The notes below the pieces were generated by a model that ran no database searches, was not told the DNA's origin, and worked only from the letters and a program-made list of their open reading frames with translations. Shown here in pieces: positions 1-64,000 of a stretch of 64,000 nucleotides of DNA (positions within the stretch are counted from its first letter, which is position 1; each line of letters starts with the position of its first letter). Source of the DNA: Alphaproteobacteria bacterium (lineage in GTDB: Bacteria > Pseudomonadota > Alphaproteobacteria > Micavibrionales > Micavibrionaceae). The position numbers and the translations under genes were made by a program. Where the stretch lies: assembly GCA_028289285.1 (NCBI GenBank), contig JANQRF010000007.1, forward strand, positions 127,696-191,695. The letters run 5' to 3'.

Positions 1-816
1 ACGCCGATCCTGGTGGATTTCTGGGCGCCATGGTGCGGGCCGTGCAAACAGCTGATGCCGGTGCTGGAAGCCGAAGTGGCGGCCGCTGCAGGCGCGGTGA
101 AATTGGCAAAAGTGAATATTGATGAAAACCCGGAATTGGCGCAGGCAATGCAGGTGCAATCTGTGCCGACTGTTCTGGCGTTTTTTCAAGGCCAGCCCGT
201 GACGGGTTTTCAGGGCGCGCAGCCTGCGTCCCAAATTAAAGCGGTGATTGATCAGCTTATGAAGCTGGCGAAACAACATGCCCCTGATGCGCTGGATATT
301 CCTGAAGCGCTGAAAGGTGCAGCAGATGCGCTGGCGGCCGGTGATGCAGCAACCGCGCAGGCGATCTATGCGCAAATTTTGCAGCAGGACCCGGACCATG
401 TGGAAGCGTTTACAGGGCTTGTGCGGACCTTTATCACCGCCGGGCAGATCGATCAGGCAAAAGCCATGATTGAAAATGCCCCGGAGAAAATTGCAAAACA
501 TCCAAATTTTGAAAGCGCAAAAACCGCGCTTGATTTGGCAATGAATGCACCATCCGGGGATCTGGCTGCATTGGTGGAGAAAGGGCAAAAAGACCCGAAA
601 GATCACCAGGCGAAGCTGGATTTAGCCCAGGCGCATTTTGCTGCCGGGCATAAGGAAGAGGCGATTGAAACGTTGCTGGACAGCATTGCGCTGGATAAAG
701 ACTGGAACGAGCAGGAAGCGCGTAAAACGCTTTTGACATTCTTTGATGCGCTTGGGCCCGCCGACCCGCTAACCGTATCGGCGCGCAAAAAGCTGTCCAG
801 CCTGCTCTTTTCTTAA
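1..816 (+). CDS. thioredoxin-domain / TPR-like co-chaperone (YbbN/CnoX-like), 5' partial
   Basis: Frame 1 is open from base 1 (TPILVDFWAPWCGPC...). It has a WCGPC thioredoxin active site followed by a helical TPR-like C-terminal half. The start lies outside the window. Confidence 0.85.
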   Translation, partial: TPILVDFWAPWCGPCKQLMPVLEAEVAAAAGAVKLAKVNIDENPELAQAMQVQSVPTVLAFFQGQPVTGFQGAQPASQIKAVIDQLMKLAKQHAPDALDIPEALKGAADALAAGDAATAQAIYAQILQQDPDHVEAFTGLVRTFITAGQIDQAKAMIENAPEKIAKHPNFESAKTALDLAMNAPSGDLAALVEKGQKDPKDHQAKLDLAQAHFAAGHKEEAIETLLDSIALDKDWNEQEARKTLLTFFDALGPADPLTVSARKKLSSLLFS

Positions 817-841
817 AACTGAAACATTCTATATCAGTAAA

Positions 842-1468
842 ATGGCGATGGATTTACCAGACGAGATTCCGATTTTTCCCTTAGGCGGCGCGCTGCTTTT
901 GCCGCGCGGAATTTTGCCGCTCAATATTTTTGAACCACGCTATCTGGCCATGGTCGATCATGCTTTATCGACGCACCGGCTGATCGGGATGATCCAGCCG
1001 CGTGAGATCGGTAGCGCGGAACTTTATGACACGGGCTGTGCAGGGCGGATTGTCAGTTTCGAAGAAACCGATGACGGGCGCTATCTGATCAATCTAAAGG
1101 GTGTCTCCCGGTTCAACATCAAAAAAGAAACAGATGGAAAAGAAGGCTTTCGCAATATCCAGGCGAACTGGGCTGTATTTGAAAATGATTTATTGCCGAC
1201 TGATTGTCTGGATATAGACCGGGAGCAGTTGACCAATTTGCTTCAAACCTATTTTGAGCAGCAGGGTTTAAGCTGTGACTGGGAAGCGGTTAAGGAAGCG
1301 CCGGACGATAGATTAATGACATGTCTTGCAATGGTGTGCCCGTTTGAACCGCAGGAAAAACAGGCGCTTTTGGAAGCCAGGGGCTGCACCGCCCGCGCGG
1401 AATTATTTATCACGATGCTCGATATGGCGGTAAAATCCTGCGAATGCGGCGCAGAGATGAAACATTAA
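842..1468 (+). CDS. LON-protease N-terminal substrate-binding domain protein
   Basis: The translation IPIFPLGGALLLPRGILPLNIFEPRYLAMV is the typical LON N-terminal domain opening. At 208 aa it has no ATPase or protease part. Confidence 0.8.
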   Translation: MAMDLPDEIPIFPLGGALLLPRGILPLNIFEPRYLAMVDHALSTHRLIGMIQPREIGSAELYDTGCAGRIVSFEETDDGRYLINLKGVSRFNIKKETDGKEGFRNIQANWAVFENDLLPTDCLDIDREQLTNLLQTYFEQQGLSCDWEAVKEAPDDRLMTCLAMVCPFEPQEKQALLEARGCTARAELFITMLDMAVKSCECGAEMKH

Positions 1469-2835
1469 AGCTTATGCCACTTTGCGCCGTCCGGCGTATC
1501 TTCAATCCCGACGCCCATTCCGGTTAGCTCATCGCGGATCGCATCGGCGCGGGCAAAATCTTTATCTGTTTTTGCCTTTGTCCGTTCAGCCAGTAATTTT
1601 TCAATATGCACAATATCAAGATCGCTTGTATCAACTGCAAACCAGTCAGCCGGGTCCTGTTTTAAAATACCCAGTAAATGGCCAGCAGCTAAAAGCTGTC
1701 CTTTAAGTTTTGCATGATCGCTTTCAATTTTGGCAATCGCCAATAATTCTGTGATCGCCTGCGGTGTATTTAAATCATCGCACAGCGCGTTCATAACCTC
1801 TTCCGGCACAGATTCATTTTCATTGGCATGCACACTCTCCAGCTCCTGTAGTCGTGCATAGAGTTTATCAAGCGTCTTACGTGTATTTTCCAAACGCTGT
1901 GTGCTCCAGTCGAGTGGCTGTCGGTAGTGACAGGTGAGCAGCGCAAGGCGTAAGACTTCACCCGGGTAATCGCGCACAAGATCATGTACGAGCAGAATAT
2001 TGCCAAGCGATTTGGACATTTTCTCGCCTTCAACCGTGACAAAACCGTTATGAATCCAGTATTTGGCAAAACTTTCCGGCGTGTCTTCCCGCCCATGCGC
2101 GCAGCAGCTTTGGGCAATTTCATTTTCATGATGAGGGAATTTTAAATCCGCCCCGCCGCCATGAATATCAAAAGGCAGGCCCAGATGTTTTTCCGCCATA
2201 GCAGAGCATTCAATATGCCAGCCGGGACGGCCAAAGCCGAACGGGCTGTCCCAACCGGGTTCATCACCACTCGAGGGTTTCCACAATACAAAATCGGCCG
2301 GGTCTTTTTTGTAAGGCGCAACTTCGACGCGCGCGCCGGCAATCTGCTCATCGCGTGAGCGTCCCGACAGCGCCCCGTAAGATGGATTGGACGGCACGTG
2401 AAATAAAACATGCCCGTCTTTTTCATAGGCATGATCCCGCTCAACAAGCTGACCGATTTGCACAATCATCTCGTCAATATGCTCTGTCGCTTTGGGTTGA
2501 ATATCGGGCTGACGTACACCGAGCGTGCCCATATCTTCGTTATAAATACGCGTGTATTTTTCGGTGATATCTGAAATCTCTTCCCCGGTTTCGCGCGCAG
2601 CCGCAATAATTTTATCTTCCACATCCGTGATATTGGAAACATATGTGACGTTCGGGTACAGCGCCTTTAACAGCCGCGCCCATTGATCGAACACGACTGC
2701 CATCCGTGCATTACCGATATGGGCGTAGTTATAGACTGTCGGCCCGCAGGCATAGAGCCGCACATGGCTTTCATCCAAAGGCGTAAACACCTCTTTTTCA
2801 CGGGTCAGGGAATTATAGAGTTTTAAGTCGGGCAT
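1465..2835 (-). CDS. cysS: cysteine--tRNA ligase
   Basis: Class I aaRS motifs are present: HIGNAR (HIGH) and KMSKSLGN (KMSKS). The start is placed at MPDLKLYNSLTREKEVF (ATG 2835), which has AGGA 8 nt upstream. The ORF track extends to 2877. Confidence 0.93.
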   Translation of the reverse strand: MPDLKLYNSLTREKEVFTPLDESHVRLYACGPTVYNYAHIGNARMAVVFDQWARLLKALYPNVTYVSNITDVEDKIIAAARETGEEISDITEKYTRIYNEDMGTLGVRQPDIQPKATEHIDEMIVQIGQLVERDHAYEKDGHVLFHVPSNPSYGALSGRSRDEQIAGARVEVAPYKKDPADFVLWKPSSGDEPGWDSPFGFGRPGWHIECSAMAEKHLGLPFDIHGGGADLKFPHHENEIAQSCCAHGREDTPESFAKYWIHNGFVTVEGEKMSKSLGNILLVHDLVRDYPGEVLRLALLTCHYRQPLDWSTQRLENTRKTLDKLYARLQELESVHANENESVPEEVMNALCDDLNTPQAITELLAIAKIESDHAKLKGQLLAAGHLLGILKQDPADWFAVDTSDLDIVHIEKLLAERTKAKTDKDFARADAIRDELTGMGVGIEDTPDGAKWHKL

Positions 2836-2895
2836 AGAGCTCATCCTTTTTGCGTCCCACCATTGGCGGGCCGCCATCAGGTGAGGACTATAACG

Positions 2896-2988
2896 TTATT
2901 TTGTACAGGCGCAACCGCAGGCGCAGCTTGGCCCGCACGGGCCGTCACAGGTGCAATTCGGGCATTCACATTTGCTTTTGCTTGTCAT
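2896..2988 (-). CDS. 30-aa cysteine-rich, metallothionein-like mini-protein (candidate)
   Basis: Hand translation of the minus strand gives MTSKSKCECPNCTCDGPCGPSCACGCACTK*. It has 10 Cys in 30 aa arranged as CxC/CxxC runs. It is below the ORF-track cut-off and has only a weak SD (GAAAG). Confidence 0.4.
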   Translation of the reverse strand: MTSKSKCECPNCTCDGPCGPSCACGCACTK

Positions 2989-3040
2989 GGCGGGTCTTTC
3001 GTCTTAAATAAAACCTTACAAAGACACTATATCAAAAACC

Positions 3041-3634
3041 ATGGCGAAACTAAAGGCAGTAGATATCTCCCCGAAACCAACCCGCGCAGAGGCTGAAAGC
3101 GCGGTGGAAACGCTGCTGCGTTATATCGGTGAGGATCCGTCCCGCCCGGGGCTTATTGAAACGCCGGACCGGTTTGTCCGCGCCTATGATGAATTTTTTG
3201 AAGGCTATAGGCTTGATCCGGTGAAAGAGCTCTCCAAGACCTTTGAGGATATTGAAGATTATAACGATATGGTCATTGTCCGCGGGATTGATTTTATCTC
3301 GCACTGTGAACATCACCTTGTACAGATTTCAGGTTCGGCGAGTGTTGCCTATTGGCCGGATCAAAAAGTGGTCGGGATTTCAAAGCTCGCCCGCGTGGTC
3401 GATATTTTTGCAAAGCGCCTGATTTCCCAGGAAAACATGACGACGCAAATTGCGAGTGTCATTGAAAAGGTTTTAAAGCCAAAAGGCACAGCGGTGCTGA
3501 TTAATGCCGATCATCACTGCATGTCCACCCGCGGCGTGGAGAAATCCGGGAGCAGCACCGTGACAACAGATTTTCGTGGTGTATTTGAAGCTTCAGAAGA
3601 TTTACGCAACAGGTTTTTAAGATTGTCAAAATAG
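3041..3634 (+). CDS. folE: GTP cyclohydrolase I
   Basis: The FISHCEHHL zinc-site motif and [22 protein letters not shown] are present. At 197 aa the length is typical of FolE. Confidence 0.95.
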
Positions 3635-3644
3635 GAAAACCATC

Positions 3645-3824
3645 ATGTCCCTTGCCGTTGATTCAAAATTACTCGATATCCTGGTCTGTCCGCTGACCAA
3701 GGAACCGCTTGAGTATAACGCGGAAAGCCAGGAACTCATTTCCCGCCGCGCGGGCCTTGCTTACCCTATCCGCGACGGTATCCCGATTATGCTGGTTGAT
3801 GAGGCCAGGAAGATTGAAGAATAG
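3645..3824 (+). CDS. Trm112/YcaR (UPF0434) family small protein
   Basis: Hand translation gives [59 protein letters not shown] (59 aa). This is the characteristic LLxILVCPxxKxxL...[11 protein letters not shown] pattern. It is missed by the 60-aa ORF track. Confidence 0.8.
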
Positions 3825-3868
3825 TTTTTTCTTGCCTTTGTAGGCTCTTTTTCGTTAAAACCAAAGCT

Positions 3869-3925
3869 ATGAGACAGCAGACATCACATCTCGGCCTGCT
3901 CCTTCTTCTCCTTATCGCCCCTTAA
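3869..3925 (+). CDS. leucine-rich leader peptide upstream of leuA (18 aa)
   Basis: Hand translation gives MRQQTSHLGLLLLLLIAP*. It has 7 Leu codons, six of them consecutive (CTG CTC CTT CTT CTC CTT), and lies 84 nt upstream of the leuA ATG. Confidence 0.6.
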   Translation: MRQQTSHLGLLLLLLIAP

Positions 3926-3959
3926 GCGGGCATGAGGCCAACTGGCCTGCGCTTAAGGG
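3920..3959 (+). promoter_or_regulatory. leader hairpin overlapping the leader-peptide stop codon
   Basis: CCCTTAAGCG (3920-3929) pairs with CGCTTAAGGG (3950-3959). An inner GGCC-AACT-GGCC stem-loop lies between them. No U-run follows the hairpin. Confidence 0.55.
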
Positions 3960-4008
3960 CACACACTTCGTTCGAAATGTAATTAAGCTAAAAGATAAGG
4001 ACATAGCG

Positions 4009-5571
4009 ATGACTTCTGATAAAGACCGGATCATTATTTTTGACACCACGCTGCGCGACGGGGAACAATCGCCAGGTTGTTCCATGACGCTCGATGAAAA
4101 GTTGCGTATGGCAAAGCTGCTCGATGAGATGGGCGTGGATGTGATTGAGGCCGGTTTCCCGATCGCCTCACAAGGTGATTTTGAAGCGGTGCAGGAAATT
4201 GCAAAAACAATTAAAAATGCAACTGTTTGCGGCCTCTCGAGAGCCATTGAACGCGATATTGATGTGGCAGGCGAAGCACTGGCCCCTGCTGAAAACCGTC
4301 GCATCCATACATTCATTTCAACCAGCCCGCAGCATTTGCAATATCAGCTTCAGATGAATGAAGACCAGGTGCTGGAAAGCGTGGCGGGCAGTGTGACCCG
4401 TGCACGCGGCTTTACGGATAATGTTGAATGGTCGGCGATGGATGCGACGCGCTCGGACATTGATTTCCTGTGCCGCTGTATTGAAACGGCGATTAAATGC
4501 GGGGCCACAACAGTGAATATTCCGGATACGGTCGGCTATGCCGTGCCGACGGAGTTTGGTGATCTGATCCGCGCGATCCAGGAAAAAGTTCCGAATATCG
4601 ACAAAGCGGTTATCTCCACCCATTGTCACAACGATCTGGGTCTTGCAGTCGCAAACTCACTGGCGGGCGTTGAAGCAGGCGCACGCCAGATTGAATGTAC
4701 GATTAACGGGATCGGCGAGCGGGCCGGGAATGCGGCGCTGGAAGAGATTGTCATGACGATTAAAACGCGTAGCGATACGATGCCGTTTGAAACAAATATC
4801 AAAAGCGAAATGATTACCAAGGTATCACGTACGCTTGCGACCACAATCGGCTTTAACGTACAGCCGAACAAGGCGATTGTCGGGGCGAATGCCTTTGCAC
4901 ATGAAAGCGGCATTCACCAGGACGGTGTTTTGAAAAATGCTGAAACTTACGAGATCATGACGCCGGAATCGGTTGGTCTCACACGGTCAGAACTTGTTCT
5001 CGGGAAACATTCCGGCCGGGCCGCCCTGAAATCAAAAGTCGAAGAGCTTGGCTATGAGCTGGGTGATAATGCGTTTCAGGATTTGTTCAAACGCTTTAAG
5101 GATCTGGCCGATAAAAAGAAAAGCATTTTTGATGATGATATTATTGCATTGATTGAAGATGAAGTGGCCACCGAACATGACCGGATTAAATTTGTTTCTT
5201 TGCAGATTATTGCCGGGACAAAAGGCCCGCAAACGGCGGAGATGGAGCTTATTGTTGATGGAGAAACCAAAACCGCCAAGGTCGAAGGGAAGGGCCCGGT
5301 TGATGCAATCTTCAAATGTATCCGCGAAATTGAACCGCATCCGAATGCACATCTCCAGCTTTACCAGGTGCATGCTGTAACTGGTGGGACGGATGCGCAA
5401 GCCGAAGTCACCGTGCGCCTGGAAGAAGACGGCAAGACCGTCAACGGGTCCGGCGCCGATGCAGATACGCTTGTGGCAAGCGCACGGGCGTATGTGCATG
5501 CTCTGAATAAGCTCATGACCAAACGGGCTAAGACAAAACCTGCTTTAGAGGTTGATGGAGCTGTTGCTTAA
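4009..5571 (+). CDS. leuA: 2-isopropylmalate synthase
   Basis: The N-terminus IIFDTTLRDGEQSPG, the HxH motif (THCHNDLGLAVANS) and a C-terminal LeuA dimerisation/regulatory domain are present. Length is 520 aa. Confidence 0.95.
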   Translation: MTSDKDRIIIFDTTLRDGEQSPGCSMTLDEKLRMAKLLDEMGVDVIEAGFPIASQGDFEAVQEIAKTIKNATVCGLSRAIERDIDVAGEALAPAENRRIHTFISTSPQHLQYQLQMNEDQVLESVAGSVTRARGFTDNVEWSAMDATRSDIDFLCRCIETAIKCGATTVNIPDTVGYAVPTEFGDLIRAIQEKVPNIDKAVISTHCHNDLGLAVANSLAGVEAGARQIECTINGIGERAGNAALEEIVMTIKTRSDTMPFETNIKSEMITKVSRTLATTIGFNVQPNKAIVGANAFAHESGIHQDGVLKNAETYEIMTPESVGLTRSELVLGKHSGRAALKSKVEELGYELGDNAFQDLFKRFKDLADKKKSIFDDDIIALIEDEVATEHDRIKFVSLQIIAGTKGPQTAEMELIVDGETKTAKVEGKGPVDAIFKCIREIEPHPNAHLQLYQVHAVTGGTDAQAEVTVRLEEDGKTVNGSGADADTLVASARAYVHALNKLMTKRAKTKPALEVDGAVA

Positions 5572-5611
5572 AGAAACCGTACATTCAGTTTCCGGATAGA
5601 AAAGATATTAA

Positions 5612-5640
5612 GCCGTCCCTTTTCCGTAAAGGGCGGTTTT
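5612..5640 (+). terminator. rho-independent terminator after leuA
   Basis: GCCGTCCCTTT / AAAGGGCGG form a stem with one bulge, followed by TTTT. Confidence 0.6.
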
Positions 5641-5752
5641 CCTTATATTGGTTAATTTTCTTCATGGAATGTTAACCAATATTAAGATATTGTAGAATCC
5701 TTAGCGTATTAATCCGGTAACGATCTGAAGAAGCACAAGAAAGGCGGCTTGT

Positions 5753-7900
5753 ATGGCTATTGATTCCCTGTTTAAAAATCTGAAAATCCGCACCCGCGTT
5801 TTGTTTGTTATTGCGGTTCCGCTTTTAATGCTGATTTACGTTCAGGCATCGGCAACATTGACAGCGTTTGATCACCTCAAAACAGCAGATAATCTACAAA
5901 CAGTGGCTAATTTTATGCCCGAGATCAGCAATTTGATTTCTGATCTGCAAGTTGAACGCGGCCGCTCAGCTGTGTATTTGAACAGCCGGGTCGGTCATCC
6001 ACAAGCACATGCCAAAAGGCAAGATTTAGAATCACAGTATGTCAGTACGGACAATCATAAAAAAGAAATCATGGTTGCTTTTAAAGAGGCGCATATCGAA
6101 GATTTTAGTGAGGATTTTGCCGCAAAAGTTGAAAAAACAATTAATGCTGTCGATGACATTAAAGCATTACGCCAAAAAGTTCTTAACCGCCAGGTGAAGC
6201 CCGTACAAGCCGGAGCAGAGTATACACAACATATTCGTAACCTTTTGGAGAAAATCGAATATGTCGCAAGCCACAGTTCAGATGCAGAACTGACAGACCG
6301 CATGACAGCCTACTCTGCTTTGCTTGAAGCGCAGGAAACATATGGTCAGGAGCGTGCGGTAGGTGCGGGAAGTTTGAGCAAAGGTGTTATTACAACAAAA
6401 ACCAGAGCAAAACTGGCTGAGCTTGATGGAAAACAAAAAGCCTATCTGCATATTTTTGAAACCTATGCAATTCCGGAAGAATTTGAACTGTATAAACAAA
6501 CCGTGGCAAATAGTACGACAACAAAGCGGGTGAAAGAACTTTATAATCTGTATCTTGATGAGGCACGTGAAGCATATCTTTTGGACACTGTCAGCGCACC
6601 GCAATGGTTTGAAGCTTATACAAAAGAAATTGACCTGATCCGTACAGTTGAAGTCAAAGTTCGTGATGATATCTACGAGCATACACAACATCTTCATGAA
6701 GAAGGCGTCGCTGAAGTACAGACAAATGTCATTTTGGCAGTTTTAGAAATTTTAATTACAGCGCTTGCCGTCATTTTCATTGCACGGTCCATTACCAAAC
6801 CTGTCGATAGATTAAATGCCAGTATGAAAGAACTTGCAAATGACAATCTGGAGGTAGAAATACCAGATGTTGGCCGTGGGCATGAACTGGCAGAAATGTC
6901 AGATACACTTTCAACGTTCAAGGAAAATGCGCTGCAGATGCGTGCGCTGGAAGCCGAACAGGAAAAAGCTAAAGCACGCGCTGAAGAAGAGAAAAAGGCT
7001 GCTATGCATAAGCTGGCAGATGATTTTGATACCCGGACAGCCACTGTCATTGACTCTCTGGCAAGTGCTGCCGAAGAAATGCAGGCGATGTCCAAGCAAA
7101 TGAATGCAGCGTCTACGCAAACATCTGAAATTAGCGGAACGGTAGCAGCGGCAGCAACAGAAGCTGACGCCAATGTGCAAACAGTGGCGGCTGCGACGGA
7201 AGAGCTTACAGCTTCTGCGGCAGAGATCGGCCAGCAAATTACATCTGTTGCAGCGATGGCGCGTGGAGCCTCAAGTGATGCTGAGCAAACAAGTAAAGCC
7301 GTACATGAATTGCAGCAAATGGCAATGTCAATCGGCGAGGTTGTTGGCGCCATTAAAGATATTGCCGAGCAGACAAATCTTCTTGCGCTCAATGCAACGA
7401 TTGAAGCGGCCCGTGCAGGCGAAGCCGGAAAAGGTTTTGCAGTTGTGGCTGATGAAGTCAAAAAACTGGCTAATGAAACGGCTCAAAAAACAGAAGAAAT
7501 TGATGAGCGTGTAACCCGTATTCAGGATGCAATTAACAGCTCTGTTGAGGCGATGGAAAAAATCATCAAGAGCGTACAGGATATTGATGGAGCGACGACA
7601 ACCGTTACGGCTGCTGTCGAAGAACAAAATGCAGCGACGGCAGAAATTGGCCGCAATGTCTCTGAAGCCTCAACCGGTACGCAGCAAGTATCCGAGAATA
7701 TTGTCACTGTGCGCCAAAACGCCGATGAAACCGGGCAGGCGGCGCAGACAGTATTAACGGCTGCTGATGAGCTTTCAAAACTTTCCGGTGAGCTTCAAAA
7801 ACAGGTTGGTGTTTTCCTGGATGAAATTCGTGGTGATGCGAAAAGTGAACCAGCCAATACGGATGCACAAAGCCAAGACATCCCTGAAGCAGCTGAATAA
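5753..7900 (+). CDS. methyl-accepting chemotaxis protein with NIT-like sensor domain
   Basis: It has an N-terminal TM and an [12 protein letters not shown] motif typical of NIT (nitrate/nitrite-sensing type) domains. A second TM and HAMP follow. The conserved MCP signalling hairpin ([35 protein letters not shown]) is present. Confidence 0.9.
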
Positions 7901-7903
7901 TTT

Positions 7904-8530
7904 TTAAAGCAAATTTTTTATATGCCGGAAGACCTCACGGAACATCTGTTCTGTGAGGCGTCCGGTATTGGTGTTATAGCGTGAGCAGTGATAGCTGCCG
8001 ATCATGGTATGACCGTTTCCAAGATCATGCGCAACATTATGCGCAAATTTAAAGGCAGATTGTCTGTGCCCCGAAGCTTTGAGCGTTGCATTATGCGCAA
8101 TAACGCCAAGTGTCAGAATGATTTTTAAATCCGGCATATCGTCTATCTGGCTTTTCAGGAATGGCTGGCAGTTTGTAATCTCAGCGCCGACCGGTTTATT
8201 TTCCGGTGGCACGCAGCGCACGGCATTCGTGATCCGGCAATTGGTAAGCTCAAGACCATCATTCGGATCAGCTTTATACGCCCCTTTCGCAAAGCCGAAA
8301 TCGAGAAGAGTCTGATACAGCAGGTCACCTGCATAATCGCCCGTAAAGGGCCGTCCGGTGAAATTGGCGCCGCGCAAGCCCGGGGCAAGGCCGACAATCA
8401 AAAGCTGCGCGTTTTCAGGCCCAAAAGAAGGCACAGGGGCGTTGAATTTATCCGGGAAGGCGGCCCGGTTTTCGTCCCGGAAAGCCTGCAGGCGCGGGCA
8501 GAGCGGGCAGTTCTTCTCTGGTTCAAGCAT
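7904..8530 (-). CDS. uracil-DNA glycosylase superfamily protein (family 4/5-like)
   Basis: The GLAPGLRGANFTGRPFTGD motif and a C-terminal SYHCSRYN motif are present. The stop is 3 nt from the convergent MCP stop. Confidence 0.8.
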   Translation of the reverse strand: MLEPEKNCPLCPRLQAFRDENRAAFPDKFNAPVPSFGPENAQLLIVGLAPGLRGANFTGRPFTGDYAGDLLYQTLLDFGFAKGAYKADPNDGLELTNCRITNAVRCVPPENKPVGAEITNCQPFLKSQIDDMPDLKIILTLGVIAHNATLKASGHRQSAFKFAHNVAHDLGNGHTMIGSYHCSRYNTNTGRLTEQMFREVFRHIKNLL

Positions 8531-8605
8531 GGTTTAAAATCCTTGCGCTAAAGGGCGAAATTCCCTATAACACGGTGAATTTTAAATAAACACAAGGAAA
8601 TATCC

Positions 8606-9019
8606 ATGGCCCGCGTGACCGTTGAAGATTGTATTGAAAAAGTCCAGAACCGATTTGAGCTTGTGATGGTGGCCGCCCAGCGCGCCCGTAAAATCGGCTC
8701 CGGCGCGCCGCTGACCGTTGAGCGCGATAATGATAAAAACCCGGTGGTTGCCTTGCGCGAAATCGCAGATGAAACCGTTGATATTGACGAGCTGAAAGAA
8801 GACCTGATCCGCGGTAAGCAGCGCATTATTGCGGTTGATGATGATGGCGAAGATGTCATTGATTCCATGGACGGGGAAGAAGAATGGTCCCGCATGGCGC
8901 AGCAAGCTGCGACAGGCTCTTTGGATAATCCTGTCGATGAGAGCGCCGAAGAAGAAAGCAGCGAAGACGGGGAAGAAGGAGAGCCGTCTTTAGCCGATCT
9001 GGCAGGCAACGGCGCCTAA
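8606..9019 (+). CDS. rpoZ: DNA-directed RNA polymerase subunit omega
   Basis: [30 protein letters not shown] is the canonical RpoZ N-terminus. The protein has an acidic C-terminal tail. Confidence 0.95.
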
Positions 9020-9047
9020 AGCTTTTTCAAGACTTACAAGAGATTTT

Positions 9048-9076
9048 AAAACCGGGCTTTTAAGCCCGGTTTTTTC
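9048..9076 (+). terminator. rho-independent terminator after rpoZ
   Basis: ACCGGGCTT-TT-AAGCCCGGT hairpin followed by TTTTTT. Confidence 0.75.
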
Positions 9077-9171
9077 TAATATGCCCTTAAAATCAAGGAG
9101 ATATGGACTCTTGAGGTGATTTTTAAGCCCATGCGTGGTACAGTGAAAAGACATATGACAGATATGAAAGC

Positions 9172-11382
9172 ATGAATACTCCACCGCGCGACATGACAGA
9201 GACTGCCGATACTTCTTCTTTTGATGCGCGCGAGCGCGATCTGGCCGGGCAAATCCAGACATTTGACCCGGATATTGATATGGATCGGGTGGAAAAGGCC
9301 ATTGCCTTTGCCAGGAAATATCATGAAGGCCAGACACGCGGCTCCGGTGAGCCCTATTACCTGCACCCGATGGAAGTGGCGCTTATCCTGGCAGAGATTA
9401 AGCTGGATGAAACCTCGATCATCACGGCGATTTTGCACGATACGCTGGAAGATACGGATGCTACCCATGCGGAGCTGAAAAAAGAATTCGGGCAGGATGT
9501 GGCCGATCTGGTAAACGGGGTCTCCAAGCTGACCAAAATTGAAAGCCAGACGGCCAAGGGCAAGCAGGCGGAAAATTTCAGAAAACTGCTTTTGGCCATG
9601 TCCGAGGATATCCGGGTGCTTTTGGTCAAGCTTGCCGACCGGCTGCATAATATGCGCACGCTGGAAGGTATCAAGCGCATTGAAAAGCGCCAGCGCATCG
9701 CCCGCGAAACGCTTGAGATTTATGCACCCCTGGCTGAGCGGATCGGCATGCATTCCCTCAAAGAAGAGCTCCAGGATTTATGTTTTGCGACAATGAACCC
9801 CGAAGCGCGCGAAGGTATTCAAAACCGCTTGCAGTTTTTGCGTCAGGAAGGCGGGGACCTTGTTAAAAAAATCATCGATGTGCTTAGCAAGCTTTTAGGC
9901 AAACAGGGCATAGAGGCTGAGATTACAGGCCGGGAAAAGACAGGCTATTCGATCTGGAAAAAAATGCAGCGCAAAAACGTGGCCTTTGAACAGCTTTCCG
10001 ACATTATGGCCTTTCGGATCGTGGTCGAGAATGTCGAGGAGTGCTACCACGCGCTGGGTGTGATCCATTCTGCCTATCCGACCGTGCCGGGGCGCTTTAA
10101 AGATTTTATTTCCACGCCAAAGCCGAACGGCTATCGCTCTATTCATACGACGGTGATTGGACCGGAAAGCCAGCGCATTGAAATCCAGATCCGCACGCAG
10201 GAAATGCATTTCGAAGCTGATATGGGTCTGGCGGCGCACTGGTCTTATAAAGATGGGGAAATCCGATCCAATCAAGAGGATGTGAAAAAATATCGCTGGC
10301 TGCGTGAGCTTTTGGAAATTTTAGAACAGGAACAAAAGCCGGAAGAATTTTTAGATAATACGAAGCTCGAACTGTTCCAGGAGCAGGTCTATGTGTTTTC
10401 ACCCAAAGGCGATCTGATTGAAATGCCAAGTGGAGCCACGCCGGTTGATTTTGCTTACGGCATTCACTCTGATGTTGGTGACCGCACGGTCGGCGCAAAA
10501 ATTAACGGGCGGATCGCCCCTTTAAATACGCGTCTTCAAAACGGCGATCAGGTGGAAATTATTACAGCTAAAACGCAAAACCCGTCCCCGACCTGGGAGC
10601 GTTTTGTGGTCACAGGTAAAGCCAAATCCCATATTCGCCGCTTTATCCGCCAGCAACAGCGCGGGGAATATATTGCGCTGGGCCAGGCGATGCTGAAAAA
10701 AATCTTCCAGGCCGAAGGATATGATTTCACCGAAAAAGCTGTGACAGGTATTGTCAAACAGATGCGGGTAACCGAGGCTGATGATATCTACGCCAATATC
10801 GGCTCCGGGCATTTTTCGGCGCGCGATATTTTTAAAACCATCTTCCCGGCCCATAAAACCGAAACGGCCAAAAAACCGGCCAAAGCAACAGAAGATTTTG
10901 CACTCGCAAAGCCCGCCGATGGCGGCGCGCCTGTGCCGATCAAGGGGCTTATCCCCGGCATGGCGGTACATTTTGCGCGCTGTTGCCATCCGCTGCCGGG
11001 AGATAGGATTGTCGGGATTGTCTCCACCGGGAAAGGCGTGACCATTCACACGATTGATTGCGAAACACTTGAAACCTTTGCCGATACGCCGGAGCGCTGG
11101 CTCGATGTCAGCTGGGGCGAAGGACCGGATAGCCCGGAAGCACATGTCGGGCGCCTCAATGTCACAATTGAAAATAAGCCGGGCGCACTGGCGACTATTT
11201 CTACGGTGATTGCCAAGAATGGCGGGAATATCACCAACCTTAAAATCACCAACCGCTCACTGGATTTCTGGGACATGCTGTTGGATGTCTATGTGAATGA
11301 TACGCGGCATCTCTCAAATGTGATCGCAGCGTTGCGCGCCTCGCCGGAAGTGACCACCGTCGAACGTGCCCGCGGCAGGTGA
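9172..11382 (+). CDS. spoT: bifunctional (p)ppGpp synthetase/hydrolase (RelA/SpoT homologue)
   Basis: HD hydrolase domain (YYLHPMEVALIL, HDTLEDT), RelA_SpoT synthetase domain, TGS domain and a C-terminal ACT-like domain are present. Length is 736 aa. The exact start is not resolved. Confidence 0.93.
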   Translation: MNTPPRDMTETADTSSFDARERDLAGQIQTFDPDIDMDRVEKAIAFARKYHEGQTRGSGEPYYLHPMEVALILAEIKLDETSIITAILHDTLEDTDATHAELKKEFGQDVADLVNGVSKLTKIESQTAKGKQAENFRKLLLAMSEDIRVLLVKLADRLHNMRTLEGIKRIEKRQRIARETLEIYAPLAERIGMHSLKEELQDLCFATMNPEAREGIQNRLQFLRQEGGDLVKKIIDVLSKLLGKQGIEAEITGREKTGYSIWKKMQRKNVAFEQLSDIMAFRIVVENVEECYHALGVIHSAYPTVPGRFKDFISTPKPNGYRSIHTTVIGPESQRIEIQIRTQEMHFEADMGLAAHWSYKDGEIRSNQEDVKKYRWLRELLEILEQEQKPEEFLDNTKLELFQEQVYVFSPKGDLIEMPSGATPVDFAYGIHSDVGDRTVGAKINGRIAPLNTRLQNGDQVEIITAKTQNPSPTWERFVVTGKAKSHIRRFIRQQQRGEYIALGQAMLKKIFQAEGYDFTEKAVTGIVKQMRVTEADDIYANIGSGHFSARDIFKTIFPAHKTETAKKPAKATEDFALAKPADGGAPVPIKGLIPGMAVHFARCCHPLPGDRIVGIVSTGKGVTIHTIDCETLETFADTPERWLDVSWGEGPDSPEAHVGRLNVTIENKPGALATISTVIAKNGGNITNLKITNRSLDFWDMLLDVYVNDTRHLSNVIAALRASPEVTTVERARGR

Positions 11383-11455
11383 CAGATGGCAGATGACAGA
11401 TAGCAGATATCAGTTCTATACTGTCTGACATCTGTTATCTGATATCCGACATCTG
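11383..11455. repeat. inverted array of 7-nt repeats (nnCAGAT x4-5 facing ATCTGnn x4)
   Basis: The sequence reads GACAGAT GGCAGAT GACAGAT AGCAGAT ATCAG...CTGAC ATCTGTT ATCTGAT ATCCGAC ATCTG. The two 31-nt arms match at 24/31 positions as an inverted repeat with an 11-nt spacer. It fills the spoT-DUF2062 spacer. Confidence 0.7.
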
Positions 11456-11458
11456 AAC

Positions 11459-12037
11459 ATGATCTTAAAACGCCGTGAAAAAGAATCTTTGCCCAGCAAA
11501 TTGCGTAATTTGCTCTGGCCGAAAATGGGCTGGGGACGGACGCTGCGCTATTATAAGCACCGGACGATCCGCATTTCGGATTCAACGCATTCCATTGCGG
11601 CTGGCCTTGCCATCGGCTGCGCGGTGTCCTGGTCTCCGGCTTTTGGCACGCACTTAATTCAGGCGGCGTTTTTCTGCTGGATTTTCAGGGGGAATTTTAT
11701 CGCTTCTTTTATCGGTACGGCGTTTGGCAATCCGTGGACCTTTCCGTTTCTGTTTTATATCGGCTACCATGTCGGCAAAGCAGTCTTCTGGCTTTTTGGG
11801 TTTGGCGATTATTTTGAAGATATGCCCGGACCTGTTGCGATGGAGGATATGCTGGATAAGCCGCTTAAGATGCTGTTCCCAATGATTGTCGGCGGGTATA
11901 TCTGCGCGGCTGTGACCTCCCCGGTTTTTTACTATATTTTTTATAATATGATTAAAGGGGCGCGGCTTGCGCGCAAATTGCGCATTCAGCGTAAAGCCCA
12001 TAAAGTGGCCAAGGAAGTTACAGGACAGAAGAAATAA
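11459..12037 (+). CDS. DUF2062-family membrane protein
   Basis: RYYKHRTIRISDSTHSIAAGLAIGCAVSWSPAFGTHL followed by several TM helices matches the DUF2062 pattern as remembered. Confidence 0.75.
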   Translation: MILKRREKESLPSKLRNLLWPKMGWGRTLRYYKHRTIRISDSTHSIAAGLAIGCAVSWSPAFGTHLIQAAFFCWIFRGNFIASFIGTAFGNPWTFPFLFYIGYHVGKAVFWLFGFGDYFEDMPGPVAMEDMLDKPLKMLFPMIVGGYICAAVTSPVFYYIFYNMIKGARLARKLRIQRKAHKVAKEVTGQKK

Positions 12038-12040
12038 ATT

Positions 12041-12313
12041 TTAAATATGGTAACTTTTTCTAATATCTTTTATGGCTGAAACAATTATTTTCGCTTGATT
12101 TTTATTAACCGAAAAATTCTCTTCCATATACATCTTTACTTCTAAAGAATTTAAAAAAGAATAAAGTTCCTTTATCTTCTCACGTCTTTCAACGCTATCT
12201 AATAAGTCACATAGTCTGAAGCCAATACCGCAAACCCTGTCATAGCTCTTATTTCTATAACTTGAATAAAGTAAATATATATCATTTCTAACAGACATAT
12301 GCTTATTTAACAC
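12041..12313 (-). CDS. hypothetical protein (AT-rich orphan, 90 aa)
   Basis: An uninterrupted ORF in a sharply AT-rich 300-bp patch wedged between DUF2062 and acpS. No family was recognised. Confidence 0.45.
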   Translation of the reverse strand: MLNKHMSVRNDIYLLYSSYRNKSYDRVCGIGFRLCDLLDSVERREKIKELYSFLNSLEVKMYMEENFSVNKNQAKIIVSAIKDIRKSYHI

Positions 12314-12339
12314 ACCATTATTAAATTTAAAGAATTTTT

Positions 12340-12744
12340 GTGATGATTATAGGCACCGGATCAGACTTAATTGATATTCGCCGCGTGGAAAAAGTGATGG
12401 CGCGTTTTGAGCAGCGTTTTATCGCGCGCTGTTTTACCGATATCGAAATTGCCAAAGCCGAGCGGCGGCGCGGCGGCGGGACACATATCGCGACTTATGC
12501 GAAACGCTTTGCGGCCAAGGAAGCCTGTTCCAAGGCTTTGGGAACCGGATTTTCGCAAGGGGTTTTTATGAAGGACATTGGTGTGGTCAATGATGCGCTT
12601 GGCCGTCCGACATTGGAGTTAACTGGCGGGGCCAAAGCCCGGCTTGACTCGATGATGCCAGATGGGAAAACAGCTTATATTCACCTGACGCTGACCGATG
12701 AGCCACCGATTGCAAAGGCTTTTGTGATTATCGAAGCGCTTTAA
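12340..12744 (+). CDS. acpS: holo-[acyl-carrier-protein] synthase
   Basis: [16 protein letters not shown]... [14 protein letters not shown] is the classic AcpS sequence. Length is 134 aa. Confidence 0.9.
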
Positions 12745-13769
12745 TCCTGCGCCGCAAGATGATCTGCAATCACAGCTGCGCCTTTGGGTGTGACATGCCC
12801 GTCCAGCGGATAATAATAATCCTGGATATTCCCGCTTTTTAGTAACGCATCCCCTGTACCTCTTATACGAAATTTTTCCGGCAGGATGGATTGTATGTCT
12901 TCTTGCGTTTGCACGTAAGAGACGCGCAGCAAATCCTGAATAGGATGTACAAGAATAATCTGTACAGAAAAACCATGTTTTCTGGATAGCTCTTCCAGCC
13001 GCAAAAGATGATCCTGCGTGGCTTTCAGGGCTTCGATCTTTTCGTTTTCTTCTAAGCCCGGGGCCATAATACTTTTAATCGCCGGGCCGAAAACATAAAA
13101 GGTCAGGCGCGCGAGGTTGGACGATCCTAAAATCGCTTTACGCCATTCAAAGGCGTAGGCAGCGATACCGGGCTTCACTTCAACTTCTGTGCTTTGTGCA
13201 GGCGAGGAAGCCTGTTGCGCCCGCCGCGCATCATATAAGTTATCTGTTAAGTCATTGCCGCCAAACTGCACGGTCGTCATCACATTCATAATCAGAAAAA
13301 CCTGGCGTGGGCGTGCGCGTTCTTCTTTGAAATAGGCTTCAAGCAAATCAAGCTGCATGCCTGTCGACGTGCCGGGCCGGGCGAGATTGATGCAGCGCAG
13401 GTTTTTTTGTGCGCAATAGAGATAGGGAATGGTTTCTTCATCGGCCAGGCCAATCCCGTAAGTCATGGAATCGCCGATAAAAATCAGATCAGGCCTGCGC
13501 GGATCCATAAAGCCATTGGATGGTCCCCGGAACCCCCGCGCCGTATGGGTTGTGCGTTTTTCAAATTCCTGCGTTTTTTGCACAAATGCGAGACCCGGTG
13601 TCAGGCCGTATGCCCCGCCCGTGACCGGGTGGATCGGCGCGCCGTCTTGGTCAAAATATTTATGACCATATTCAATCGGGTATATCAGGCGCGATGCACC
13701 TTCGGCCAAAAGCCCGGCAATCAGGAGCGCAGCAAAAAAAAGGGCTGTATTTTTAAGCATATTGTGCAT
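12741..13769 (-). CDS. SGNH/GDSL-like hydrolase family protein with N-terminal TM anchor
   Basis: An N-terminal hydrophobic helix and an FIGDSMTYG (GDS block I) motif are present. The family assignment is tentative. Confidence 0.55.
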
Positions 13770-13835
13770 TTATACGGCTTTAAAACGCTTGGAGGCTGGC
13801 TTTTGGCAAGGGCCTCGGTTAAGAGTTAAGTTGAT

Positions 13836-14693
13836 ATGACACAAGAGCAGGAAAAAGACCAGACGCAAAGTGGCAGCTATGACCTGAAAGCCCGCCAGCT
13901 TCAGGTTGGCAGCCGTCCGATGCGCGCCGAGAAAGAAGCCCGCGAAGCGGAAAAAAGCGAAATGGGCGAATTTTTTAAAACCGCTATTATTGCCGTGCTT
14001 TTGGCGATGTTGATCCGCAGTTTTTTGTATGAGCCGTTTAACATCCCGTCCGGGTCCATGCTGCCGACGTTGAAAATCGGGGATTATTTATTCGTCAGCA
14101 AACCGTCTTACGGCTACAGCCAATATTCTTTCCCCCTTGGTGTGATTAAATTTGAGGGGCGCGAATTTTCAGCCGAGCCTTTGCGCGGGGATGTCGTGGT
14201 GTTCAAGCTTCCGACCAATCCGTCGATTGATTATATCAAGCGTGTTGTCGCTATGCCCGGGGAGCGCGTGCAGGTGATTAACGGACGGCTTTATATTAAT
14301 AATCAAATCGTGCCGCGTGAGCCTGTGGGCCTTAAAAAAGTTGATAACGGGTACGGCATTGAAGATACGATGATGGAATATATCGAAACGCTGCCCGGCG
14401 GTGTAATGCACCGCATTTACGAAGAAAGCGACCAGGAAGGGCTGGATAATACCGGAGAGTTCCAGGTTCCGGCCGGGCATTATTTTGTCATGGGCGATAA
14501 CCGCGATAATTCACAAGATAGCCGCGTGCCGGACCTGGTCGGGTTCGTCCCGTTTGAGAACCTGGTTGGACGGGCAGATATTTTGTTCTTTTCCATTGAT
14601 GAAACGGCTGATCTGTTTAAACCCTGGACATGGCCGGGCGCGATCCGCTATGGCCGGATTTTAGACGGGATCGGCCCGGTGCGCCCGGAATAG
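13836..14693 (+). CDS. lepB: signal peptidase I
   Basis: The IPSGSMLPTL catalytic Ser box, the YIKRVVAMPGE Lys box and the GDNRDNSQDSR box are all present. Confidence 0.92.
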   Translation: MTQEQEKDQTQSGSYDLKARQLQVGSRPMRAEKEAREAEKSEMGEFFKTAIIAVLLAMLIRSFLYEPFNIPSGSMLPTLKIGDYLFVSKPSYGYSQYSFPLGVIKFEGREFSAEPLRGDVVVFKLPTNPSIDYIKRVVAMPGERVQVINGRLYINNQIVPREPVGLKKVDNGYGIEDTMMEYIETLPGGVMHRIYEESDQEGLDNTGEFQVPAGHYFVMGDNRDNSQDSRVPDLVGFVPFENLVGRADILFFSIDETADLFKPWTWPGAIRYGRILDGIGPVRPE

Positions 14694-14695
14694 AT

Positions 14696-15385
14696 ATGCC
14701 TGTCGCCGCTCACAATAAAGATCAGCTTGAAGCGCTTCAAAACGTGATCGGCTATACATTTGGCGATCTGCACTGGCTGGAACGGGCAATGACTCATTCC
14801 AGCACGGCTGAAGATTATAATTATGAACGGCTTGAATTTCTGGGCGACCGGGTATTGGGCCTTGTGATGGCACAGGCCTTGTTCGAAACTTTTCCAAAAG
14901 AGCGTGAAGGCGGTCTTGCCAAACGCCATGCGGCGCTGGTGCAGGGTCGTACATTGGCGGTGATTGCCACCTTAAACCATCTGGGCGATTATATTATTTT
15001 GTCTGAGGCGGAACGCAAAGCCGGCGGGGCGGAAAATGAAAATATCCTGGCCGATATTTTGGAATCTCTGATTGGGGCGATTTTCATTGATGGCGGCTAT
15101 GACCCGGCGCGTGATTTTATCCTGCGCTTTTGGGGCGATAATATTGAAACCCTCACCGAAGCGCCGATGGATCCGAAAACAGAGCTTCAGGAATGGGTGC
15201 AGGCGCAATCCCTGCCGTTGCCGGCCTATGAGATGATTGATAAGCAGGGACCGGATCATGCCCCGCTTTTTACCATTGAACTGCGTATTGACGGACAGGA
15301 CCCGCTCACGGCGGAAGGGCCATCGCGCAGGCAGGCGGAAAAAACGGCTGCGCGCAAGATGCTCTCCAGATTAAAAAATGACTGA
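14696..15385 (+). CDS. rnc: ribonuclease III
   Basis: The ERLEFLGDRVLG signature and a C-terminal dsRBD are present. The start is taken at ATG 14696, just after the lepB stop. The ORF track starts at 14630 inside lepB. Confidence 0.92.
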   Translation: MPVAAHNKDQLEALQNVIGYTFGDLHWLERAMTHSSTAEDYNYERLEFLGDRVLGLVMAQALFETFPKEREGGLAKRHAALVQGRTLAVIATLNHLGDYIILSEAERKAGGAENENILADILESLIGAIFIDGGYDPARDFILRFWGDNIETLTEAPMDPKTELQEWVQAQSLPLPAYEMIDKQGPDHAPLFTIELRIDGQDPLTAEGPSRRQAEKTAARKMLSRLKND

Positions 15386-16292
15386 CGCGGCGCAAACAAA
15401 ATGTGCCACGATCGCCGTGATCGGCGCGCCCAATGCAGGCAAGTCGACATTGGTCAATCAGCTCACGGGTACAAAAGTCTCTATCGTTTCCCCGAAAGTA
15501 CAAACGACACGCACCCGCGTGGTCGGGATTGCCATGCAAGGCAACGCACAAATTATCCTGATCGATACGCCGGGGATTTTTAACGCCAGTCAAAATAAAA
15601 AGCTTGAAAAAGCGATTGTCCAAAATGCCTGGGAAGGCATAGAGGGCGTCGATGGGATTTGTATCATTGTGGATGCAGCGCGCCCGCGCCATGAGGAAAC
15701 ACAGCTTATTTTAAAGGCACTTCAGGACCGGAAAAGCCAGCCTGTTTTTCTGGTGCTGAACAAGACGGATAAAGCCAAAAAAGAAGAGCTGATAGAGCTG
15801 ACAGCGCAGCTCAATAAAGCTTTTGATTTTGACAGAACCTTTATGGTTTCTGCCTTGTCCGGGGATGGCACGCAGGATCTTTTAAATATGCTGATGGAAA
15901 TCGCGCCGGACGGGCCTTTTTTATATCCCGAAGATCAGGCCGGCGATATGCCTGAAATTTTACTGGCGGCGGAAATTACCCGTGAAAAATGTTTTTTAAA
16001 ACTGAAAGAGGAACTTCCTTATGCGCTGACGGTTGAAACGGAAAGCTGGGAGCGTTTTGAGAATGGGGATCTGAAACTCGCCCAGATTATTCTGACAAGC
16101 CGGGAGTCCCATAAAAAAATTATTCTGGGCAAAGGCGGGGCGATGATTAAGTCTATTGGCAGTGCAGCGCGGCAGGAGCTGCAGGAAATTTTAGAATGCA
16201 CAGTCCACCTCAACCTGTTTGTGAAGGTTCGTGATAACTGGATGGATAAACAAGAACATTTTGCTCTTTGGGGCCTTGATCCATCCGCCTAG
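15378..16292 (+). CDS. era: GTPase Era
   Basis: G1 GAPNAGKST, G3 DTPG, G4 NKTD and a C-terminal KH domain are present. It overlaps the rnc stop by 8 nt. Confidence 0.95.
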   Translation: MTDAAQTKCATIAVIGAPNAGKSTLVNQLTGTKVSIVSPKVQTTRTRVVGIAMQGNAQIILIDTPGIFNASQNKKLEKAIVQNAWEGIEGVDGICIIVDAARPRHEETQLILKALQDRKSQPVFLVLNKTDKAKKEELIELTAQLNKAFDFDRTFMVSALSGDGTQDLLNMLMEIAPDGPFLYPEDQAGDMPEILLAAEITREKCFLKLKEELPYALTVETESWERFENGDLKLAQIILTSRESHKKIILGKGGAMIKSIGSAARQELQEILECTVHLNLFVKVRDNWMDKQEHFALWGLDPSA

Positions 16293-16326
16293 AAAAATTT
16301 TCGTCAAGGCTAAAAATCTCTTTTTA

Positions 16327-16335
16327 TGTGGATAA
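16327..16335 (-). promoter_or_regulatory. consensus DnaA box (TTATCCACA on minus strand) upstream of gcrA
   Basis: TGTGGATAA at 16327-16335 is a perfect reverse complement of TTATCCACA. It lies 135 nt upstream of the gcrA ATG. Confidence 0.5.
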
Positions 16336-16350
16336 CGAATCACTGATTCG
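16336..16350. promoter_or_regulatory. palindrome CGAATCA-C-TGATTCG carrying two GANTC (CcrM-type) sites
   Basis: A perfect 7-bp inverted repeat. It contains GAATC at 16337-16341 and GATTC at 16345-16349. Two more GANTC sites lie at 16371-16375 and 16451-16455. Confidence 0.5.
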
Positions 16351-16469
16351 CATGCTTGTCTTTCCCCGGTGACTCTGCCCTGTTACAGTCCTTCCTATCA
16401 TCAAATAAATGAAAATGTTTTGGGCGGTGTCTGGCGCTCTTAGTGTGGTGGAGTCAAGGAGAATAAGTT

Positions 16470-16964
16470 ATGAGTTGGACCGATGAGCGGGTCAATCTTT
16501 TAAAGCAGCTTTGGGGTGAAGGCAAAACAGCCGCTGAAATTGCAAAGGTTTTAGGTGAGGGTGTAACGCGTAATGCCGTAATCGGAAAAGCGCACCGTCT
16601 GAAATTATCCAGCCGAGCCTCCCCGATTCAGCAAAATAAGAAAAGCACAAAAAGCGCTTCTGCTGCGGATCGTCCGAAAATCCGTAAAGAGCCTGTTGTT
16701 AAAAATATCAATTTTAAAGGTAAGCAAGTTGCGCTGGCCGATCTTGGTCCGAAAGATTGCCGCTGGCCGAATGGCGACCCGCGCGATAAAGAAAATTTTT
16801 CCTTTTGCGGCTGTCCGGTGGTTGAAGGCCTGCCTTATTGTGAAGAGCATGCCAAGATCGCTTATCAACTGGTCTCCCGCAGTAAGGTGATCAATGTCGA
16901 TCATCTGGATGATCAGGCCGGCACGCCACAGGATTTCGATATTAAACATGCGGCCAATGGCTGA
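16470..16964 (+). CDS. gcrA: cell-cycle transcriptional regulator GcrA
   Basis: MSWTDERVNLLKQLWGEGKTAAEIAKVLGEGVTRNAVIGKAHRLKL is the conserved GcrA N-terminus. The C-terminal CRWP...FCG motif is also present. Confidence 0.92.
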   Translation: MSWTDERVNLLKQLWGEGKTAAEIAKVLGEGVTRNAVIGKAHRLKLSSRASPIQQNKKSTKSASAADRPKIRKEPVVKNINFKGKQVALADLGPKDCRWPNGDPRDKENFSFCGCPVVEGLPYCEEHAKIAYQLVSRSKVINVDHLDDQAGTPQDFDIKHAANG

Positions 16965-17037
16965 TTATCTAAGATTTGGGGATAGATCTTAGACGACCGG
17001 CTTTTCTCCTCCTTTCGTTTTAAACCGCATGCTTCCT

Positions 17038-17074
17038 GCCGCTCTCCCGAAAACCGCCGGAGAGCGGCTTTTTT
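17038..17074 (+). terminator. rho-independent terminator after gcrA
   Basis: GCCGCTCTCC / GGAGAGCGGC form a 10-bp stem with an 11-nt loop, followed by TTTTTT. Confidence 0.75.
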
Positions 17075-17159
17075 CTTTACTTTTAAGGGGATATGGCGTT
17101 TGATACGCGGGGTGTGAAAAGCTCATCCATATCTAATTAAAATACGTAAAAAATCATAG

Positions 17160-18248
17160 ATGCCCCGTTCTGTTTTTATTGCCGTTTTTATTGCGCTGGC
17201 CGCTCTGCTCTGGATCGGCTCGGGGTTTATTGGCGGAAATTCTGCCGGTCCTGAAACGCAAGACTCTGCCGCCGCGCCGGAGGTAAATGAACAAGGCCTT
17301 ATGCAGGTACGTGTTCGTGAAAGCACAGCCCAGCCTATGCGCGATGAAGTAACAGTGACAGGCCGGACACGGGCCTCACGCACAGTTGATATTCGCGCTG
17401 AGACCGCCGGGCAGGTCTCAGAGCTTTTAGCTGAAAAAGGCGATGTGGTTGAAGAAGGTCAGGTAATTGCAAAGCTGGAATTGCGTGACCGGGCGGCCCG
17501 CGTGGCCGAAGCACAGCAGCTTGTCAATCAGCGTACTATTCAATATAAAGCCGCGCAGCAACTGGCCAGTAAAGGGTTTAACTCGCAAGTGAGGCTGGCC
17601 GAAGCGCGCGCCGAACTGGAAGCCGCGCGTGCGCAACTGAAAGAAGCACGCGTCGATCTGTCCAAAATCAATATTAAGGCGCCGTTTGACGGGGTGATTA
17701 ATGAACAATTTATTGAGCTTGGAGATTATCTGTCTGTCGGCGATCAGGTCTTTTCCTTTGTCGATCTGGACCCGATTGAGGTGGAAGGGTTTTTGACTGA
17801 AAACCAGGTCGTGCAGGTGCAGGTCGGTTATGAAGCGATTGCTGAGCTTCTTACCGATCGCAGCGTTAAAGGCACACTGACTTATATTGCACCGGTTGCC
17901 AATGCGGAAACGCGTACTTTTCCGGTCGAGATGCAGGCCCCGAATGAGCAGCATGATATTAAAGAAGGTTTGACGGCCGAGATTAAAATCCCGCTGGCCG
18001 AACGCAAAGCGCATAAGGTTTCGCCTTCTATTCTCTCGCTGGCCGATGACGGGACGGTCGGGATTAAAACAGTGGACGATCAGGATGTTGTGCGCTTTAC
18101 AAAAATCAGAATGCTCAAAGATACGCCTGAGCATCTGTGGGTTGACGGTTTGCCGGAAACGGTACGCATTATCACGGTCGGGCAGGAATTTGTCGTTCCC
18201 GGCCAGCCGGTTGAGCCGATTGCCGCCACGGGAGACGGCTTGCTATGA
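17160..18248 (+). CDS. RND efflux periplasmic adaptor (membrane fusion protein, HlyD family)
   Basis: An N-terminal anchor, a coiled-coil hairpin (AEARAELEAARAQLKEARVDL) and beta-barrel segments are present. It overlaps the downstream RND pump gene by 4 nt. Confidence 0.9.
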   Translation: MPRSVFIAVFIALAALLWIGSGFIGGNSAGPETQDSAAAPEVNEQGLMQVRVRESTAQPMRDEVTVTGRTRASRTVDIRAETAGQVSELLAEKGDVVEEGQVIAKLELRDRAARVAEAQQLVNQRTIQYKAAQQLASKGFNSQVRLAEARAELEAARAQLKEARVDLSKINIKAPFDGVINEQFIELGDYLSVGDQVFSFVDLDPIEVEGFLTENQVVQVQVGYEAIAELLTDRSVKGTLTYIAPVANAETRTFPVEMQAPNEQHDIKEGLTAEIKIPLAERKAHKVSPSILSLADDGTVGIKTVDDQDVVRFTKIRMLKDTPEHLWVDGLPETVRIITVGQEFVVPGQPVEPIAATGDGLL

Positions 18249-21200
18249 TGGCGCCCATCATCGATGCGGCGATGGGCCGCACGCGCACGGTTCTTTCCAT
18301 TCTTATTCTGATTTTGCTGTCGGGAAGTTATGCCTATAACGCGATCCCGAAGGAATCCAGCCCGGATATTGATATCCCTATTATTTATGTCTCGATGTTT
18401 TTGGAAGGCATTTCCCCGGATGATTCCGAGCGCCTGCTGATCCGCCCGATGGAGCAGGAAATGGCGTCTATTGAAGGGCTCAAAGAAATGCGCGCCGCGG
18501 GCTATACGGGCGGGGGCTATGTGTTGCTTGAATTTCGGGCAGGCTTTGACAAGGAAAAAGCGCTGGATGATGTGCAAAAAGCCGTCGATCAGGTGCGCCC
18601 GGAGCTTCCCGAAAGTATGGATAGCGATCCGAAAGTTTCTGAAGTTAATTTTTCTCTTTTCCCCGTTCTTGTGGTGACGCTGTCCGGGGATGTACCGGAA
18701 CGTACGCTGGTACGGCTTGCGCGGGGGCTTCAGGATAAAATCGAAACCCTGCCCACCGTACTGGAAGCCAATATCGCAGGCGACCGCGAGGAGCTGGTTG
18801 AAATTCTGGTCGATCCGCTTTTGATTGAAAGTTACGGGCTATCCGGGCCTGATGTCATTCAGTTTTTTCAGCGCTCGAACCGGCTTGTCGCGGCTGGCGA
18901 TCTGGATACGGGTGTCGGACGTTTTGCGATTAAAGTGCCGGGCCTGTTTGAAAGTGTTGAAGATGTGATGGAGATGCCGCTGCGCACGCAAGGCGATTCC
19001 GTTATCAAAGTCAAAGATATCGCAGAAATTCGCCGCACCTTTAAAGACCCTGAAAATTTCGCCCGCATTAACGGGGATCGCGCAGTTGCGCTCAATGTCG
19101 TTAAACGCGTGGGCGAAAATATCATTGAAACGATTGAAGCTGTCCGCGAACTCGTGGAAGCTGAGCAGGAATTCTGGCCGGAAAATGTGAAAATCAATTA
19201 TACACTTGATCAGTCTGATGATATCCGCACGATGCTCAAAGACTTGGAAAACAACATGATCAGTGCGGTTTTGCTGGTGATGATTGTTGTTGTGGCGGCC
19301 TTGGGGCTGCGCGCTGCCGGGCTGGTCGGGATTGCTATTCCGGGCGCGTTTCTCTCCGGTGTGATGCTGCTTTTCATCATGGGATTAACGGTGAATGTCG
19401 TTGTTCTTTTTGCGCTTATTCTCTCTGTCGGGATGCTGGTGGATGGCGCAATTGTGGTCACAGAGCTTGCCGACCGGAAAATGGCGGAAGGCCTGCCCAA
19501 AAAAGAAGCTTACGCAATCGCCGCCAAGCGCATGGCCTGGCCGATCACGGCCTCTACGGCGACCACGCTGGCAGCCTTTGCACCATTGCTCTTCTGGCCG
19601 GGCATTGTCGGGGAGTTCATGAAATATATGCCGATCACGCTGATTGCCGTGCTTGGCTCGTCTTTATTCATGGCAATGATTTTTGTGCCTGTTTTAGGCT
19701 CTCTTTTTGGCAAACCGGGCGCTGTGAATGCGCAGAATTTAGCTAATCTGAAGGCAACAGAAGATGGAGACATTAAAAGCCTTAAAGGGTTCACAGGCTG
19801 GTATGTGTCTTTACTTGAAAAAGCGCTCAAGATTCCTGGCTTTATTATGATGGGCACGGTGGCTTTATTGATTGGCATCCAATGGTATTACGCCACGCAC
19901 GGGCGCGGGGTGGAGTTCTTTCCTAATATCGAACCCAAAGCAGCAACGGTACTTATTCATGCGCGTGGAAATCTATCTGTCTTTGAACAGGATATGCTGG
20001 TCAAAAAAGTTGAAAGCCGGATTCTTGATCTGGACGGGATAAAGGTTTTCTACACCGAGGCCGGTGAGCAGGATACGCAAGGCTCTGAAGATGTCGCTGA
20101 AGATGTGATCGGGAAAATCACCATTGAATTTACAGACTGGCAAACCCGAAAACCTGCCAATGATATCATGCAGGAAATCCGCGACCGGACGGCGGATATT
20201 GCCGGTATCCAGGTGGAAACGCGCGAACAGGAAGAGGGCCCGCCGTCTGGCAAGGCCGTGCAGATTCAGATCGGCAGCCGTTTTCCTGAGTTAATACCGG
20301 ATACGGTTGAACATGTTCGGCGTGCGCTGGAAGAGGTCGGTGATTTTATTGATGTCGAAGATAGCCGCCCGTTGCCGGGGATTGAATGGGAGCTTCAGGT
20401 GGACCGGGCACAGGCTTCCAAATTCGGGCTTGATATTTCGATTATCGGCGATTATGTGCGGATGGTCACAAACGGTCTTGAAGTGGCTGAATACCGCCCG
20501 AATGATTCCGATGATGAAATTGATATTGTGATCCGTCACCGCACGGCGCAGCGTACGATCGATCAGTTAGATGAAGTGCGTATTGATACAGGGCAGGGCT
20601 CCGTGCCGATTACGAATTTTGTCACCCGCGTGCCGCAGGATGCAGTCGGGCTCGTCAACCGGACCGATCAGCGCCGGGTGATGACGGTAAAAGCCGATCT
20701 GCCGCCCGGGATCAATATTGATTCCAAGGTAACGGCTATTAAAGACTGGATGGCAAATAACCCGGATGTTTTTGATCCGCGTGTGGAAATTACCTTCAAA
20801 GGAGAAGATCAGGATCAACGTGAAGCGCAGCAGTTTTTAACCAAGGCCTTTATTATTGCGCTGTTTATGATGGCGATCATTCTGGTCACGCAGTTTAATA
20901 GTTTTTACAGCGCGTTTTTAATCCTTTTTGCCGTGGTCATGTCGACCATTGGTGTGATGATCGGGCTTTTAATTACGCAACAGCCTTTCGGGATTATCAT
21001 GTCAGGTGTCGGGGTGATTGCACTGGCCGGGATTGTTGTGAACAATAATATTGTTCTGATTGATACGTTCGATCATTTGCGCCAGAAATTCGATGTGCGT
21101 GAAGCGATCTTACGCACGGGCGCGCAGCGTTTGCGGCCTGTCCTGCTGACGACAGTCACAACCGTGCTTGGCTTGATCCCGATGGTGCTGCAGGTGAATA

Positions 21201-21427
21201 TTGATTTTGTCGGGCGGGAAGTGTCTGTCGGCGCGCCATCGACTCAATGGTGGGTGCAGCTTGCGACCGCCGTTGTCTTTGGTTTAAGCTTTTCAACGGT
21301 TCTGACACTGATTGTGACGCCCTCTGCGCTCATGCTGCGGGAAAAAGCAGCACGTTTGCGCAGCTGGATTGCAGAAAAAATAAAATCACTTTTTGTCAGG
21401 AAAAAAACGGTTTCAGAGTTTGAATAA
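18245..21427 (+). CDS. RND efflux transporter permease (AcrB/AcrD/AcrF family)
   Basis: At 1060 aa it has the 12-TM, two-large-loop architecture, with typical segments GIAIPGAFL... and LRPVLLTTVTTVLGLIPM. No outer-membrane factor gene is adjacent. Confidence 0.93.
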   Translation: MMAPIIDAAMGRTRTVLSILILILLSGSYAYNAIPKESSPDIDIPIIYVSMFLEGISPDDSERLLIRPMEQEMASIEGLKEMRAAGYTGGGYVLLEFRAGFDKEKALDDVQKAVDQVRPELPESMDSDPKVSEVNFSLFPVLVVTLSGDVPERTLVRLARGLQDKIETLPTVLEANIAGDREELVEILVDPLLIESYGLSGPDVIQFFQRSNRLVAAGDLDTGVGRFAIKVPGLFESVEDVMEMPLRTQGDSVIKVKDIAEIRRTFKDPENFARINGDRAVALNVVKRVGENIIETIEAVRELVEAEQEFWPENVKINYTLDQSDDIRTMLKDLENNMISAVLLVMIVVVAALGLRAAGLVGIAIPGAFLSGVMLLFIMGLTVNVVVLFALILSVGMLVDGAIVVTELADRKMAEGLPKKEAYAIAAKRMAWPITASTATTLAAFAPLLFWPGIVGEFMKYMPITLIAVLGSSLFMAMIFVPVLGSLFGKPGAVNAQNLANLKATEDGDIKSLKGFTGWYVSLLEKALKIPGFIMMGTVALLIGIQWYYATHGRGVEFFPNIEPKAATVLIHARGNLSVFEQDMLVKKVESRILDLDGIKVFYTEAGEQDTQGSEDVAEDVIGKITIEFTDWQTRKPANDIMQEIRDRTADIAGIQVETREQEEGPPSGKAVQIQIGSRFPELIPDTVEHVRRALEEVGDFIDVEDSRPLPGIEWELQVDRAQASKFGLDISIIGDYVRMVTNGLEVAEYRPNDSDDEIDIVIRHRTAQRTIDQLDEVRIDTGQGSVPITNFVTRVPQDAVGLVNRTDQRRVMTVKADLPPGINIDSKVTAIKDWMANNPDVFDPRVEITFKGEDQDQREAQQFLTKAFIIALFMMAIILVTQFNSFYSAFLILFAVVMSTIGVMIGLLITQQPFGIIMSGVGVIALAGIVVNNNIVLIDTFDHLRQKFDVREAILRTGAQRLRPVLLTTVTTVLGLIPMVLQVNIDFVGREVSVGAPSTQWWVQLATAVVFGLSFSTVLTLIVTPSALMLREKAARLRSWIAEKIKSLFVRKKTVSEFE

Positions 21428-21429
21428 AG

Positions 21430-21966
21430 TTATTCTTCAATAACTTCAAATTCGACAACTTCACGGCCCTTTGTAACATCGCGGATGGTCATTTTGACTT
21501 TCTGGCCGGGGATGAGAATGGACAGATCATTGCGCTCCAGGCAGCTTTTATGCACGAAGACATCTTTCTGACCGTCTTCAGGAATGATAAAGCCAAAGCC
21601 TTTATCCGGCTTATACCATTTCACTGTCCCGTCCATGGTAATCAGATCTTTTTCATCTTCCGGATCAAGACGGAAGGAAACAGGCGCAGGTTCATTGCCC
21701 TGTTCAATGAGCTCCATGACATGCGTGACAAGCGCCCCTTTCGGGCCTTTGACGACGCAGCAGGACAATATTGCTCCTTCGCCGAGTTCACTCACACCGG
21801 CATCCTGCAAGGTTGTGATATGCACGAACGCATCACATGGATCCTCTTCAGGCACGACAAAGCCGAAGCCTTTTGTTGCATTAAACCATTTCAGCTTGAC
21901 GCGAACCGGAGGAGAGGATGGTTCGGGATACTGCTCAAGAAGCGCTTCCATACTCAAAGCGGGCAT
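21430..21966 (-). CDS. cold-shock protein with two tandem CSDs
   Basis: There are two cold-shock domains: [16 protein letters not shown] and [18 protein letters not shown]. At 178 aa this is the two-CSD type known in alphaproteobacteria. Confidence 0.9.
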
Positions 21967-22189
21967 TCCTTATACAAATTAAAACGAGTAAGATAAGAGT
22001 ACATAGATAACATTACATAGAACTCGAATAGATACGTTAATAAATATTAACCTATTTTAAAAAGGACAGCAACGGGCCTGTTTTTTATTTATGTCATTTA
22101 TTTTTGTATGCCTGCCTGTCCGGTCTTTCTAGGCAAACGCGCTTGCCGCAGGTACACTCCTATACGCATATGATGAAGTGAGGTTTGGT

Positions 22190-23878
22190 ATGACAGAGTC
22201 TGAACAAAAACCCTGGATTTCTACTTACCCGGAAGGCATACGCTGGGATGCTGATATACAGGCACGCCCGGTTTTTGACATGCTGGATGTGACGGCTGCG
22301 CAGCATGGGGACCGTCCTGCTTTTAATTTTTTAGGATTTCAGCATACATGGGCGGAAATTAATGATCTGTCGATTAAACTTGCTGCGGGCCTGCAACAGC
22401 TCGGGGCGGAGAAGGGCAAAAAAATCGGGATCTTTTTGCCGAACTCGCCTTATTTCGTGATCGCTTACTACGCCATTATGCGCACCGGCGCGACGGCTGT
22501 GAATTACAATCCGCTTTATGCGGAAAGTGAGCTTGCCAACCAGATTGAAGATAGCGAAACAGATATCATAATCACGGCGGACCTGAAGGTCCTCTATGAC
22601 AAGATACATAAGATGCTGCATGATACGCGGCTCAACCATCTGGTGATGTGTAAGTTCACCGATATTCTAAAACCGCCGAAGAATATTTTGTTCGAACTGT
22701 TTAAAGGCAAAGAGCTTGCACAGATTGAGCACCCCAAACGCGTTACCTGGTTTCACGATATTGTCGAGGCAGATCATGCCTTTACGCCTGCTGTAATTGA
22801 TCCGGTCAATGATATTGCGCTGCTGCAATATACGGGCGGAACGACGGGTATTCCAAAAGGCGCGATGCTCACTCATCAAAATATCGTCGCCAATACAGAG
22901 CAATCGGCCATGTGGCTTGGCGGGGATATGCCCGCAGGGCAGGGAAGGATGCTGGGCGTGCTCCCGTTTTTCCACGTCTTTGCGATGACAGCGGTCATGA
23001 ATTTTTCTGTGCGGCTTGGCTTTGAAATTGTTGCCCTACCGCGCTTTGAACTGGATCAGACCTTAAAGCTTATTCATAAAACAAAGCCACATTATTTCCC
23101 GGCCGTGCCCGCGATTTATAACGGCATTAACAATCACAAGAAAGTGCATAAATATGATCTGACCTCACTGCGGTACTGCATTTCCGGCGGTGCAGCGCTT
23201 CCCGTTGAGGTGAAGAAATCCTTTGAAGATAAAACAGGCTGCGTGGTTGTTGAAGGCTATGGCCTTACTGAAAGCTCACCTGTTGTGTGTTGTAATCCAG
23301 CCGTTGGTGAAAACAAGCCCGGGTCGATTGGCCTGCCGCTGCCGCAAACAGAAGTTTATATCGCCCATGAAGTCTATGATGATAAAGACCTCACCGGGGA
23401 TGAGCGCGGCGAACTCTGTGTGCGCGGGCCCCAGGTCATGAAAGGATACTGGAACCGCGCTGATGCGACCGCCGAAACCATCCGTGATGGCTGGCTCCAT
23501 ACGGGTGATGTTGCCGTGATGGATGAAGACGGCTATGTCTATATTGTCGACCGGATCAAGGATATGATCATCACCAACGGCTATAATGTCTATCCGCGTA
23601 ACATCGAAGAAGCGATTTACCTGCACCCGTCCGTTGAGGAATGTATCGTCGCAGGCCTGCCGGATACACAGCGCGGGGAAATCGTCAAAGCCTGGATTAA
23701 AATCAAGGACGACCGGACTCTGACGATTGAAGATCTCAAGGAGTTTCTCAAAGATAAACTCTCCCCGATGGAGATGCCCAAGCGCATTGAATTCCGCGAT
23801 CAGCCGCTGCCCAAAACCATGATCGGTAAGCTTTCCCGTAAGGATATCGTCGCTGAAGAGCTTGAGGGTAAAAGTTAA
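22190..23878 (+). CDS. long-chain fatty-acid--CoA ligase (AMP-binding family)
   Basis: The AMP-binding motif LQYTGGTTGIPKGAMLTH and the GYGLTE and GWLHTGD motifs are present. The start is at ATG 22190, with GAGG 7 nt upstream. Confidence 0.9.
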   Translation: MTESEQKPWISTYPEGIRWDADIQARPVFDMLDVTAAQHGDRPAFNFLGFQHTWAEINDLSIKLAAGLQQLGAEKGKKIGIFLPNSPYFVIAYYAIMRTGATAVNYNPLYAESELANQIEDSETDIIITADLKVLYDKIHKMLHDTRLNHLVMCKFTDILKPPKNILFELFKGKELAQIEHPKRVTWFHDIVEADHAFTPAVIDPVNDIALLQYTGGTTGIPKGAMLTHQNIVANTEQSAMWLGGDMPAGQGRMLGVLPFFHVFAMTAVMNFSVRLGFEIVALPRFELDQTLKLIHKTKPHYFPAVPAIYNGINNHKKVHKYDLTSLRYCISGGAALPVEVKKSFEDKTGCVVVEGYGLTESSPVVCCNPAVGENKPGSIGLPLPQTEVYIAHEVYDDKDLTGDERGELCVRGPQVMKGYWNRADATAETIRDGWLHTGDVAVMDEDGYVYIVDRIKDMIITNGYNVYPRNIEEAIYLHPSVEECIVAGLPDTQRGEIVKAWIKIKDDRTLTIEDLKEFLKDKLSPMEMPKRIEFRDQPLPKTMIGKLSRKDIVAEELEGKS

Positions 23879-23999
23879 TGTTGATCAACATGTGTGGACC
23901 AACATTTTTTGCAAGCTTTTGAAATACCAAATAAAAAAGTGGACTAAGTCCACATGAAATTTTTTTTACCCTGTTCTGACCAACTTCTCGTTCCCCAAA

Positions 24000-24015
24000 T
24001 GTTCCACGTGGAACA
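24000..24015. repeat. perfect 16-bp palindrome TGTTCCACGTGGAACA
   Basis: Read directly from the sequence. It lies 141 nt upstream of the phosphatase ATG in an AT-rich spacer. Confidence 0.6.
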
Positions 24016-24156
24016 AATTACAGAAACTAATTTTACATAATCATAAAAGTGGAGTGCGAAGGGGCCGTGTGTATAAAGGAATATTATCCTATTTTATTCA
24101 GAATCACAAGATGCTATTTGTTGACATATTACAAATATAAAAAGCTGGTAAAAAAT

Positions 24157-25011
24157 ATGACGTATATTCTGCTTGATGAAAATAACACTGGCCGTGATTT
24201 CGTGGTCGGCGATATTCACGGTTGTTTTGAATCCCTGGATGGAGCTCTGGCAACTGTTGATTTTGATCCTGAGAAAGATCGTTTGATCTCCATTGGGGAC
24301 CTTATTGATCGCGGACCTCAATCAGAACAGTGTCTTGAATTTTTAAACCGGCCATACACATATACAATTCGTGGAAATCACGAAGATATGTTTCTTCAAT
24401 TATATGCATCCGGGGATCTTGAACGTTATGTATCAGGCACCCTGGACGCAGCAATGTATATGAGGCTTTCTATGAATGGTCTGGGCTGGATTCAAGATAT
24501 CAGCAAAGCCGAGATTGAAAGCATGTATGAAGCCTTTAAAGCTCTGCCGATTGCCATTGAGATTCCAACAATTCGCGGTTCTGTTGGTTTTGTTCATGCA
24601 GAGGTTCCTGCAGGTTTAGACTGGCAAGATTTTATAGGGCGCATTCAAGCAGGGGATCAAAGCCTTATTCAGGAAGCCTTATGGGGAAGAAAACGTATTA
24701 AAGCGAATGATCAGTCAGGGGTAGAAGGTATAGACCGTATTTTCTTAGGTCATACGCCTCAAAAAGAAGGCGTTAAAAGATTAGGAAATTGCTATTACGT
24801 AGATACAGGCTGTGTTTTTGATCATCGGGATGATGGTGACTCACCTTGTGGCTTAACTATTGCGGACATAAGAGCAAAAACAGTTATATTTGCAACCGAA
24901 GATGAATCAGGTATTGACGGTCATATCAATGCGGTAACACAGATTACAGACGAACCCTTTGGCGATTACGCTGGCCCTTCGCATTCAGAGCCCAAACCAA
25001 TAAGATTTTAG
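24157..25011 (+). CDS. metallophosphoesterase, PrpA/PrpB / lambda-phosphatase-like Ser/Thr phosphatase
   Basis: VGDIHGC, GDLIDRGP and RGNHE motifs occur in the canonical order. The start is taken at MTYILLDEN (ATG 24157); the ORF track starts at 24049. Confidence 0.85.
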   Translation: MTYILLDENNTGRDFVVGDIHGCFESLDGALATVDFDPEKDRLISIGDLIDRGPQSEQCLEFLNRPYTYTIRGNHEDMFLQLYASGDLERYVSGTLDAAMYMRLSMNGLGWIQDISKAEIESMYEAFKALPIAIEIPTIRGSVGFVHAEVPAGLDWQDFIGRIQAGDQSLIQEALWGRKRIKANDQSGVEGIDRIFLGHTPQKEGVKRLGNCYYVDTGCVFDHRDDGDSPCGLTIADIRAKTVIFATEDESGIDGHINAVTQITDEPFGDYAGPSHSEPKPIRF

Positions 25012-25067
25012 GGGCGTAAAAGATTTCTGTGTAGTAGACGCACGGGTGGTGTATCTGATTAAGAATT

Positions 25068-25712
25068 TCATTCTAAATCAGATTTTTGGTCAATATTCCT
25101 GAGAGACTGTCGCCGCAGCAATAAAAACACAGCCAGCAAACCGTTATTGAGAACAAGCGCGGCCGGGGCGAGCGCCGTAATAACCGAGTAATTCGCAAGC
25201 GCGACAATAGACAGTCCGTGCCTGAAAAAATTTATACCATATAAATAAACGGGCTCTTCATACGGCCTGTCCCACGATTTTCGAAAGGTTGGAATAAAAG
25301 CCAAAGCATGCGCCGTCGTTAAAAGGATAACGGAATAAAATGCACTCTCCGTGAAAACCCATAAAGGTATTGCAACCATGCTCAGCACGAATACGAACTT
25401 GTCTATTGTTTTGATATTTTTAAAACCATTTTTAAGAGACGCCAGAATAATAAAAAAGCAAATGACAGAGACAACCCCGTTCATCCAGGCCCCCGGCCCG
25501 GCGCCGTCCGAAAGCTGTGCAAAGAACAGGATTGTTGAAATAGAGACCCAGACAATCCAGCTAAAAGGGTGCGGCGTCAGCTTTCCTTTAAGGGTATCAA
25601 TTAAGTACATGCCATAGAGCACAATGCTCATAAGCACGGTAATTGCACCGATAATTTCATTTGAATATAAGGCTAATTCTTTAATTGCTGCTCTCCGTGA
25701 GAGGGGTATCAA
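25068..25712 (-). CDS. hypothetical polytopic membrane protein
   Basis: About 6-7 hydrophobic helices and no recognised family. It overlaps the upstream gene's end by 32 nt, so the true start may be internal (for example ATG 25631). Confidence 0.5.
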   Translation of the reverse strand: MIPLSRRAAIKELALYSNEIIGAITVLMSIVLYGMYLIDTLKGKLTPHPFSWIVWVSISTILFFAQLSDGAGPGAWMNGVVSVICFFIILASLKNGFKNIKTIDKFVFVLSMVAIPLWVFTESAFYSVILLTTAHALAFIPTFRKSWDRPYEEPVYLYGINFFRHGLSIVALANYSVITALAPAALVLNNGLLAVFLLLRRQSLRNIDQKSDLE

Positions 25713-26748
25713 CGCCCAGTTCTTCAGCGGTTTTGTTCAATGTGTCAATCAGGCCCCAGCTTAAAGGAATACCGTTTTCAAGACGCTCTTTATAGGTTGA
25801 TTTGGAGCGGTCACCGGCAATACGAATAGATGTGCCCGGTTCAACCGGTTCTGCGGCGCGGACAAAATCAATAAATTTTTCAGCCTGCGTACGCATATGA
25901 TCCAGACCGCAAAAATGCTGCGGGTTCCAGAGCGTCACAATGACATTGCTGACAGCTTCGCCCTGCTCACCTGCGGGGGAGGTTAAACCGCCGGACAGGC
26001 CTGCGCTTAACATTTCCACGATCATAGACAGGCCGAACCCTTTATATCCCTGCGCGCCGCCCATGGGGAGAATCGCTCCGCCATCAAAAAAAGCCTGCGG
26101 GTCGGTGGTAAGGACGCCGTTGACATCCTGGAGCACGCCTTCGGGTGCCTGCAGACCGGCAGCGCGGGCAACGCTGAGTTTTCCGATCGCAACGGCGCTG
26201 GTGGACATATCCAGGCTAAAAACATCTTCGTGCGATAGCGGGATGCCGAATGCAACCGGATTGGTGCTGGTACAGGCGGTTTTTGCCTCCGGCGGGGCAA
26301 CCGCGAACAGCGTTCCGTTATCATTATTCATGATGATGGCTGCGCGTCCGCGCCGCGCCGCATATTCAGACCATTCTCCAAGCCGTCCGGTATGGCCGAT
26401 ATTTCGCGCGGCGGCGCAGACGATCCCCTGATGTTCCGATTTTTCAATCAAATGATCGAGAATACGGGGCATTTGAACCTGTCCCAAACCGATATCCGCA
26501 TCAATGACACAGCTTGTATCATTCTCTTTTTTAAAAATAAGGTCCGCACCGCTTTTCACCACATTGCGTTTACGCATGTCTATATAATGCGGGACACGAA
26601 TTACCCCGTGGGAGTCATGTCCGCAGAGATTTGAAAGGATAAGACTTTTGGCAGTCATATCAGATTCTTCTGATGTAAACCCGTCTGCCTGAAGAAGCGC
26701 GGCGGCAAATTTTTCAAGCGTAGAGGGGTTTATATATATGTCTTTCAT
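25681..26748 (-). CDS. Ldh_2 family (malate/L-lactate/sulfolactate dehydrogenase-like) oxidoreductase
   Basis: LCGHDSHGVIRVPHYI and the later GGAQGYKGFGLSM motif are typical of the Ldh_2 family. Length is 355 aa. Confidence 0.8.
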   Translation of the reverse strand: MKDIYINPSTLEKFAAALLQADGFTSEESDMTAKSLILSNLCGHDSHGVIRVPHYIDMRKRNVVKSGADLIFKKENDTSCVIDADIGLGQVQMPRILDHLIEKSEHQGIVCAAARNIGHTGRLGEWSEYAARRGRAAIIMNNDNGTLFAVAPPEAKTACTSTNPVAFGIPLSHEDVFSLDMSTSAVAIGKLSVARAAGLQAPEGVLQDVNGVLTTDPQAFFDGGAILPMGGAQGYKGFGLSMIVEMLSAGLSGGLTSPAGEQGEAVSNVIVTLWNPQHFCGLDHMRTQAEKFIDFVRAAEPVEPGTSIRIAGDRSKSTYKERLENGIPLSWGLIDTLNKTAEELGVDTPLTESSN

Positions 26749-29142
26749 TTACCCCCGCAGGATCGCCCCGGTTTTGGCGGCGACGGCATCGACGATTTTT
26801 TTGCCGATGCCTTCGATTTCGGAATCGGTCAGGGTTTGTTCGACAGGCTGTAGTGTCACGGCGATGGCCACGGATTTCTTACCGTCCTCAACCCCTTTGC
26901 CCTGATAGATATCAAAGACGCTGACATCTGTGATGAGGCTTTTCTCTGCACTTTTGGCTGCGCGGGTAAGGGCATCGGCCTCGACATTTTCATCTACCAA
27001 AAAGGCGAAATCGCGGGTGACGGGTTGAAGCGCGGAGGCTTGCAGGAGCATGCGCGCCGGACCTTTCTTTTTGGCTTCAGGAATATTGTCGAGATAAATT
27101 TCAAACCCGCTTGCAGGGCCGTCTATATCCATCTCTTCTAAAACCGCCGGGTGAATTTCCCCGAACGTGGCAAGCACGTTTTTCCCAAGGCGCATGGAGG
27201 CGGAGCGTCCGGGATGATAATGCCCCGGCGCATCACGCGTGATCTGAAGATTGCCTGCAGGCGCGCCGGCAGCTTCCAGGGCTGCAATGGCATCCGCCTT
27301 GGCATCATACAAATCAATCGTGCGGTGTGTCTCTGCGCCGCTCCAGTGCCGGGGGCCGGTTGCGCCATGGCGCAAACCGGCGGCCACCATTTTCTGCCCG
27401 TCCGTTTTGACGGTTTCAAAAACAGGGCCGACTTCAAAGAGAGCGCTGTCGGCAAAACCGCGATCTGCATTGCGCTGCGCGGCGTCTAAAAGATTTGGCA
27501 AAATAGACGGGCGCATTTGATCGAGATCGGATGAGATCGGGTTGGTGAGCGTCAGTGCCCCTTCATTTTTATTATCATTTGATCCGAAATGGGCGGCCTT
27601 GTCTTTGGGCATAAAGGACCATGTCACGGTTTCTTTCATGCCGCGGGCGGCCAGTACATTACGGGCTTTGCGCATACGTGCAGATAAGGTCGTTTCGGCG
27701 ACATGTCCGGTAGCATCAGAACTGCGTACGGACACGGCCTCGATATTGTCATAGCCGTAAATGCGGGTAATTTCCTCGACAAGATCTGCGCGGCCTTCAA
27801 TGTCCCCGCGCCAGCTTGGCGGCATGACTTTGTTTTTTGTCACCGTGAAGCCGAGGCTCTCAAGAATTTTAATCTGCTCTTTTTCGGCAATATCAATGCC
27901 GCCAAGACGTTTTGTGTAGGCAGGGTCAAAAGTGATTGTGCGGTCTGTGTCAACGGCTTTGCCGGCTTCGACAATTTCGGATGCCTCGCCGCCGCAAAGC
28001 TCCTGGATCATGGCAACGGCCAGATCAACGGCCGGGCGCGTAAAAGCCGGGTCAAGCCCGCGTTCATTGCGGTAACGCGCATCGCTTTCAATCTGAAGCG
28101 TGCGGCCTGTTTTGGCACTTAAATAGGGGTCGAAATAGGCACATTCCAAAAATACATTCACGGTGTCTTCCGTGCAGCCCGTCGGCACAGCGCCGACAAT
28201 CCCGCCAACGGCCTGCACGCCTGTATCATCACAGACAACAGTCATACCGTCTTCGAGCGTATAGGATTTATCATTGAGTGCTTCGATGGTTTCGCCTTTT
28301 TTGGATTCGCGGACATGAATGTTTCCGTTCAGCTTATCCGCGTCAAAAACGTGCAGCGGACGGCCAAGGCCGATGGTGAAAAAGTTCGTGATATCGACGA
28401 GGGCCGAAATGGGCCGCAGGCCGATGGCTTTTAATTGGCGTTGCAGCCAGTCCGGGGAGGGACCGTTTTTCACGCCCTTAATGTAAGCACCGCAAAAATG
28501 CGGGCAGCCTTTAAGGAATTGAATGTCAACATCGACAGGGCTTTTGAAGTTGCTTTTAACAGGTGTGATTTTTTGTGTCTTTAACGTGCCAAGCCCGGTA
28601 GCGGCAAGGTCACGCGCCACGCCGCGCACGCCCGTGCAATCAGCGCGGTTAGGCGTGATCGCAATATCAATCACCGGATCATCCATGCCGAAAATTTCTG
28701 TGAAAGGCGTGCCGGTTTTTGTATCTTCGGGCAGATCAATAATGCCTTCATGGTCGTCCGATAACCCCATTTCACGCTCAGAGACCAGCATGCCGTTACT
28801 TTCCTGACCGCGAATTTTGCCTTTCTTCAGCACCATGTCGGTGCCTGGAATGTAAGACCCTTCAGGTGCGAACACACCTTTCATGCCTGTACGCGCATTG
28901 GGCGCGCCGCACACGACCTGAACTTTCTCTTTACCCGTATCGACAATACAGACTTTGAGGCGGTCGGCATCGGGATGCTGCTCGGCTTTTTCGACATAGG
29001 CAACTTTAAAGGGCGCAAATTTTTCAGCCGGATTATCTACGCCCTCCAGTTCCAAACCAATCGCGGTCAGCTTATCTGTGATTTCATTTAACGAAGCATC
29101 TGTTTCTAAATGCTCCTTTAGCCAGCTGAGTGTGAATTTCAT
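26749..29142 (-). CDS. pheT: phenylalanine--tRNA ligase beta subunit
   Basis: MKFTLSWLKEHL is the canonical PheT N-terminus. tRNA-binding, B3/4, B5 and FDX-ACB domains appear in order. Length is 797 aa. Confidence 0.95.
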   Translation of the reverse strand: MKFTLSWLKEHLETDASLNEITDKLTAIGLELEGVDNPAEKFAPFKVAYVEKAEQHPDADRLKVCIVDTGKEKVQVVCGAPNARTGMKGVFAPEGSYIPGTDMVLKKGKIRGQESNGMLVSEREMGLSDDHEGIIDLPEDTKTGTPFTEIFGMDDPVIDIAITPNRADCTGVRGVARDLAATGLGTLKTQKITPVKSNFKSPVDVDIQFLKGCPHFCGAYIKGVKNGPSPDWLQRQLKAIGLRPISALVDITNFFTIGLGRPLHVFDADKLNGNIHVRESKKGETIEALNDKSYTLEDGMTVVCDDTGVQAVGGIVGAVPTGCTEDTVNVFLECAYFDPYLSAKTGRTLQIESDARYRNERGLDPAFTRPAVDLAVAMIQELCGGEASEIVEAGKAVDTDRTITFDPAYTKRLGGIDIAEKEQIKILESLGFTVTKNKVMPPSWRGDIEGRADLVEEITRIYGYDNIEAVSVRSSDATGHVAETTLSARMRKARNVLAARGMKETVTWSFMPKDKAAHFGSNDNKNEGALTLTNPISSDLDQMRPSILPNLLDAAQRNADRGFADSALFEVGPVFETVKTDGQKMVAAGLRHGATGPRHWSGAETHRTIDLYDAKADAIAALEAAGAPAGNLQITRDAPGHYHPGRSASMRLGKNVLATFGEIHPAVLEEMDIDGPASGFEIYLDNIPEAKKKGPARMLLQASALQPVTRDFAFLVDENVEADALTRAAKSAEKSLITDVSVFDIYQGKGVEDGKKSVAIAVTLQPVEQTLTDSEIEGIGKKIVDAVAAKTGAILRG

Positions 29143-29148
29143 AATCTA

Positions 29149-29580
29149 TCAATCCTTTGTCGGAAGTATATGTAAGCTGAAATCTATAGGGATTCCAAGG
29201 GTTTTATAGAGATTTTGGGCGGCCTCGTTGTTTTTGTCGGCCAGCCAGTAAATCCGCGCCCAGCTTTGGGATTTACCGGTTTCCGCCAGTTCCCAGACCA
29301 TGCGCCGTGCAATACCTTTGCGGCGGTGATCTTCATGGACATAGAGATCCTGCATATAACAGACAGGCTCAACCTGCCCGGTGGTGGGGTGAAGAATATA
29401 ATGAAGAATGCCGATGAGTATATCGTCTTCGAAAGCGCCGAGGCCGAAAACATGTTCTTTAGGATTGCAGATGCGCCGCCAGGTTTCCGCCGTCACCTCA
29501 TCTGAAATTTTCCCTTCGCAATTCGCCTGCCAAAGGGGCAGCCACACATCGTAATCTGATTTTTGAAGCGGGCGGATCAT
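29149..29580 (-). CDS. GNAT family N-acetyltransferase
   Basis: LYVHEDHRRKGIARRMV is a GNAT motif A (R/Q-x-x-G-x-A). At 143 aa it sits 6 nt from both pheS and pheT. Confidence 0.85.
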   Translation of the reverse strand: MIRPLQKSDYDVWLPLWQANCEGKISDEVTAETWRRICNPKEHVFGLGAFEDDILIGILHYILHPTTGQVEPVCYMQDLYVHEDHRRKGIARRMVWELAETGKSQSWARIYWLADKNNEAAQNLYKTLGIPIDFSLHILPTKD

Positions 29581-29586
29581 CCGCGC

Positions 29587-30675
29587 TTACTTTGTTGCAC
29601 GATTGGGGCGGTCAAGCGGATCGAAGCCGTAATGCTCCAGCCAGCGCACATCGCTTTCAAAAAAGGTCCGTAAATCCGGAATGCCGTATTTAAGCATTGC
29701 AATGCGTTCCACGCCCAGGCCCCAGGCAAAGCCCTGATATTCATCCGGGTCGAGGCCGCAATTTTTAATGACGTTCGGATGGACCATGCCGCAGCCCAGA
29801 ATTTCCAGCCAATCATCGCCGGCACCGATTTTTAAGCCCCCATCTTTGCGCGAGCAACCAATATCCATTTCTGCAGATGGCTCTGTGAAGGGGAAGAAAG
29901 ACGGGCGGAATTGCACGGGCAGATCGTCCATTTCAAAATAGGCGCGGGCGAAATCCATGAGACAGCCTTTGAGATGGCCCATATGAATGTCTTTATCAAT
30001 GACAAGCCCTTCGCACTGATGAAACATCGGCGTGTGCGTGATGTCGTAATCGGATCGGTAGGTGCGGCCCATCACGACAATCTTGATCGGCACGCCTTGT
30101 TCCTGCATGGCACGAATTTGAACGGTGGATGTATGTGTACGCAGGAGTTTCTTGGCCGCTTCCCCTTGTTCGTCCGGATCGTCGGGCAGGTAAAATGTAT
30201 CGTGCATTTCACGCGCCGGATGTCCGGGCGGGAAGTTCAGCGCGGTAAAATTATGCCAGTCATCTTCGATGTCCGGCCCTTCGGCTAATTTAAAACCCAT
30301 GCTTCCGAAAATACTGACCAGCTCATCCATGGTTTGTGAAATCGGGTGAATGGAGCCTTTGGCCTCGGGGCGCGGGGAAAGCGTGACATCGGCCTTTTCA
30401 GTATCAAGCCGCTCATCGAGCGCCTGTTTTTTGAGCGCGCGTTCTTGTTTATCAATCAGAGCCGCAATTTCATCTTTGAGCAGGTTCAGCGCGGCGCCCG
30501 CCTCTTTGCGCGCATCCGGGTCCATTTTGCCAAGGCCCTTCATCTGCTCGGTGATTTTGCCTTTTTTGCCGAGCGCTGCCACGCGCGCGGCCTCCAGAGC
30601 ACTTAGATCATTGGCCGCTTCGACCATCTGGATTAATTCTGTTTTCAAGTCATTCATATCAATCATATCCGTCAT
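29587..30675 (-). CDS. pheS: phenylalanine--tRNA ligase alpha subunit
   Basis: Class II motifs are present ([43 protein letters not shown]). Length is 362 aa. Confidence 0.95.
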
Positions 30676-30737
30676 CGTATAAGGGTTTTAGCGGTCCAGC
30701 GCCTAAAGCGCAAGATATACGGTTAACATGCTATTTT

Positions 30738-31634
30738 TTATAAAAAGGCTTCCCGGAGCCCGGTTCTAAGCCACTGATGTGCGGGATCGCTCTCATACTT
30801 AGGATGCCATATCATACGAATTTTTTGCGGCTGAATGGAAAAGGGATATGGGCACCAATCCAGGTTGAATTGTTTTGCAAAAGATAAGGACAGTCTTTTT
30901 GGCGCGGTCAAAATATAATCCGGTCTCTTTTGCGCCAGATGATAGCCGAGAACATAGTAAGGGACGGAAATCGCAATATGTCTTGATTTGCCGAAAGAGG
31001 CCAGATTTTCATCTATGATTGAAGGCTTAAAGGCACTCATGCCCACTCTTATGTGCTGTGCTTCCAGATATTGTTTTTTGGTTAAAGCTTTTTTGCGCGT
31101 GCCTTTCCTAAAAAGACAAATGAACGTTTCATCATATAAGTCGCATGCCGGAAAATCATTCTGATTGCTGAAATTTCCTAGAATAAGACCGGTTTTATTG
31201 TCAAAGATCTGATCGAAATTAATCGTCCGGTTAAAGTTGCTGACAAAGGCTGCACATTGCGGCGCCTGTTTTTTTAAGTAATCAGTGATGATCGGCATCG
31301 CATAGAAAGCCATATATTCCGGCATGCCTAAATAAAATTTATAATCTGATGTTTTCGGATCAAATGATTTTTGTTTAAAGGATATGTCCTGAGCTTGTTT
31401 AAGAACATGTTCTAAATCTGAAACAATGGATAAAGCAAACGGTGTTGGTTCCAGGTTTTTTCCGGATTTAACAAGCAGGTCATCTTTAAAATGTCCCCGC
31501 AATCTTCCCAAAGCATGCGAGATGGCAGGTTGTGTCAGTCCAAGGTTTCTGGCGGTATGCGTCGTATTATGCGTGTACAGCAAGTCTTGCAAGATGGGGA
31601 GGAGATTCAAATCAAAGCTGCGTAAAGTCTTCAT
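30738..31634 (-). CDS. LysR-family transcriptional regulator
   Basis: The N-terminal wHTH FDLNLLPILQDLLYTHNTTHTARNLGLTQPAISHALGRLR and a substrate-binding C-terminal part are present. Length is 298 aa. Confidence 0.9.
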   Translation of the reverse strand: MKTLRSFDLNLLPILQDLLYTHNTTHTARNLGLTQPAISHALGRLRGHFKDDLLVKSGKNLEPTPFALSIVSDLEHVLKQAQDISFKQKSFDPKTSDYKFYLGMPEYMAFYAMPIITDYLKKQAPQCAAFVSNFNRTINFDQIFDNKTGLILGNFSNQNDFPACDLYDETFICLFRKGTRKKALTKKQYLEAQHIRVGMSAFKPSIIDENLASFGKSRHIAISVPYYVLGYHLAQKRPDYILTAPKRLSLSFAKQFNLDWCPYPFSIQPQKIRMIWHPKYESDPAHQWLRTGLREAFL

Positions 31635-31635
31635 A

Positions 31636-31658
31636 ATATATGAATACCATTCATATAT
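31636..31658. promoter_or_regulatory. LysR-type T-N11-A operator palindrome
   Basis: ATATATGAAT-ACC-ATTCATATAT is a perfect 10-bp inverted repeat. Its core TGAATACCATTCA fits T-N11-A. It starts 2 nt upstream of the LysR ATG, in the divergent spacer. Confidence 0.55.
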
Positions 31659-31737
31659 ATAATTATAAATATAAATTTTATTTTTTATAAAAAATCTCCT
31701 TAAGTATTAAAACATAAGATATTTAAAGGAGGGCGTT

Positions 31738-32133
31738 ATGTCTGAAGCTAAGCCGATTGATTATCAAAATGTGAATAAAGAAAGTGATTTTCTTATTCTT
31801 GAAGTTTTTAATAATGTCGTTAAGGAAAACTGGCCCGAAGAAATAAGAGCTCAGTTTGTTTATAATGACAGCGCGGATAATGATGATCCCTGGTATACGT
31901 ATTATGTTCTGGGCCCTAAAGGGGGTGTCTTTTGTATGGGGTTAAGGTTTGATCCCGACACCAGACATACATTGCAAAAAATAAAATCACGAACATATAA
32001 GGTTGCAAGTGGTGATAACCACATCACTTTGGAGTTTAGCCGAAAAGCGAAAACGGCAACTTATACTCTTGTTACAAATGGTGAGGCAGAGCGGCATAAG
32101 CTTACACAAAAGCCTGCTCCTTACCGCAGTTAA
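31738..32133 (+). CDS. hypothetical protein (131 aa), likely LysR target
   Basis: A strong SD (AAGGAGG) lies 5 nt before the ATG. The gene is divergent from the LysR gene. No family was recognised. Confidence 0.55.
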   Translation: MSEAKPIDYQNVNKESDFLILEVFNNVVKENWPEEIRAQFVYNDSADNDDPWYTYYVLGPKGGVFCMGLRFDPDTRHTLQKIKSRTYKVASGDNHITLEFSRKAKTATYTLVTNGEAERHKLTQKPAPYRS

Positions 32134-32155
32134 AAATGGGCTTTAAAGAGGGCGG

Positions 32156-32533
32156 CTAAATTTCGACCAGATCCCGTTGGGAGAGCATGCTGACAACCTC
32201 GCCATACTCGCCGACGATCGGCACGTGACGGAAATTGCCTTCCATCATCAGCTTGACGGCATCCTCGATTGTATCTTCCGGCGTGAGAATTTTTATATCC
32301 GAGGTCATGATATGTTCAAGTGCGACCGTGCCCGGACTTATGTTTTTGGCTGTGACCCGGCGCAGCAAGTCCCGTTCCGTGACAATCCCGGCCAGCATCT
32401 TGCCTTCGGTCACTATCACCGATCCGATATTGCGCTCTGACATGGCAACGGCGGCATCCATAACTGTTGTCTTTTTGTCCATAGACAGAACATTCTGATT
32501 TTTTTGAAAAGCTTCCGTATCTTTAACTTTCAT
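32156..32533 (-). CDS. CBS-pair domain protein
   Basis: Two CBS repeats are present (IGSVIVTEGKMLAGIVTERDLL, FRHVPIVGEYGEVVSMLSQRDLV). The start is placed at MKVKDTEAF (ATG 32533, GGAG 6 nt upstream). The ORF track extends to 32623, overlapping the HAD gene. Confidence 0.8.
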   Translation of the reverse strand: MKVKDTEAFQKNQNVLSMDKKTTVMDAAVAMSERNIGSVIVTEGKMLAGIVTERDLLRRVTAKNISPGTVALEHIMTSDIKILTPEDTIEDAVKLMMEGNFRHVPIVGEYGEVVSMLSQRDLVEI

Positions 32534-32604
32534 CATCAACTCCACATGCAAGTCAGTATAAGCAAGCATGATACCATAAAGAGTTTGCTTTTCCGTTAAA
32601 GCGC

Positions 32605-33282
32605 CTACGTTTGTAGGCTCCATTCATGCATTAAAATCGGCTTTATTTCGCTTAAGGTATCAATCACATAGTCTTTTTTATAGTGCTCCAGCCGCGCCGG
32701 GGAAAGCAGCCCGCCGGAAATAGATATACCCAAAATGCCAAGCTGGCGGGCAAGTTCCGGTTCCTCGTGGGAATCGCCGATGATGAAGGTTTTATCGGCG
32801 CTGTAACCGTTTTCGGTCATATAGGATTCAAGTCTTTGACGTTTGCTTAAGCCCGTCACAAGGGTCGCAATATTATCATTGCCCGAAATGCTCTCGAAAT
32901 AATGTGCGATCGGAAAACGTGCAACGTCTTGTGTCAGAGATTTCGTATTATGGTTGCTCAGGATTTTGCACTTCACATCATGATGGGTGAGCCAGTCGAG
33001 AAGTTCAATCGCACCATCTGCCAGGCCGCATTTCACATTTTCACGCTCATAGGCCTGCAAAAAACATTCTCCGACCTCTTTTGCGTTTTTAAGGTAGTCG
33101 TCAACGGAGATGCCCATCTTTTCGTAAAAGTGAATGAGCGGGAATGTAAAATTTTCCTGCTCTTCTTCAATCGTGATGGGCCCTTTGCCGAAAAAGGCAA
33201 GCGAGGCGTTCGTGCCGATATGGGTGGCTTCCATATCGTCAAACAATGTTCCATTCCAGTCAAAAACAGCTAGGTACGTCAT
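32605..33282 (-). CDS. HAD-superfamily hydrolase (phosphoglycolate-phosphatase-like)
   Basis: DxD motif I (AVFDWNGTLFDD), motif II SN and motif IV GDSHED are present. Length is 225 aa. Confidence 0.82.
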   Translation of the reverse strand: MTYLAVFDWNGTLFDDMEATHIGTNASLAFFGKGPITIEEEQENFTFPLIHFYEKMGISVDDYLKNAKEVGECFLQAYERENVKCGLADGAIELLDWLTHHDVKCKILSNHNTKSLTQDVARFPIAHYFESISGNDNIATLVTGLSKRQRLESYMTENGYSADKTFIIGDSHEEPELARQLGILGISISGGLLSPARLEHYKKDYVIDTLSEIKPILMHEWSLQT

Positions 33283-33302
33283 GAGAAGATCATAAACAAA
33301 AT

Positions 33303-33326
33303 AAAAGCCCCGGAAAGGGGCTTTTT
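33303..33326 (-). terminator. hairpin terminator downstream of rplT
   Basis: AGCCCC-GGAAA-GGGGCT stem-loop flanked by A/T runs on both sides, so potentially bidirectional. Confidence 0.7.
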
Positions 33327-33347
33327 GAATTCTTATGTTTTTAAAGC

Positions 33348-33704
33348 TTATTTGAGAGCAGCTTGCGCGGCTTCGGCAATTTCTGCAAAAGCGGCTTCAT
33401 CGCGGGCGGCGATATCTGCAAGCACTTTGCGGTCCAGATCAATGCCTGCTTTTTTGAGGCCGTTCATGAAGACCGAATAGGTCATGCCATTGGCGCGGGC
33501 AGCTGCGTTAATACGCTGAATCCACAGCGCGCGGAAATTACGCTTTTTCTGCTTGCGGCCGATATAGGCATATTGGCCTGCTTTTTCGACAGCCTGAACA
33601 GCTGTGCGGTAGCAATTCTTCCGGCGGCCGTAATAGCCTTTGGCTTTCTTGATAACTTTTCTGTGCCGTGCATGGGCGGCAACCCCTTTATTCACGCGGG
33701 CCAT
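33348..33704 (-). CDS. rplT: 50S ribosomal protein L20
   Basis: [30 protein letters not shown] is the canonical L20 sequence. Confidence 0.97.
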
Positions 33705-33944
33705 TTAAGCACCTCCATCGGTGTTAGAGGATTTCTTCACTTTCCGGCCATAAGGCAGGAAGTTGCGCAGCACGATGCGGGCATCGGCTTTGGACAGCAC
33801 ACCGGTGCGGCGGGCTTTACGCTTCATTGATTTTGGCTTGTTTTGCATCATGTGGGAGGTAAAGGCCTGTCCTGCTTTGACTTTGCCCTTACGGCTCACC
33901 TTGAACCGCTTTTTGGCGGAACTTTTGGTTTTCATTTTCGGCAT
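33705..33944 (-). CDS. rpmI: 50S ribosomal protein L35
   Basis: [16 protein letters not shown] is the canonical L35 start. The stop directly abuts the rplT ATG. The C-terminus is about 12 aa longer than a typical L35. Confidence 0.9.
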
Positions 33945-34048
33945 TTGTTATCTCCTTGATATATTTATATAAATTGCTCTTACGAGGCAGCCGTTTTCGC
34001 CAGCAGAGCTGTTATCAGGCGGGTTATAGCCTGATTAAAGGGCCAAAA

Positions 34049-34816
34049 TCAAGCATATCTTTCAAGGAACTGGCCCATATGATAGGCGATCATCTGGCGG
34101 TGACGCGGGTCGGTGAGACCGTGTTCGCCGTCCTGATAGCTGGTCAGGTCGAGCCGGGGCGCAATAATTTTTTCTTTTAGAATATCCAGCTGGTCTACCG
34201 GGACGATGTCATCCTGCACGCCATGTTGGACCATCACCGGAATATTCAGCTCAGGGACGACCGGGATTTTTGTTTCAGAAAGCTCTTTGATTAAGCGCAA
34301 ACCGATATTGCGCTCGCTAAAAACTTTAAATCCGGACAAATCACTAAGCTTTTCTATGCCCGGCATTGGAAAATTGCTTTGACCAAACGCAGCCGGGTTC
34401 ATCACCGGCCAGAACAAAAACATCATTTCGATATTTTTCGTCATATTGGCCAGCGTCAGCCAGGCGCCAAGACCTTCGCCAACAACGATAATACGGCTAT
34501 AGCCTTCTTTTTCCGCCCAACTAAAAACACCTTGCAGATCATGCTGCGCGGAGCTTAAAGAAAAGTCCTGCGTGCGGCCTGTGCTCTGGCCGCAACCATG
34601 AAAATCAAAGCGTAAAGTCGGAATGGCCTGCGCATCAAAAATGTTATTTAAAAAGCCGAAAAAATCGCCGTGCGCGTCTTTATCGCCTGGAAAGCCGTGC
34701 ACCATAATGACCAGCCGGTCATTTTTAATCGATGAAAGGGTTTTTTCCGGTTCGGACAGAACAGCAGCCAGAGGCTGTTTGAGCTGTTCGTCTCTCAGTT
34801 CGACTTTATGGTCCAT
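34049..34816 (-). CDS. alpha/beta-hydrolase-fold protein (nucleophile position is Gly)
   Basis: MVHGFPGD..., an elbow VVGEGLGAW, and later DD and GEHG are present. The elbow reads G-E-G-L-G rather than G-x-S-x-G. Confidence 0.7.
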   Translation of the reverse strand: MDHKVELRDEQLKQPLAAVLSEPEKTLSSIKNDRLVIMVHGFPGDKDAHGDFFGFLNNIFDAQAIPTLRFDFHGCGQSTGRTQDFSLSSAQHDLQGVFSWAEKEGYSRIIVVGEGLGAWLTLANMTKNIEMMFLFWPVMNPAAFGQSNFPMPGIEKLSDLSGFKVFSERNIGLRLIKELSETKIPVVPELNIPVMVQHGVQDDIVPVDQLDILKEKIIAPRLDLTSYQDGEHGLTDPRHRQMIAYHMGQFLERYA

Positions 34817-34819
34817 TGA

Positions 34820-35344
34820 TTACTCTTCGCGCCGCGCCATCGGGGTGGCATATTGAATCTCAAGATCCCAGGGAAAGTGAATCCAGGTATCCTGGGAAAC
34901 TTCCATGATAAAGGTATCGGTTTGCTGCGCGCCCTGAGGCTTGGCATACAGGCTTGCATAATGTGCTTTTGGCAGATGTTCGCGCGCGAGTTTAAAGGTA
35001 CTGCCCGTATCAACGAGATCGTCAATCACCAGCCAGCCTTCGCCTTGGTTTTCAAGCGCAAGCTGCGGCATTTTCAGGATTTTGGTTTCCGATTGATCTT
35101 TAATATCATAGCTGGAGATACAAAATGTTTCGATCAGTAAAATCTCAAGCTCACGGGCCATGATGCAGGCAGGCACCATACCACCGCGCGTAATGGCAAT
35201 GACGCCGTGCCATGTCCCGTTTTCGCCCGGGCCTTGCCCCAAAAGCCGCCAGGCCAGTGCCCGTGCATTGCGGTGCATTTCATCCCAGGACACAGGAAAA
35301 TCCTTGCGATAAGAATCGGTGGTCTTAAAATGATCTTCGGTCAT
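34820..35344 (-). CDS. gpt: xanthine-guanine phosphoribosyltransferase
   Basis: [17 protein letters not shown]... and the PRPP loop [12 protein letters not shown] are present. Length is 174 aa. Confidence 0.88.
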
Positions 35345-35403
35345 GCTTTATGTACGATACCTGATTTAAGAGCGCTTATCTACGGGGTAAGCGAAAAAGA
35401 AAA

Positions 35404-36132
35404 ATGATTTTTGTTAGATATGTCATCGGCTTGTGTTTTGCGGTTTTTGTCTGCCTTGGGTTGCCTGCGTTTGCGCAGAATGTAAAGCCGCCCGTGGTCA
35501 TAGAGCTTTTCACTTCTGAAGTGTGCGGCTATTGCCCGCCGGCAGATGAGTTTTTAGGCGAGCTATCTGAGCAGGAGGGCATTATTGCGCTGGCCTGCCA
35601 TGTCGATTATTTCAGCTCTGCCCGCACAAAAATGAATTTTGAAAAACCGTTCTGTGCACAGCGGCAAAGCAATTACGTTTCGCGCAATAAAAACATGACA
35701 CAAAAATATACGCCGCAAATGATTTTCAATGGCGGGCATGAAGCGATCGGGACCAAGCCGGATAAAGTAGGTGCAGCGATTTTAAAAGCGCGCGGTGAAA
35801 ATATTAAGCGTCTTGTCTTATCGCCCAAAAGTGCTTCTGAATACACATTGATCCTGCCTGATTTACATCAGGGGCAAAGGCCGCAAATTGATCTTGTTTT
35901 AATTTCTTTCAGGAAACCTCAAACAGTGACCATGACTAGCGGGCCGAATATGGGCCAGCAGGTAACTTACACGAATGTTGTCCATAGCCAGCATTCTTTA
36001 GGGTCCTGGGACGGGAGGGCCGGCATTCGGAATATCACCTCGTCAGCTTCGCCCAATATTGGCGGTTTTGCCGTGCTGGCACAGGCGCGCGGCAGCGGGA
36101 AGATTGTCGCGGCAGGGTCTGTCAGAAGATAA
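35404..36132 (+). CDS. DUF1223 domain protein (secreted, thioredoxin-like CxxC)
   Basis: A signal peptide and ELFTSEVCGYCPPADEFL...CHVDYF are present, the characteristic DUF1223 pattern. Confidence 0.82.
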   Translation: MIFVRYVIGLCFAVFVCLGLPAFAQNVKPPVVIELFTSEVCGYCPPADEFLGELSEQEGIIALACHVDYFSSARTKMNFEKPFCAQRQSNYVSRNKNMTQKYTPQMIFNGGHEAIGTKPDKVGAAILKARGENIKRLVLSPKSASEYTLILPDLHQGQRPQIDLVLISFRKPQTVTMTSGPNMGQQVTYTNVVHSQHSLGSWDGRAGIRNITSSASPNIGGFAVLAQARGSGKIVAAGSVRR

Positions 36133-38904
36133 TTAATGCGCTTCGTTCCAGCTTGTGCCGGACCCGGCTTCAGCCACAAGCGGCACATCAAGCTGCACAA
36201 CATTCTCCATGATGTCTTTAATAAGCGCGGATGTGTCATCAAGTTCTTTTTCAGGCACTTCAAAAATAAGTTCATCATGGACCTGCAAAAGCATTTTTGC
36301 GCCAAGTTTTGTCTCCGGCAATGTGCGGTGAATTTTGATCATGGCCTTTTTCATGATATCGGCGGCTGTGCCCTGTAGGGGCGCATTAATGGCCGCACGC
36401 TCTGCACCTGCCCGCCAGGCGCCGTTCTTGGCATTGATGTTCGGCGTAAAACATTTGCGGCCAAAAAGCGTGGTCACATACTCATGTTTACGGGCCTCTT
36501 CTTTGGTACGCTCCATGTAATCCTGGATTTCACTAAAGGTACTTAAGTATTTTTTGATAAATTCGTTCGCATCACCCGGATCGCAGCCAAGCTGTTTGGC
36601 CAGCCCCCAGCCGGATATGCCGTAGATAATACCGAAATTGACGGCTTTGGCCTGACGGCGAATCTCGGGTGTGACGTCTTTTTCTTTAAGGCCGAAGACC
36701 TGCGCTGCCGTATGAGTATGAATATCGATCCCGTCTTTAAAGGCTTGTTTGAGGGCAGCCACATCTGCCATTTCTGCAGCCAGCCGGAGTTCCACTTGAG
36801 AGTAATCAACTGAGAGAAGCACGCAGCCTTTATCTGCCACAAAGGCTTCACGGATTTTGCGCCCATCTTCGGTGCGGATCGGAATATTTTGTAGGTTCGG
36901 ATCGCTTGAGGCCAGCCGCCCCGTCGATGTGCCCGCCATGGAAAAAGAGGTATGGACTCGCCCGGTTGTCGGGTTAATTTCATCCTGCAGCGCATCTGTG
37001 TAAGTGCTTTTGAGTTTTGAAAGCCCGCGCCATTCTAAAATGTCATCAACAATGTCATGACCTTCAAGGCTGAGTTTCTCGAGTGTATTCACATCTGTCG
37101 ACCACTGGCCGGTCTTGGTTTTCTTGCCGCCTTCCAGACCCATCTGATCAAACAAAATTTCACCGATTTGTTTGGGAGACGCAACGTTAAACTCCGTCCC
37201 GGCCTGTTTGTGAATCTTGGCTTCAAGCTCGATGAGCTTTTTGCCGAAATCCGTGCTCATTTTTTTTAAGATCGTCGGATCAACTTTAATGCCGTGTAAC
37301 TCCATCTGCCCGATGACGGGAATAAGCGGGCGTTCGATATTTTCATACACGCCTGCCATGTGCTCTGCGGCGATGCGCGGTTTAAAAGTGTTGTGTAAAC
37401 GCAGCGTGATATCCGCATCTTCAGCCGCGTAGTCTCTGGCTTTATCAAGCGGGACAAGATCAAAGGTAACTTGCGCTTTGCCCTTGCCTGCAATCTCTTC
37501 ATATTTAATCGGGGTGTGGTCCAGGAACTGTTTTGAGAGTTCATCCATCGCATTGGAATGGCTTGTCCCGTCCACTGTGTAAGAGAGCAGCATCGTATCG
37601 TCGCAGGGTGCCATGTCGATGCCGTGTTTTTTGAGCATCTGCCAGTCATATTTAATATTCTGGCCGATCTTTAAAACAGATTTATCTTCAAGCAGCGGCT
37701 TTAAAAGTTTCAGCGCTTCTTCGAAATTAATCTGGGTGATGTCGTCTTTGCTTTCACCGAGCAAATCCACTTCCTGCCTATGCCCAAGCGGGATATAGGC
37801 GGCTTGCCCAACTTTTGGAGAAATAGAAATCCCGACCAGATCTGCGATGGCAGGGGTCAGATGCGTGGTCTCCGTATCAATCGCTAAAACACCGCTGTCA
37901 TAGCTTCGCGCGATCCAGTCTTTTAAGGTCTTGGTATCCGTGATCAGTACATAATCTGTATGATCAATCGCAGGGATATCTTCCGGGGCTGTTTCATTGG
38001 TTGCCTGCGGCGCCGGGTCATCATTGCTGATCTCCTCGCCAAGGCGGGTGAGGAGTGATTTAAAGCCCTGCTTTCGCAAAAAATCTTTCAGGTGCGGTAA
38101 ATCCGGATCATGTACCTTAAATGTATCTAACGGCACGGGTACAGGCGCATTTTCTTCCAGCTGGACGAGCTGTTTGGAGATGCGGGCCATCTCTGCATGT
38201 TCGATCAGGCTTTCGCGGCGTTTATTTTGTTTGATCTCTTCTGCACGCTCTAAAAGCGTTTCCAGGTCTCCATATTCATTAATAAGCTGCGCGGCTGTTT
38301 TAATGCCAATTCCCGGCACACCGGGCACATTATCTGAACTATCCCCGGCTAAAGATTGCACATCGACAACTTTATCAGGCGTCACGCCGAATTTCTCAAC
38401 GACGCCCGCCTCATCAACAATTTTATCTTTCATCGGATCAAAGATATGAATTTTGTCATCAACAAGCTGCATCAAGTCTTTATCGGATGAAATGATTTTA
38501 ACGCGTGTTCCCTGCGCGGCGGCCTGGCGTGCGTAGGTGGCGATGAGATCATCGGCTTCATACCCTTCCAGTTCAACGGCAGGTAAGCCGAATGCTTCGG
38601 TGGCTTCGCGTACCATTGGGAATTGTGGAATCAGGTCTTCAGGCGTTTCATCGCGGTTGGCTTTATAATCGGCGTAAATCTCGTTGCGGAAATTTATGCG
38701 TGCGGCATCGAAAATCACGGCAATGGCTGCGCCCGGATGTTCTTTTAAAAGCTTTAGAAGCATGTTGGTAAAGCCATAGACCGCTCCGACAGGCAAGCCG
38801 TCGGGGTTGGTCAACGGCGTACGTGATGAATAGGCAAGCGCATAATAGGCCCGGAAAATATAGCCCGAGCCGTCTATCAAATAGAGCTCTGAATTTTTGG
38901 TCAT
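36133..38904 (-). CDS. polA: DNA polymerase I
   Basis: A 5'-3' exonuclease N-terminus (LYLIDGSGYIFRAYYA), a 3'-5' exonuclease domain and pol A-family motifs (DYSQVELRLAA, QVHDELIFE) are present. Length is 923 aa. Confidence 0.97.
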   Translation of the reverse strand: MTKNSELYLIDGSGYIFRAYYALAYSSRTPLTNPDGLPVGAVYGFTNMLLKLLKEHPGAAIAVIFDAARINFRNEIYADYKANRDETPEDLIPQFPMVREATEAFGLPAVELEGYEADDLIATYARQAAAQGTRVKIISSDKDLMQLVDDKIHIFDPMKDKIVDEAGVVEKFGVTPDKVVDVQSLAGDSSDNVPGVPGIGIKTAAQLINEYGDLETLLERAEEIKQNKRRESLIEHAEMARISKQLVQLEENAPVPVPLDTFKVHDPDLPHLKDFLRKQGFKSLLTRLGEEISNDDPAPQATNETAPEDIPAIDHTDYVLITDTKTLKDWIARSYDSGVLAIDTETTHLTPAIADLVGISISPKVGQAAYIPLGHRQEVDLLGESKDDITQINFEEALKLLKPLLEDKSVLKIGQNIKYDWQMLKKHGIDMAPCDDTMLLSYTVDGTSHSNAMDELSKQFLDHTPIKYEEIAGKGKAQVTFDLVPLDKARDYAAEDADITLRLHNTFKPRIAAEHMAGVYENIERPLIPVIGQMELHGIKVDPTILKKMSTDFGKKLIELEAKIHKQAGTEFNVASPKQIGEILFDQMGLEGGKKTKTGQWSTDVNTLEKLSLEGHDIVDDILEWRGLSKLKSTYTDALQDEINPTTGRVHTSFSMAGTSTGRLASSDPNLQNIPIRTEDGRKIREAFVADKGCVLLSVDYSQVELRLAAEMADVAALKQAFKDGIDIHTHTAAQVFGLKEKDVTPEIRRQAKAVNFGIIYGISGWGLAKQLGCDPGDANEFIKKYLSTFSEIQDYMERTKEEARKHEYVTTLFGRKCFTPNINAKNGAWRAGAERAAINAPLQGTAADIMKKAMIKIHRTLPETKLGAKMLLQVHDELIFEVPEKELDDTSALIKDIMENVVQLDVPLVAEAGSGTSWNEAH

Positions 38905-38907
38905 GCT

Positions 38908-39687
38908 TTAGACTTTAGCGTTTAACGCGTATAAAGCAACAGCCGCAGCGTTGGAGACATTGATACTTGGCATCGGGCCATCATACATAGGCAGTTGAGC
39001 TAGTACATCACATTGCTCTTTGATCAAACGTCTTAGGCCCGGACCTTCTGCACCTAGAACAAGGATTTTTTTATCGTAATCAGGCAGGTTTGAAATATCG
39101 TTTCCGCGCTCATCCAGGCCAATGGCAAAAAAGCCCGCTTCTTGTAATGTTTCCAGCGCCCGGGTGAGATTGGTCTCACAGGCAATCGGGACATGTTCAA
39201 GCGCACCGCAGGCAGTTTTGGCGAGAACGCCTTTTGCTTCGGGCGCATGTTTTCGCTGAAGGATCATGCCTTGCACCCCGAAGGCACAGGCTGACCGCAA
39301 AATCGCCCCGACATTATGCGGGTCTGTCACCTGGTCGAGCATCACCAATGTCAATCTCTCCGCATGGCTTGCCTGAATAATAAAGTCATCGACATTTTTT
39401 TCTTCCAGCGGCTGGCATGATAGCGCAACGCCCTGATGCACCGTGCCGCGGGGCAGGGCGTTGTCCAGTTCTTCTTTGGAGATGATTGTGGGGGCCGGGC
39501 GTTTCAGATCCGGCGCCAGGTCAAAATCTTTCATCGCGTTTTCAGTAATATATAAAGCATGTACGAACCGCTGGGGATTGGTCCAGGCGGCCTGCACGGC
39601 ATGATAGCCGAACAGGTCAATCTTCAGCTTTTTGCCGCGTGGCGCCGAGCCCTGATTTTGGCGGTTTTTCTTATGCTTACGCTGCAT
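38908..39687 (-). CDS. TrmH/SpoU-family RNA 2'-O-methyltransferase (RlmB-like)
   Basis: SpoU motifs are present (DQVTDPHNVGAILRSA, VLGAEGPGLR, INVSNAAAVALY), preceded by an N-terminal basic extension. Confidence 0.85.
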   Translation of the reverse strand: MQRKHKKNRQNQGSAPRGKKLKIDLFGYHAVQAAWTNPQRFVHALYITENAMKDFDLAPDLKRPAPTIISKEELDNALPRGTVHQGVALSCQPLEEKNVDDFIIQASHAERLTLVMLDQVTDPHNVGAILRSACAFGVQGMILQRKHAPEAKGVLAKTACGALEHVPIACETNLTRALETLQEAGFFAIGLDERGNDISNLPDYDKKILVLGAEGPGLRRLIKEQCDVLAQLPMYDGPMPSINVSNAAAVALYALNAKV

Positions 39688-39764
39688 GAGGCTTGACTTT
39701 ACCTTTAAAAAACATTTAGGTACCGTCTACTGATCTCCGGTTCCTGTCAACCGGTCTCAAGCGT

Positions 39765-39849
39765 GGAGGTGTGGCAGAGCGGTCAAATGCACCTGACTGT
39801 AAATCAGGCGACTTCGTCTACGGTGGTTCGAATCCATCCACCTCCACCA
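39765..39849 (+). tRNA. tRNA-Tyr (anticodon GTA), CCA-encoded
   Basis: Acceptor stem GGAGGTG/CACCTCC, anticodon arm CCTGA-CTGTAAA-TCAGG, long variable arm, T-loop GGTTCGAATCC, and 3' ACCA. Length is 85 nt. Confidence 0.93.
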
Positions 39850-39893
39850 CTCAGTCTCAACTTTCAGACACTTAGAGAATTTTGGCCCGTGCG

Positions 39894-39914
39894 CCCCGCA
39901 GTTCGCGGGGTTTT
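39894..39914 (+). terminator. terminator after tRNA-Tyr
   Basis: CCCCGC-AGTTC-GCGGGG hairpin followed by TTTT. Confidence 0.7.
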
Positions 39915-40014
39915 GTGTATCTGGTTTATCCGGTCAACGCGGAGAATCTGATTTTTCATCCCAAAACAGCCGTTTTTCTCTACGGGCTATTTTTGAGTGT
40001 CCCAAGACCTCAAT

Positions 40015-40150
40015 TTCCCTGTTTATCAGGGAATTAACAGGGAAATTTTTTACTTTTAGGATACAAAATAAAAGAAAGGCCAGAGAATCTCTCCCTTTGC
40101 TATGACTAGCTTTAAAGATAACAGGGAATTTTACAGGGACATCAGGGTAT
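40015..40150. repeat. cluster of CAGGGAA / TTCCCTG motifs downstream of and overlapping the recombinase 3' end
   Basis: TTCCCTG (40015-21), CAGGGAATT (40027-35), ACAGGGAAATT (40037-47), ACAGGGAATT (40121-30), ACAGGGAC (40133-40) and TCAGGGTAT (40142-50). Confidence 0.6.
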
Positions 40151-41666
40151 CAAAACTACCCATAATGATTTTCTGAACACCGGCCTTGGAGAGACCTTCA
40201 CGCTCTGCAATCGCTTTCATCGACATGCCGGCAAAATGCTCATCCCGCCAGACAATCCCTCTGACCAGGTTTTTGAGTTGCTGAGGCGGCAGGTCGAGAG
40301 GATCTGGTTCCTCATTCTCAGGTGTAATCACGACTGCACCTTTATAGGCACGGCGTGTGGTGAAGGGCACATTTAAGACATAGATGTTTTCTGATTTTTT
40401 CGGAATAGTGAGGTTGAGCTCTCTTTCTAAAAACTTTCGAAGTTTTGTAGCAGAGATCTCAATATTCAGGGTGTCTTTGTCTACGGTAACTTTCTCAATG
40501 CATTTTTGAACCAGATGATCTGCAGGCGGGCAGTGATCAGTGATATATTTGACCAGCTTTTCGTTATCAATGGTGTCCAGTTTTAATATATCAATAATTT
40601 CGCCTTTGAGAGCTTTACCGATGGTCTGTTCAATTTCATGAGCTGGCAGGCGTGCCATGATACCCTTTGGATGGTCCCGGTATTGAAGCAGGTTCTGGCT
40701 GACATAGTAACGATATAATTTTGCCTTCTTTTTAGCCCCAACTGGACTGTAGGGTGTTCCATCAATGTCAAAGAGCAGACCTTTTAAAAGGTTCATTTGC
40801 AGTGTCTTTTTGTGGCTACGTACAGATCCAGTTCCATGGCCTAAAAGTTTTTGAACTTTGTCCCAGGTTTCTTGGTCAATAATGGGGTCATGCTTGCCAT
40901 CATAAAGTTTGTCTTTGTGTCTGATTTTTCCAATATAGATCGGGTTTTTAAGAATGCTGTAGAGTGCTCCACGGCTATAGGGTTTACCGCCCAGCTTACT
41001 GCCACGCCTGGAGATGCGTGTTCTGCTGACAATTCCTTGTGTATCCAGATCTTTCTTTAGTTTTGCTACACATCCAAGTGCCAGATATCTGTCAAACAGA
41101 TGCCGTGCAGCTTTAGCGCCTTCTTTGTTGATGATAAGTTTCCGGTCTTTTACTTCATATCCAATAGGCGGGTTGCCCCCCATCCACATCCCTTTCTTTT
41201 TGCTGGCGGCAAATTTGTCACGAATACGTTCGGCGGATACTTCACGTTCAAACTGTGCGAAAGATAGTAGCACATTCAACGTCAAGCGACCCATCGAAGT
41301 CGTAGTATTAAAGCTCTGCGTCACACTCACAAACGTAACTTCATGTTCATCGAAGATTTCGACCAGTTTGGCGAAATCCATCAGAGAGCGTGTTAGACGA
41401 TCAATTTTATAAACGACGACAATATCAACTTTGCCTGCTTTGATGTCGACCAGAAGTTTTTGCAGGGCCGGGCGGTCCATATTCCCACCGGAAAATCCAC
41501 CGTCGTTATATTGGGTTTTAATAGCTTTCCAGCCTTCTGCACGTTGGCTGGCAACATAGGCCTCGCAGGCCTCTCGCTGAGCATCGAGCGTGTTGAAATC
41601 TGTATCCAACCCTTCATCCGTGGATTTTCTTGTATAAATCGCGCAGTTTTTTGTTGCCTGTTTCAT
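40131..41666 (-). CDS. large serine recombinase
   Basis: An N-terminal resolvase catalytic domain (AIYTRKSTDEG...VVVYKIDRLTRS) is followed by a recombinase domain and a long C-terminal region. Length is 511 aa. Confidence 0.9.
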   Translation of the reverse strand: MKQATKNCAIYTRKSTDEGLDTDFNTLDAQREACEAYVASQRAEGWKAIKTQYNDGGFSGGNMDRPALQKLLVDIKAGKVDIVVVYKIDRLTRSLMDFAKLVEIFDEHEVTFVSVTQSFNTTTSMGRLTLNVLLSFAQFEREVSAERIRDKFAASKKKGMWMGGNPPIGYEVKDRKLIINKEGAKAARHLFDRYLALGCVAKLKKDLDTQGIVSRTRISRRGSKLGGKPYSRGALYSILKNPIYIGKIRHKDKLYDGKHDPIIDQETWDKVQKLLGHGTGSVRSHKKTLQMNLLKGLLFDIDGTPYSPVGAKKKAKLYRYYVSQNLLQYRDHPKGIMARLPAHEIEQTIGKALKGEIIDILKLDTIDNEKLVKYITDHCPPADHLVQKCIEKVTVDKDTLNIEISATKLRKFLERELNLTIPKKSENIYVLNVPFTTRRAYKGAVVITPENEEPDPLDLPPQQLKNLVRGIVWRDEHFAGMSMKAIAEREGLSKAGVQKIIMGSFDTLMSL

Positions 41667-42052
41667 GATGCTTTCTTAAGTCCAAAAAAGAGATACCCAT
41701 TCCATCGTGATCCGGTGATGTCATTAGCGATTTGAGAGAGGCTAGTGTAGAGGCAATCCTGATATTCAAAGCCATCGACCTTGACGAGCACACTATGACG
41801 CTTACCCTTCCAGTTTCTGATAAGCCGTGTACCAGGCTTTAATGAACTACAGCTTCCATCAAAACATCTCGGATTATGTTTGTATTGTTTGACCAACTGC
41901 TCAAGCCGGGCCTTTTGTTCTTGTGTCAGGTTGTTTTGTTTTTTAAAGGTCAGGCTTTTTTCCATCATGCTTCGCCCAATCCGCGCATGTGGTTCCAAAC
42001 CCCACATCTTAGCCCACATTTGACGTAGTTCGTTCAGTGATAATTCGCGCAT
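41663..42052 (-). CDS. DUF2924 domain protein (serine-recombinase partner)
   Basis: ELRQMWAKMWG... and the C-terminal GTRLIRNWKGKRHSVLVKVDGFEYQDCLYTSLSQIANDITGSRWNGYLFFGL match the DUF2924 pattern as remembered. It overlaps the recombinase start by 4 nt. Confidence 0.75.
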   Translation of the reverse strand: MRELSLNELRQMWAKMWGLEPHARIGRSMMEKSLTFKKQNNLTQEQKARLEQLVKQYKHNPRCFDGSCSSLKPGTRLIRNWKGKRHSVLVKVDGFEYQDCLYTSLSQIANDITGSRWNGYLFFGLKKAS

Positions 42053-42220
42053 TTGAACCTCCTTCTAAGGTCCATACACGCTTCCTTTCGACGAGAAGTC
42101 CAGCCCAAAGAAATGATTGGTAAGACTTTCAATTACTTGAAATCTGTAAAAACAATTATGGATTTACTTGGTCATTTATGGAATCAATCAAGGGCTGTTA
42201 ATGAATCGAGTTAAGTTCTT

Positions 42221-45200
42221 ATGTCACAAATAAAAAGAGATGAAAAACCAACTATAAAACATCTTCGAGATATTCCTTCGGAGTTGGATGCTTTTGGTGG
42301 TCATGAAAAAATAGCAGCTTCTGTTAAAGAGGTTATAGACGCGCCTTTTGAAGGTGATAAGAAATATGCAAAAAAGCCAATTGGTATAGTTGGGAGGTGG
42401 GGTAGCGGAAAATCCACAGTAATAAGGCGCCTACGAAAGCTATATCAAGAAGCTTCTGATGTTTACATTTTTGAGTTTGATGCTTGGATATATGAAAATG
42501 ATCCTATTAGACGATCTTTTTTAGAAGCTTTTGTTAAGTTTCTTAGCCAAAAAGGTGTTAGCCTAACAACTGAAGAAAAATGGGAAGATCCATTAGACAG
42601 GATTAGGCGACAAAAAGAAAAACATAAAGTAGAAAGGACACCTGTATTAACTCTAGAAGGAAGATGGTTTGCTGCGTCATTACTCTTCTTTGCAATTGGT
42701 CTAAGGCTTGCAGGACATGATAACTTTCATTCTGAAGGTGAGATTTATTTCAGTTCTTTTGTGACTATCCTGATAGCTTCTCCTTTCTTGGTTCCTATAA
42801 TATCCTGGCTTCTTCGCCGGTTTTCTAATGATGAAAAGATTAGAAAACGAGATATGTTGTCTGTTTTTGTTAACAAAACGACAGATACCGTTATCAATGA
42901 AGTAACGAAAACGCCCGATCCAACAGCAATTGAGTTCCAAAAATTATTTTCAGATATTTTAGCGGATATAGGTAAGAATAATAAAAAAGCAAAAATAATA
43001 ATCGTTATTGATAACTTAGATCGTTTGCCTGAGGACAAAGCTCAGGCCATGTGGTCTACGATGCGAAGTTTTTTTATTGGGCGTGATGGAAATCATGACC
43101 ACTTTGAAAACGTTTGGGCTGTAGTGCCTATAGATCAAGGAGCTGTCTATTATATGTATGCTGATCAGGGCCATAAAGACCCAGAAAAAAGAGCAAAAGC
43201 TTACATAGAAAAAACATTTGAAATTGTTTTCAATCTTGGCCCGCCAGTTCTTTCAGATTGGGAAGATTTTATGGTGAGTATGGGTCAAGAAGCTTTTAGT
43301 GAGCTTGTATCGGAAGATGAATGGCGGAAGGTAGCTTTATTATATGACGTTTATCTCAATGAAAAAGCTGGGGAAGAGAGAAATAGAACTCAACGCGAAG
43401 CAGTAACGCCCAGAAAGATTATAAGCTTGATTAATGCTATCGGCTCAACTTATCGCCTAAATCCTGAATTCAACATACTCGTTATTGCCTTTTATTGTAT
43501 TTTTCAAGACGAAATAGAAGAACATATAAAAAACATAACCCAAGATTTTAAGTATCCTACTGCTACAGGTATATTAGGACGTAAAGATTGGCGCCAATAT
43601 GTTGCAGCCATATATTTTAATACCGACCCAGATACCGCAATGCAGGTTTTATTAGAAGACCCGCTTGCCAATTCATTGCGCGATGGCGATGTCAAAAAAT
43701 TAGAAGAGATATTTAGCCGTCCTGGTTGCTTAACAGTTGCAGAAAAAGTCGTATACAAATATGCGCCCATTTGGGCACCGTCAGAACCCCATAGACTTTT
43801 TAACTCTGCTTTTGCATTAAAAAGCTTACAAGAAAAGGATATAAATCCGCGGAAGTCTTGTTGGAAATATCTTCGCAATGCAACTGCAGAAATAGAAATG
43901 TGGCAATCTTTTGAGCCCCGGACGCCAGAAGGCATAGAAGCTTTGCTCGAGCAAACTCCTGAAAACTCTAAAGAAAGGATTTCTAAAAATATTCTAAATA
44001 GTTTGGAAAAAGTAACCAGTGATGAAGTTTTAGTGGATGATGCTTCTTCAAAAGTGTGGCTCAAGTCTTTGGGAGTAATTGATAAACATCTTGGTACCAA
44101 ATCAGACGATATCTTAAAAAGGTTTGATGCACCAGCAAACCTTGAGTTTAGAGTAAATTGTTTTCTAAGTTTCAGCGAGGATACTCCTTTACGTATAGTG
44201 CGTGTTCTGGCTTCGGGAGCTGAGGGGCAAGATCAAAAGAATTATGAGAGAGGTGTTTCCGACACCATAGCAAAAAGAGTTCAAAACTCACCTGATCTTC
44301 TGCCAAATGTATCAATAACTGTTAAGAAACTATTAGCAGTTATAAGTGATTGGGATTTAGATCTTATCATTAATAGCCTTGATGCTTCGGTTAGAAATGA
44401 AAAAAACGTATTGGTGGCATATCAAACACTAAATTACATTTTCAGAAAAGGTGGGCCGAATTCTTCAGCTGTACAAACTAAATACACACAACTTCATAAT
44501 GAAGGTTTTGTTCCAGATATACTTCATAAGTCAGTTACCGGCTCTAAATACGATGTTGCTGCATTGTGTGTTTTAAGCACGATGAAATTCAATCCGAATT
44601 TGGGTATCCAACATCATAGAGGCACATCGAACGAGGGGATGGCTTACTATAATCAATTTTTACAGGAGCCAGAAAAAGAAGGATATAAGCAATTATTAGA
44701 GCATGTTCTCAAATATGTACGTTCTATGTTCACAGCGCCAGAGCTATTAGAATTAGCGCAGGCACACCCTAATCACCAAAAACTTGTATCCAAGATATTA
44801 ATGCACTTTTTAGAGGAAGAAGGTGCAGATATTCAAATAAGTAGTGCAAATATTATTAATAACTATGATCAATATATCCAAACACTCTCTTCCGAAGGGT
44901 ATAAAAATTTGGTTGTAGTGGTCGCTCCTAAAAGGAAAGATTTTCAAGAACACCTCAATGAAAGAGATAATTTTGAGCCACTGGAACTACATAAGTTTTT
45001 ATCAAGCCTGGGGGGTGATTTTGGTAAAGGTTACGCCGAATTTGCCTTGGAAAAGCTGAAAAAGCTTGATGAAGATCAGTGGTTTAATAGTATATCTGAG
45101 GAAAATCAAAACCTTCAAATAGCGGTATCTCTTAGAAAATCTGGTAAAAACGTTAGCTTGCCAGCTTCATTTAGAGAGGCGTTAGAAAAACATACCATTG

Positions 45201-45709
45201 AAGTTTATCTAGGATCTAAAAATCCAGCACATTTAGCTGACGAATGGCATTTGTTGCCTACTTTATTGTCGCCATCACAAGAGAACACGTTCTTTGTTAA
45301 CTTGAGAGACCGATTACTTACGCTTGATTTTCAAGCTGGTTTTCATAGGGTTTTTGAGCTATTTGGCACTAAAATTTTTGAAAAAGGAGATTTCAAAGAT
45401 AAAGCTAAAGCTGATGAAGTAGCCCGCACCATAGTCATGCCGATGATAAGCGATAGCAAAGGAGTTACCTTTTTGAATAGTAACTCGCCATATATAAAAG
45501 CAATATTACCTCATTCTAAAAAAGATACACAGGAGGCTCTAATAGAAGAAATAAATAGCAAGTTACAGGATAACTATCAGAATGATAACTTTGGCGTCTA
45601 CGAAGCGGTTGCACAAAACTTAGCTCTTAAAAAATCAATTAAGTTTGCAAATGAAATAAGAAAAAAGAAAGAGCAAGAGCAGAAAGCAAAAGATAGTACG
45701 GGAGAATAA
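42221..45709 (+). CDS. KAP-family P-loop NTPase with about 700-aa uncharacterised C-terminal extension
   Basis: Walker A IGIVGRWGSGKST (aa 54-66) is present. Two hydrophobic helices are inserted in the NTPase domain (aa about 148-165 and 177-198), the KAP hallmark. A Walker B-like IIIVIDNLDRL follows. No family was recognised for aa about 460-1162. Confidence 0.8.
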   Translation: MSQIKRDEKPTIKHLRDIPSELDAFGGHEKIAASVKEVIDAPFEGDKKYAKKPIGIVGRWGSGKSTVIRRLRKLYQEASDVYIFEFDAWIYENDPIRRSFLEAFVKFLSQKGVSLTTEEKWEDPLDRIRRQKEKHKVERTPVLTLEGRWFAASLLFFAIGLRLAGHDNFHSEGEIYFSSFVTILIASPFLVPIISWLLRRFSNDEKIRKRDMLSVFVNKTTDTVINEVTKTPDPTAIEFQKLFSDILADIGKNNKKAKIIIVIDNLDRLPEDKAQAMWSTMRSFFIGRDGNHDHFENVWAVVPIDQGAVYYMYADQGHKDPEKRAKAYIEKTFEIVFNLGPPVLSDWEDFMVSMGQEAFSELVSEDEWRKVALLYDVYLNEKAGEERNRTQREAVTPRKIISLINAIGSTYRLNPEFNILVIAFYCIFQDEIEEHIKNITQDFKYPTATGILGRKDWRQYVAAIYFNTDPDTAMQVLLEDPLANSLRDGDVKKLEEIFSRPGCLTVAEKVVYKYAPIWAPSEPHRLFNSAFALKSLQEKDINPRKSCWKYLRNATAEIEMWQSFEPRTPEGIEALLEQTPENSKERISKNILNSLEKVTSDEVLVDDASSKVWLKSLGVIDKHLGTKSDDILKRFDAPANLEFRVNCFLSFSEDTPLRIVRVLASGAEGQDQKNYERGVSDTIAKRVQNSPDLLPNVSITVKKLLAVISDWDLDLIINSLDASVRNEKNVLVAYQTLNYIFRKGGPNSSAVQTKYTQLHNEGFVPDILHKSVTGSKYDVAALCVLSTMKFNPNLGIQHHRGTSNEGMAYYNQFLQEPEKEGYKQLLEHVLKYVRSMFTAPELLELAQAHPNHQKLVSKILMHFLEEEGADIQISSANIINNYDQYIQTLSSEGYKNLVVVVAPKRKDFQEHLNERDNFEPLELHKFLSSLGGDFGKGYAEFALEKLKKLDEDQWFNSISEENQNLQIAVSLRKSGKNVSLPASFREALEKHTIEVYLGSKNPAHLADEWHLLPTLLSPSQENTFFVNLRDRLLTLDFQAGFHRVFELFGTKIFEKGDFKDKAKADEVARTIVMPMISDSKGVTFLNSNSPYIKAILPHSKKDTQEALIEEINSKLQDNYQNDNFGVYEAVAQNLALKKSIKFANEIRKKKEQEQKAKDSTGE

Positions 45710-45737
45710 ATATTTTTCGTACTCCAACGTTATCACT

Positions 45738-47213
45738 TTACCAGAGCTTTTCTTCTCTTCTGACATATCTTGTTTTATGAATATCTTTTTTCATTTTATC
45801 AGTAAAACCGATAACTATGTTGTTTTTCTCATAAGACCATTCTAAAGCCTGAGACATACTGTCAATCTGATCGTCGTGGCGGCTATTGGGGAAATGCATG
45901 ATTTCGTTTTCAAAAGTAGGTAACCAATCCGCCTTATTTGGAATATAAACTTTGCCTGTTTCAATACGCGGGGTTTGCGCAATCATTCTGGTTTGTTTTT
46001 CTTGCTTGGGAATGATCGGCATGATGTTTAGCTTTGTACGTCTCTTTAAATCCTGAATAAGGGATATGCCTGACCCTTTATCTTCAATTAAAATAATACG
46101 TGCATTATATAATGCGGCGTGACGTGGGATTTGCCTTATTAAATCTGGAAATTCTAGGCGCTCTCTAAAAACATTAACGAGATACCATCCATGCTCATAT
46201 TCATACCAAGTCGTGCAGACAGAGTAATCATGAATTTCTTCTGCTTTGCTCGCAGTGTCCCAGCTTTGAAATATCTTCTTTGGGGGCTCGTCAGGTAAGC
46301 AATCGTAGCGTTTAAACCATTTGAGCTTTATTAATCCACCGCCATAGGGAGCAGGATTTTGCTGATATTGAGAAGAAAACGTGTAACTGCCTAATATTTT
46401 ATCGCGTAACTTAACAAGCTCTGCAGCACTCTCTCGCTCTGGATGTAAAGCCTCCCCAGGATTTCGAATGATCTGGTAGGCTTTGACAAAAGCGGGAGCT
46501 ATATCGATGATTTCTCTAGATTCACACAGGGCTGGTAAATTAAGATGAACCCACTCCTCTTGATTTAAAACATGGCCAACCAAATCGTCTTCATGAAGCC
46601 GCTGCATAATAATAATGATGCAGCCGTCCTTCTTATTATTTAGACGTGAGTATAATGTATTATCAAACCAGTCATTTACATTTTTTCTGCTAACTTCAGA
46701 ATGCGCTTCTTGAGGCTTAAGAGGGTCATCAATTATTAAAAAATCACCACCGCGTCCTGTCAATGTTCCGCCAACCGAGGTTGCCAGTCGAAACCCTTTT
46801 CTGGTTGTAAGGTATTCTGACTTTGTATTTGGGCTTGTTTCCAGTTTTGTATTTGGAAACAACGCTTGATAGAAATGAGATTCTATTAGTTTTCGGCAAT
46901 CAATTGAATGTTTTGTACTTAATTCTTGAGAATAGCTAGCTTGGATGATCTTTGCATTGGGGTTTTGTCCCCAAAGCCATGCAGGAAAGGCCACAGAGGC
47001 GCAGATAGACTTCATGTAGCGAGGTGGCATTGTAATGATGAGGCGCCGAATATCTCCACGAGCGCAGGCTTCTAAATGCTGTGCAATTAAGTCAATGTGC
47101 CAGTTATGAAGATAAACTTCTCCACCGGTCACAATATCAAAACTTTTTTGTATGAAAGCACTTAGGCTTTTACGCATCAGCGCCTGAAGTATAATCTTAT
47201 TATTAAGGCTCAT
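45738..47213 (-). CDS. phage terminase large subunit-like protein
   Basis: An ATPase part (ITMPPRYMKS, FLIIDDPLKP, IMQRLHEDDL) and a C-terminal RNaseH-like nuclease part are present. Length is 491 aa. Confidence 0.7.
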   Translation of the reverse strand: MSLNNKIILQALMRKSLSAFIQKSFDIVTGGEVYLHNWHIDLIAQHLEACARGDIRRLIITMPPRYMKSICASVAFPAWLWGQNPNAKIIQASYSQELSTKHSIDCRKLIESHFYQALFPNTKLETSPNTKSEYLTTRKGFRLATSVGGTLTGRGGDFLIIDDPLKPQEAHSEVSRKNVNDWFDNTLYSRLNNKKDGCIIIIMQRLHEDDLVGHVLNQEEWVHLNLPALCESREIIDIAPAFVKAYQIIRNPGEALHPERESAAELVKLRDKILGSYTFSSQYQQNPAPYGGGLIKLKWFKRYDCLPDEPPKKIFQSWDTASKAEEIHDYSVCTTWYEYEHGWYLVNVFRERLEFPDLIRQIPRHAALYNARIILIEDKGSGISLIQDLKRRTKLNIMPIIPKQEKQTRMIAQTPRIETGKVYIPNKADWLPTFENEIMHFPNSRHDDQIDSMSQALEWSYEKNNIVIGFTDKMKKDIHKTRYVRREEKLW

Positions 47214-47589
47214 TTTCTTTTCCTTTGTCTGAGCCTAGAAATCTTTCCAAGATCTTAAAGTCGGCCTCATCATTCATGATATTTTTGTTTAGACTCTGGA
47301 GCTCTTCTTCGTTGTTACTCATTTGAAGGAGAATAGGCAGTAATGTGCGTATTGCCTTTGGGTCTTGCTTTAAGGCGTTTGAGAATAGTCCTTTAACAAT
47401 AGCTTCTATTTTGCTGAGGTTTTTTGTCTCTCCATTTTCCTGAATTAGGATCATACTCTCCATTTCTTTTTTTATAAGTGTTTTCAGGTTTCTGGATTTC
47501 TTAGGCCGGCCATTTGGATTGCCAGACTTTCCTTTTTGAAACCGATTTTTATGGGGAGGTTTTTTATACCCAATTTGGTATTTACCCAT
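47203..47589 (-). CDS. DUF5681-like protein (putative small terminase/packaging accessory)
   Basis: The N-terminal FQKGKSGNPNGRPKK motif is present. The gene sits between the methyltransferase and terminase genes and overlaps both. Confidence 0.55.
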   Translation of the reverse strand: MGKYQIGYKKPPHKNRFQKGKSGNPNGRPKKSRNLKTLIKKEMESMILIQENGETKNLSKIEAIVKGLFSNALKQDPKAIRTLLPILLQMSNNEEELQSLNKNIMNDEADFKILERFLGSDKGKENEP

Positions 47590-48866
47590 TAGGAGATCTC
47601 CTTTTTCTCAAAAAATTTCTGGCTTTCGGCGTGTATGGCTACTTGTCCGGTTTCTTTTTGCCAGCGCTCAATAGTGATATCGATATAAGCTGGATCAAGC
47701 TCAATAAGCCTGGCCTGCCGGTTTGTTTTTTCAGCAGCTAGAAGGGCACTACCGCTTCCGCCAAAGCAATCCAGAACAACATCGTTCTGATTGGTGCAGT
47801 CCAAAATAGCATCTGCTATTAAAGAGACAGGCTTAACAGTAGGGTGATAGGATAAGAGCTCTGGTTTTCCATTAACGCCGTCATAGTCCCATACATTGGT
47901 GCGATATCGGCCATGTTTCCCAAGTTCAACATTATTAATGTGCTTAAGGGCACCCTTTTTGTATATGAAAATAAGCTCATGTTTGGAGCGATAAAGAGAC
48001 CCCATACCACCATTGTTTTTGTTCCAAATACACAGATTTTTAAGCTCGTCATAGTATTTATTACCTGCGGCAAGTATCTCTTCCATATGTCGCCAGTCCA
48101 TGCAGATATAATGCAAAGACCCATCAAGGCTGTGTTGGCTTAAATGCCTAAATATTGTCTCAAGAAAGTCAGTAAACTCTTCTTTGCTCATTTCACCGCT
48201 GGCCATAGCAAACTCTCTATGTTGAGTCCTTCCTTTCCCACAGACATGACCTTTAACAGGCACATTGTAGGGAGGGTCAGTGAAAACCATTCGTACTTTT
48301 TCCTGATTAAGCAAAAGTCTGAAAGACTCAGGCGATAAAGAATCGCCGCAATAAATTTGGTGATTCCCGAGGATCCACAAATCGCCTTTTTGTGTAACTG
48401 GACTTTGAGAAGGAACAGAAAGGTATTGGTCTTCTTCTTTACTATTTTTCTGATCTTCCAAAATGATCATATCTATCTCGGGCATTTCGAAACCGGTTAA
48501 ATCTATCGAAACCTCATCCTGGATATCTAATAAATGCTGAAGCTCTATGCTTAGAATGTCATTATCCCAGCCTGCTTTTTCAGCAAGTTTGTTGTCGGCC
48601 AGAATATAGGCGCGCTTTTCATTTTCACTCAGGTGATTAATACGGCGTACAGGGATAGCATCTATGCCCAGTTTGATGGCAGCCATAACACGCCCGTGAC
48701 CAGCAATAATCATATTTTCCTGGTCAATCAAAACAGGGTTAACAAAGCCAAATCGCTCAATACTGTTGGCAATTTGGGCAATTTGCCGCTTGCTATGAAT
48801 GCGTGCGTTGTTTTTATAAGGAATTAAATTTTCAGGGTCTGCATATTCCAAATTTTCGACGTCCAT
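47589..48866 (-). CDS. ParB-like N-terminal domain fused to DNA methyltransferase (N6A/N4C, DPPY type)
   Basis: A ParB/Srx-like domain (NPVLIDQENMIIAGHGRVMAA), catalytic FTDPPYNV and the SAM motif VLDCFGGSGSALLAAE are present. SD AAGGAG precedes the ATG. Confidence 0.85.
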   Translation of the reverse strand: MDVENLEYADPENLIPYKNNARIHSKRQIAQIANSIERFGFVNPVLIDQENMIIAGHGRVMAAIKLGIDAIPVRRINHLSENEKRAYILADNKLAEKAGWDNDILSIELQHLLDIQDEVSIDLTGFEMPEIDMIILEDQKNSKEEDQYLSVPSQSPVTQKGDLWILGNHQIYCGDSLSPESFRLLLNQEKVRMVFTDPPYNVPVKGHVCGKGRTQHREFAMASGEMSKEEFTDFLETIFRHLSQHSLDGSLHYICMDWRHMEEILAAGNKYYDELKNLCIWNKNNGGMGSLYRSKHELIFIYKKGALKHINNVELGKHGRYRTNVWDYDGVNGKPELLSYHPTVKPVSLIADAILDCTNQNDVVLDCFGGSGSALLAAEKTNRQARLIELDPAYIDITIERWQKETGQVAIHAESQKFFEKKEIS

Positions 48867-48949
48867 AGTTTCTCCTTTTGTTTGAGAGAATCATTATGGA
48901 TCAGGTCGAATTGTGGATGCAGAGCACACACAATCTGGACTTAAATTTT

Positions 48950-49612
48950 TTAACTTTTCTTTTCGATTGTTCTAAGATGTTGATAAATCTTGTTTTCTGT
49001 TACTTCTATGTCGTCATATATTTTGTTTTGTATTTTAGAAAAAATAATTTGAGCACGTTTTTCCCGGTTCATATTAGGATCTAAGGTGCTGTTAATATCT
49101 GTAATGTCTCTTTTAAGTTTATCGTATTTTGAAGCTCTGGATTTTCCACCTGCTACTGGTGCATCTTTATGTTTTTTGAATTTGGGCTCTACTTTGTAAG
49201 ATAGTTCTAGCATTAGACTAAGCTTCCCTAAATCTAGAAGCACTGTTGGGTGACCTCCAAGGTCCTGGCCCTCAATTTCGCATAATTTATACAGTATAGA
49301 ACGTGCTCTCCGGGCTTTAGGCGCCATGCGATCAATCACATCAGATAATACTTCTCCCTCATTTTTTGTGCTGAGAAGCTGTCTATCTATATCATGTAGA
49401 TGGCTAATGTTTTTATATCCTTCCTCTTCTAATGCCTTGCAAGCTCTAGACTCGATATTCAATAAGCGTGCTTTTATGTCGTATTGATAGTTAAACAGAT
49501 TTGAGGCCTTTTCGCATAGATCCCAAAATGTCTGTTCATCCTCATCGATAGAGCAACTTAAAGAATGTCTTTCAAATATACCGCTATCAGTTATTTTCTC
49601 GCTTTTTCTCAT
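48950..49612 (-). CDS. hypothetical protein (220 aa, mostly helical)
   Basis: An ORF with AAGGA 9-10 nt upstream of its ATG. It overlaps the end of the upstream zinc-ribbon gene by 26 nt, suggesting an operon. No family was recognised. Confidence 0.45.
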   Translation of the reverse strand: MRKSEKITDSGIFERHSLSCSIDEDEQTFWDLCEKASNLFNYQYDIKARLLNIESRACKALEEEGYKNISHLHDIDRQLLSTKNEGEVLSDVIDRMAPKARRARSILYKLCEIEGQDLGGHPTVLLDLGKLSLMLELSYKVEPKFKKHKDAPVAGGKSRASKYDKLKRDITDINSTLDPNMNREKRAQIIFSKIQNKIYDDIEVTENKIYQHLRTIEKKS

Positions 49613-50144
49613 TTTTTAAATCCTTGTGATAAATTCTTTGACCAGACCTTGTTGTGAAGGATATTTTGCATTTTGAAATCGCAGGATTTCTTCTGCTCAT
49701 AATTTTAAAAGGAGAGGTTTGATTTGGTAATAGAGGGCTATACTCAATAAGCCCATCATCAGATTTTACAAAGCTTCCGTCATCTTTTCTAAAATTACCA
49801 ACAACTCTCAAATTCTTTAAGGGCGTATCCGCAATATTTTTTACTTCTCCTTCAATAATCATATAGCCATGGTCCTCATAGCACGACCAGGATGCAACTT
49901 CTAAAAGTTGTGTATATGGTGTGTTCTGTGGATTAATTTTTTTCTGTTCAGGCTGGGATTGAGTCTGAACATTTTGGCTAGTCTCAGGCGGCTCTGTAAA
50001 TTTTCCTAGAGCGATAACGCCTAAAATGAACAGTACAAATATAAGGGGAAGAGACAGCTTTTTAGGTTTAGCCCCGCAATTCAGACAGGACTTTGCATTC
50101 TTGCTAATTTCATGATCGCATTCTTTACATTTCACTAAAGCCAT
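49587..50144 (-). CDS. zinc-ribbon / single-TM / FxLYD-like domain protein
   Basis: An N-terminal CKECDHEISKNAKSCLNCG zinc ribbon and a TM helix (LSLPLIFVLFILGVIALG) are present. The C-terminal beta-rich domain resembles FxLYD-domain proteins as remembered. SD AAGGAG lies 8 nt before the ATG. Confidence 0.6.
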   Translation of the reverse strand: MALVKCKECDHEISKNAKSCLNCGAKPKKLSLPLIFVLFILGVIALGKFTEPPETSQNVQTQSQPEQKKINPQNTPYTQLLEVASWSCYEDHGYMIIEGEVKNIADTPLKNLRVVGNFRKDDGSFVKSDDGLIEYSPLLPNQTSPFKIMSRRNPAISKCKISFTTRSGQRIYHKDLKNEKKRENN

Positions 50145-50164
50145 TTCAAAACTCCTTTCGATGT

Positions 50165-50341
50165 TAAAAAGTCACCAAGATTGCTCTTGGTGACCGGGAG
50201 TTTATAAGCTGCGTTGAAACAACCGCGACGATCTTTAGCCGCGAGGCTTGGACATACATCGCCGCCTCCCGGACATAAGACCGAAAGGCGACATCATTCC
50301 GGCTGATGTCAGCCGTTCAACGCAGGGTTATAAAGCCCCGG
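50165..50341 (-). ncRNA. candidate structured RNA (leader/riboswitch-like or sRNA), unclassified
   Basis: A GC-rich block sits in an AT-rich spacer. An interrupted 22-bp closing helix (50194-50218 with 50316-50341) encloses internal hairpins at 50301-50314 and 50237-50248. Alternative pairings exist, and a terminator follows. Confidence 0.4.
50166..50194 (-). terminator. intrinsic terminator at the 3' end of the RNA candidate, 21 nt before the zinc-ribbon gene ATG
   Basis: Read on the minus strand: a 9-bp stem GUCACCAAG-AGCAAU-CUUGGUGAC followed by UUUUU. There is no T-run on the plus strand, so the element is orientation-specific. Confidence 0.6.
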
Positions 50342-50368
50342 AAAGCACAAAATTGCGCTTACACGAGT

Positions 50369-50398
50369 AAATTAGCTCGAAGTTACGATATGTATCAA
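50369..50398 (-). promoter_or_regulatory. possible sigma70-type promoter for the RNA candidate
   Basis: Minus strand reads TTGATA (50398-50393), an 18-nt spacer, then TAATTT (50374-50369). This is a weak, eye-only call. Confidence 0.25.
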
Positions 50399-50466
50399 GC
50401 TATTGTTTTATAGAAATAAAATTCATAGTTTTGTAATTCAAATACATAATCTATAAAACTATTGAG

Positions 50467-51102
50467 ATGAATGAAGCACTTATCAACTATAACTTTATGA
50501 AAGGCCGTCTGGCTGAGGCAATTATCGAGAGATTATTTGTCTCTCTTGGGATGGACGTCTACCCAGTCGGCTTTGAAGCACAATTACCTCGTTTGGCGAG
50601 GTTAAAAGCATCTGGCAAATTAAAACCAAGTGCCATTACCAAGTTTGAATACGGACCCGATTTTATTGTCTGTGATAATGATCCAAAAAATAAGGGAGAA
50701 AATGAAGCGTTTGAAGTAGAGGTTAAATTTAGATCTGGAAGTGATATCAATATATTTGAACTTCGTAAGTATGAAAGTCAGGACTTAATTTTTCTTTTTA
50801 TAAATAAAGAAAAGATCTACTGCATAGAAAACAAAGAAATAGAAAAACTGCCCAAGCACTTCATCAAAACTAAAAACGGTAAAAATATGCCAATGGTGTC
50901 TTTTGAAGATTGTATTTTACTAGAGCATCATAATAGATTCCGCTTTAATAAGAAGCAAAGAGATAAAATAAGATATTTTTCAGCGCTAATTAACGCTTCG
51001 CTGAACCATTTTAAAGAAGAATGGAAAGTGAAACAGGATCTTCTAGAATGTTTTGAAGGGGATAAAGAAAAACTCAATTCTGTTTGTGAGAGAATAGGGT
51101 AA
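50467..51102 (+). CDS. PD-(D/E)xK nuclease-fold-like protein (candidate)
   Basis: GPDFIV (D65), then 17 residues, then FEVEVK (E85-x-K87), preceded by a helix with conserved acidic residues (RLAEAIIERL). This matches the restriction-endonuclease-like core pattern. There is no recognisable DNA-binding domain. Confidence 0.5.
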   Translation: MNEALINYNFMKGRLAEAIIERLFVSLGMDVYPVGFEAQLPRLARLKASGKLKPSAITKFEYGPDFIVCDNDPKNKGENEAFEVEVKFRSGSDINIFELRKYESQDLIFLFINKEKIYCIENKEIEKLPKHFIKTKNGKNMPMVSFEDCILLEHHNRFRFNKKQRDKIRYFSALINASLNHFKEEWKVKQDLLECFEGDKEKLNSVCERIG

Positions 51103-51164
51103 GTTAGACCAAAATATTTCCATAGTAAATGTGATAATATGCCGTATGAAAATGCTAAAGTATT

Positions 51165-51536
51165 TTAAGCTGCCGCCAGTTGTCCGATCTTCTCTAAACA
51201 CGCCTGGATATCGGATTTTTCTACACACCCCGCAATGCCGGCTTCTTTGGCTTTTTCGATGCGATCGTCAGTGAAGGCTTCGCTGATGGCGAGGATGGGG
51301 GTGTTTGGGCTTTGTTCGAGGATTTTAGCAGCAATGTCAGGTGCCTCTGCATCCGGCAGATTGTAGTCACACAGCACTAAATCATGCACAGTTGGATCGA
51401 AAACCGAAAGCGCGTCTTCCGCTGTGGCCGCATGAACAAGCTGTATAGATGCATCCAGTCTTTCCGCCTGAATTTTCATCAGGGCGAACTGCGCGGCTTC
51501 ATCCTCAATATAAAGAACGGTGATTGTTTTACTCAT
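51165..51536 (-). CDS. single-domain response regulator (REC)
   Basis: VLYIEDE... with phospho-acceptor context LVLCDYNLPD. Length is 123 aa. It shares an ATGA start/stop overlap with the upstream gene. Confidence 0.85.
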   Translation of the reverse strand: MSKTITVLYIEDEAAQFALMKIQAERLDASIQLVHAATAEDALSVFDPTVHDLVLCDYNLPDAEAPDIAAKILEQSPNTPILAISEAFTDDRIEKAKEAGIAGCVEKSDIQACLEKIGQLAAA

Positions 51537-51955
51537 CCGGCAGCGGTCTTTTTATTACGCAGACCGTCCGCCCAATCCATGGTTTTCCGGATCACGGCCT
51601 CGATTTGTTCGGGTGTATTGGTGACATCCTTGACAATATAATCCAGCGCCCCTTTGCGCGCGGCTTCGGCCTGTATAGTCTGGTTTGGCTCGCCGGTTAG
51701 AATGACCGCTGGCAGGATATCGTTGCCCGCCTGCTTCTGCAGCGCTTCAAGAATTTTCATGCCGTTCATTTCCGGCAGGTAATAATCGACGAAGGTGCAA
51801 TCAATATTCTTGTCTTTGGAAAGCATGAGTGCCTCCTCACCGTCCTGCGCGGTGAAAATATCGTAATCACCTTCCCCCTGCTTGAGGAGGTTGGTGTAAA
51901 ACTCCAGATCCTCCGGGTTATCGTCAATAATCAGGATTGTCAGCTTTTTAGCCAT
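51533..51955 (-). CDS. single-domain response regulator (REC)
   Basis: ILIIDDNPEDLEF..., CTFVDYYLPEMNG and a conserved Lys region (YIVKD) are present. Length is 140 aa. The ATG directly follows the upstream TAA. Confidence 0.88.
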   Translation of the reverse strand: MAKKLTILIIDDNPEDLEFYTNLLKQGEGDYDIFTAQDGEEALMLSKDKNIDCTFVDYYLPEMNGMKILEALQKQAGNDILPAVILTGEPNQTIQAEAARKGALDYIVKDVTNTPEQIEAVIRKTMDWADGLRNKKTAAG

Positions 51956-52408
51956 TTATTTTTCCCCCTTTGGCAAGATTGCAATTTCAAACCAATATTC
52001 TTTCAAGTGCTTGATGGCCTGCATGAAGCTGTCCATATCCACAGGCTTGGCGATATAGGTGTTCGCGCCCATCCGGTAGCATTCCTCAATATCGCGCTCA
52101 TCAGACGATGTTGTCAGCACGACAACTGGAATTTCCTTAAACCTTGCATCGGCCTTGATTTTTTTCAACACCTTGCGTCCGTCTATGCCCGGCATGTTAA
52201 GGTCAAGCAGGATAATGCCCGGCTTGGGCGGATTATCATTCGCGTATTGGCCTTCGCCATAAAGATAGTCGAATGTTTCCTGCCCGTCCTCACAGCGGGC
52301 CAGCGGGTTGGCCAGGTTGGAATCACGCAGCGCGCGCTCAGTGACTTCATAATCCTCATCGCTATCCTCGACGATGAGAATAGTTTGACTGGAGGTGATA
52401 TTGCTCAT
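51956..52408 (-). CDS. single-domain response regulator (phytochrome-associated Rcp-like)
   Basis: ILIVEDSDEDYEV..., IILLDLNMPGIDG and VVVLTTSSDERD...YIAKP are present. Length is 150 aa. It shares an ATGA overlap with the bphP stop. Confidence 0.9.
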   Translation of the reverse strand: MSNITSSQTILIVEDSDEDYEVTERALRDSNLANPLARCEDGQETFDYLYGEGQYANDNPPKPGIILLDLNMPGIDGRKVLKKIKADARFKEIPVVVLTTSSDERDIEECYRMGANTYIAKPVDMDSFMQAIKHLKEYWFEIAILPKGEK

Positions 52409-55065
52409 GTTTTTTCTCCCAATTTTTCTCCGGGTAATGTGAAATAGAAAGTTGTACCTTTACCTGGCTCGGATTCCAGCCAGATGCGTCCCTGATGCCG
52501 TTCGACAATTTTTTTGACAAAAGTAAGGCCGGAGCCCGTGCCGCCACCGTAAGCCGTTGGTTTATGCAGGCGTTTAAAAATACGGAAAATCTCATCATAC
52601 ATATCTTCAGCGATGCCGATCCCGTTATCCTTGACGGTAAAAACCGGCTCTTTTTTGCGGCCTTTCTTTTCTTCGAGCCAGCCGATTTCGATGCGCTTTT
52701 CGGGACTGTCGTTATATTTCACCGCGTTGGAGATAAGGTTACGAAACAGCTCGGTCACCCGCGTCGTATCACACACGATAGTTGGTAAGGGGACCGGCAT
52801 GTCCAAATGCACATGCTCATCATCCAGCGAGGGCAAGGTATGACGAATATCTTCAATCACATCATTGAGATTTGTTTCCTGAATCGCTCTCTCACTACGC
52901 CCGATGCGGGAATAATAGAGCAAGTCGTTTATAAGTGTACTCATGCGTTTGGATAAATCCATCAGACGGCTAAGCTTTCGTTTTCCTTCATCATCCAGCT
53001 TGTCTTCATAATCGCGGATCAGAAAACTGGAAAGATTATGAATGCCGCGCAAAGGTTCTTTCAAATCATGCGAGGCAATATAAGCGAACTCGTCCAGCTC
53101 CTGATTAGAGCGCTCCAGATCTTTCGCATATTTGCGCGTCATTTGTTCGGCTTCCTTGCGTTCGCTGATATCGGTCGCAATACTGCACAGCGCATACATT
53201 TCACCTTCCGAATTATAGAGCGGGAATTTCACTGTGATCATGTGATAATTGCGCTTATCCGTAGGAAAGGTCTCTTCAAGCGTCATGGATTGGGAGGTTT
53301 TGAACACTTTCGCATCACTGCCCTGTATTTTCCTGGCAATTTTGGCAGGAAAGAGATCGCGGTCGGTCTTATGCAGGATGTCTTTCATCTCCTTGCCCAG
53401 CATATCGAGCGTGCTTTGATTGGCGAACAGATAGCGGCCCTTTTCGTCCTTCATATAGATGAAGGCGCTGCTGTTCTCCATGATGGTCTCGAGATCGGCT
53501 TCATGCTGGCGCAGCTCATCTTTGACCTTTTTTTCCAGTAGCATTTGCGCGATTTTTCCGGCAACAATCTCCTGCTCGTCTGTCCATTTGGGCGCCGTGC
53601 CGCCAACATTTTCTTTCCACAGCTCAAAAGAACCACGCGGAGTCAGGCGAAATCCGGCGCTGTCCATGGAGATTTTCTTTTCCGGCTTGCCTGCCCAGTT
53701 GATCTGGCGTGTGATTTCCTTGCGAAACCACAGAACATAATCACGCGTATCATTGCCCACAGGTACGGCCAGCATGCCACAGGCCAGCGGCAAAGCTTTA
53801 GCAGATAAATCGAGCTTTTCCCCTAAACTGATCGTTGAAAAAATTTTATCCGGATGGTTTTTATCCAGCCAGTTCAGGATTTTTTTAAGCGCGGCTTTTG
53901 GTGGTGTTTCGCCAAAACCATAAATTTCTCTATCAATGCGGCAGATCAGACTATCGGCATCCATGGCCTGTTGAAAAAGCCCATTTCTGGCCTTCAAAAC
54001 GCTGCGCAATGTTTTTTCCGGCGCCAGGGCCGCACTGATTTGTGCGAGTAAAAGTTGCTGACGCTGTGCAATATCGGATTTTTCTGATTCTTCCAACGTT
54101 GAAAGATGTGAAGAAAAAATATGTCCCGTGAGTTCAGCAGCCATGCGTGTGCGGTAGGAGATATATTTTTCTTCATTATGATGGCAAGCGACCAGCCCCC
54201 ATAATTTTTGGTTTTGAATGATTGAAACTGTCATCGACGCTCTGATTTTCATGTTATCGAGATACTGGATATGTACGGGCGAAACGCTGCGCAGTGTCGA
54301 CAGGCTGAGGTCCGTCGGGTTACCTGTCGCCGGGTTCATGGTTGGTACAATCGGCACGGGGTCATAGTGAATATCGCAGATCAGGCGCAAATAGCTTTTG
54401 GAAAAAAGTTTCCGGGCCTGCTCAGGAATGTCCGAAGCCGGGAAATGCAGGCCGAGATAAGAGGGCATATGGTCAGCCTTGCTCTCGGCAATGACGGACC
54501 CGTTCCAATTCTCATCGAATTTATAAAGTTTAACGCGGTCAATACCGGTCAGGTCACGAATTTCGTTTACAATGGTCTGGTTCAGTTTTTCAAGTGTGTC
54601 AGCCTCACGTAAATTGACGGAAAAATTCCGCAGACGATCGTAAAATTGCTGAAGATCGTCGTGCTTTTCCTCTTTTGGTGCGGGTTCCATTTCCAGGATC
54701 AAATGCCCTTCCGAACGATGTGCCACGACATCGAAGCTACGTAAAGATTGACCGGTTTTCACTGTAAAGACTGTCGATTTCACCGGTTGTAATTCACCGG
54801 AGGTAACAATTTTTTTCAACATCCTTGTCTGGGGCTCACCAATCACATCACTGATCGGGCGATCAATCAGGGCATTGACGGGCTTACCAATAAAATCATT
54901 CATATTGGCGCTGGCCTGGCGGATCGTCATGTCAGTTTCTGAAATCGCAAACAAAATGCCGTGCGGCTGAATTGCGCCGGGAATGTGGATTGGCTCTTTG
55001 GCGCAGCCCTCAAGTGCTTTCTCCAGTTCGTTTTCTGTCAGGGCGGTTTTAAGAGCGGCGGTCAT
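52405..55065 (-). CDS. bphP: bacteriophytochrome histidine kinase (PAS-GAF-PHY-PAS-HisKA-HATPase)
   Basis: An N-terminal Cys lies just before the conserved EPIHIPGAIQPHG (LEGCAKEPIHIPG). GAF motifs (SVSPVHIQYLDNM, ASMTVSI, WGLVACHH), an extra PAS, the H-box FAYIASHDLKEPLRGI and G-boxes are present. The start is at ATG 55065, in an ATGA overlap with bphO. Confidence 0.92.
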   Translation of the reverse strand: MTAALKTALTENELEKALEGCAKEPIHIPGAIQPHGILFAISETDMTIRQASANMNDFIGKPVNALIDRPISDVIGEPQTRMLKKIVTSGELQPVKSTVFTVKTGQSLRSFDVVAHRSEGHLILEMEPAPKEEKHDDLQQFYDRLRNFSVNLREADTLEKLNQTIVNEIRDLTGIDRVKLYKFDENWNGSVIAESKADHMPSYLGLHFPASDIPEQARKLFSKSYLRLICDIHYDPVPIVPTMNPATGNPTDLSLSTLRSVSPVHIQYLDNMKIRASMTVSIIQNQKLWGLVACHHNEEKYISYRTRMAAELTGHIFSSHLSTLEESEKSDIAQRQQLLLAQISAALAPEKTLRSVLKARNGLFQQAMDADSLICRIDREIYGFGETPPKAALKKILNWLDKNHPDKIFSTISLGEKLDLSAKALPLACGMLAVPVGNDTRDYVLWFRKEITRQINWAGKPEKKISMDSAGFRLTPRGSFELWKENVGGTAPKWTDEQEIVAGKIAQMLLEKKVKDELRQHEADLETIMENSSAFIYMKDEKGRYLFANQSTLDMLGKEMKDILHKTDRDLFPAKIARKIQGSDAKVFKTSQSMTLEETFPTDKRNYHMITVKFPLYNSEGEMYALCSIATDISERKEAEQMTRKYAKDLERSNQELDEFAYIASHDLKEPLRGIHNLSSFLIRDYEDKLDDEGKRKLSRLMDLSKRMSTLINDLLYYSRIGRSERAIQETNLNDVIEDIRHTLPSLDDEHVHLDMPVPLPTIVCDTTRVTELFRNLISNAVKYNDSPEKRIEIGWLEEKKGRKKEPVFTVKDNGIGIAEDMYDEIFRIFKRLHKPTAYGGGTGSGLTFVKKIVERHQGRIWLESEPGKGTTFYFTLPGEKLGEKT

Positions 55066-55649
55066 GTTTGCGCCCCTTGGTGGCAGTGCCACAACCATTT
55101 TTCCAGTGCAAGAAAAGTAGCCAGCGCCGTTTCAATTACGCCATCATGCCCGGCACTTTGTCTTTCAAACAGAGCGCGGAAATTTTTCCATTTTACGCCT
55201 GTCTCCTTGCCATAGGCATGGAAAAACCGTCCGCCCTTATCGGGGGAGATGTTTAAGTTTTTCCGAAGCTGTTTGGAAATTACCTGTGATCCGAGCGTTG
55301 AACCTTCCGTGACGTAATGATAGCCGAGTAAGGCACCCGCACTGCGCAAATCCGGCGGGCTAAAGCTTAGCGCAATACCGTCCAGATCAACTTCAAAATA
55401 CTGCAAATCCTGCGTGAGCCACTCTAAACGCGATGCATAGGCAAACTCTTTGATTTGCGCTTCGCATGGGACATAAAATCCGTAGAAAGCTTTAAGCACA
55501 TTTATATAATGTTCCCGCGTTAAAGTGTCTGACGTCAGGGGTTCCGTCATCGGATGCACATGTAAACGCTCATGCACCTCATATGTCGCAGCGCGCAAAG
55601 CGCCCAGCAACGTTTCATCCTGATTTTGCGTTAAAACCTGCCTGCTCAT
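55062..55649 (-). CDS. bphO: heme oxygenase (biliverdin-producing, BphO-type)
   Basis: LRAATYEVHERLH... is the heme-oxygenase helix with the proximal His. The start is at ATG 55649, with GGAGGAG 3-9 nt upstream and an ATGA overlap with the upstream RR stop. Confidence 0.85.
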   Translation of the reverse strand: MSRQVLTQNQDETLLGALRAATYEVHERLHVHPMTEPLTSDTLTREHYINVLKAFYGFYVPCEAQIKEFAYASRLEWLTQDLQYFEVDLDGIALSFSPPDLRSAGALLGYHYVTEGSTLGSQVISKQLRKNLNISPDKGGRFFHAYGKETGVKWKNFRALFERQSAGHDGVIETALATFLALEKWLWHCHQGAQT

Positions 55650-56062
55650 AGCTCCTCCGTAATCCAGCATAAATGGATATCTTCGCCTTCTTTTTCCAGG
55701 CAAAGCTGGTGAATATTTTGAACCAGCACCTGAACTTTTTCACTGCTGAGCGGTTTAACCAGATAAAGCGAAATGCCAAGCTTTTCCGATTCTTCTTTAT
55801 CCTGCGGCGATTCAGAGCCGCTCAAAATCACTACGGAAATATCCTGTAAGTTCGGGTCGTTACGCATTTCACGCAAGACTTCAAACCCATGCATTCTGGG
55901 CAGGTTTAGATCGAGCAGCACAAGGTCCGGCAATTCCTCTTCAGCGCGCAGATAATTGAGCGCTTCATCGCCGTCACGTACGGTTGTCAGATCCAGATGG
56001 ATATTTTCCTTGTCCAAAAAACTTTTGGTCAAAACAATATCCGGCAGAGAATCCTCTACCAT
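55646..56062 (-). CDS. single-domain response regulator (REC)
   Basis: VLMVEDSLPDIVL... and LVLLDLNLPRMHG are present. The start is chosen at ATG 56062, 7 nt after the upstream stop. The ORF track extends to 56197, inside the kinase gene. Confidence 0.85.
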   Translation of the reverse strand: MVEDSLPDIVLTKSFLDKENIHLDLTTVRDGDEALNYLRAEEELPDLVLLDLNLPRMHGFEVLREMRNDPNLQDISVVILSGSESPQDKEESEKLGISLYLVKPLSSEKVQVLVQNIHQLCLEKEGEDIHLCWITEEL

Positions 56063-56069
56063 CAAAACA

Positions 56070-59000
56070 TTAGCCAGCCTTGCGGCGTTGTCCTTGTCCA
56101 CGATTATTCTGCTCCTTGATTTTTGTTTTGCGTTTAGGCAGTGCGAAAAATAAGGTTGAACCTCTCCCCATTCTCGATTCCACCCAGATCCGTCCATTAT
56201 GTTTGGTCACAATTTTATGACAGATGCTCAGGCCGATACCCGTGCCGGGATATTCCTCCTTGCGGTTCAGGCGCTGGAAAACATTAAAGATTTTATGCTT
56301 GTGTTCCGCTTTCATCCCGATGCCGTTATCCTTGACGGCAAACACCCATTCGGAATCGCTTTCATCACATTTAATCTGGATTTTTGGTTTGCGGTTTTTG
56401 CAGAACTTCAGGGCATTGCCGATTAAATTCTGAAAGACCTGCATGATTTGCATGGCTTCAGCCTGAATGACCGGCATGTCACCGTAAATAATCTCCGCAT
56501 CGGTTTCCTCAATTGAAAGTTTGAGATTTTCAACAACCCTGTCCAGTGCCTCATTGACATCAACATCTCCCATCACCATATTCTTATTCTCAAGCTGAGA
56601 ATAGGTCAGGATGTTTTTAATCATATCCTGCATGCGTCTGGCGCTGTCCTGAATATAACCAAGATATTCGCGCCCCTTATCGTCAAGAACACCGTTATAG
56701 CTTTCATCGAACAGGGATACAAAATTCTCGATCAGCCGCGCCGGCTCTTTAAGGTCGTGCGAGCAGACATAGGCAAAACGCTCCAGCGATTCATTGCTCT
56801 TGCTTAAATGCTCCAGCGCATTACGGCGGTCCGTGACATCGTAAACCGAGCCGGTCATACGGATTGGATTTTTATCCCGATCCCAGATCGCCTGGCCTCG
56901 CGCATGCATCCAGATATAATTGCCATCTTCCTTGCGCATGCGGAATTCAACATTAAAATCAAACCCGCGCGTCAGATGTGCCTGCAGGATATCCATGACA
57001 TCCGCACGGTCATCTTCATGCATGCGGCCTTCAAACACTTCAAAAGACGGTTTGAAATTTTTGCGCTTAATACCAAGCATGCGTATAAAGAGCGGTGACC
57101 AGTGCATTTCGCCGCTCTCAATATTCCAGTCCCAGATTCCGGCGTTGGAGCCCTGCACGGCCAGATCATAGCGCTCCTGGCTTTCCTGCAATTGCCGAAG
57201 GGCAGATTGTTCTGCGGTGTTATCGATATAGGTTAAAACTGCCCCTTTGACGTTGCTGTCCGGATCGCGGTAAGGCAGGATGCGCTCGTAATAATAGCTC
57301 TCTTCCGTTTCATGCTGGCGGGAAACAGCTTTGCCCTTTTTAATCACATCCGTGACATTTTTGCGTAAATCGGGAATGTCGAAATTGACCGGCACATTCA
57401 TTAGCGCCTCACCTTCGGAGTCATCGGAGAGCGAAAAGATATCCTGCGCTCTGGAATTAAACCGCGTCACCCGTAAGTCCTGATCAACTACCAGCAGCGG
57501 CATATCAATGCTTTCCTTGATATTGTCGAGGTCTTCATTGGTGGATGTCAGTTCAGCGGATTTGATTTGCAATTCTTCATTGACAGTCAGGAGTTCTTCA
57601 TTCGTTGATTGCAATTCCTCATTCGAGGTTTCCAGCTCTTCATTGGAAGATTGTAATTCTTCATTCGTTGACTGCATTTCTTCGTTGGTCGACTGGAGTT
57701 CTTCGTTTGAGGTTTCCAGTTCTTCCACTACAGTTTGCAAATGTTCCTTGGTAGCGGAAAGCTCCTGCTCTAACTCGGCCACAATCGGATCGGTATCACC
57801 TTTTTTGGTAACGGCTTCACTTTCTTTGAGTTTTTTGACCTTCTCAAAAGAGACCAGTAATAGGCGCTCAGCCGAATTTTTCAGTTTCAGAACGTGAATG
57901 GTGATATTCACCTTGTGCAACTGGCCGTTGATACTCATCTTTTTGGGTAAAACGGTCTGGGCGATATCCTCGCGCAGGGCTTTATAGACCAGCGCCCGCA
58001 ATTCCTGGCGGAAATCCTTGCGTACCAGATTGGCCAGATTGGTGCTGGCCTCACCGGGGGAAAGCTGGGTATAAGCTTGCACATCTCCGTAGATGCGTAC
58101 AACATTCATATCTTCATCAACCAGCAGACTATCCGGTGCAAGCGAGCCGATAATGGAGTCCGGCAGATCGTAAGAGGGTTTTTGTGTTTGCGGCGTACCG
58201 GGTATCTCATTCTTGCCGACCGTTGCATAAGAAACGCGAGCGCTGCGCGTATGTTCACTTGTCGTCACTAGTTTGCGTTTAAATAGTTTTGATTTGCTGT
58301 CTGTCGATTGAAAAAGATGCGCATTCTGCCCCAGCGCTTCTGATTTACCAAGAAACAAAACACCGCTTGGGTTAAGCGCATAATGAAATAAATTGAGCAC
58401 CGTATTTTGCAACTTGTTGTTGAAATAAATCAGCACATTGCGGCAGGAAATCAGATCAATCCGCAAGAATGGTGGATCGTCAAAAACATTATGCTTGGAA
58501 AATACCACCATATCGCGAATGGATTTAATAATTTCATAGGCGCCTTCTTTATGGCGGAAATAGCGCTCCTTCAGCTTCGGATCCATGCCCTCCAATGTGG
58601 TTTCGGGATACAGCCCTTTACGCGCAAAAGCCAGCGCCTCCACATCAATATCGGTTGCAAAAAGCTGAAAATTATACCCTTGTTGCAACTGGCTCAGACC
58701 GCCTACCGCTTCGGCAAACAAAATGATAATTGAATAAACTTCTTCCCCGGTGGCACAGCCCGGCACCCAGACGCGGATATTGTCATCATTATTTTTGTCC
58801 TTGAGCATGGTTGTGATTGCTTTTTGCAGACCCTCAAAGGCTTCCTTGTCGCGGAAGAAATTGGTCACCGTGATCATGATGTCCTTGAACAGCATGTCCA
58901 GCTCCGGTGGATGTTTCTCAACATATTCGACATATTCATCGAGATCGAGCACGTTACAGGCCGTCATGCGCCGATTGATACGGCGGAATAAGGTACCGGT

Positions 59001-59837
59001 CTTATAATCTTTGAAGTCAATGCCGGAGCGTTCCTTAAGCATATGCATGAGTTCCTGCAAGGTGGTGCGCTCAACCTCTTCCCCCTGCAAAAGTTTCATG
59101 CTGCGCGGTGAGCGGATGATGTTAGAAATCTCCGGGCCGATTTTTTCCGGAGGCATAATGATATCCACGCAGCCCGTCTCAATGGCACTGCCGGGCATAC
59201 CATCATATTTCGCGGTCTCGGGTTCCTGCGCAATGGTTAAACCACCTGCCGCCCGGATTGCCCGCATACCATGGGAACCATCTGAGCCGGTGCCGGAGAG
59301 AATAACGCCAATCGCATGATCGTGAATTTCCTCGGCCAATGTGGTAAAGAAGAGATCAACCGAGGGTTTAGGGCTGAACTCCGAAACCGGTTTGCGCAAA
59401 TGCATACGCCCCTCGCGCACGAAAATATCATTATTGGGCGGCGTGATATAAATCACGCCTGCTTCCGGCTTCATGCCGTTTTCAACTTCTGCCACCCGCA
59501 TGGTTGTCTCGCGCCCCAGAAGCTGCACCATCATACTCTGGTGTTTCGGAGAAAGGTGCTGCGCAATGATATAGACAGTATTACTATTGCGTTTGGGCAG
59601 TTTTTTGACCATCTCGCGTAAGGCTTCCAGGCCGCCCGCCGAAGCCCCAATCCCGACCCAGTAGAGCCGACTATCAGATTTTTCTGAAGCCCGCATAGTC
59701 TTCTGTTTTGATTTTTCAGTTTGTTTCTTTTTGGGAGATGTCGCTTTTTTTACAGACTTTTTTGTGGTTTTTTTCGCAGTTGCCTTCTTGCGCGTTTTTT
59801 TCCCAGGTGCTTTTGCCGCATTCTTTTTTTGCGTCAT
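56070..59837 (-). CDS. CheB-methylesterase / CheR-methyltransferase fusion with coiled coil, PAS domains and histidine kinase
   Basis: A CheB-like domain (YWVGIGASAGGLEAL, GTGSDGSHG) and a CheR-like SAM domain (VWVPGCATGEEVYS) are present. A heptad-repeat coil (EELQSTNEE...), PAS, the H-box FAYVCSHDLKEPARLI and a HATPase follow. Length is 1255 aa. Confidence 0.9.
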   Translation of the reverse strand: MTQKKNAAKAPGKKTRKKATAKKTTKKSVKKATSPKKKQTEKSKQKTMRASEKSDSRLYWVGIGASAGGLEALREMVKKLPKRNSNTVYIIAQHLSPKHQSMMVQLLGRETTMRVAEVENGMKPEAGVIYITPPNNDIFVREGRMHLRKPVSEFSPKPSVDLFFTTLAEEIHDHAIGVILSGTGSDGSHGMRAIRAAGGLTIAQEPETAKYDGMPGSAIETGCVDIIMPPEKIGPEISNIIRSPRSMKLLQGEEVERTTLQELMHMLKERSGIDFKDYKTGTLFRRINRRMTACNVLDLDEYVEYVEKHPPELDMLFKDIMITVTNFFRDKEAFEGLQKAITTMLKDKNNDDNIRVWVPGCATGEEVYSIIILFAEAVGGLSQLQQGYNFQLFATDIDVEALAFARKGLYPETTLEGMDPKLKERYFRHKEGAYEIIKSIRDMVVFSKHNVFDDPPFLRIDLISCRNVLIYFNNKLQNTVLNLFHYALNPSGVLFLGKSEALGQNAHLFQSTDSKSKLFKRKLVTTSEHTRSARVSYATVGKNEIPGTPQTQKPSYDLPDSIIGSLAPDSLLVDEDMNVVRIYGDVQAYTQLSPGEASTNLANLVRKDFRQELRALVYKALREDIAQTVLPKKMSINGQLHKVNITIHVLKLKNSAERLLLVSFEKVKKLKESEAVTKKGDTDPIVAELEQELSATKEHLQTVVEELETSNEELQSTNEEMQSTNEELQSSNEELETSNEELQSTNEELLTVNEELQIKSAELTSTNEDLDNIKESIDMPLLVVDQDLRVTRFNSRAQDIFSLSDDSEGEALMNVPVNFDIPDLRKNVTDVIKKGKAVSRQHETEESYYYERILPYRDPDSNVKGAVLTYIDNTAEQSALRQLQESQERYDLAVQGSNAGIWDWNIESGEMHWSPLFIRMLGIKRKNFKPSFEVFEGRMHEDDRADVMDILQAHLTRGFDFNVEFRMRKEDGNYIWMHARGQAIWDRDKNPIRMTGSVYDVTDRRNALEHLSKSNESLERFAYVCSHDLKEPARLIENFVSLFDESYNGVLDDKGREYLGYIQDSARRMQDMIKNILTYSQLENKNMVMGDVDVNEALDRVVENLKLSIEETDAEIIYGDMPVIQAEAMQIMQVFQNLIGNALKFCKNRKPKIQIKCDESDSEWVFAVKDNGIGMKAEHKHKIFNVFQRLNRKEEYPGTGIGLSICHKIVTKHNGRIWVESRMGRGSTLFFALPKRKTKIKEQNNRGQGQRRKAG
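57567..57734. repeat. eight imperfect tandem 21-nt units (coding; coiled-coil heptads of the CheB/CheR kinase)
   Basis: The units follow TTGCAATTCTTCATT.... Translated on the minus strand they give (S/T)xNEEL(Q/E) x8. Confidence 0.85.
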
Positions 59838-59931
59838 TTTTCAAATCCCCGATCTTCAATATCTTGCTCAACCTAGTGTATATCTTTACAAATAACAACT
59901 ATAAGATGTATTTTTAATTTTGGTTATACAT

Positions 59932-61068
59932 ATGAGCGAAAAGGAAAAATACCTGGAAGCCATTCTAGAACACACTGTCGACGGTCTGATCACCATCGAC
60001 GAAAATGGTACTGTGGAAACATTCAATAAGGCTTGTGAGAGCATGTTCGGCTACAAGGCAGATGAAGTGATTGGCCGAGATGTTAAGATGCTCATGCCTG
60101 AGCCATACCATAGTGAACACGACACATATTTAGACAATTACAAACGCACCGGTGAAAAAAAGATTATCGGTATAGGCCGTGAGGTTGAAGCCCAGAGGAA
60201 AAACGGCAGCATTTTCCCCATCGATCTGGCTGTTAGTCAAATCAAGATCGCAGAGCGCGTTGTCTATAGCGGCATTATCCGCGACATCACCGCGCGCAAA
60301 GAGGCCGAAGAAGAGTTAAAAAGCACAATTCAAGAACTCACCGAAGCCAATAAAGAACTCGAAAACTTTGCCTATATCGCCTCTCATGACCTTAAATCAC
60401 CAATGCGCGGGATTGATAATCTGGCGCAGTGGATTACCGAAGATCTCACCGATGTGATCAATGATGATACACGTCAAAAGCTTAAACTCTTGCGCAGCCG
60501 TGTTAACCGGCTGGAGATGCTTTTAGACGATATCCTTGAATATTCCCGTGCCGGGCGAATTGTCGATCAACCCGAGGAGGTGGATATTGGCGAACTGATA
60601 TATGAAATTTCTGATACGCTACATTTACCTGATGGATTCAGCATCACCATTCCTGATGACCTGCCGGTGGTCTTTTCCGTGCATACGCCGCTGCGCCAGA
60701 TATTTCTCAACCTGATTACCAATGCTTATAAACATCATGACAAAGAGAAAGGTTGCATTGAGATTTTATATGAAGATCGCGGCCTGTATGGTGAATTTAC
60801 AGTCAAGGATGACGGTCCCGGTATTCCCGAAAAATTCCATGAGCGTGTTTTTGAAATGTTTCAGACCCTGAAATCCCGTGACAAGACTGAAGGCACTGGC
60901 CTTGGTCTGGCGATTATAAAAAAACTGGTCGGCTGGCAGGAAGGCAAGGTCTGGATTGTGTCTAAAGATGGGAAGCGCGGCACGGAAATGCGCTTCCTTT
61001 GGCCCAAAACCTATAGAAAAGCGAGGATGAATTATGACCGGAAAACAAGTCAACGTGCTGTTGGTTGA
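59932..61068 (+). CDS. PAS-domain sensor histidine kinase
   Basis: PAS (LITIDENGTVETFNKACESMFGY), the H-box FAYIASHDLKSPMRGI and a HATPase (GTGLGLAIIKKLV) are present. The start is at ATG 59932; the ORF track uses TTG 59920. Confidence 0.9.
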   Translation: MSEKEKYLEAILEHTVDGLITIDENGTVETFNKACESMFGYKADEVIGRDVKMLMPEPYHSEHDTYLDNYKRTGEKKIIGIGREVEAQRKNGSIFPIDLAVSQIKIAERVVYSGIIRDITARKEAEEELKSTIQELTEANKELENFAYIASHDLKSPMRGIDNLAQWITEDLTDVINDDTRQKLKLLRSRVNRLEMLLDDILEYSRAGRIVDQPEEVDIGELIYEISDTLHLPDGFSITIPDDLPVVFSVHTPLRQIFLNLITNAYKHHDKEKGCIEILYEDRGLYGEFTVKDDGPGIPEKFHERVFEMFQTLKSRDKTEGTGLGLAIIKKLVGWQEGKVWIVSKDGKRGTEMRFLWPKTYRKARMNYDRKTSQRAVG

Positions 61069-61450
61069 AGACGACGAGGTTGATGTAATGCTGATACAGC
61101 GCGCCTTTAAAGATGCCAAAGTTGGTAATCCGTTTATTGTGGCTGGTGACGGTATGGAGGCACTGGAAAAACTGCGCGATAGTGATACCGTACCACGCCC
61201 GTATTTGATTTTGCTCGATATCAATATGCCACGCATGAACGGTCATGAATTTCTGGAAGAAATCCGCCAGGATGAAGACTTGAAAGATTCAATTGTTTTT
61301 GTACTCACCACCTCCAAGGCCGATGAGGATAAATTCAAAGCCTATCAAAAAAATATCGCCGGATATCTGGTGAAAGACAATGTCGGCGAAGGCTTCCTCG
61401 ATGCGGTCAAACTGTTGGATTCCTATTGGCGAATTGTTGAATTTCCTTAG
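61034..61450 (+). CDS. single-domain response regulator (REC)
   Basis: VLLVEDDEVDVML..., ILLDINMPRMNG and VFVLTTSKADED...YLVKD are present. SD GAGGA lies 5 nt upstream. It overlaps the kinase end by 35 nt. Confidence 0.9.
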   Translation: MTGKQVNVLLVEDDEVDVMLIQRAFKDAKVGNPFIVAGDGMEALEKLRDSDTVPRPYLILLDINMPRMNGHEFLEEIRQDEDLKDSIVFVLTTSKADEDKFKAYQKNIAGYLVKDNVGEGFLDAVKLLDSYWRIVEFP

Positions 61451-61493
61451 GAAAAGTGAAACAATGGCTGACGGATCAAGCTGCTCGAAAACG

Positions 61494-61631
61494 TTCCCTA
61501 ATAATTCCCTGTTCAATTTTTCAGCTAAATTTGTAAAAGCCACAATATATATAGGCTCTTGCAGGAATTTTCTCAGGAAAAACAAAGCATATTGCTAAAT
61601 TTACCCTGTAAAATGGCCAATAACAGGGATT
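61494..61631. repeat. second cluster of TTCCCT(G)/CAGGGA motifs, just downstream of the second recombinase gene
   Basis: TTCCCTA (61494-500) and AATTCCCTGTT (61504-14) are present. CCCTGTAAAA (61604-13) faces ACAGGGATT (61623-31). The word CCCTGTAAAAT is shared with the reverse complement of 40122-40139. Confidence 0.55.
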
Positions 61632-61648
61632 ATAATGCCGGAGAATAG

Positions 61649-63190
61649 TTAGGGTGTGACTGTGCAAACCACCATTTTAGATTTTCCAGCCTCAAAATCT
61701 TTCAAGACCTTGAATGGAAGCGACATAGCGGCGGTTCCAAATCCATTTTCCTTGCAGTACGGGATTTTTTTAGCAAAGGCGAGCTTTAAAACCAGACGTT
61801 TATCTTCAAAGTCGCCGTTTTCCCATATGGACAGCGGATTTTCTATGAAATCGAAAACGGTTCCAACTGCACCTTCAAGGCTGGTGTCAACGCCAAACAT
61901 CTCACGCGCCTGCGCTGATAGTGCATCACGCTCTAATCTGAGCTTTTTGACATGATCTTCGTACATGCGGATCATATCTTTATCCTGTGTTTCTAAAAGG
62001 CGAGCCATAAATCCGTTTATCTCAGTCTCCAGAGCTTTTACCGCCTTATCTAACTCGACCATGTTTTGTGCATGTTCTGATTTTTTGCGCTTCCACGTGT
62101 CAGATATAATTTCTCTCGTCAGATCAAGAATTGTATCTGATGGCGTCATACTCTTTAAAATATCCAAAAATTGATTTTGAACCCTATCGCGCTTTAAACT
62201 TTTGCCATACATGCGACACTCTTTGTTTTTGCAACTGTAGTAAGGGTGTTTTTTCTTATTCCGACCTGTCGACCAGCTTGCCGTCATGGGCTGTCCACAT
62301 GAGCTGCATACAACAAATCCGCGCAAAGGAAAGTCTTCATTTAAATCGTTTCTGTATGGTACTTTTGCCCTGAGGCCAAGGCGTTCTTGCACGCGTAAAA
62401 ATATCTCTGAAGAAATCAAAGCCGGATGTTTTCCCGGCCGCAGAGAGACATCCCAAGGCTTGTATTCAATCTGACCCGTGTAAAGGACGTTGGTCAGAAT
62501 GTTTTTGACCGAGGATGGATGAACTTTTTTTCCAAAAGCGCCTGTGCTTGCCAAAAAATGGGCGACGTCAGCTTGGGTTTCAAAGCGCCCAGAAGCAAAC
62601 CCTTCAAATGCTTCTGTGATGTATGTTGCTCTTGGTTCATCTCTTTCAAGAATTTTGCCCGCTCCTGAAATATTTTTGACATACCTATATCCAGATGGTC
62701 TGCCGAAGAGCCAATACCCATTTTTTAAACGCGCGGTTTGGCGGTTTATAACCTGCTCTCTGTTTGCGACGCGCTGGTATGACGCCATAGAAACCATAAT
62801 TTCTGTAATCAGCATTTCATCTGATTTTGATCCAAATTTATGACTTGGCGATGCGAGCCGCGCGCCTCTGGCAGTAAGTTGAGCTGAAAACTCAATAAAA
62901 GCTGACTGGCTGCGTGCTACACGGCTGACGCCGTCCACAATGACGGTCACACTATCTTTTTGCGTATCTAAAAAAGCAAACAGCTCTTTTGTTGCAGGCC
63001 TCATATCAGGGCCAAGTCCGCCTGAGATACCCTCATCTTTAAAAACACGCATGACTTTAAAGCCGCGCCGTTCAGCATACTCCCGGCATCGCGTTTCCTG
63101 TGACCTTAAGCCATCCCCCTCACGCACTTGACGCTCACTGGAAACACGGCAGTAGATGATGGCTTTATTTTGTTTCTGTATTTCTTTCAT
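61649..63190 (-). CDS. large serine recombinase
   Basis: AIIYCRVSSERQ (catalytic Ser) and VIVDGVSRVARS are present, followed by a recombinase domain and a Cys-rich zinc-ribbon segment (CSSCGQPM...YYSCKNKEC). Length is 513 aa. Confidence 0.9.
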   Translation of the reverse strand: MKEIQKQNKAIIYCRVSSERQVREGDGLRSQETRCREYAERRGFKVMRVFKDEGISGGLGPDMRPATKELFAFLDTQKDSVTVIVDGVSRVARSQSAFIEFSAQLTARGARLASPSHKFGSKSDEMLITEIMVSMASYQRVANREQVINRQTARLKNGYWLFGRPSGYRYVKNISGAGKILERDEPRATYITEAFEGFASGRFETQADVAHFLASTGAFGKKVHPSSVKNILTNVLYTGQIEYKPWDVSLRPGKHPALISSEIFLRVQERLGLRAKVPYRNDLNEDFPLRGFVVCSSCGQPMTASWSTGRNKKKHPYYSCKNKECRMYGKSLKRDRVQNQFLDILKSMTPSDTILDLTREIISDTWKRKKSEHAQNMVELDKAVKALETEINGFMARLLETQDKDMIRMYEDHVKKLRLERDALSAQAREMFGVDTSLEGAVGTVFDFIENPLSIWENGDFEDKRLVLKLAFAKKIPYCKENGFGTAAMSLPFKVLKDFEAGKSKMVVCTVTP

Positions 63191-63326
63191 GCGGGTTCAA
63201 AATATATTTTTTGTTTAAAAGACTCTCTGCAATGCACTGTAATGCCCCGATTAGTTCGCCTGCTTCTTGTTCTGTTAATCCAAATTGATCCGTATATTGT
63301 TTGTACTTTTCCATCTCGCTCGACAT
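63165..63326 (-). CDS. possible 53-aa small protein upstream of the recombinase (speculative)
   Basis: Hand translation gives MSSEMEKYKQYTDQFGLTEQEAGELIGALQCIAESLLNKKYILNPHERNTETK*. It overlaps the recombinase start by 26 nt. There is no supporting SD or homology. Confidence 0.25.
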   Translation of the reverse strand: MSSEMEKYKQYTDQFGLTEQEAGELIGALQCIAESLLNKKYILNPHERNTETK

Positions 63327-63411
63327 GCGACACCTGTGTGGTATGCAGTGAGCGTGGGGATTCCACTACTTACAGCGGTTTGCAAAAGCTCCAGTTTGTC
63401 TGGTAGCGAGA

Positions 63412-64000
63412 TCATTTTTTAACTCTTTTTCTTTTTGTTTTTTGAGCGGCGCGTATTTTTCCTGACTCAAATTTTAATTTGATTTCGCCGTAATCTATAT
63501 CATTCATGAGGTCAGATATTTTTTCTACGTTTTGAAGTTTGCTGGTTTTTTCAATGTCCTGAATGTCTCCGGATTTTAAAGATACTCTCAATTCGTCAAT
63601 ATCTTGTTCTCTTGATGACAGCACAAGTTGACGTTCTTGGTCGGCGAGACTGAGCCACATTTCACGAGGTGGCATAAGGTTGCTTGTGCCTAAAATTTCA
63701 CCGCACAGTGCGTTTAAATTGATACGGACATATGGAACTTCATATCCCACCATATAGTCTGTAGCACGCAGGCTGTGTAATGTGGCCACATCGGCGATAC
63801 CATTGCTGAAAACGACTACGAATACGGGCGTAGACGGTTTTCTGAAGCACAAAGCAAGTGCTGCTTCAAACTCAGGCGAAATGTGAGGCTGAAGAGAATT
63901 ATATGTATTGCGCAAGGCATCGAGAGACATTCCAAATTCCCTCAAGTCACGTAACAGTCTCAACCAGACAATATCTTTTACAGAGAGCTTGCGCCATCCA
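63412..64000 (-). CDS. hypothetical protein, 5' end possibly beyond the window
   Basis: The ORF track starts at TTG 63963. The frame stays open to base 63999 (…GWRKLSVKDIVW-LRLLRDL), so the true start may be outside the window. The C-terminus is basic. Confidence 0.45.
   Translation of the reverse strand, partial: GWRKLSVKDIVWLRLLRDLREFGMSLDALRNTYNSLQPHISPEFEAALALCFRKPSTPVFVVVFSNGIADVATLHSLRATDYMVGYEVPYVRINLNALCGEILGTSNLMPPREMWLSLADQERQLVLSSREQDIDELRVSLKSGDIQDIEKTSKLQNVEKISDLMNDIDYGEIKLKFESGKIRAAQKTKRKRVKK

Follow-up and report, generated by a model that had tools for sequence, protein, structure and literature searches.

Background

The P2/P4 hotspots (Rousset et al. 2022) are reportedly positions in prophages and phage satellites that hold defence and cargo genes. 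The late operons of lambdoid phages begin with a promoter and a short terminated leader (the 6S RNA, at tR'), after which the late genes follow, including those for terminase. A small RNA tied to mobile DNA, sRNA-Xcc1 (RF02221), has been reported from integron cassettes, transposons, plasmids, APSE phages and a Xylella island. Bacteria and phages have stand-alone PD-(D/E)xK nucleases that resemble VRR-Nuc and the Hjc-type Holliday-junction resolvases (PF08774; Pennell et al. 2014, PMC4103454); they are small, single-domain proteins and need no partner.

The genes considered here lie in a window of 64,000 nt (the whole stretch of alphaproteobacterial DNA that was analysed). A preliminary description had found three ORFs at the distal end of an AT-rich island within it and had read them as one functional module, a candidate defence, abortive-infection or addiction unit. 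The ORFs themselves were confirmed: a gene for a 220-aa all-helical orphan protein (48950-49612, minus strand), a gene for a 185-aa membrane protein with a zinc ribbon, a single transmembrane (TM) segment and an FxLYD-like region (49587-50144, minus strand), which overlaps the former by 26 nt, and a gene for a 211-aa stand-alone, predicted PD-(D/E)xK nuclease (50467-51102, plus strand). The module failed the co-occurrence test that the preliminary description had itself set: none of the 83 nuclease loci compared combines a 211-aa homologue with a relative of either other protein. The three ORFs are probably accessory genes that evolve independently of one another, located at the end of a mobile element opposite to its recombinase, and not one system. 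The proposed three-gene defence system, being no unit, is not to be pursued as one, and the wider family of elements, with its leader RNA, is of greater interest than the three-gene set. What the comparison achieves is to show where each gene really belongs and to limit the candidates for testing.

A putative integrative element with a packaging set

Judged from sequence, the whole region is a putative integrative serine-recombinase element of ~11 kb (about 40015-51137) beside a tRNA gene. In the left flank, tRNA-Tyr(GTA) (39765-39849, plus strand; ARAGORN; Rfam tRNA 62.5 bits) points its 3' end toward the element. The recombinase-proximal end is marked by a conserved 30-mer, TTCCCTGTTTATCAGGGAATTAACAGGGAA (40015-40044), which is a probable att arm; in the related loci L011, L018 and L022 it recurs, with 1-3 changes, some 145 nt downstream of the gene for the serine recombinase, and in L042 it adjoins a recombinase-like match. 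The opposite end carries a conserved site whose reverse complement reads TTATCACATTTACTATGGAAATATT (51113-51137), and in L010 a copy carrying 2 changes immediately precedes the gene for the 220-aa homologue. The position of this right-end site places the 211-aa gene within the element. Both end sites coincide with a drop in GC content, and the low-GC mobile island of the preliminary description is indeed seen (36-41% GC, compared with 46-49% on either side). The element has no flanking direct repeats, as is expected for a serine recombinase, and the 18-nt inverted match that links 40160 and 48882 is no better than chance would give. Comparison with relatives revealed no empty site, the relatives being too divergent at the DNA level.

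The backbone consists of a large serine recombinase, a DUF2924 protein and a "head-less" packaging set. The recombinase (511 aa; 40131-41666, minus strand) matches Pfam Resolvase (6e-39) and Recombinase (9.5e-14), and its gene overlaps by 4 nt that of the DUF2924 protein (41663-42052, minus strand; Pfam DUF2924 4e-35). The same pair is found in L011, L018, L022, L027, L033 and L038, and in L039 DUF2924 lies near the end of the stretch examined. The packaging set comprises a fusion of ParB-N with an N6_N4 DNA methyltransferase (ParB-MTase; 47589-48866, minus strand; N6_N4_Mtase 4e-29, phrog_498 3e-129), a DUF5681 protein in the position of the small terminase (47203-47589, minus strand; Pfam DUF5681 1.3e-22) and the terminase large subunit TerL (45738-47213, minus strand; phrog_38 3e-121, Terminase_6C 2e-13). 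All genes between the end sites were assigned, and there is no capsid, portal or tail gene among them. By gene content the element fits a phage satellite or capsid-less packaging island. In L018 and L022 the span from RNA to recombinase is just 4.5-5.8 kb. Between TerL and DUF2924, a KAP-family P-loop NTPase of 1162 aa (42221-45709, plus strand; Pfam KAP_NTPase 9e-23, with weak QatA/PifA-type PADLOC matches) is inserted as cargo, and none of the 52 RNA-bearing loci compared has a match to it.

Leader RNA and a probable operon

The preliminary description had also proposed an RNA between the divergent genes. A structured leader RNA is present at 50162-50345 (minus strand), as indicated by its folding energy (z = -7.2), by resemblance to sRNA-Xcc1 and by covariation, with compensatory changes in 28 of 47 base pairs in a 44-copy alignment. 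An intrinsic terminator closes it (stem 50195-50171, T-run 50170-50166) and ends 21 nt before the ATG of the zinc-ribbon gene. Upstream lies a sequence of the sigma-70 type (50369-50398, minus strand) with a -35 element TTGATA (50398-50393), an 18-nt spacer and a -10 element TAATTT (50374-50369); its role as promoter of leader and operon is suggested by conservation, TTGATAC...GAGCTAAYGT being kept upstream of the RNA in L011, L018, L022, L027, L033, L039 and L042. The leader core was found at 47 loci in several phyla, with an ORF starting 0-40 nt past the T-run in nearly all of them, and it also precedes the zinc-ribbon orthologue in L011. Viral contigs and phage records lacked the leader RNA.

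Transcription would start at this conserved promoter and pass through the ~190-nt leader into a five-gene operon encoding the zinc-ribbon protein, the 220-aa protein, ParB-MTase, DUF5681 and TerL. The overlapping minus-strand pair had been described as a two-gene operon; the two genes do overlap on the minus strand, and what changes is their status as a self-contained unit, since they appear to be cistrons 1 and 2 of the five behind the leader. Because the terminator precedes the first start codon, the operon is probably expressed only on read-through. The arrangement resembles that of the lambdoid late operons in its promoter, its terminated leader of ~190 nt and its terminase genes, and in the read-through that is to be expected. 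It differs from them in that no Q-like antiterminator was identified, no virion genes follow the leader operon, and the leader shows much stronger conservation than the genes that follow it, which elsewhere are unrelated to those found here.

With sRNA-Xcc1 the leader shares an association with mobile elements, and its 3' half aligns with the whole 87-nt model in all four genomic copies, which score 30.3-32.1 bits against RF02221 (32.1 for the leader in the window) and do not reach the gathering score of 53. It differs from sRNA-Xcc1 in having roughly double the length, a predicted promoter and a terminator of its own, both conserved, and an ORF directly after it. These features make it look like a cis-acting element rather than a free trans-acting sRNA.

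The cargo slot and the zinc-ribbon membrane protein

The position right behind the leader is a swappable cargo slot. In L018 it is occupied by UzuA (Uzume; E = 2.7e-91), copies of which with 60-72% identity are found in L033, L040, L059 and L032. Other sister elements hold proteins of the Mrr_cat, PDDEXK_5-like, NERD-like and GIY-YIG types in the slot, and L014, L038 and L042 carry zinc-ribbon-TM proteins there but have no 220-aa relative. As in the P2/P4 hotspots, a fixed backbone is combined with one position at which related elements swap defence-type genes of unrelated families. Unlike those hotspots, the backbone is built of serine recombinase/DUF2924 and ParB-MTase/DUF5681, with or without TerL, and a conserved structured leader RNA that ends in a terminator stands in front of the slot. 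The UzuA and nuclease genes of the sister elements suggest, by analogy, a defence-type role for the content of the zinc-ribbon slot only.

The 185-aa protein is, in line with the preliminary description, a probable zinc-ribbon, single-pass membrane protein, having four N-terminal cysteines (C6-x2-C9...C20-x2-C23) and one strongly hydrophobic segment (residues 29-47). Its zinc-ribbon Pfam scores are sub-threshold (PF13240, 22.9 bits, cut-off 25; PF12773, 22.1 bits, cut-off 27.3). The FxLYD match (NCBIfam NF038353; residues 93-155; 21.0 bits, E = 2.2e-4) also stays under its 23-bit cut-off and is a resemblance only. The orthologue in L011 has 46% identity and occupies the same position. The protein matches phrog_14275 (E = 1.4e-14), and like the phage zinc-ribbon proteins of PHROG 14275, to which its similarity is only distant, it has an N-terminal CxxC...CxxC, a single TM helix and, on the extracytoplasmic side, a domain rich in beta structure. 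In Clostridioides phage phiSemix9P1 a distant relative is encoded as a solitary accessory gene. Since the slot of sister elements holds UzuA, nucleases and zinc-ribbon membrane proteins, a role of this gene in defence or exclusion is plausible; by that analogy, envelope-located exclusion or defence-type cargo is the most likely description of the zinc-ribbon/FxLYD-like protein, tentative as it is. The gene is thus placed in a leader-RNA-gated cargo slot that elsewhere carries Uzume and nuclease genes.

The 220-aa orphan protein

Regarding the second cistron, only two homologues (34-37% identity) were found among 1.8 billion representative proteins. Both are divergent and both match in length and N-terminal alignment, which argues that the ORF is a real gene. 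Each of them (L010 and L011) lies directly upstream of ParB-MTase, DUF5681 and TerL, and one of the two has a zinc-ribbon gene beside it. The order in L011 is RNA, zinc-ribbon gene, 223-aa gene, ParB-MTase, DUF5681, TerL, DUF2924 and recombinase; in L010 a 219-aa homologue comes right after the conserved end site, and RNA, zinc-ribbon gene and 211-aa gene are absent. The AlphaFold2 (AF2) model (pLDDT 70.9) is all-helical, with a basic low-confidence linker at residues 139-156 and a small helical C-terminal domain. A Foldseek comparison of the model with PDB and BFVD gave no match with E < 0.3; scattered sigma-factor chains, all with E > 1, were rejected as evidence. A Pfam scan of all three family members returned nothing, a word-index search gave no relative for either the 220-aa or the zinc-ribbon protein, and contigs from genomes, viruses and metagenomes yielded no match in pattern scans for the 220-aa family.

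Truly an orphan, the 220-aa protein accompanies the head-less ParB-methyltransferase/terminase set in all three known loci. It follows the TerL-bearing lineage with or without leader and zinc-ribbon gene. The role that most likely fits this setting, with confidence a little below even, is that of an accessory protein or regulator that binds nucleic acid and serves the ParB-MTase/terminase set. The linkage to packaging genes could reflect shared ancestry instead of function, only three loci carrying the family.

The predicted stand-alone nuclease

The PD-(D/E)xK core predicted earlier for the 211-aa protein, with D65, E85 and K87, is upheld by the predicted fold, by Foldseek matches and by residue invariance. 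E17, E37, P64, D65, E85 and K87 are invariant in a 9-sequence alignment of the family and again in a 42-sequence set. The AF2 model (pLDDT 83.7, pTM 0.78) has a VRR-Nuc/Hjc-like core at residues 8-137, then a helical C-terminal extension, and the motif residues map to its elements H2-26, E66-70 and E81-88 in the expected catalytic pattern (E in helix 1, (P)D in strand 2, (D/E)xK in strand 3). Among PDB entries, Foldseek matched it with Hjc-type resolvases (2eo0, 2wiw, 1gef) and the SPARDA nuclease 9qcc, and further with I-Ssp6803I, RecU and influenza PA-N; the best match has E = 2.3e-4 and probability 1.00. The protein is, on this model, a member of the PD-(D/E)xK superfamily and a predicted nuclease. 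Direct comparison of the 211-aa and 220-aa proteins with PDB chains, singly and as profiles, gave only spurious matches (UreE and the ribosomal proteins S8 and S4).

The VRR_NUC profile (Pfam PF08774) has no match at E <= 0.1 in the 211-aa protein itself and is matched weakly by 32 of 42 family members (best E = 2e-4, below the Pfam gathering threshold). Like the stand-alone VRR-Nuc/Hjc-type nucleases, the protein is small, single-domain and partner-free, and it has the alpha-beta-beta-beta core with E...PD...ExK. Unlike VRR-Nuc proper, the family scores stay under the Pfam threshold, and the 211-aa protein has an extra helical C-terminal extension of ~70 residues that is absent from the ~151-aa majority of its family. 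Six close and at least 226 distant, metagenomic homologues were found; the protein belongs to a previously unnamed stand-alone VRR-Nuc/Hjc-like branch without fixed partners. Three close homologues lie in unrelated settings: one follows a relaxase, another adjoins a cNMP regulator and the third adjoins MurJ. The neighbours of distant homologues (186 ORFs at 80 loci) formed no cluster common to at least 3 loci and included no zinc-ribbon, 220-aa or leader-RNA match. DNA similarity between the window and L005 is limited to the 211-aa ORF; the 222-aa neighbour there is unrelated to the 220-aa protein. Profile comparison gave no relationship between the 211-aa family and the PDDEXK_5-like nucleases that fill the slot in L027 and L039. 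Neither the 211-aa nor the 220-aa protein had a match in the phage and plasmid collections, and 40 related genomes contained neither gene. The 211-aa protein would be a solitary structure-specific DNA endonuclease of the VRR-Nuc/Hjc-like kind, acquired as single-gene cargo and transcribed from its own promoter on the strand opposite to the operon. Its gene diverges from the leader promoter within one element, and co-regulation is possible on that account.

One module or separate genes

A single defence, abortive-infection or addiction unit made up of all three genes, with a PD-(D/E)xK effector, is an extremely improbable reading. The genes do adjoin divergently in one island, and the modelled nuclease fold of the 211-aa protein is in keeping with an effector; yet the gene-neighbourhood test on 83 nuclease loci (3 close, 80 distant) found a zinc-ribbon or 220-aa relative at none and no recurrent neighbour, co-occurrence was also zero at the 52 RNA-bearing loci, the 220-aa gene is linked to packaging genes instead, and the 220-aa, 185-aa and 211-aa proteins match none of the PADLOC-DB 2.0 HMM families at E <= 0.1. 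The nuclease might alternatively be paired with the ParB-methyltransferase, 1.6 kb away in the same element, as a split restriction-modification or addiction pair that stabilizes the island, and a distant 211-aa relative (L127) does adjoin a methyltransferase-like gene. This pairing is very improbable, because 11 related ParB-MTase loci are without any 211-aa relative, no DNA methyltransferase lies beside the close homologues of the nuclease, the best family matches are structure-specific resolvase-type nucleases and not restriction enzymes, and ParB-MTase fusions beside terminase genes are common in phages (phrog_498).

Compared with the preferred reading of separately evolving accessory genes, it is unlikely that the zinc-ribbon and 220-aa genes constitute a new two-gene anti-phage or superinfection-exclusion system, in which a membrane sensor or anchor and a cytoplasmic partner, carried in the cargo slot, would be switched on through the leader RNA. 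The L010 homologue without a zinc-ribbon gene, the zinc-ribbon-TM proteins of L014, L038 and L042 without a 220-aa relative, and the lack of PADLOC matches or a recognizable effector domain in either protein all count against such a system. In its favour are the overlap of the two genes at two of three loci (26 nt in the window, 14 nt in L011), their faster divergence from L011 (zinc-ribbon 46% and 220-aa 36% identity, against 62-67% for ParB-MTase/TerL), the content of the slot in sister elements, where UzuA, which is a named defence gene, and nucleases occur, and the KAP NTPase on the same island. The gene overlap has also been weighed as the sign of a toxin-antitoxin pair, together with weak VapB-antitoxin-like matches in the 220-aa protein (Pfam E = 0.016, NCBIfam E = 8e-4). 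Such a pair is barely credible: the VapB-like matches are far under cut-offs and cover only ~35 residues, the partner is absent in L010 although type II systems are obligate pairs, and sizes of 185 and 220 aa with a membrane/periplasmic architecture are atypical. Distinctly unlikely is the view that either the zinc-ribbon and 220-aa proteins are a new two-component exclusion or defence system in the RNA-gated slot of a capsid-less terminase island, or the 220-aa protein is a new specificity or regulatory factor that directs ParB-MTase, DUF5681 and TerL to island DNA. Whichever of the two were true, the 220-aa family counts only three known members among ~1.8 billion representative proteins, and no relative of its fold was detected.

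Three ORFs in a Low-GC Island

An ORF check of the window recovered, at exactly the positions reported in the preliminary description, a 220-aa ORF (48950-49612, minus strand), a 185-aa zinc-ribbon ORF (49587-50144, minus strand), which overlaps the former by 26 nt, and a 211-aa ORF (50467-51102, plus strand). The low-GC island in which they had been placed was also seen, with a GC content of 36-41% over 42-51 kb vs 46-49% in the host genes beyond. The proposal that the three ORFs form one defence, abortive-infection or addiction unit did not hold, as homologues of all three never co-occur, an outcome which that description itself had regarded as contradicting a module; a PADLOC scan, suggested there, gave zero model matches for any of the 220-aa, 185-aa and 211-aa proteins. 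What stands is the underlying observation and the nuclease assignment, while the single unit gives way to three differing evolutionary behaviours: judged from genomic neighbourhoods, the nuclease gene travels alone, the 220-aa gene with packaging genes, and the zinc-ribbon gene with the cargo slot of a leader RNA.

The 220-aa Protein and the Packaging Genes

When 1.84 billion representative proteins were searched exhaustively with HMMER, only two true homologues of the 220-aa protein came to light (219 and 223 aa; 34% and 37% identity). In both cases the genes that directly follow encode a ParB-N/N6_N4 DNA methyltransferase fusion (ParB-MTase), DUF5681 and the large subunit of a terminase (TerL), and this set is the constant company of the 220-aa protein in genomes. 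The predicted structure is all-helical (pLDDT 70.9), with a basic linker of low confidence (residues 139-156) and, at the C-terminus, a small helical domain; it found no match better than E = 0.3 in PDB and BFVD, and a Pfam scan gave nothing for any family member. In L011, the locus of the 223-aa homologue, the order is zinc-ribbon protein, 223-aa protein, ParB-MTase, DUF5681, TerL, a 77-aa ORF, DUF2924 and a large serine recombinase. This gene order is the whole order of the window, where it runs on the minus strand through ParB-MTase (48866-47589), DUF5681 (47589-47203), TerL (47213-45738), DUF2924 (42052-41663) and the serine recombinase (41666-40131); next to the recombinase, tRNA-Tyr (39765-39849, plus strand) borders the array. 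A KAP NTPase gene (42221-45709, plus strand) separates TerL from DUF2924, at a second position that varies; none of the sister elements examined has this gene, and its product gives weak N-terminal PADLOC matches of the QatA/PifA type. Upstream of the orthologous element, L011:1-5700, on a metagenome contig, carries NAPRTase-like, PRPP-synthetase-like and cytidylyltransferase-like (NMNAT-type) genes, which are reminiscent of phage NAD+ reconstitution genes, and a 1018-aa ORF without assignment immediately precedes the leader RNA there.

The Leader RNA and Its Cargo Slot

The GC-rich intergenic element between the divergent genes had been proposed as an RNA candidate, and this is borne out: its minus-strand fold has z = -7.2 vs shuffled sequence, and a 44-copy alignment yielded a consensus structure of 47 pairs, with compensatory double changes in 28 of them. 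The structured RNA is ~190 nt long and, with its promoter, occupies 50162-50398 (minus strand); three further copies in this 2.08-Mb genome lie on contig C4 at 48816 and 194383 (~2.7 kb past the window end) and on contig C1 at 1073069. Alignments of all four copies span the entire sRNA-Xcc1 model (RF02221); their scores, 30-32 bits, fall short of the gathering cut-off of 53. In L011, the RNA immediately precedes the zinc-ribbon orthologue, with conservation far above that of the proteins. Its 24-nt invariant core was found at 47 loci from Alphaproteobacteria (many Micavibrio-like), Verrucomicrobiota, Bdellovibrionales, Planctomycetota and one gammaproteobacterium, and searches of viral and phage collections gave no copy of the RNA.

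A sigma-70-type promoter (TTGATAC, 18 nt, TAAYGT) is conserved upstream of the RNA (50398-50369 in the window), and the 3′ end is a hairpin followed by a T-run (50195-50166). From the T-run it is 21 nt to the zinc-ribbon start codon, which has a GGAG ribosome-binding site ahead of it, and in nearly all leader loci an ORF starts 0-40 nt past the T-run. This gap is too short for a second promoter, so that expression of the operon probably requires reading through the leader terminator. Taken together, promoter, leader and terminator look like one portable cassette, related to sRNA-Xcc1.

Many ORFs behind the leader RNA encode secreted or membrane proteins, nucleases or UzuA. At 11 RNA-bearing loci, 0.7-1.7 kb of variable genes separate the RNA from ParB-MTase, with DUF5681 next in 11/11, and DUF2924 and a serine recombinase wherever the fetched sequence extends far enough. 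Of these 11, just L011 and L043 have TerL, which is also present in L010, a locus without the RNA. UzuA of the Uzume system is found in the L018 slot (1459-2280, plus strand; PADLOC E = 2.7e-91), with copies 60-72% identical in L033, L040, L059 and L032; it lies directly behind the RNA in L032 and L059, one lipoprotein-like gene intervenes in L018, L033 and L040, and ParB-MTase follows it in L018, L033 and L059. Other slots hold an Mrr_cat protein (L043), a PDDEXK_5-like protein (L039; a relative in L027 is 45% identical), a NERD-like protein (L022) and other zinc-ribbon-TM proteins (L038, L042). Where no ParB-MTase is nearby, a GIY-YIG protein (L053) or a zinc-ribbon-TM protein (L014) stands behind the RNA. 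The slot is thus a hotspot for cargo genes.

Its occupant in the window is the 185-aa protein: four cysteines make up a ribbon at the N-terminus (Pfam zinc-ribbon matches stay below threshold), a single strongly hydrophobic segment spans residues 29-47, and the C-terminal domain scores 21.0 bits to NCBIfam FxLYD, slightly below the 23-bit cut-off. The protein matches phrog_14275, a family without known function (1.4e-14), and it has a distant phage relative, encoded by a lone accessory gene in a Clostridioides phage. As UzuA, nucleases and the like fill the slot elsewhere, it is by position alone that the zinc-ribbon gene hints at defence or exclusion.

The 211-aa Nuclease

A word-index search with the 211-aa protein gave six clear and two marginal homologues, in whose alignment K12, G13, A16, E17, E21, E37, P64, D65, F66, E85, V86, K87, F88 and R89 are invariant. 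The AlphaFold2 model built from it is confident (pLDDT 83.7, pTM 0.78), and its top Foldseek matches in PDB are PD-(D/E)xK enzymes throughout, including archaeal Hjc-type Holliday junction resolvases (2eo0, 2wiw, 1gef), the SPARDA nuclease, I-Ssp6803I, RecU and influenza PA-N. The predicted PD-(D/E)xK fold, with D65, E85 and K87 as its core, was therefore right. A metagenome scan using the homologue alignment added 226 relatives, mostly ~151 aa long and 25-38% identical across residues ~8-137; E17, E37, P64, D65, E85 and K87 are still invariant in a 42-sequence alignment. At least 226 metagenome loci, L062-L141 among them, encode such proteins, and marine or aquatic samples are the source of many. 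Pfam VRR_NUC is weakly matched by 32 of the 42 members (best E 2e-4, below threshold), and bacterial and viral stand-alone VRR-Nuc proteins are similar in structure to Holliday junction resolvases (PMC4103454). The 211-aa core is a member of an unnamed, large family of stand-alone PD-(D/E)xK proteins, ~151 aa in length.

The neighbourhoods are decisive as to partners. Three close homologues have mutually unrelated contexts: one, 78% identical, has a 4-nt overlap with a MobA/VirD2-type relaxase gene, the second adjoins a cNMP-binding regulator and the third MurJ. The zinc-ribbon relative, the 220-aa relative and the leader RNA are absent from all 80 distant nuclease loci examined, and no cluster common to three or more loci emerged from the 186 ORFs that lie no more than two genes from the nuclease. 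With unrelated contexts and no recurrent neighbour, this gene family lacks a fixed partner. The overlap of the 78% identical copy with the relaxase gene suggests a recent transfer of the nuclease gene, with a mobilisable element and the island of the window as its two ends; DNA similarity between the two loci is limited to the nuclease ORF. This copy and the relaxase gene (L005:8259-10639) lie downstream of a NikA-like gene.

Three pairings were considered as alternatives, each at low probability. The nuclease shares the island with ParB-MTase, and a split restriction-modification pair of the two is improbable. A two-gene exclusion system of the zinc-ribbon and 220-aa proteins agrees with L011, where the zinc-ribbon orthologue (46% identical) overlaps the next gene by 14 nt; L010 has the 219-aa gene without the zinc-ribbon gene, the RNA or the 211-aa gene, and such a system is considered unlikely. 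A toxin-antitoxin pair of the zinc-ribbon and 220-aa genes also carries a low probability.

Limits of the Element

At 40015-40044 lies a conserved 30-nt sequence with an inverted repeat, TTCCCTGTTTAWCAGGGAATTAACAGGGAA. L011, L018 and L022 each have this site, with 1-3 changes, ~145 nt downstream of the recombinase gene, and in L042 it adjoins a recombinase-like match. The recombinase is DUF2924-coupled, and the site, which adjoins tRNA-Tyr, is probably its attachment-site arm. At the other end, 51113-51137 shows two changes vs the sequence directly upstream of the L010 219-aa gene. These conserved sites place the predicted element at ~40015-51137, with the 211-aa gene inside, past the leader promoter and before the right end. 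Direct repeats were not found flanking the element, as expected because the recombinase is of the serine type. A second mobile element may lie nearby. The window encodes another, distantly related serine recombinase at ~62375-63178 (minus strand), ~11 kb from the element and 25% identical to the first recombinase over 285 aa, and a further leader-RNA copy lies just beyond the window end.

Follow-up and report, generated by a model that had tools for sequence, protein, structure and literature searches.

A GC-rich block between two divergent genes in the window, by which we mean the whole 64,000-nt stretch of DNA analyzed here, encodes a heavily folded RNA of ~160-200 nt that is read on the minus strand and lies just 5' of a gene in a mobile island. 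We consider it probable, at roughly 60%, that the block provides the 5' leader RNA for a transcription unit of its own and belongs to a large family of structured RNAs ~155-175 nt in length. The conserved fold consists of the hairpin P1a, an H-type pseudoknot (S1/S2), and a 3' three-way junction made of P1', H1, and H2. Two long-range helices that covary, P2 and P3, hold the 5' and 3' halves together (Table 1). The closing stem P1' is followed by a conserved unpaired RCCA, like the acceptor end of a tRNA. The RNA is best described as a new and extended variant of those mobile-element RNAs that, like sRNA-Xcc1 and C4, mimic tRNA, and it forms the structured leader of an autonomous transcription unit. 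An initial annotation, made by reading the sequence, had pointed to this block; its observation is real, and the support for it is now stronger than such a reading could give.

The spacer at 50145-50466, bounded by the ORFs 49587-50144 (minus) and 50467-51102 (plus), is 322 nt long, and its GC content is 0.56 within 50194-50341 compared with 0.37 and 0.26 in the flanks, in agreement with the GC-rich block described in the initial annotation. An inverted-repeat search recovered all of the pairing segments that it had proposed, among them a 14-nt repeat at 50194-50207/50328-50341 (86%) and a 10/10 repeat at 50209-50218/50316-50325. The minus strand of 50160-50345 folds at -87.2 kcal/mol (z = -8.3), a value matched by none of 200 shuffles, which is the comparison that the initial annotation had proposed. 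The plus strand of the block also folds stably (z = -7.3), and folding energy alone is therefore insufficient to choose between the strands. Among the paired cells of the family alignment, however, G-U occurs 299 times and A-C 88 times, and this excess indicates that the constraint acts on the minus-strand RNA. The minus strand was chosen because of this G-U excess, the conserved promoter, and the co-oriented Shine-Dalgarno (SD) sequence and ORF.

A pattern scan of species-representative genomes gave at least 120 loci. Among the matches listed, ~100 are clear homologues of the whole element. These homologues come mainly from Alphaproteobacteria, namely Micavibrio and relatives, Rhodospirillales, Hyphomicrobium, Rhodopseudomonas, Bradyrhizobium, and Afipia, and from Verrucomicrobia, namely Akkermansiaceae and Luteolibacter, with up to 6 copies per genome. 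At one locus (L040) two copies lie 252 nt apart, and another (L049) carries the 3' domain alone. Viral copies (L003-L006) were found by pattern scans built from the RNA itself, and blastn of the element against phage and plasmid collections gave no match. A covariance model, R1, built from 75 non-redundant members with the window in its seed, scored held-out divergent copies at 67-120 bits. In the window it detected a single copy, at 153 bits, and it found none in the viral locus L001 or in chance pattern matches. The Rfam comparison suggested by the initial annotation leaves the element without a family, since no Rfam 15 family reaches its gathering score over it. At gathering thresholds the whole window yields only a tRNA, and 19 homologous loci yield only tRNAs and one group II intron, with no family over the element. 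We found no described motif with these properties in the literature.

The fold was evaluated on an alignment of the 75 non-redundant members, made with MAFFT from sequence only and not fitted to structure. The counted structure comprises 55 pairs written down from the window sequence. Pairing is possible in 91.5% of the cells compared with 75.5% in column shuffles, none of the 500 shuffles being as high, and it drops to 37-47% when the partners are slid by 1-3 columns. Compensatory changes on both sides occur in 42 of the 55 pairs, and every helix covaries. The covariation in homologous loci that the initial annotation had asked for is thus very strong. The loop of P1a, 8 nt long (CUUUAUAA), bears the 5' strand of P2, in which 5 of the 7 pairs have changed on both sides (e.g. 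AU/CG/UA/GC at one column pair). The 3' strand of P3 sits in the loop of hairpin H2, and in the window copy P3 can be extended to 10 bp (50325-50316 with 50218-50209). When own and other loci are compared, the variable H2-loop region pairs specifically with its own 5' strand (p = 2e-13 and p = 9e-18). The helices of the 3' domain, P1', H1, the apical hairpin, and H2, are 84-99% paired and show compensatory changes. The 3' strand at 50218-50192 pairs successively with four different 5' segments, in P3, H2, P2, and P1'. The invariant junction nucleotides are GGAGGCGG, AUGUCCAAG, AAAG, and AACUCC.

In the initial annotation the block was seen as an aptamer-like domain closed by an interrupted 22-bp helix. 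RNAalifold independently gives P1a, S2, P1', H1, and H2, that is, a three-way junction and no long closing helix, and together with the covariation counts it favors the tRNA-like junction plus pseudoknots. The 7-bp and 10-bp segments of the proposed closing helix survive as the conserved long-range helices P2 and P3, whereas its outermost segment, CCGGG/CCCGG, is weakly supported (85.6% paired compared with 81.1% in shuffles). The pairing of CCGGGAG with CUCCCGG does exist (50191-50200/50266-50275); it had been taken for a competitor of the closing helix, but it is the conserved pairing, P1'. The hairpin proposed at 50314-50301 is also present, with the correction that its loop pairs in a pseudoknot with 50295-50290. 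The broader proposal of a structured minus-strand RNA with alternative pairings is supported.

Table 1. Features of the element and its surroundings, in window coordinates
Feature	Position	Strand	Description
Sigma-70-like promoter	50369-50398	minus	-35 TTGATA 50398-50393, 18-nt spacer, -10 TAATTT 50374-50369; predicted from sequence
Predicted transcription start	near 50362-50360	minus	from promoter position
P0, 5'-terminal hairpin	50343-50360	minus	AAGCGCA-AUUU-UGUGCUU; 7 bp including one G-U; by sequence
P1a hairpin	50323-50340	minus	CGGGG 50340-50336 / CCCUG 50327-50323; 91.5% paired; 4/4 pairs compensatory (GC/GU/AU)
P2, long-range pseudoknot helix	50201-50334	minus	UUUAUAA 50334-50328 / UUAUAAA 50207-50201; 90.7% paired
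P3, long-range helix	50212-50322	minus	CGUUGAA 50322-50316 / UUCAACG 50218-50212; 85-91% paired; 7/7 pairs covary
H-type pseudoknot, S1	50290-50315	minus	CGGCU 50315-50311 / AGCCG 50304-50300; S1 core 98.1% paired
H-type pseudoknot, S2		minus	GACAUC 50310-50305 (S1 loop) / GAUGUC 50295-50290; 95.4% paired; 6/6 pairs covary
J linker	50275-50289	minus	GCCUUUCGGUCUUAU; pyrimidine-rich; possible anti-SD
3' domain, tRNA-like	50188-50274	minus	87 nt; P1', H1, internal loop, apical hairpin, H2, junction, tail
P1'	50274-50266 with 50200-50192	minus	closing stem of the 3' three-way junction
H1	50265-50258 with 50232-50225	minus	with invariant internal loop AUGUCCAAG/AAAG
Apical hairpin	50248-50237	minus	caps the H1 arm
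H2	50224-50220 with 50211-50207	minus	second hairpin of the junction
Junction and tail	50191-50188 (tail)	minus	AACUCC junction, then single-stranded A-CCA; end of the 3' domain
Intrinsic-terminator-like hairpin	50166-50194	minus	GUCACCAAGA-GCAA-UCUUGGUGAC + UUUUU; perfect 10-bp stem 50194-50185 with 50180-50171; U5 50170-50166
SD and downstream ORF	49587-50157	minus	SD AAGGAG 50157-50152; ATG 50144-50142; 185-aa zinc-ribbon membrane protein

The minus-strand RNA is read from a conserved promoter; in this island family it lies right at the border of the integrated DNA. Four syntenic islands (L035, L069, L084, and L115) share this promoter, L110 shares its -35 element, and homology among the syntenic islands ends just upstream of the -35. 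The promoter lies ~8 nt upstream of P0. By eye, a hairpin of varying sequence adjoins the element in most of the homologues listed, P0 itself being outside the pair counts. In 22 of the 27 members having a promoter-like match, the best match ends 20-33 nt upstream of P1a. The same scoring gave no match in 48 of the 75 members, the window included, and shuffled upstream sequences matched in 12 of 75.

In the island of the window, the RNA heads an operon that runs through a ParB-methylase, DUF5681, and a terminase toward a serine recombinase. The window and the islands L035, L069, L084, and L115 share the order RNA, variable cargo gene, ParB-methylase, DUF5681, a 129-aa protein (p129), and large serine recombinase, and in the window a terminase and a KAP-like NTPase are placed between DUF5681 and p129. 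The cargo gene of the window, the first gene of the island operon, is the zinc-ribbon ORF, and its AAGGAG SD and its ATG at 50144 are present as previously annotated. Next to the recombinase, the window, L035, and L084 each have a tRNA gene; no repeat of the tRNA-Tyr 3' end of at least 11 nt was found at the far side of the island. From this gene order, the RNA stands first in the operon of a small integrative island that has the recombinase at its other end. Because the RNA and its promoter occupy the outermost margin of a serine-recombinase island, the RNA is an obvious candidate regulator of the island operon.

In general, the family precedes very diverse genes that are enriched for exported or membrane proteins. 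Most of the 90 first downstream ORFs have no Pfam family, and the commonest family occurs 3 times. The sole trend common to these ORFs is an N-terminal hydrophobic segment, found in 36 of the 90 (40%) compared with 26 of 254 neighboring ORFs (p = 3e-9). Outside the syntenic islands the flanks contain mostly housekeeping genes, and integrases are rare there (5/143 upstream, 2/111 downstream). Nearly all members keep the distance to an SD and start codon in the same orientation, which commonly lie 35-65 nt past the AACUC junction. The proposed association with zinc-ribbon/FxLYD genes does not hold. The only viral relative found for the zinc-ribbon gene, a homologue with 43% identity (L001), has no such RNA upstream, and an exact-protein look-up returned the source genome only; the RNA is therefore not tied to this gene.

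The 3' domain carries the sequence signature of a putative RNase P substrate. In the 56 alpha-type alignment rows, G(+1) is present in 54, a purine discriminator in 54, the two C's in 54 and 55, and the terminal A in 51, while U(-1) precedes P1' in 34. RCCA follows the stem in 69 of 76 alpha-type and 13 of 27 verrucomicrobial copies, the latter share weighing against our best explanation. Bacterial RNase P recognizes RCCA on the 3' side and favors a U at position -1 of its substrates, among which is the precursor of the phage C4 RNA (PMC4919922). From these sequence features we infer that RNase P may cut the element between U50275 and G50274, and trimming to CCA would then leave a stable RNA of ~87 nt (50274-50188). 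Like tRNA and tRNA-like RNase P substrates, the element has a stem starting at G(+1), a frequent U(-1), a purine discriminator, and CCA directly after a conserved helix. Unlike tRNA, it has neither an anticodon arm nor a D arm, and its stacked P1' and H1 form a helix of 17 bp rather than the 12-bp acceptor/T-arm stack, which counts against the tRNA-like model. Neither ARAGORN nor the Rfam tRNA model calls a tRNA on the element, the only tRNA found in the window being tRNA-Tyr at 39765-39849.

The 3' domain is probably a distant relative of sRNA-Xcc1 (RF02221), a mobile-element RNA. This model matches the window on the minus strand at 50184-50274 over its full length with 32.1 bits (E = 8.7e-4), below its gathering score of 53 bits, and the match uses as closing stem the very pairing that had been called competing. 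Full-length matches below threshold were also obtained in the viral copy L003 (30.7 bits) and in 7 of 8 further members (28.3-41.4 bits), model positions 1-87 of 87 being aligned in every match. In its full-length architecture, with the helices backed by covariation, the element agrees with this family, while its score falls short; with 28-41 bits against 53, the homology is suggestive and not proven. sRNA-Xcc1 is an 88-nt RNA in Xanthomonas according to Northern analysis and end mapping (PMC2996969), close to the 87 nt predicted here for the processed RNA. Both RNAs combine a closing stem with two hairpins, of which the first is long and has an A-rich internal loop and a small hairpin at its apex, and in both there is a single-stranded linker as well as a tail of ACC. 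Both are also found in horizontally acquired DNA 5' of a co-oriented cargo gene, which for sRNA-Xcc1 is symE or the gene of an ORF6N protein. sRNA-Xcc1 resides in Xanthomonas integron cassettes, Xylella islands, and APSE phages, whereas the present element occurs in other groups, the Alphaproteobacteria and Verrucomicrobia. The two differ further in the characteristic loop, which is AUGUCCAAG here and AUACAAUACCC in the Rfam consensus, and in the extra 5' domain of ~70 nt (P1a and the S1/S2 pseudoknot) that is locked by P2 and P3 in the element.

Downstream of the 3' domain, the window copy has a GC-containing hairpin directly followed by a U-tract, as in intrinsic terminators. The initial annotation had given this hairpin 9 bp; it has 10, and its UUUUU is there as described. 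It was not among the terminators reported by a simple pattern scan. Its 5' arm extends over the final 3 nt of P1' and the ACCA. In this copy the hairpin and U5 would end most transcripts at ~50166, yielding an RNA of ~195 nt, and read-through past the terminator would express the downstream genes. Since 3 nt at the base of the terminator also belong to P1', a fully folded or occupied P1' might favor read-through, the two structures presumably competing where terminator function is most sensitive. The small size of this overlap (2-4 nt) counts against our best explanation. The layout proposed by the initial annotation, with hairpin, SD, and ATG following the RNA, is correct for the window, but the terminator is not constant in the family: a hairpin with U-tract follows 40 of the 76 alpha-type copies and none of the 27 from Verrucomicrobia. 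Because about half of the alpha-type members are without it, control of termination cannot be the general output of the family. In one subgroup the SD directly adjoins the ACCA, and there the RNA must be part of the mRNA. The linker J could act on the SD, as 50288-50276 can pair with 50166-50154, overlapping the SD region (13 nt, 85% complementary). Across the family, J and the SD show no significant specific covariation (permutation p = 0.14), so an anti-SD function of J is a possibility only.

A more specific proposal, which we advance tentatively and regard as rather doubtful at present, is that the family makes up a new class of regulatory RNAs acting in cis. A three-way junction that mimics tRNA and is held to a 5' sensor domain by pseudoknots would here control the expression of exported- and surface-protein genes and of mobile-island operons in Alphaproteobacteria and Verrucomicrobia, with either the RNase P/tRNA-maturation machinery or a ligand serving as the gate. 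Under this proposal sRNA-Xcc1 would correspond to the 3' module only. If the fold and the processing are confirmed, this would be a large and complex RNA family, with more than 100 species-level genomes as a lower bound, two phyla, and three pseudoknot-type interactions. The sRNA-Xcc1-like 'virulence sRNAs' would then be modules of gene leaders that travel with accessory genes. In addition, a conserved tRNA-like RCCA end inside mRNA leaders would connect the enzymes of tRNA maturation with the regulation of envelope-protein genes and of genes acquired horizontally.

Other explanations share parts of this evidence. A ligand-sensing riboswitch, in which the pseudoknotted domain binds a small molecule such as a signaling nucleotide, stabilizes P1' against the terminator or frees the SD, and turns on exported- and surface-protein genes and island operons, appears unlikely to us. 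The element resembles transcription-attenuating riboswitches in its conserved, covariation-supported pseudoknotted 5' UTR domain with invariant junction nucleotides, in its several copies per genome before different genes, and, in this copy, in a terminator that shares nucleotides with a helix of the domain and is followed by an SD. The enrichment of exported-protein genes downstream is also seen for second-messenger riboswitches. Nevertheless, no ligand can be named, the 90 downstream ORFs show no coherent association with one metabolic pathway or with transport, and genes this diverse and non-metabolic are unlike those of classical metabolite riboswitches. The expression platform is likewise inconsistent, given the terminator counts above and the SD that adjoins ACCA in one subgroup, and neither the conserved RCCA tail nor the resemblance to sRNA-Xcc1 is a riboswitch feature. 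Of the riboswitch or leader layout suggested by the initial annotation, the structured domain, the alternative pairings, and the terminator, SD, and ATG of the window are retained, but not the aptamer-like domain with its closing helix. Equally improbable, in our judgment, is a purely trans-acting sRNA of the sRNA-Xcc1 type, with targets elsewhere and a downstream gene that is merely adjacent or expressed by incidental read-through. The initial annotation had allowed for such a stand-alone sRNA of the island, and the RNA's own promoter, the strong terminator of the window, the accumulation of sRNA-Xcc1 as a discrete 88-nt RNA, and the locus with the 3' domain alone are consistent with it. It is harder to reconcile with the many alpha-type copies that have no U-tract terminator, with the orientation and distance to the SD and start codon kept in nearly all members, and with variable loop sequences that are not free but pair with the RNA's own 5' strand.

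The leader reading is closest to what has been described for small structured RNAs of phages and satellites. C4 of phages P1/P7, IsrK of Gifsy-1, and P4 CI lie in leaders of mobile-element operons and, like the element, have a closing stem followed by RCCA, and the 3' domain may resemble these RNase P-processed RNAs. C4 belongs to the Rfam clan CL00128, in which IsrK is presumably grouped with it. P4 CI arises by processing of a leader and pairs with both the upstream seqA and the downstream seqC, and the sRNA IsrK has a leaky terminator of its own, past which read-through into the downstream ORFs gives a regulated mRNA (PMC4825925). The element has a complementary site upstream in the same transcript, as in P4 CI, and a terminator with predicted read-through, as in IsrK; by analogy, these two are the closest functional precedents. 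That the element is itself an immunity antisense RNA of the C4/P4-CI type, whose processed loop pairs with a downstream site in the same operon and blocks translation or terminates the island genes, is nonetheless very improbable. It heads a mobile-element operon, and its upstream site (P2/P3) is analogous to P4 seqA. However, own-versus-other-locus tests found no downstream antisense target: the H2-loop region has no locus-specific complementarity within 150 nt (p = 0.59) or 400 nt (p = 0.22), and only the upstream site pairs. The C4 model (RF01695, gathering score 45 bits) has no match in the window at E <= 10 and a weak one of 28.5 bits in L003. Moreover, the element has no icd- or ant-like gene and no antirepressor or antiterminator gene downstream, and most copies flank housekeeping genes outside phages. 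We give as little weight to an element acting at the DNA level, such as a MITE, an attC-like site, or a tRNA/tmRNA-like integration hot spot, or to a self-cleaving ribozyme. Inverted repeats around a GC-rich block in AT-rich DNA, tRNA genes near several copies, and variable downstream content that could mimic 3'-end integration would fit the former, and the complex pseudoknots are typical of ribozymes, for which no evidence of a cleavage site was seen. A hot spot is argued against by the rarity of integrases in the flanks, and the RNA is located within the island, which has the recombinase at its other end. A repeat of the MITE or attC type was rejected on the single copy in the window, which has no near-identical copies there and no match in the phage and plasmid collections. 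The copies differ instead by compensatory substitutions with an excess of G-U over A-C, which indicates selection on the RNA.

Five of the loci that carry homologues of the RNA elsewhere (L019, L042, L102, L120 and L123) retain the S1/S2 pseudoknot and the 3′ tRNA-like domain, and have an unrelated hairpin in place of P1a and the 5′ strands of the long-range helices P2/P3. A comparison by eye of part of the 3′ region (the H2, linker and P1′ 3′-strand segment) shows only a single base difference between L120 and another homologous locus, L032, which suggests that the 5′ part of the element is exchanged as a module. The 3′ module can also occur alone, because the copy in a Magnetococcales MAG (L049:658-738, minus strand) consists of the 3′ tRNA-like domain without the 5′ domain (positions 71-151 of the covariance model, 48.8 bits). 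In this respect, the lone 3′ module is like sRNA-Xcc1. In a Chthoniobacteraceae copy, the 3′ end of a group II intron (Rfam Intron_gpII, 55.7 bits; L030:3377-3450, plus strand) overlaps the expected P0/P1a position, apparently because the 5′ hairpin region was the site of an intron insertion.

One locus contains a tandem pair of complete RNA copies with a spacing of 252 nt (L040:1499-1948, minus strand); a tRNA gene (914-984) lies some 500 nt away. The pair recalls the five tandem copies of sRNA-Xcc1 reported from a Xylella genomic island (PMC12189769).

The RNA and its promoter lie at the edge of a low-GC island at 39765-50420 of the window, where GC content is 36-41% compared with about 48-52% in the surroundings. 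The island contains the first four features of the table, of which the 1162-aa protein looks by eye, without a Pfam scan, like a KAP-type P-loop NTPase. These are followed, in order, by a terminase large subunit, DUF5681, a ParB-N/DNA methylase, a 220-aa unknown protein, a zinc-ribbon protein and the RNA. No repeat of the tRNA end of at least 11 nt is present between 49000 and 52500.

Features of the island and ORFs at the RNA (window coordinates)
Feature	Position	Strand	Remark
tRNA-Tyr	39765-39849	+	within island
Large serine recombinase	40131-41666	-	within island
Partner protein, 129 aa	41663-42052	-	within island
Protein, 1162 aa	42221-45709	+	within island
ORF, 40 aa, overlapping RNA on opposite strand	50248-50370	+	
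Divergent ORF, 211 aa	50467-51102	+	no Pfam match

The divergent 211-aa ORF lies outside the island homology region, and none of the four syntenic islands (L035, L069, L084 and L115) carries a homologue of it. Since its GC content is likewise low, it may be a separate insertion. The 40-aa ORF is almost certainly spurious, because members of the family differ by indels whose lengths are not divisible by three and by compensatory changes in base pairs. A perfect 10-bp hairpin followed by U5 (50166-50194, minus strand) was missed by a simple terminator scan, though it apparently satisfies the stated criteria of the scan, which reported instead a weaker site within the RNA (50244-50223).

Many copies in Rhizobiales and Rhodospirillales (L058, L063, L064, L066, L081, L085, L086, L087, L101 and others) are followed by small paralogous proteins of about 90-107 aa, which look secreted. 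They have in common a Cys and then an A-rich helix, e.g. C..A.EAI..AEKAL, and no Pfam family fitting them was found among the 90 first downstream ORFs scanned. Verrucomicrobial copies often lie upstream of secreted proteins with a common motif (IPDGTPPPPEPPKP). At L032, one copy of the element has a 6S RNA gene (1280-1440, plus strand) as a neighbour, at a distance of about 560 nt.
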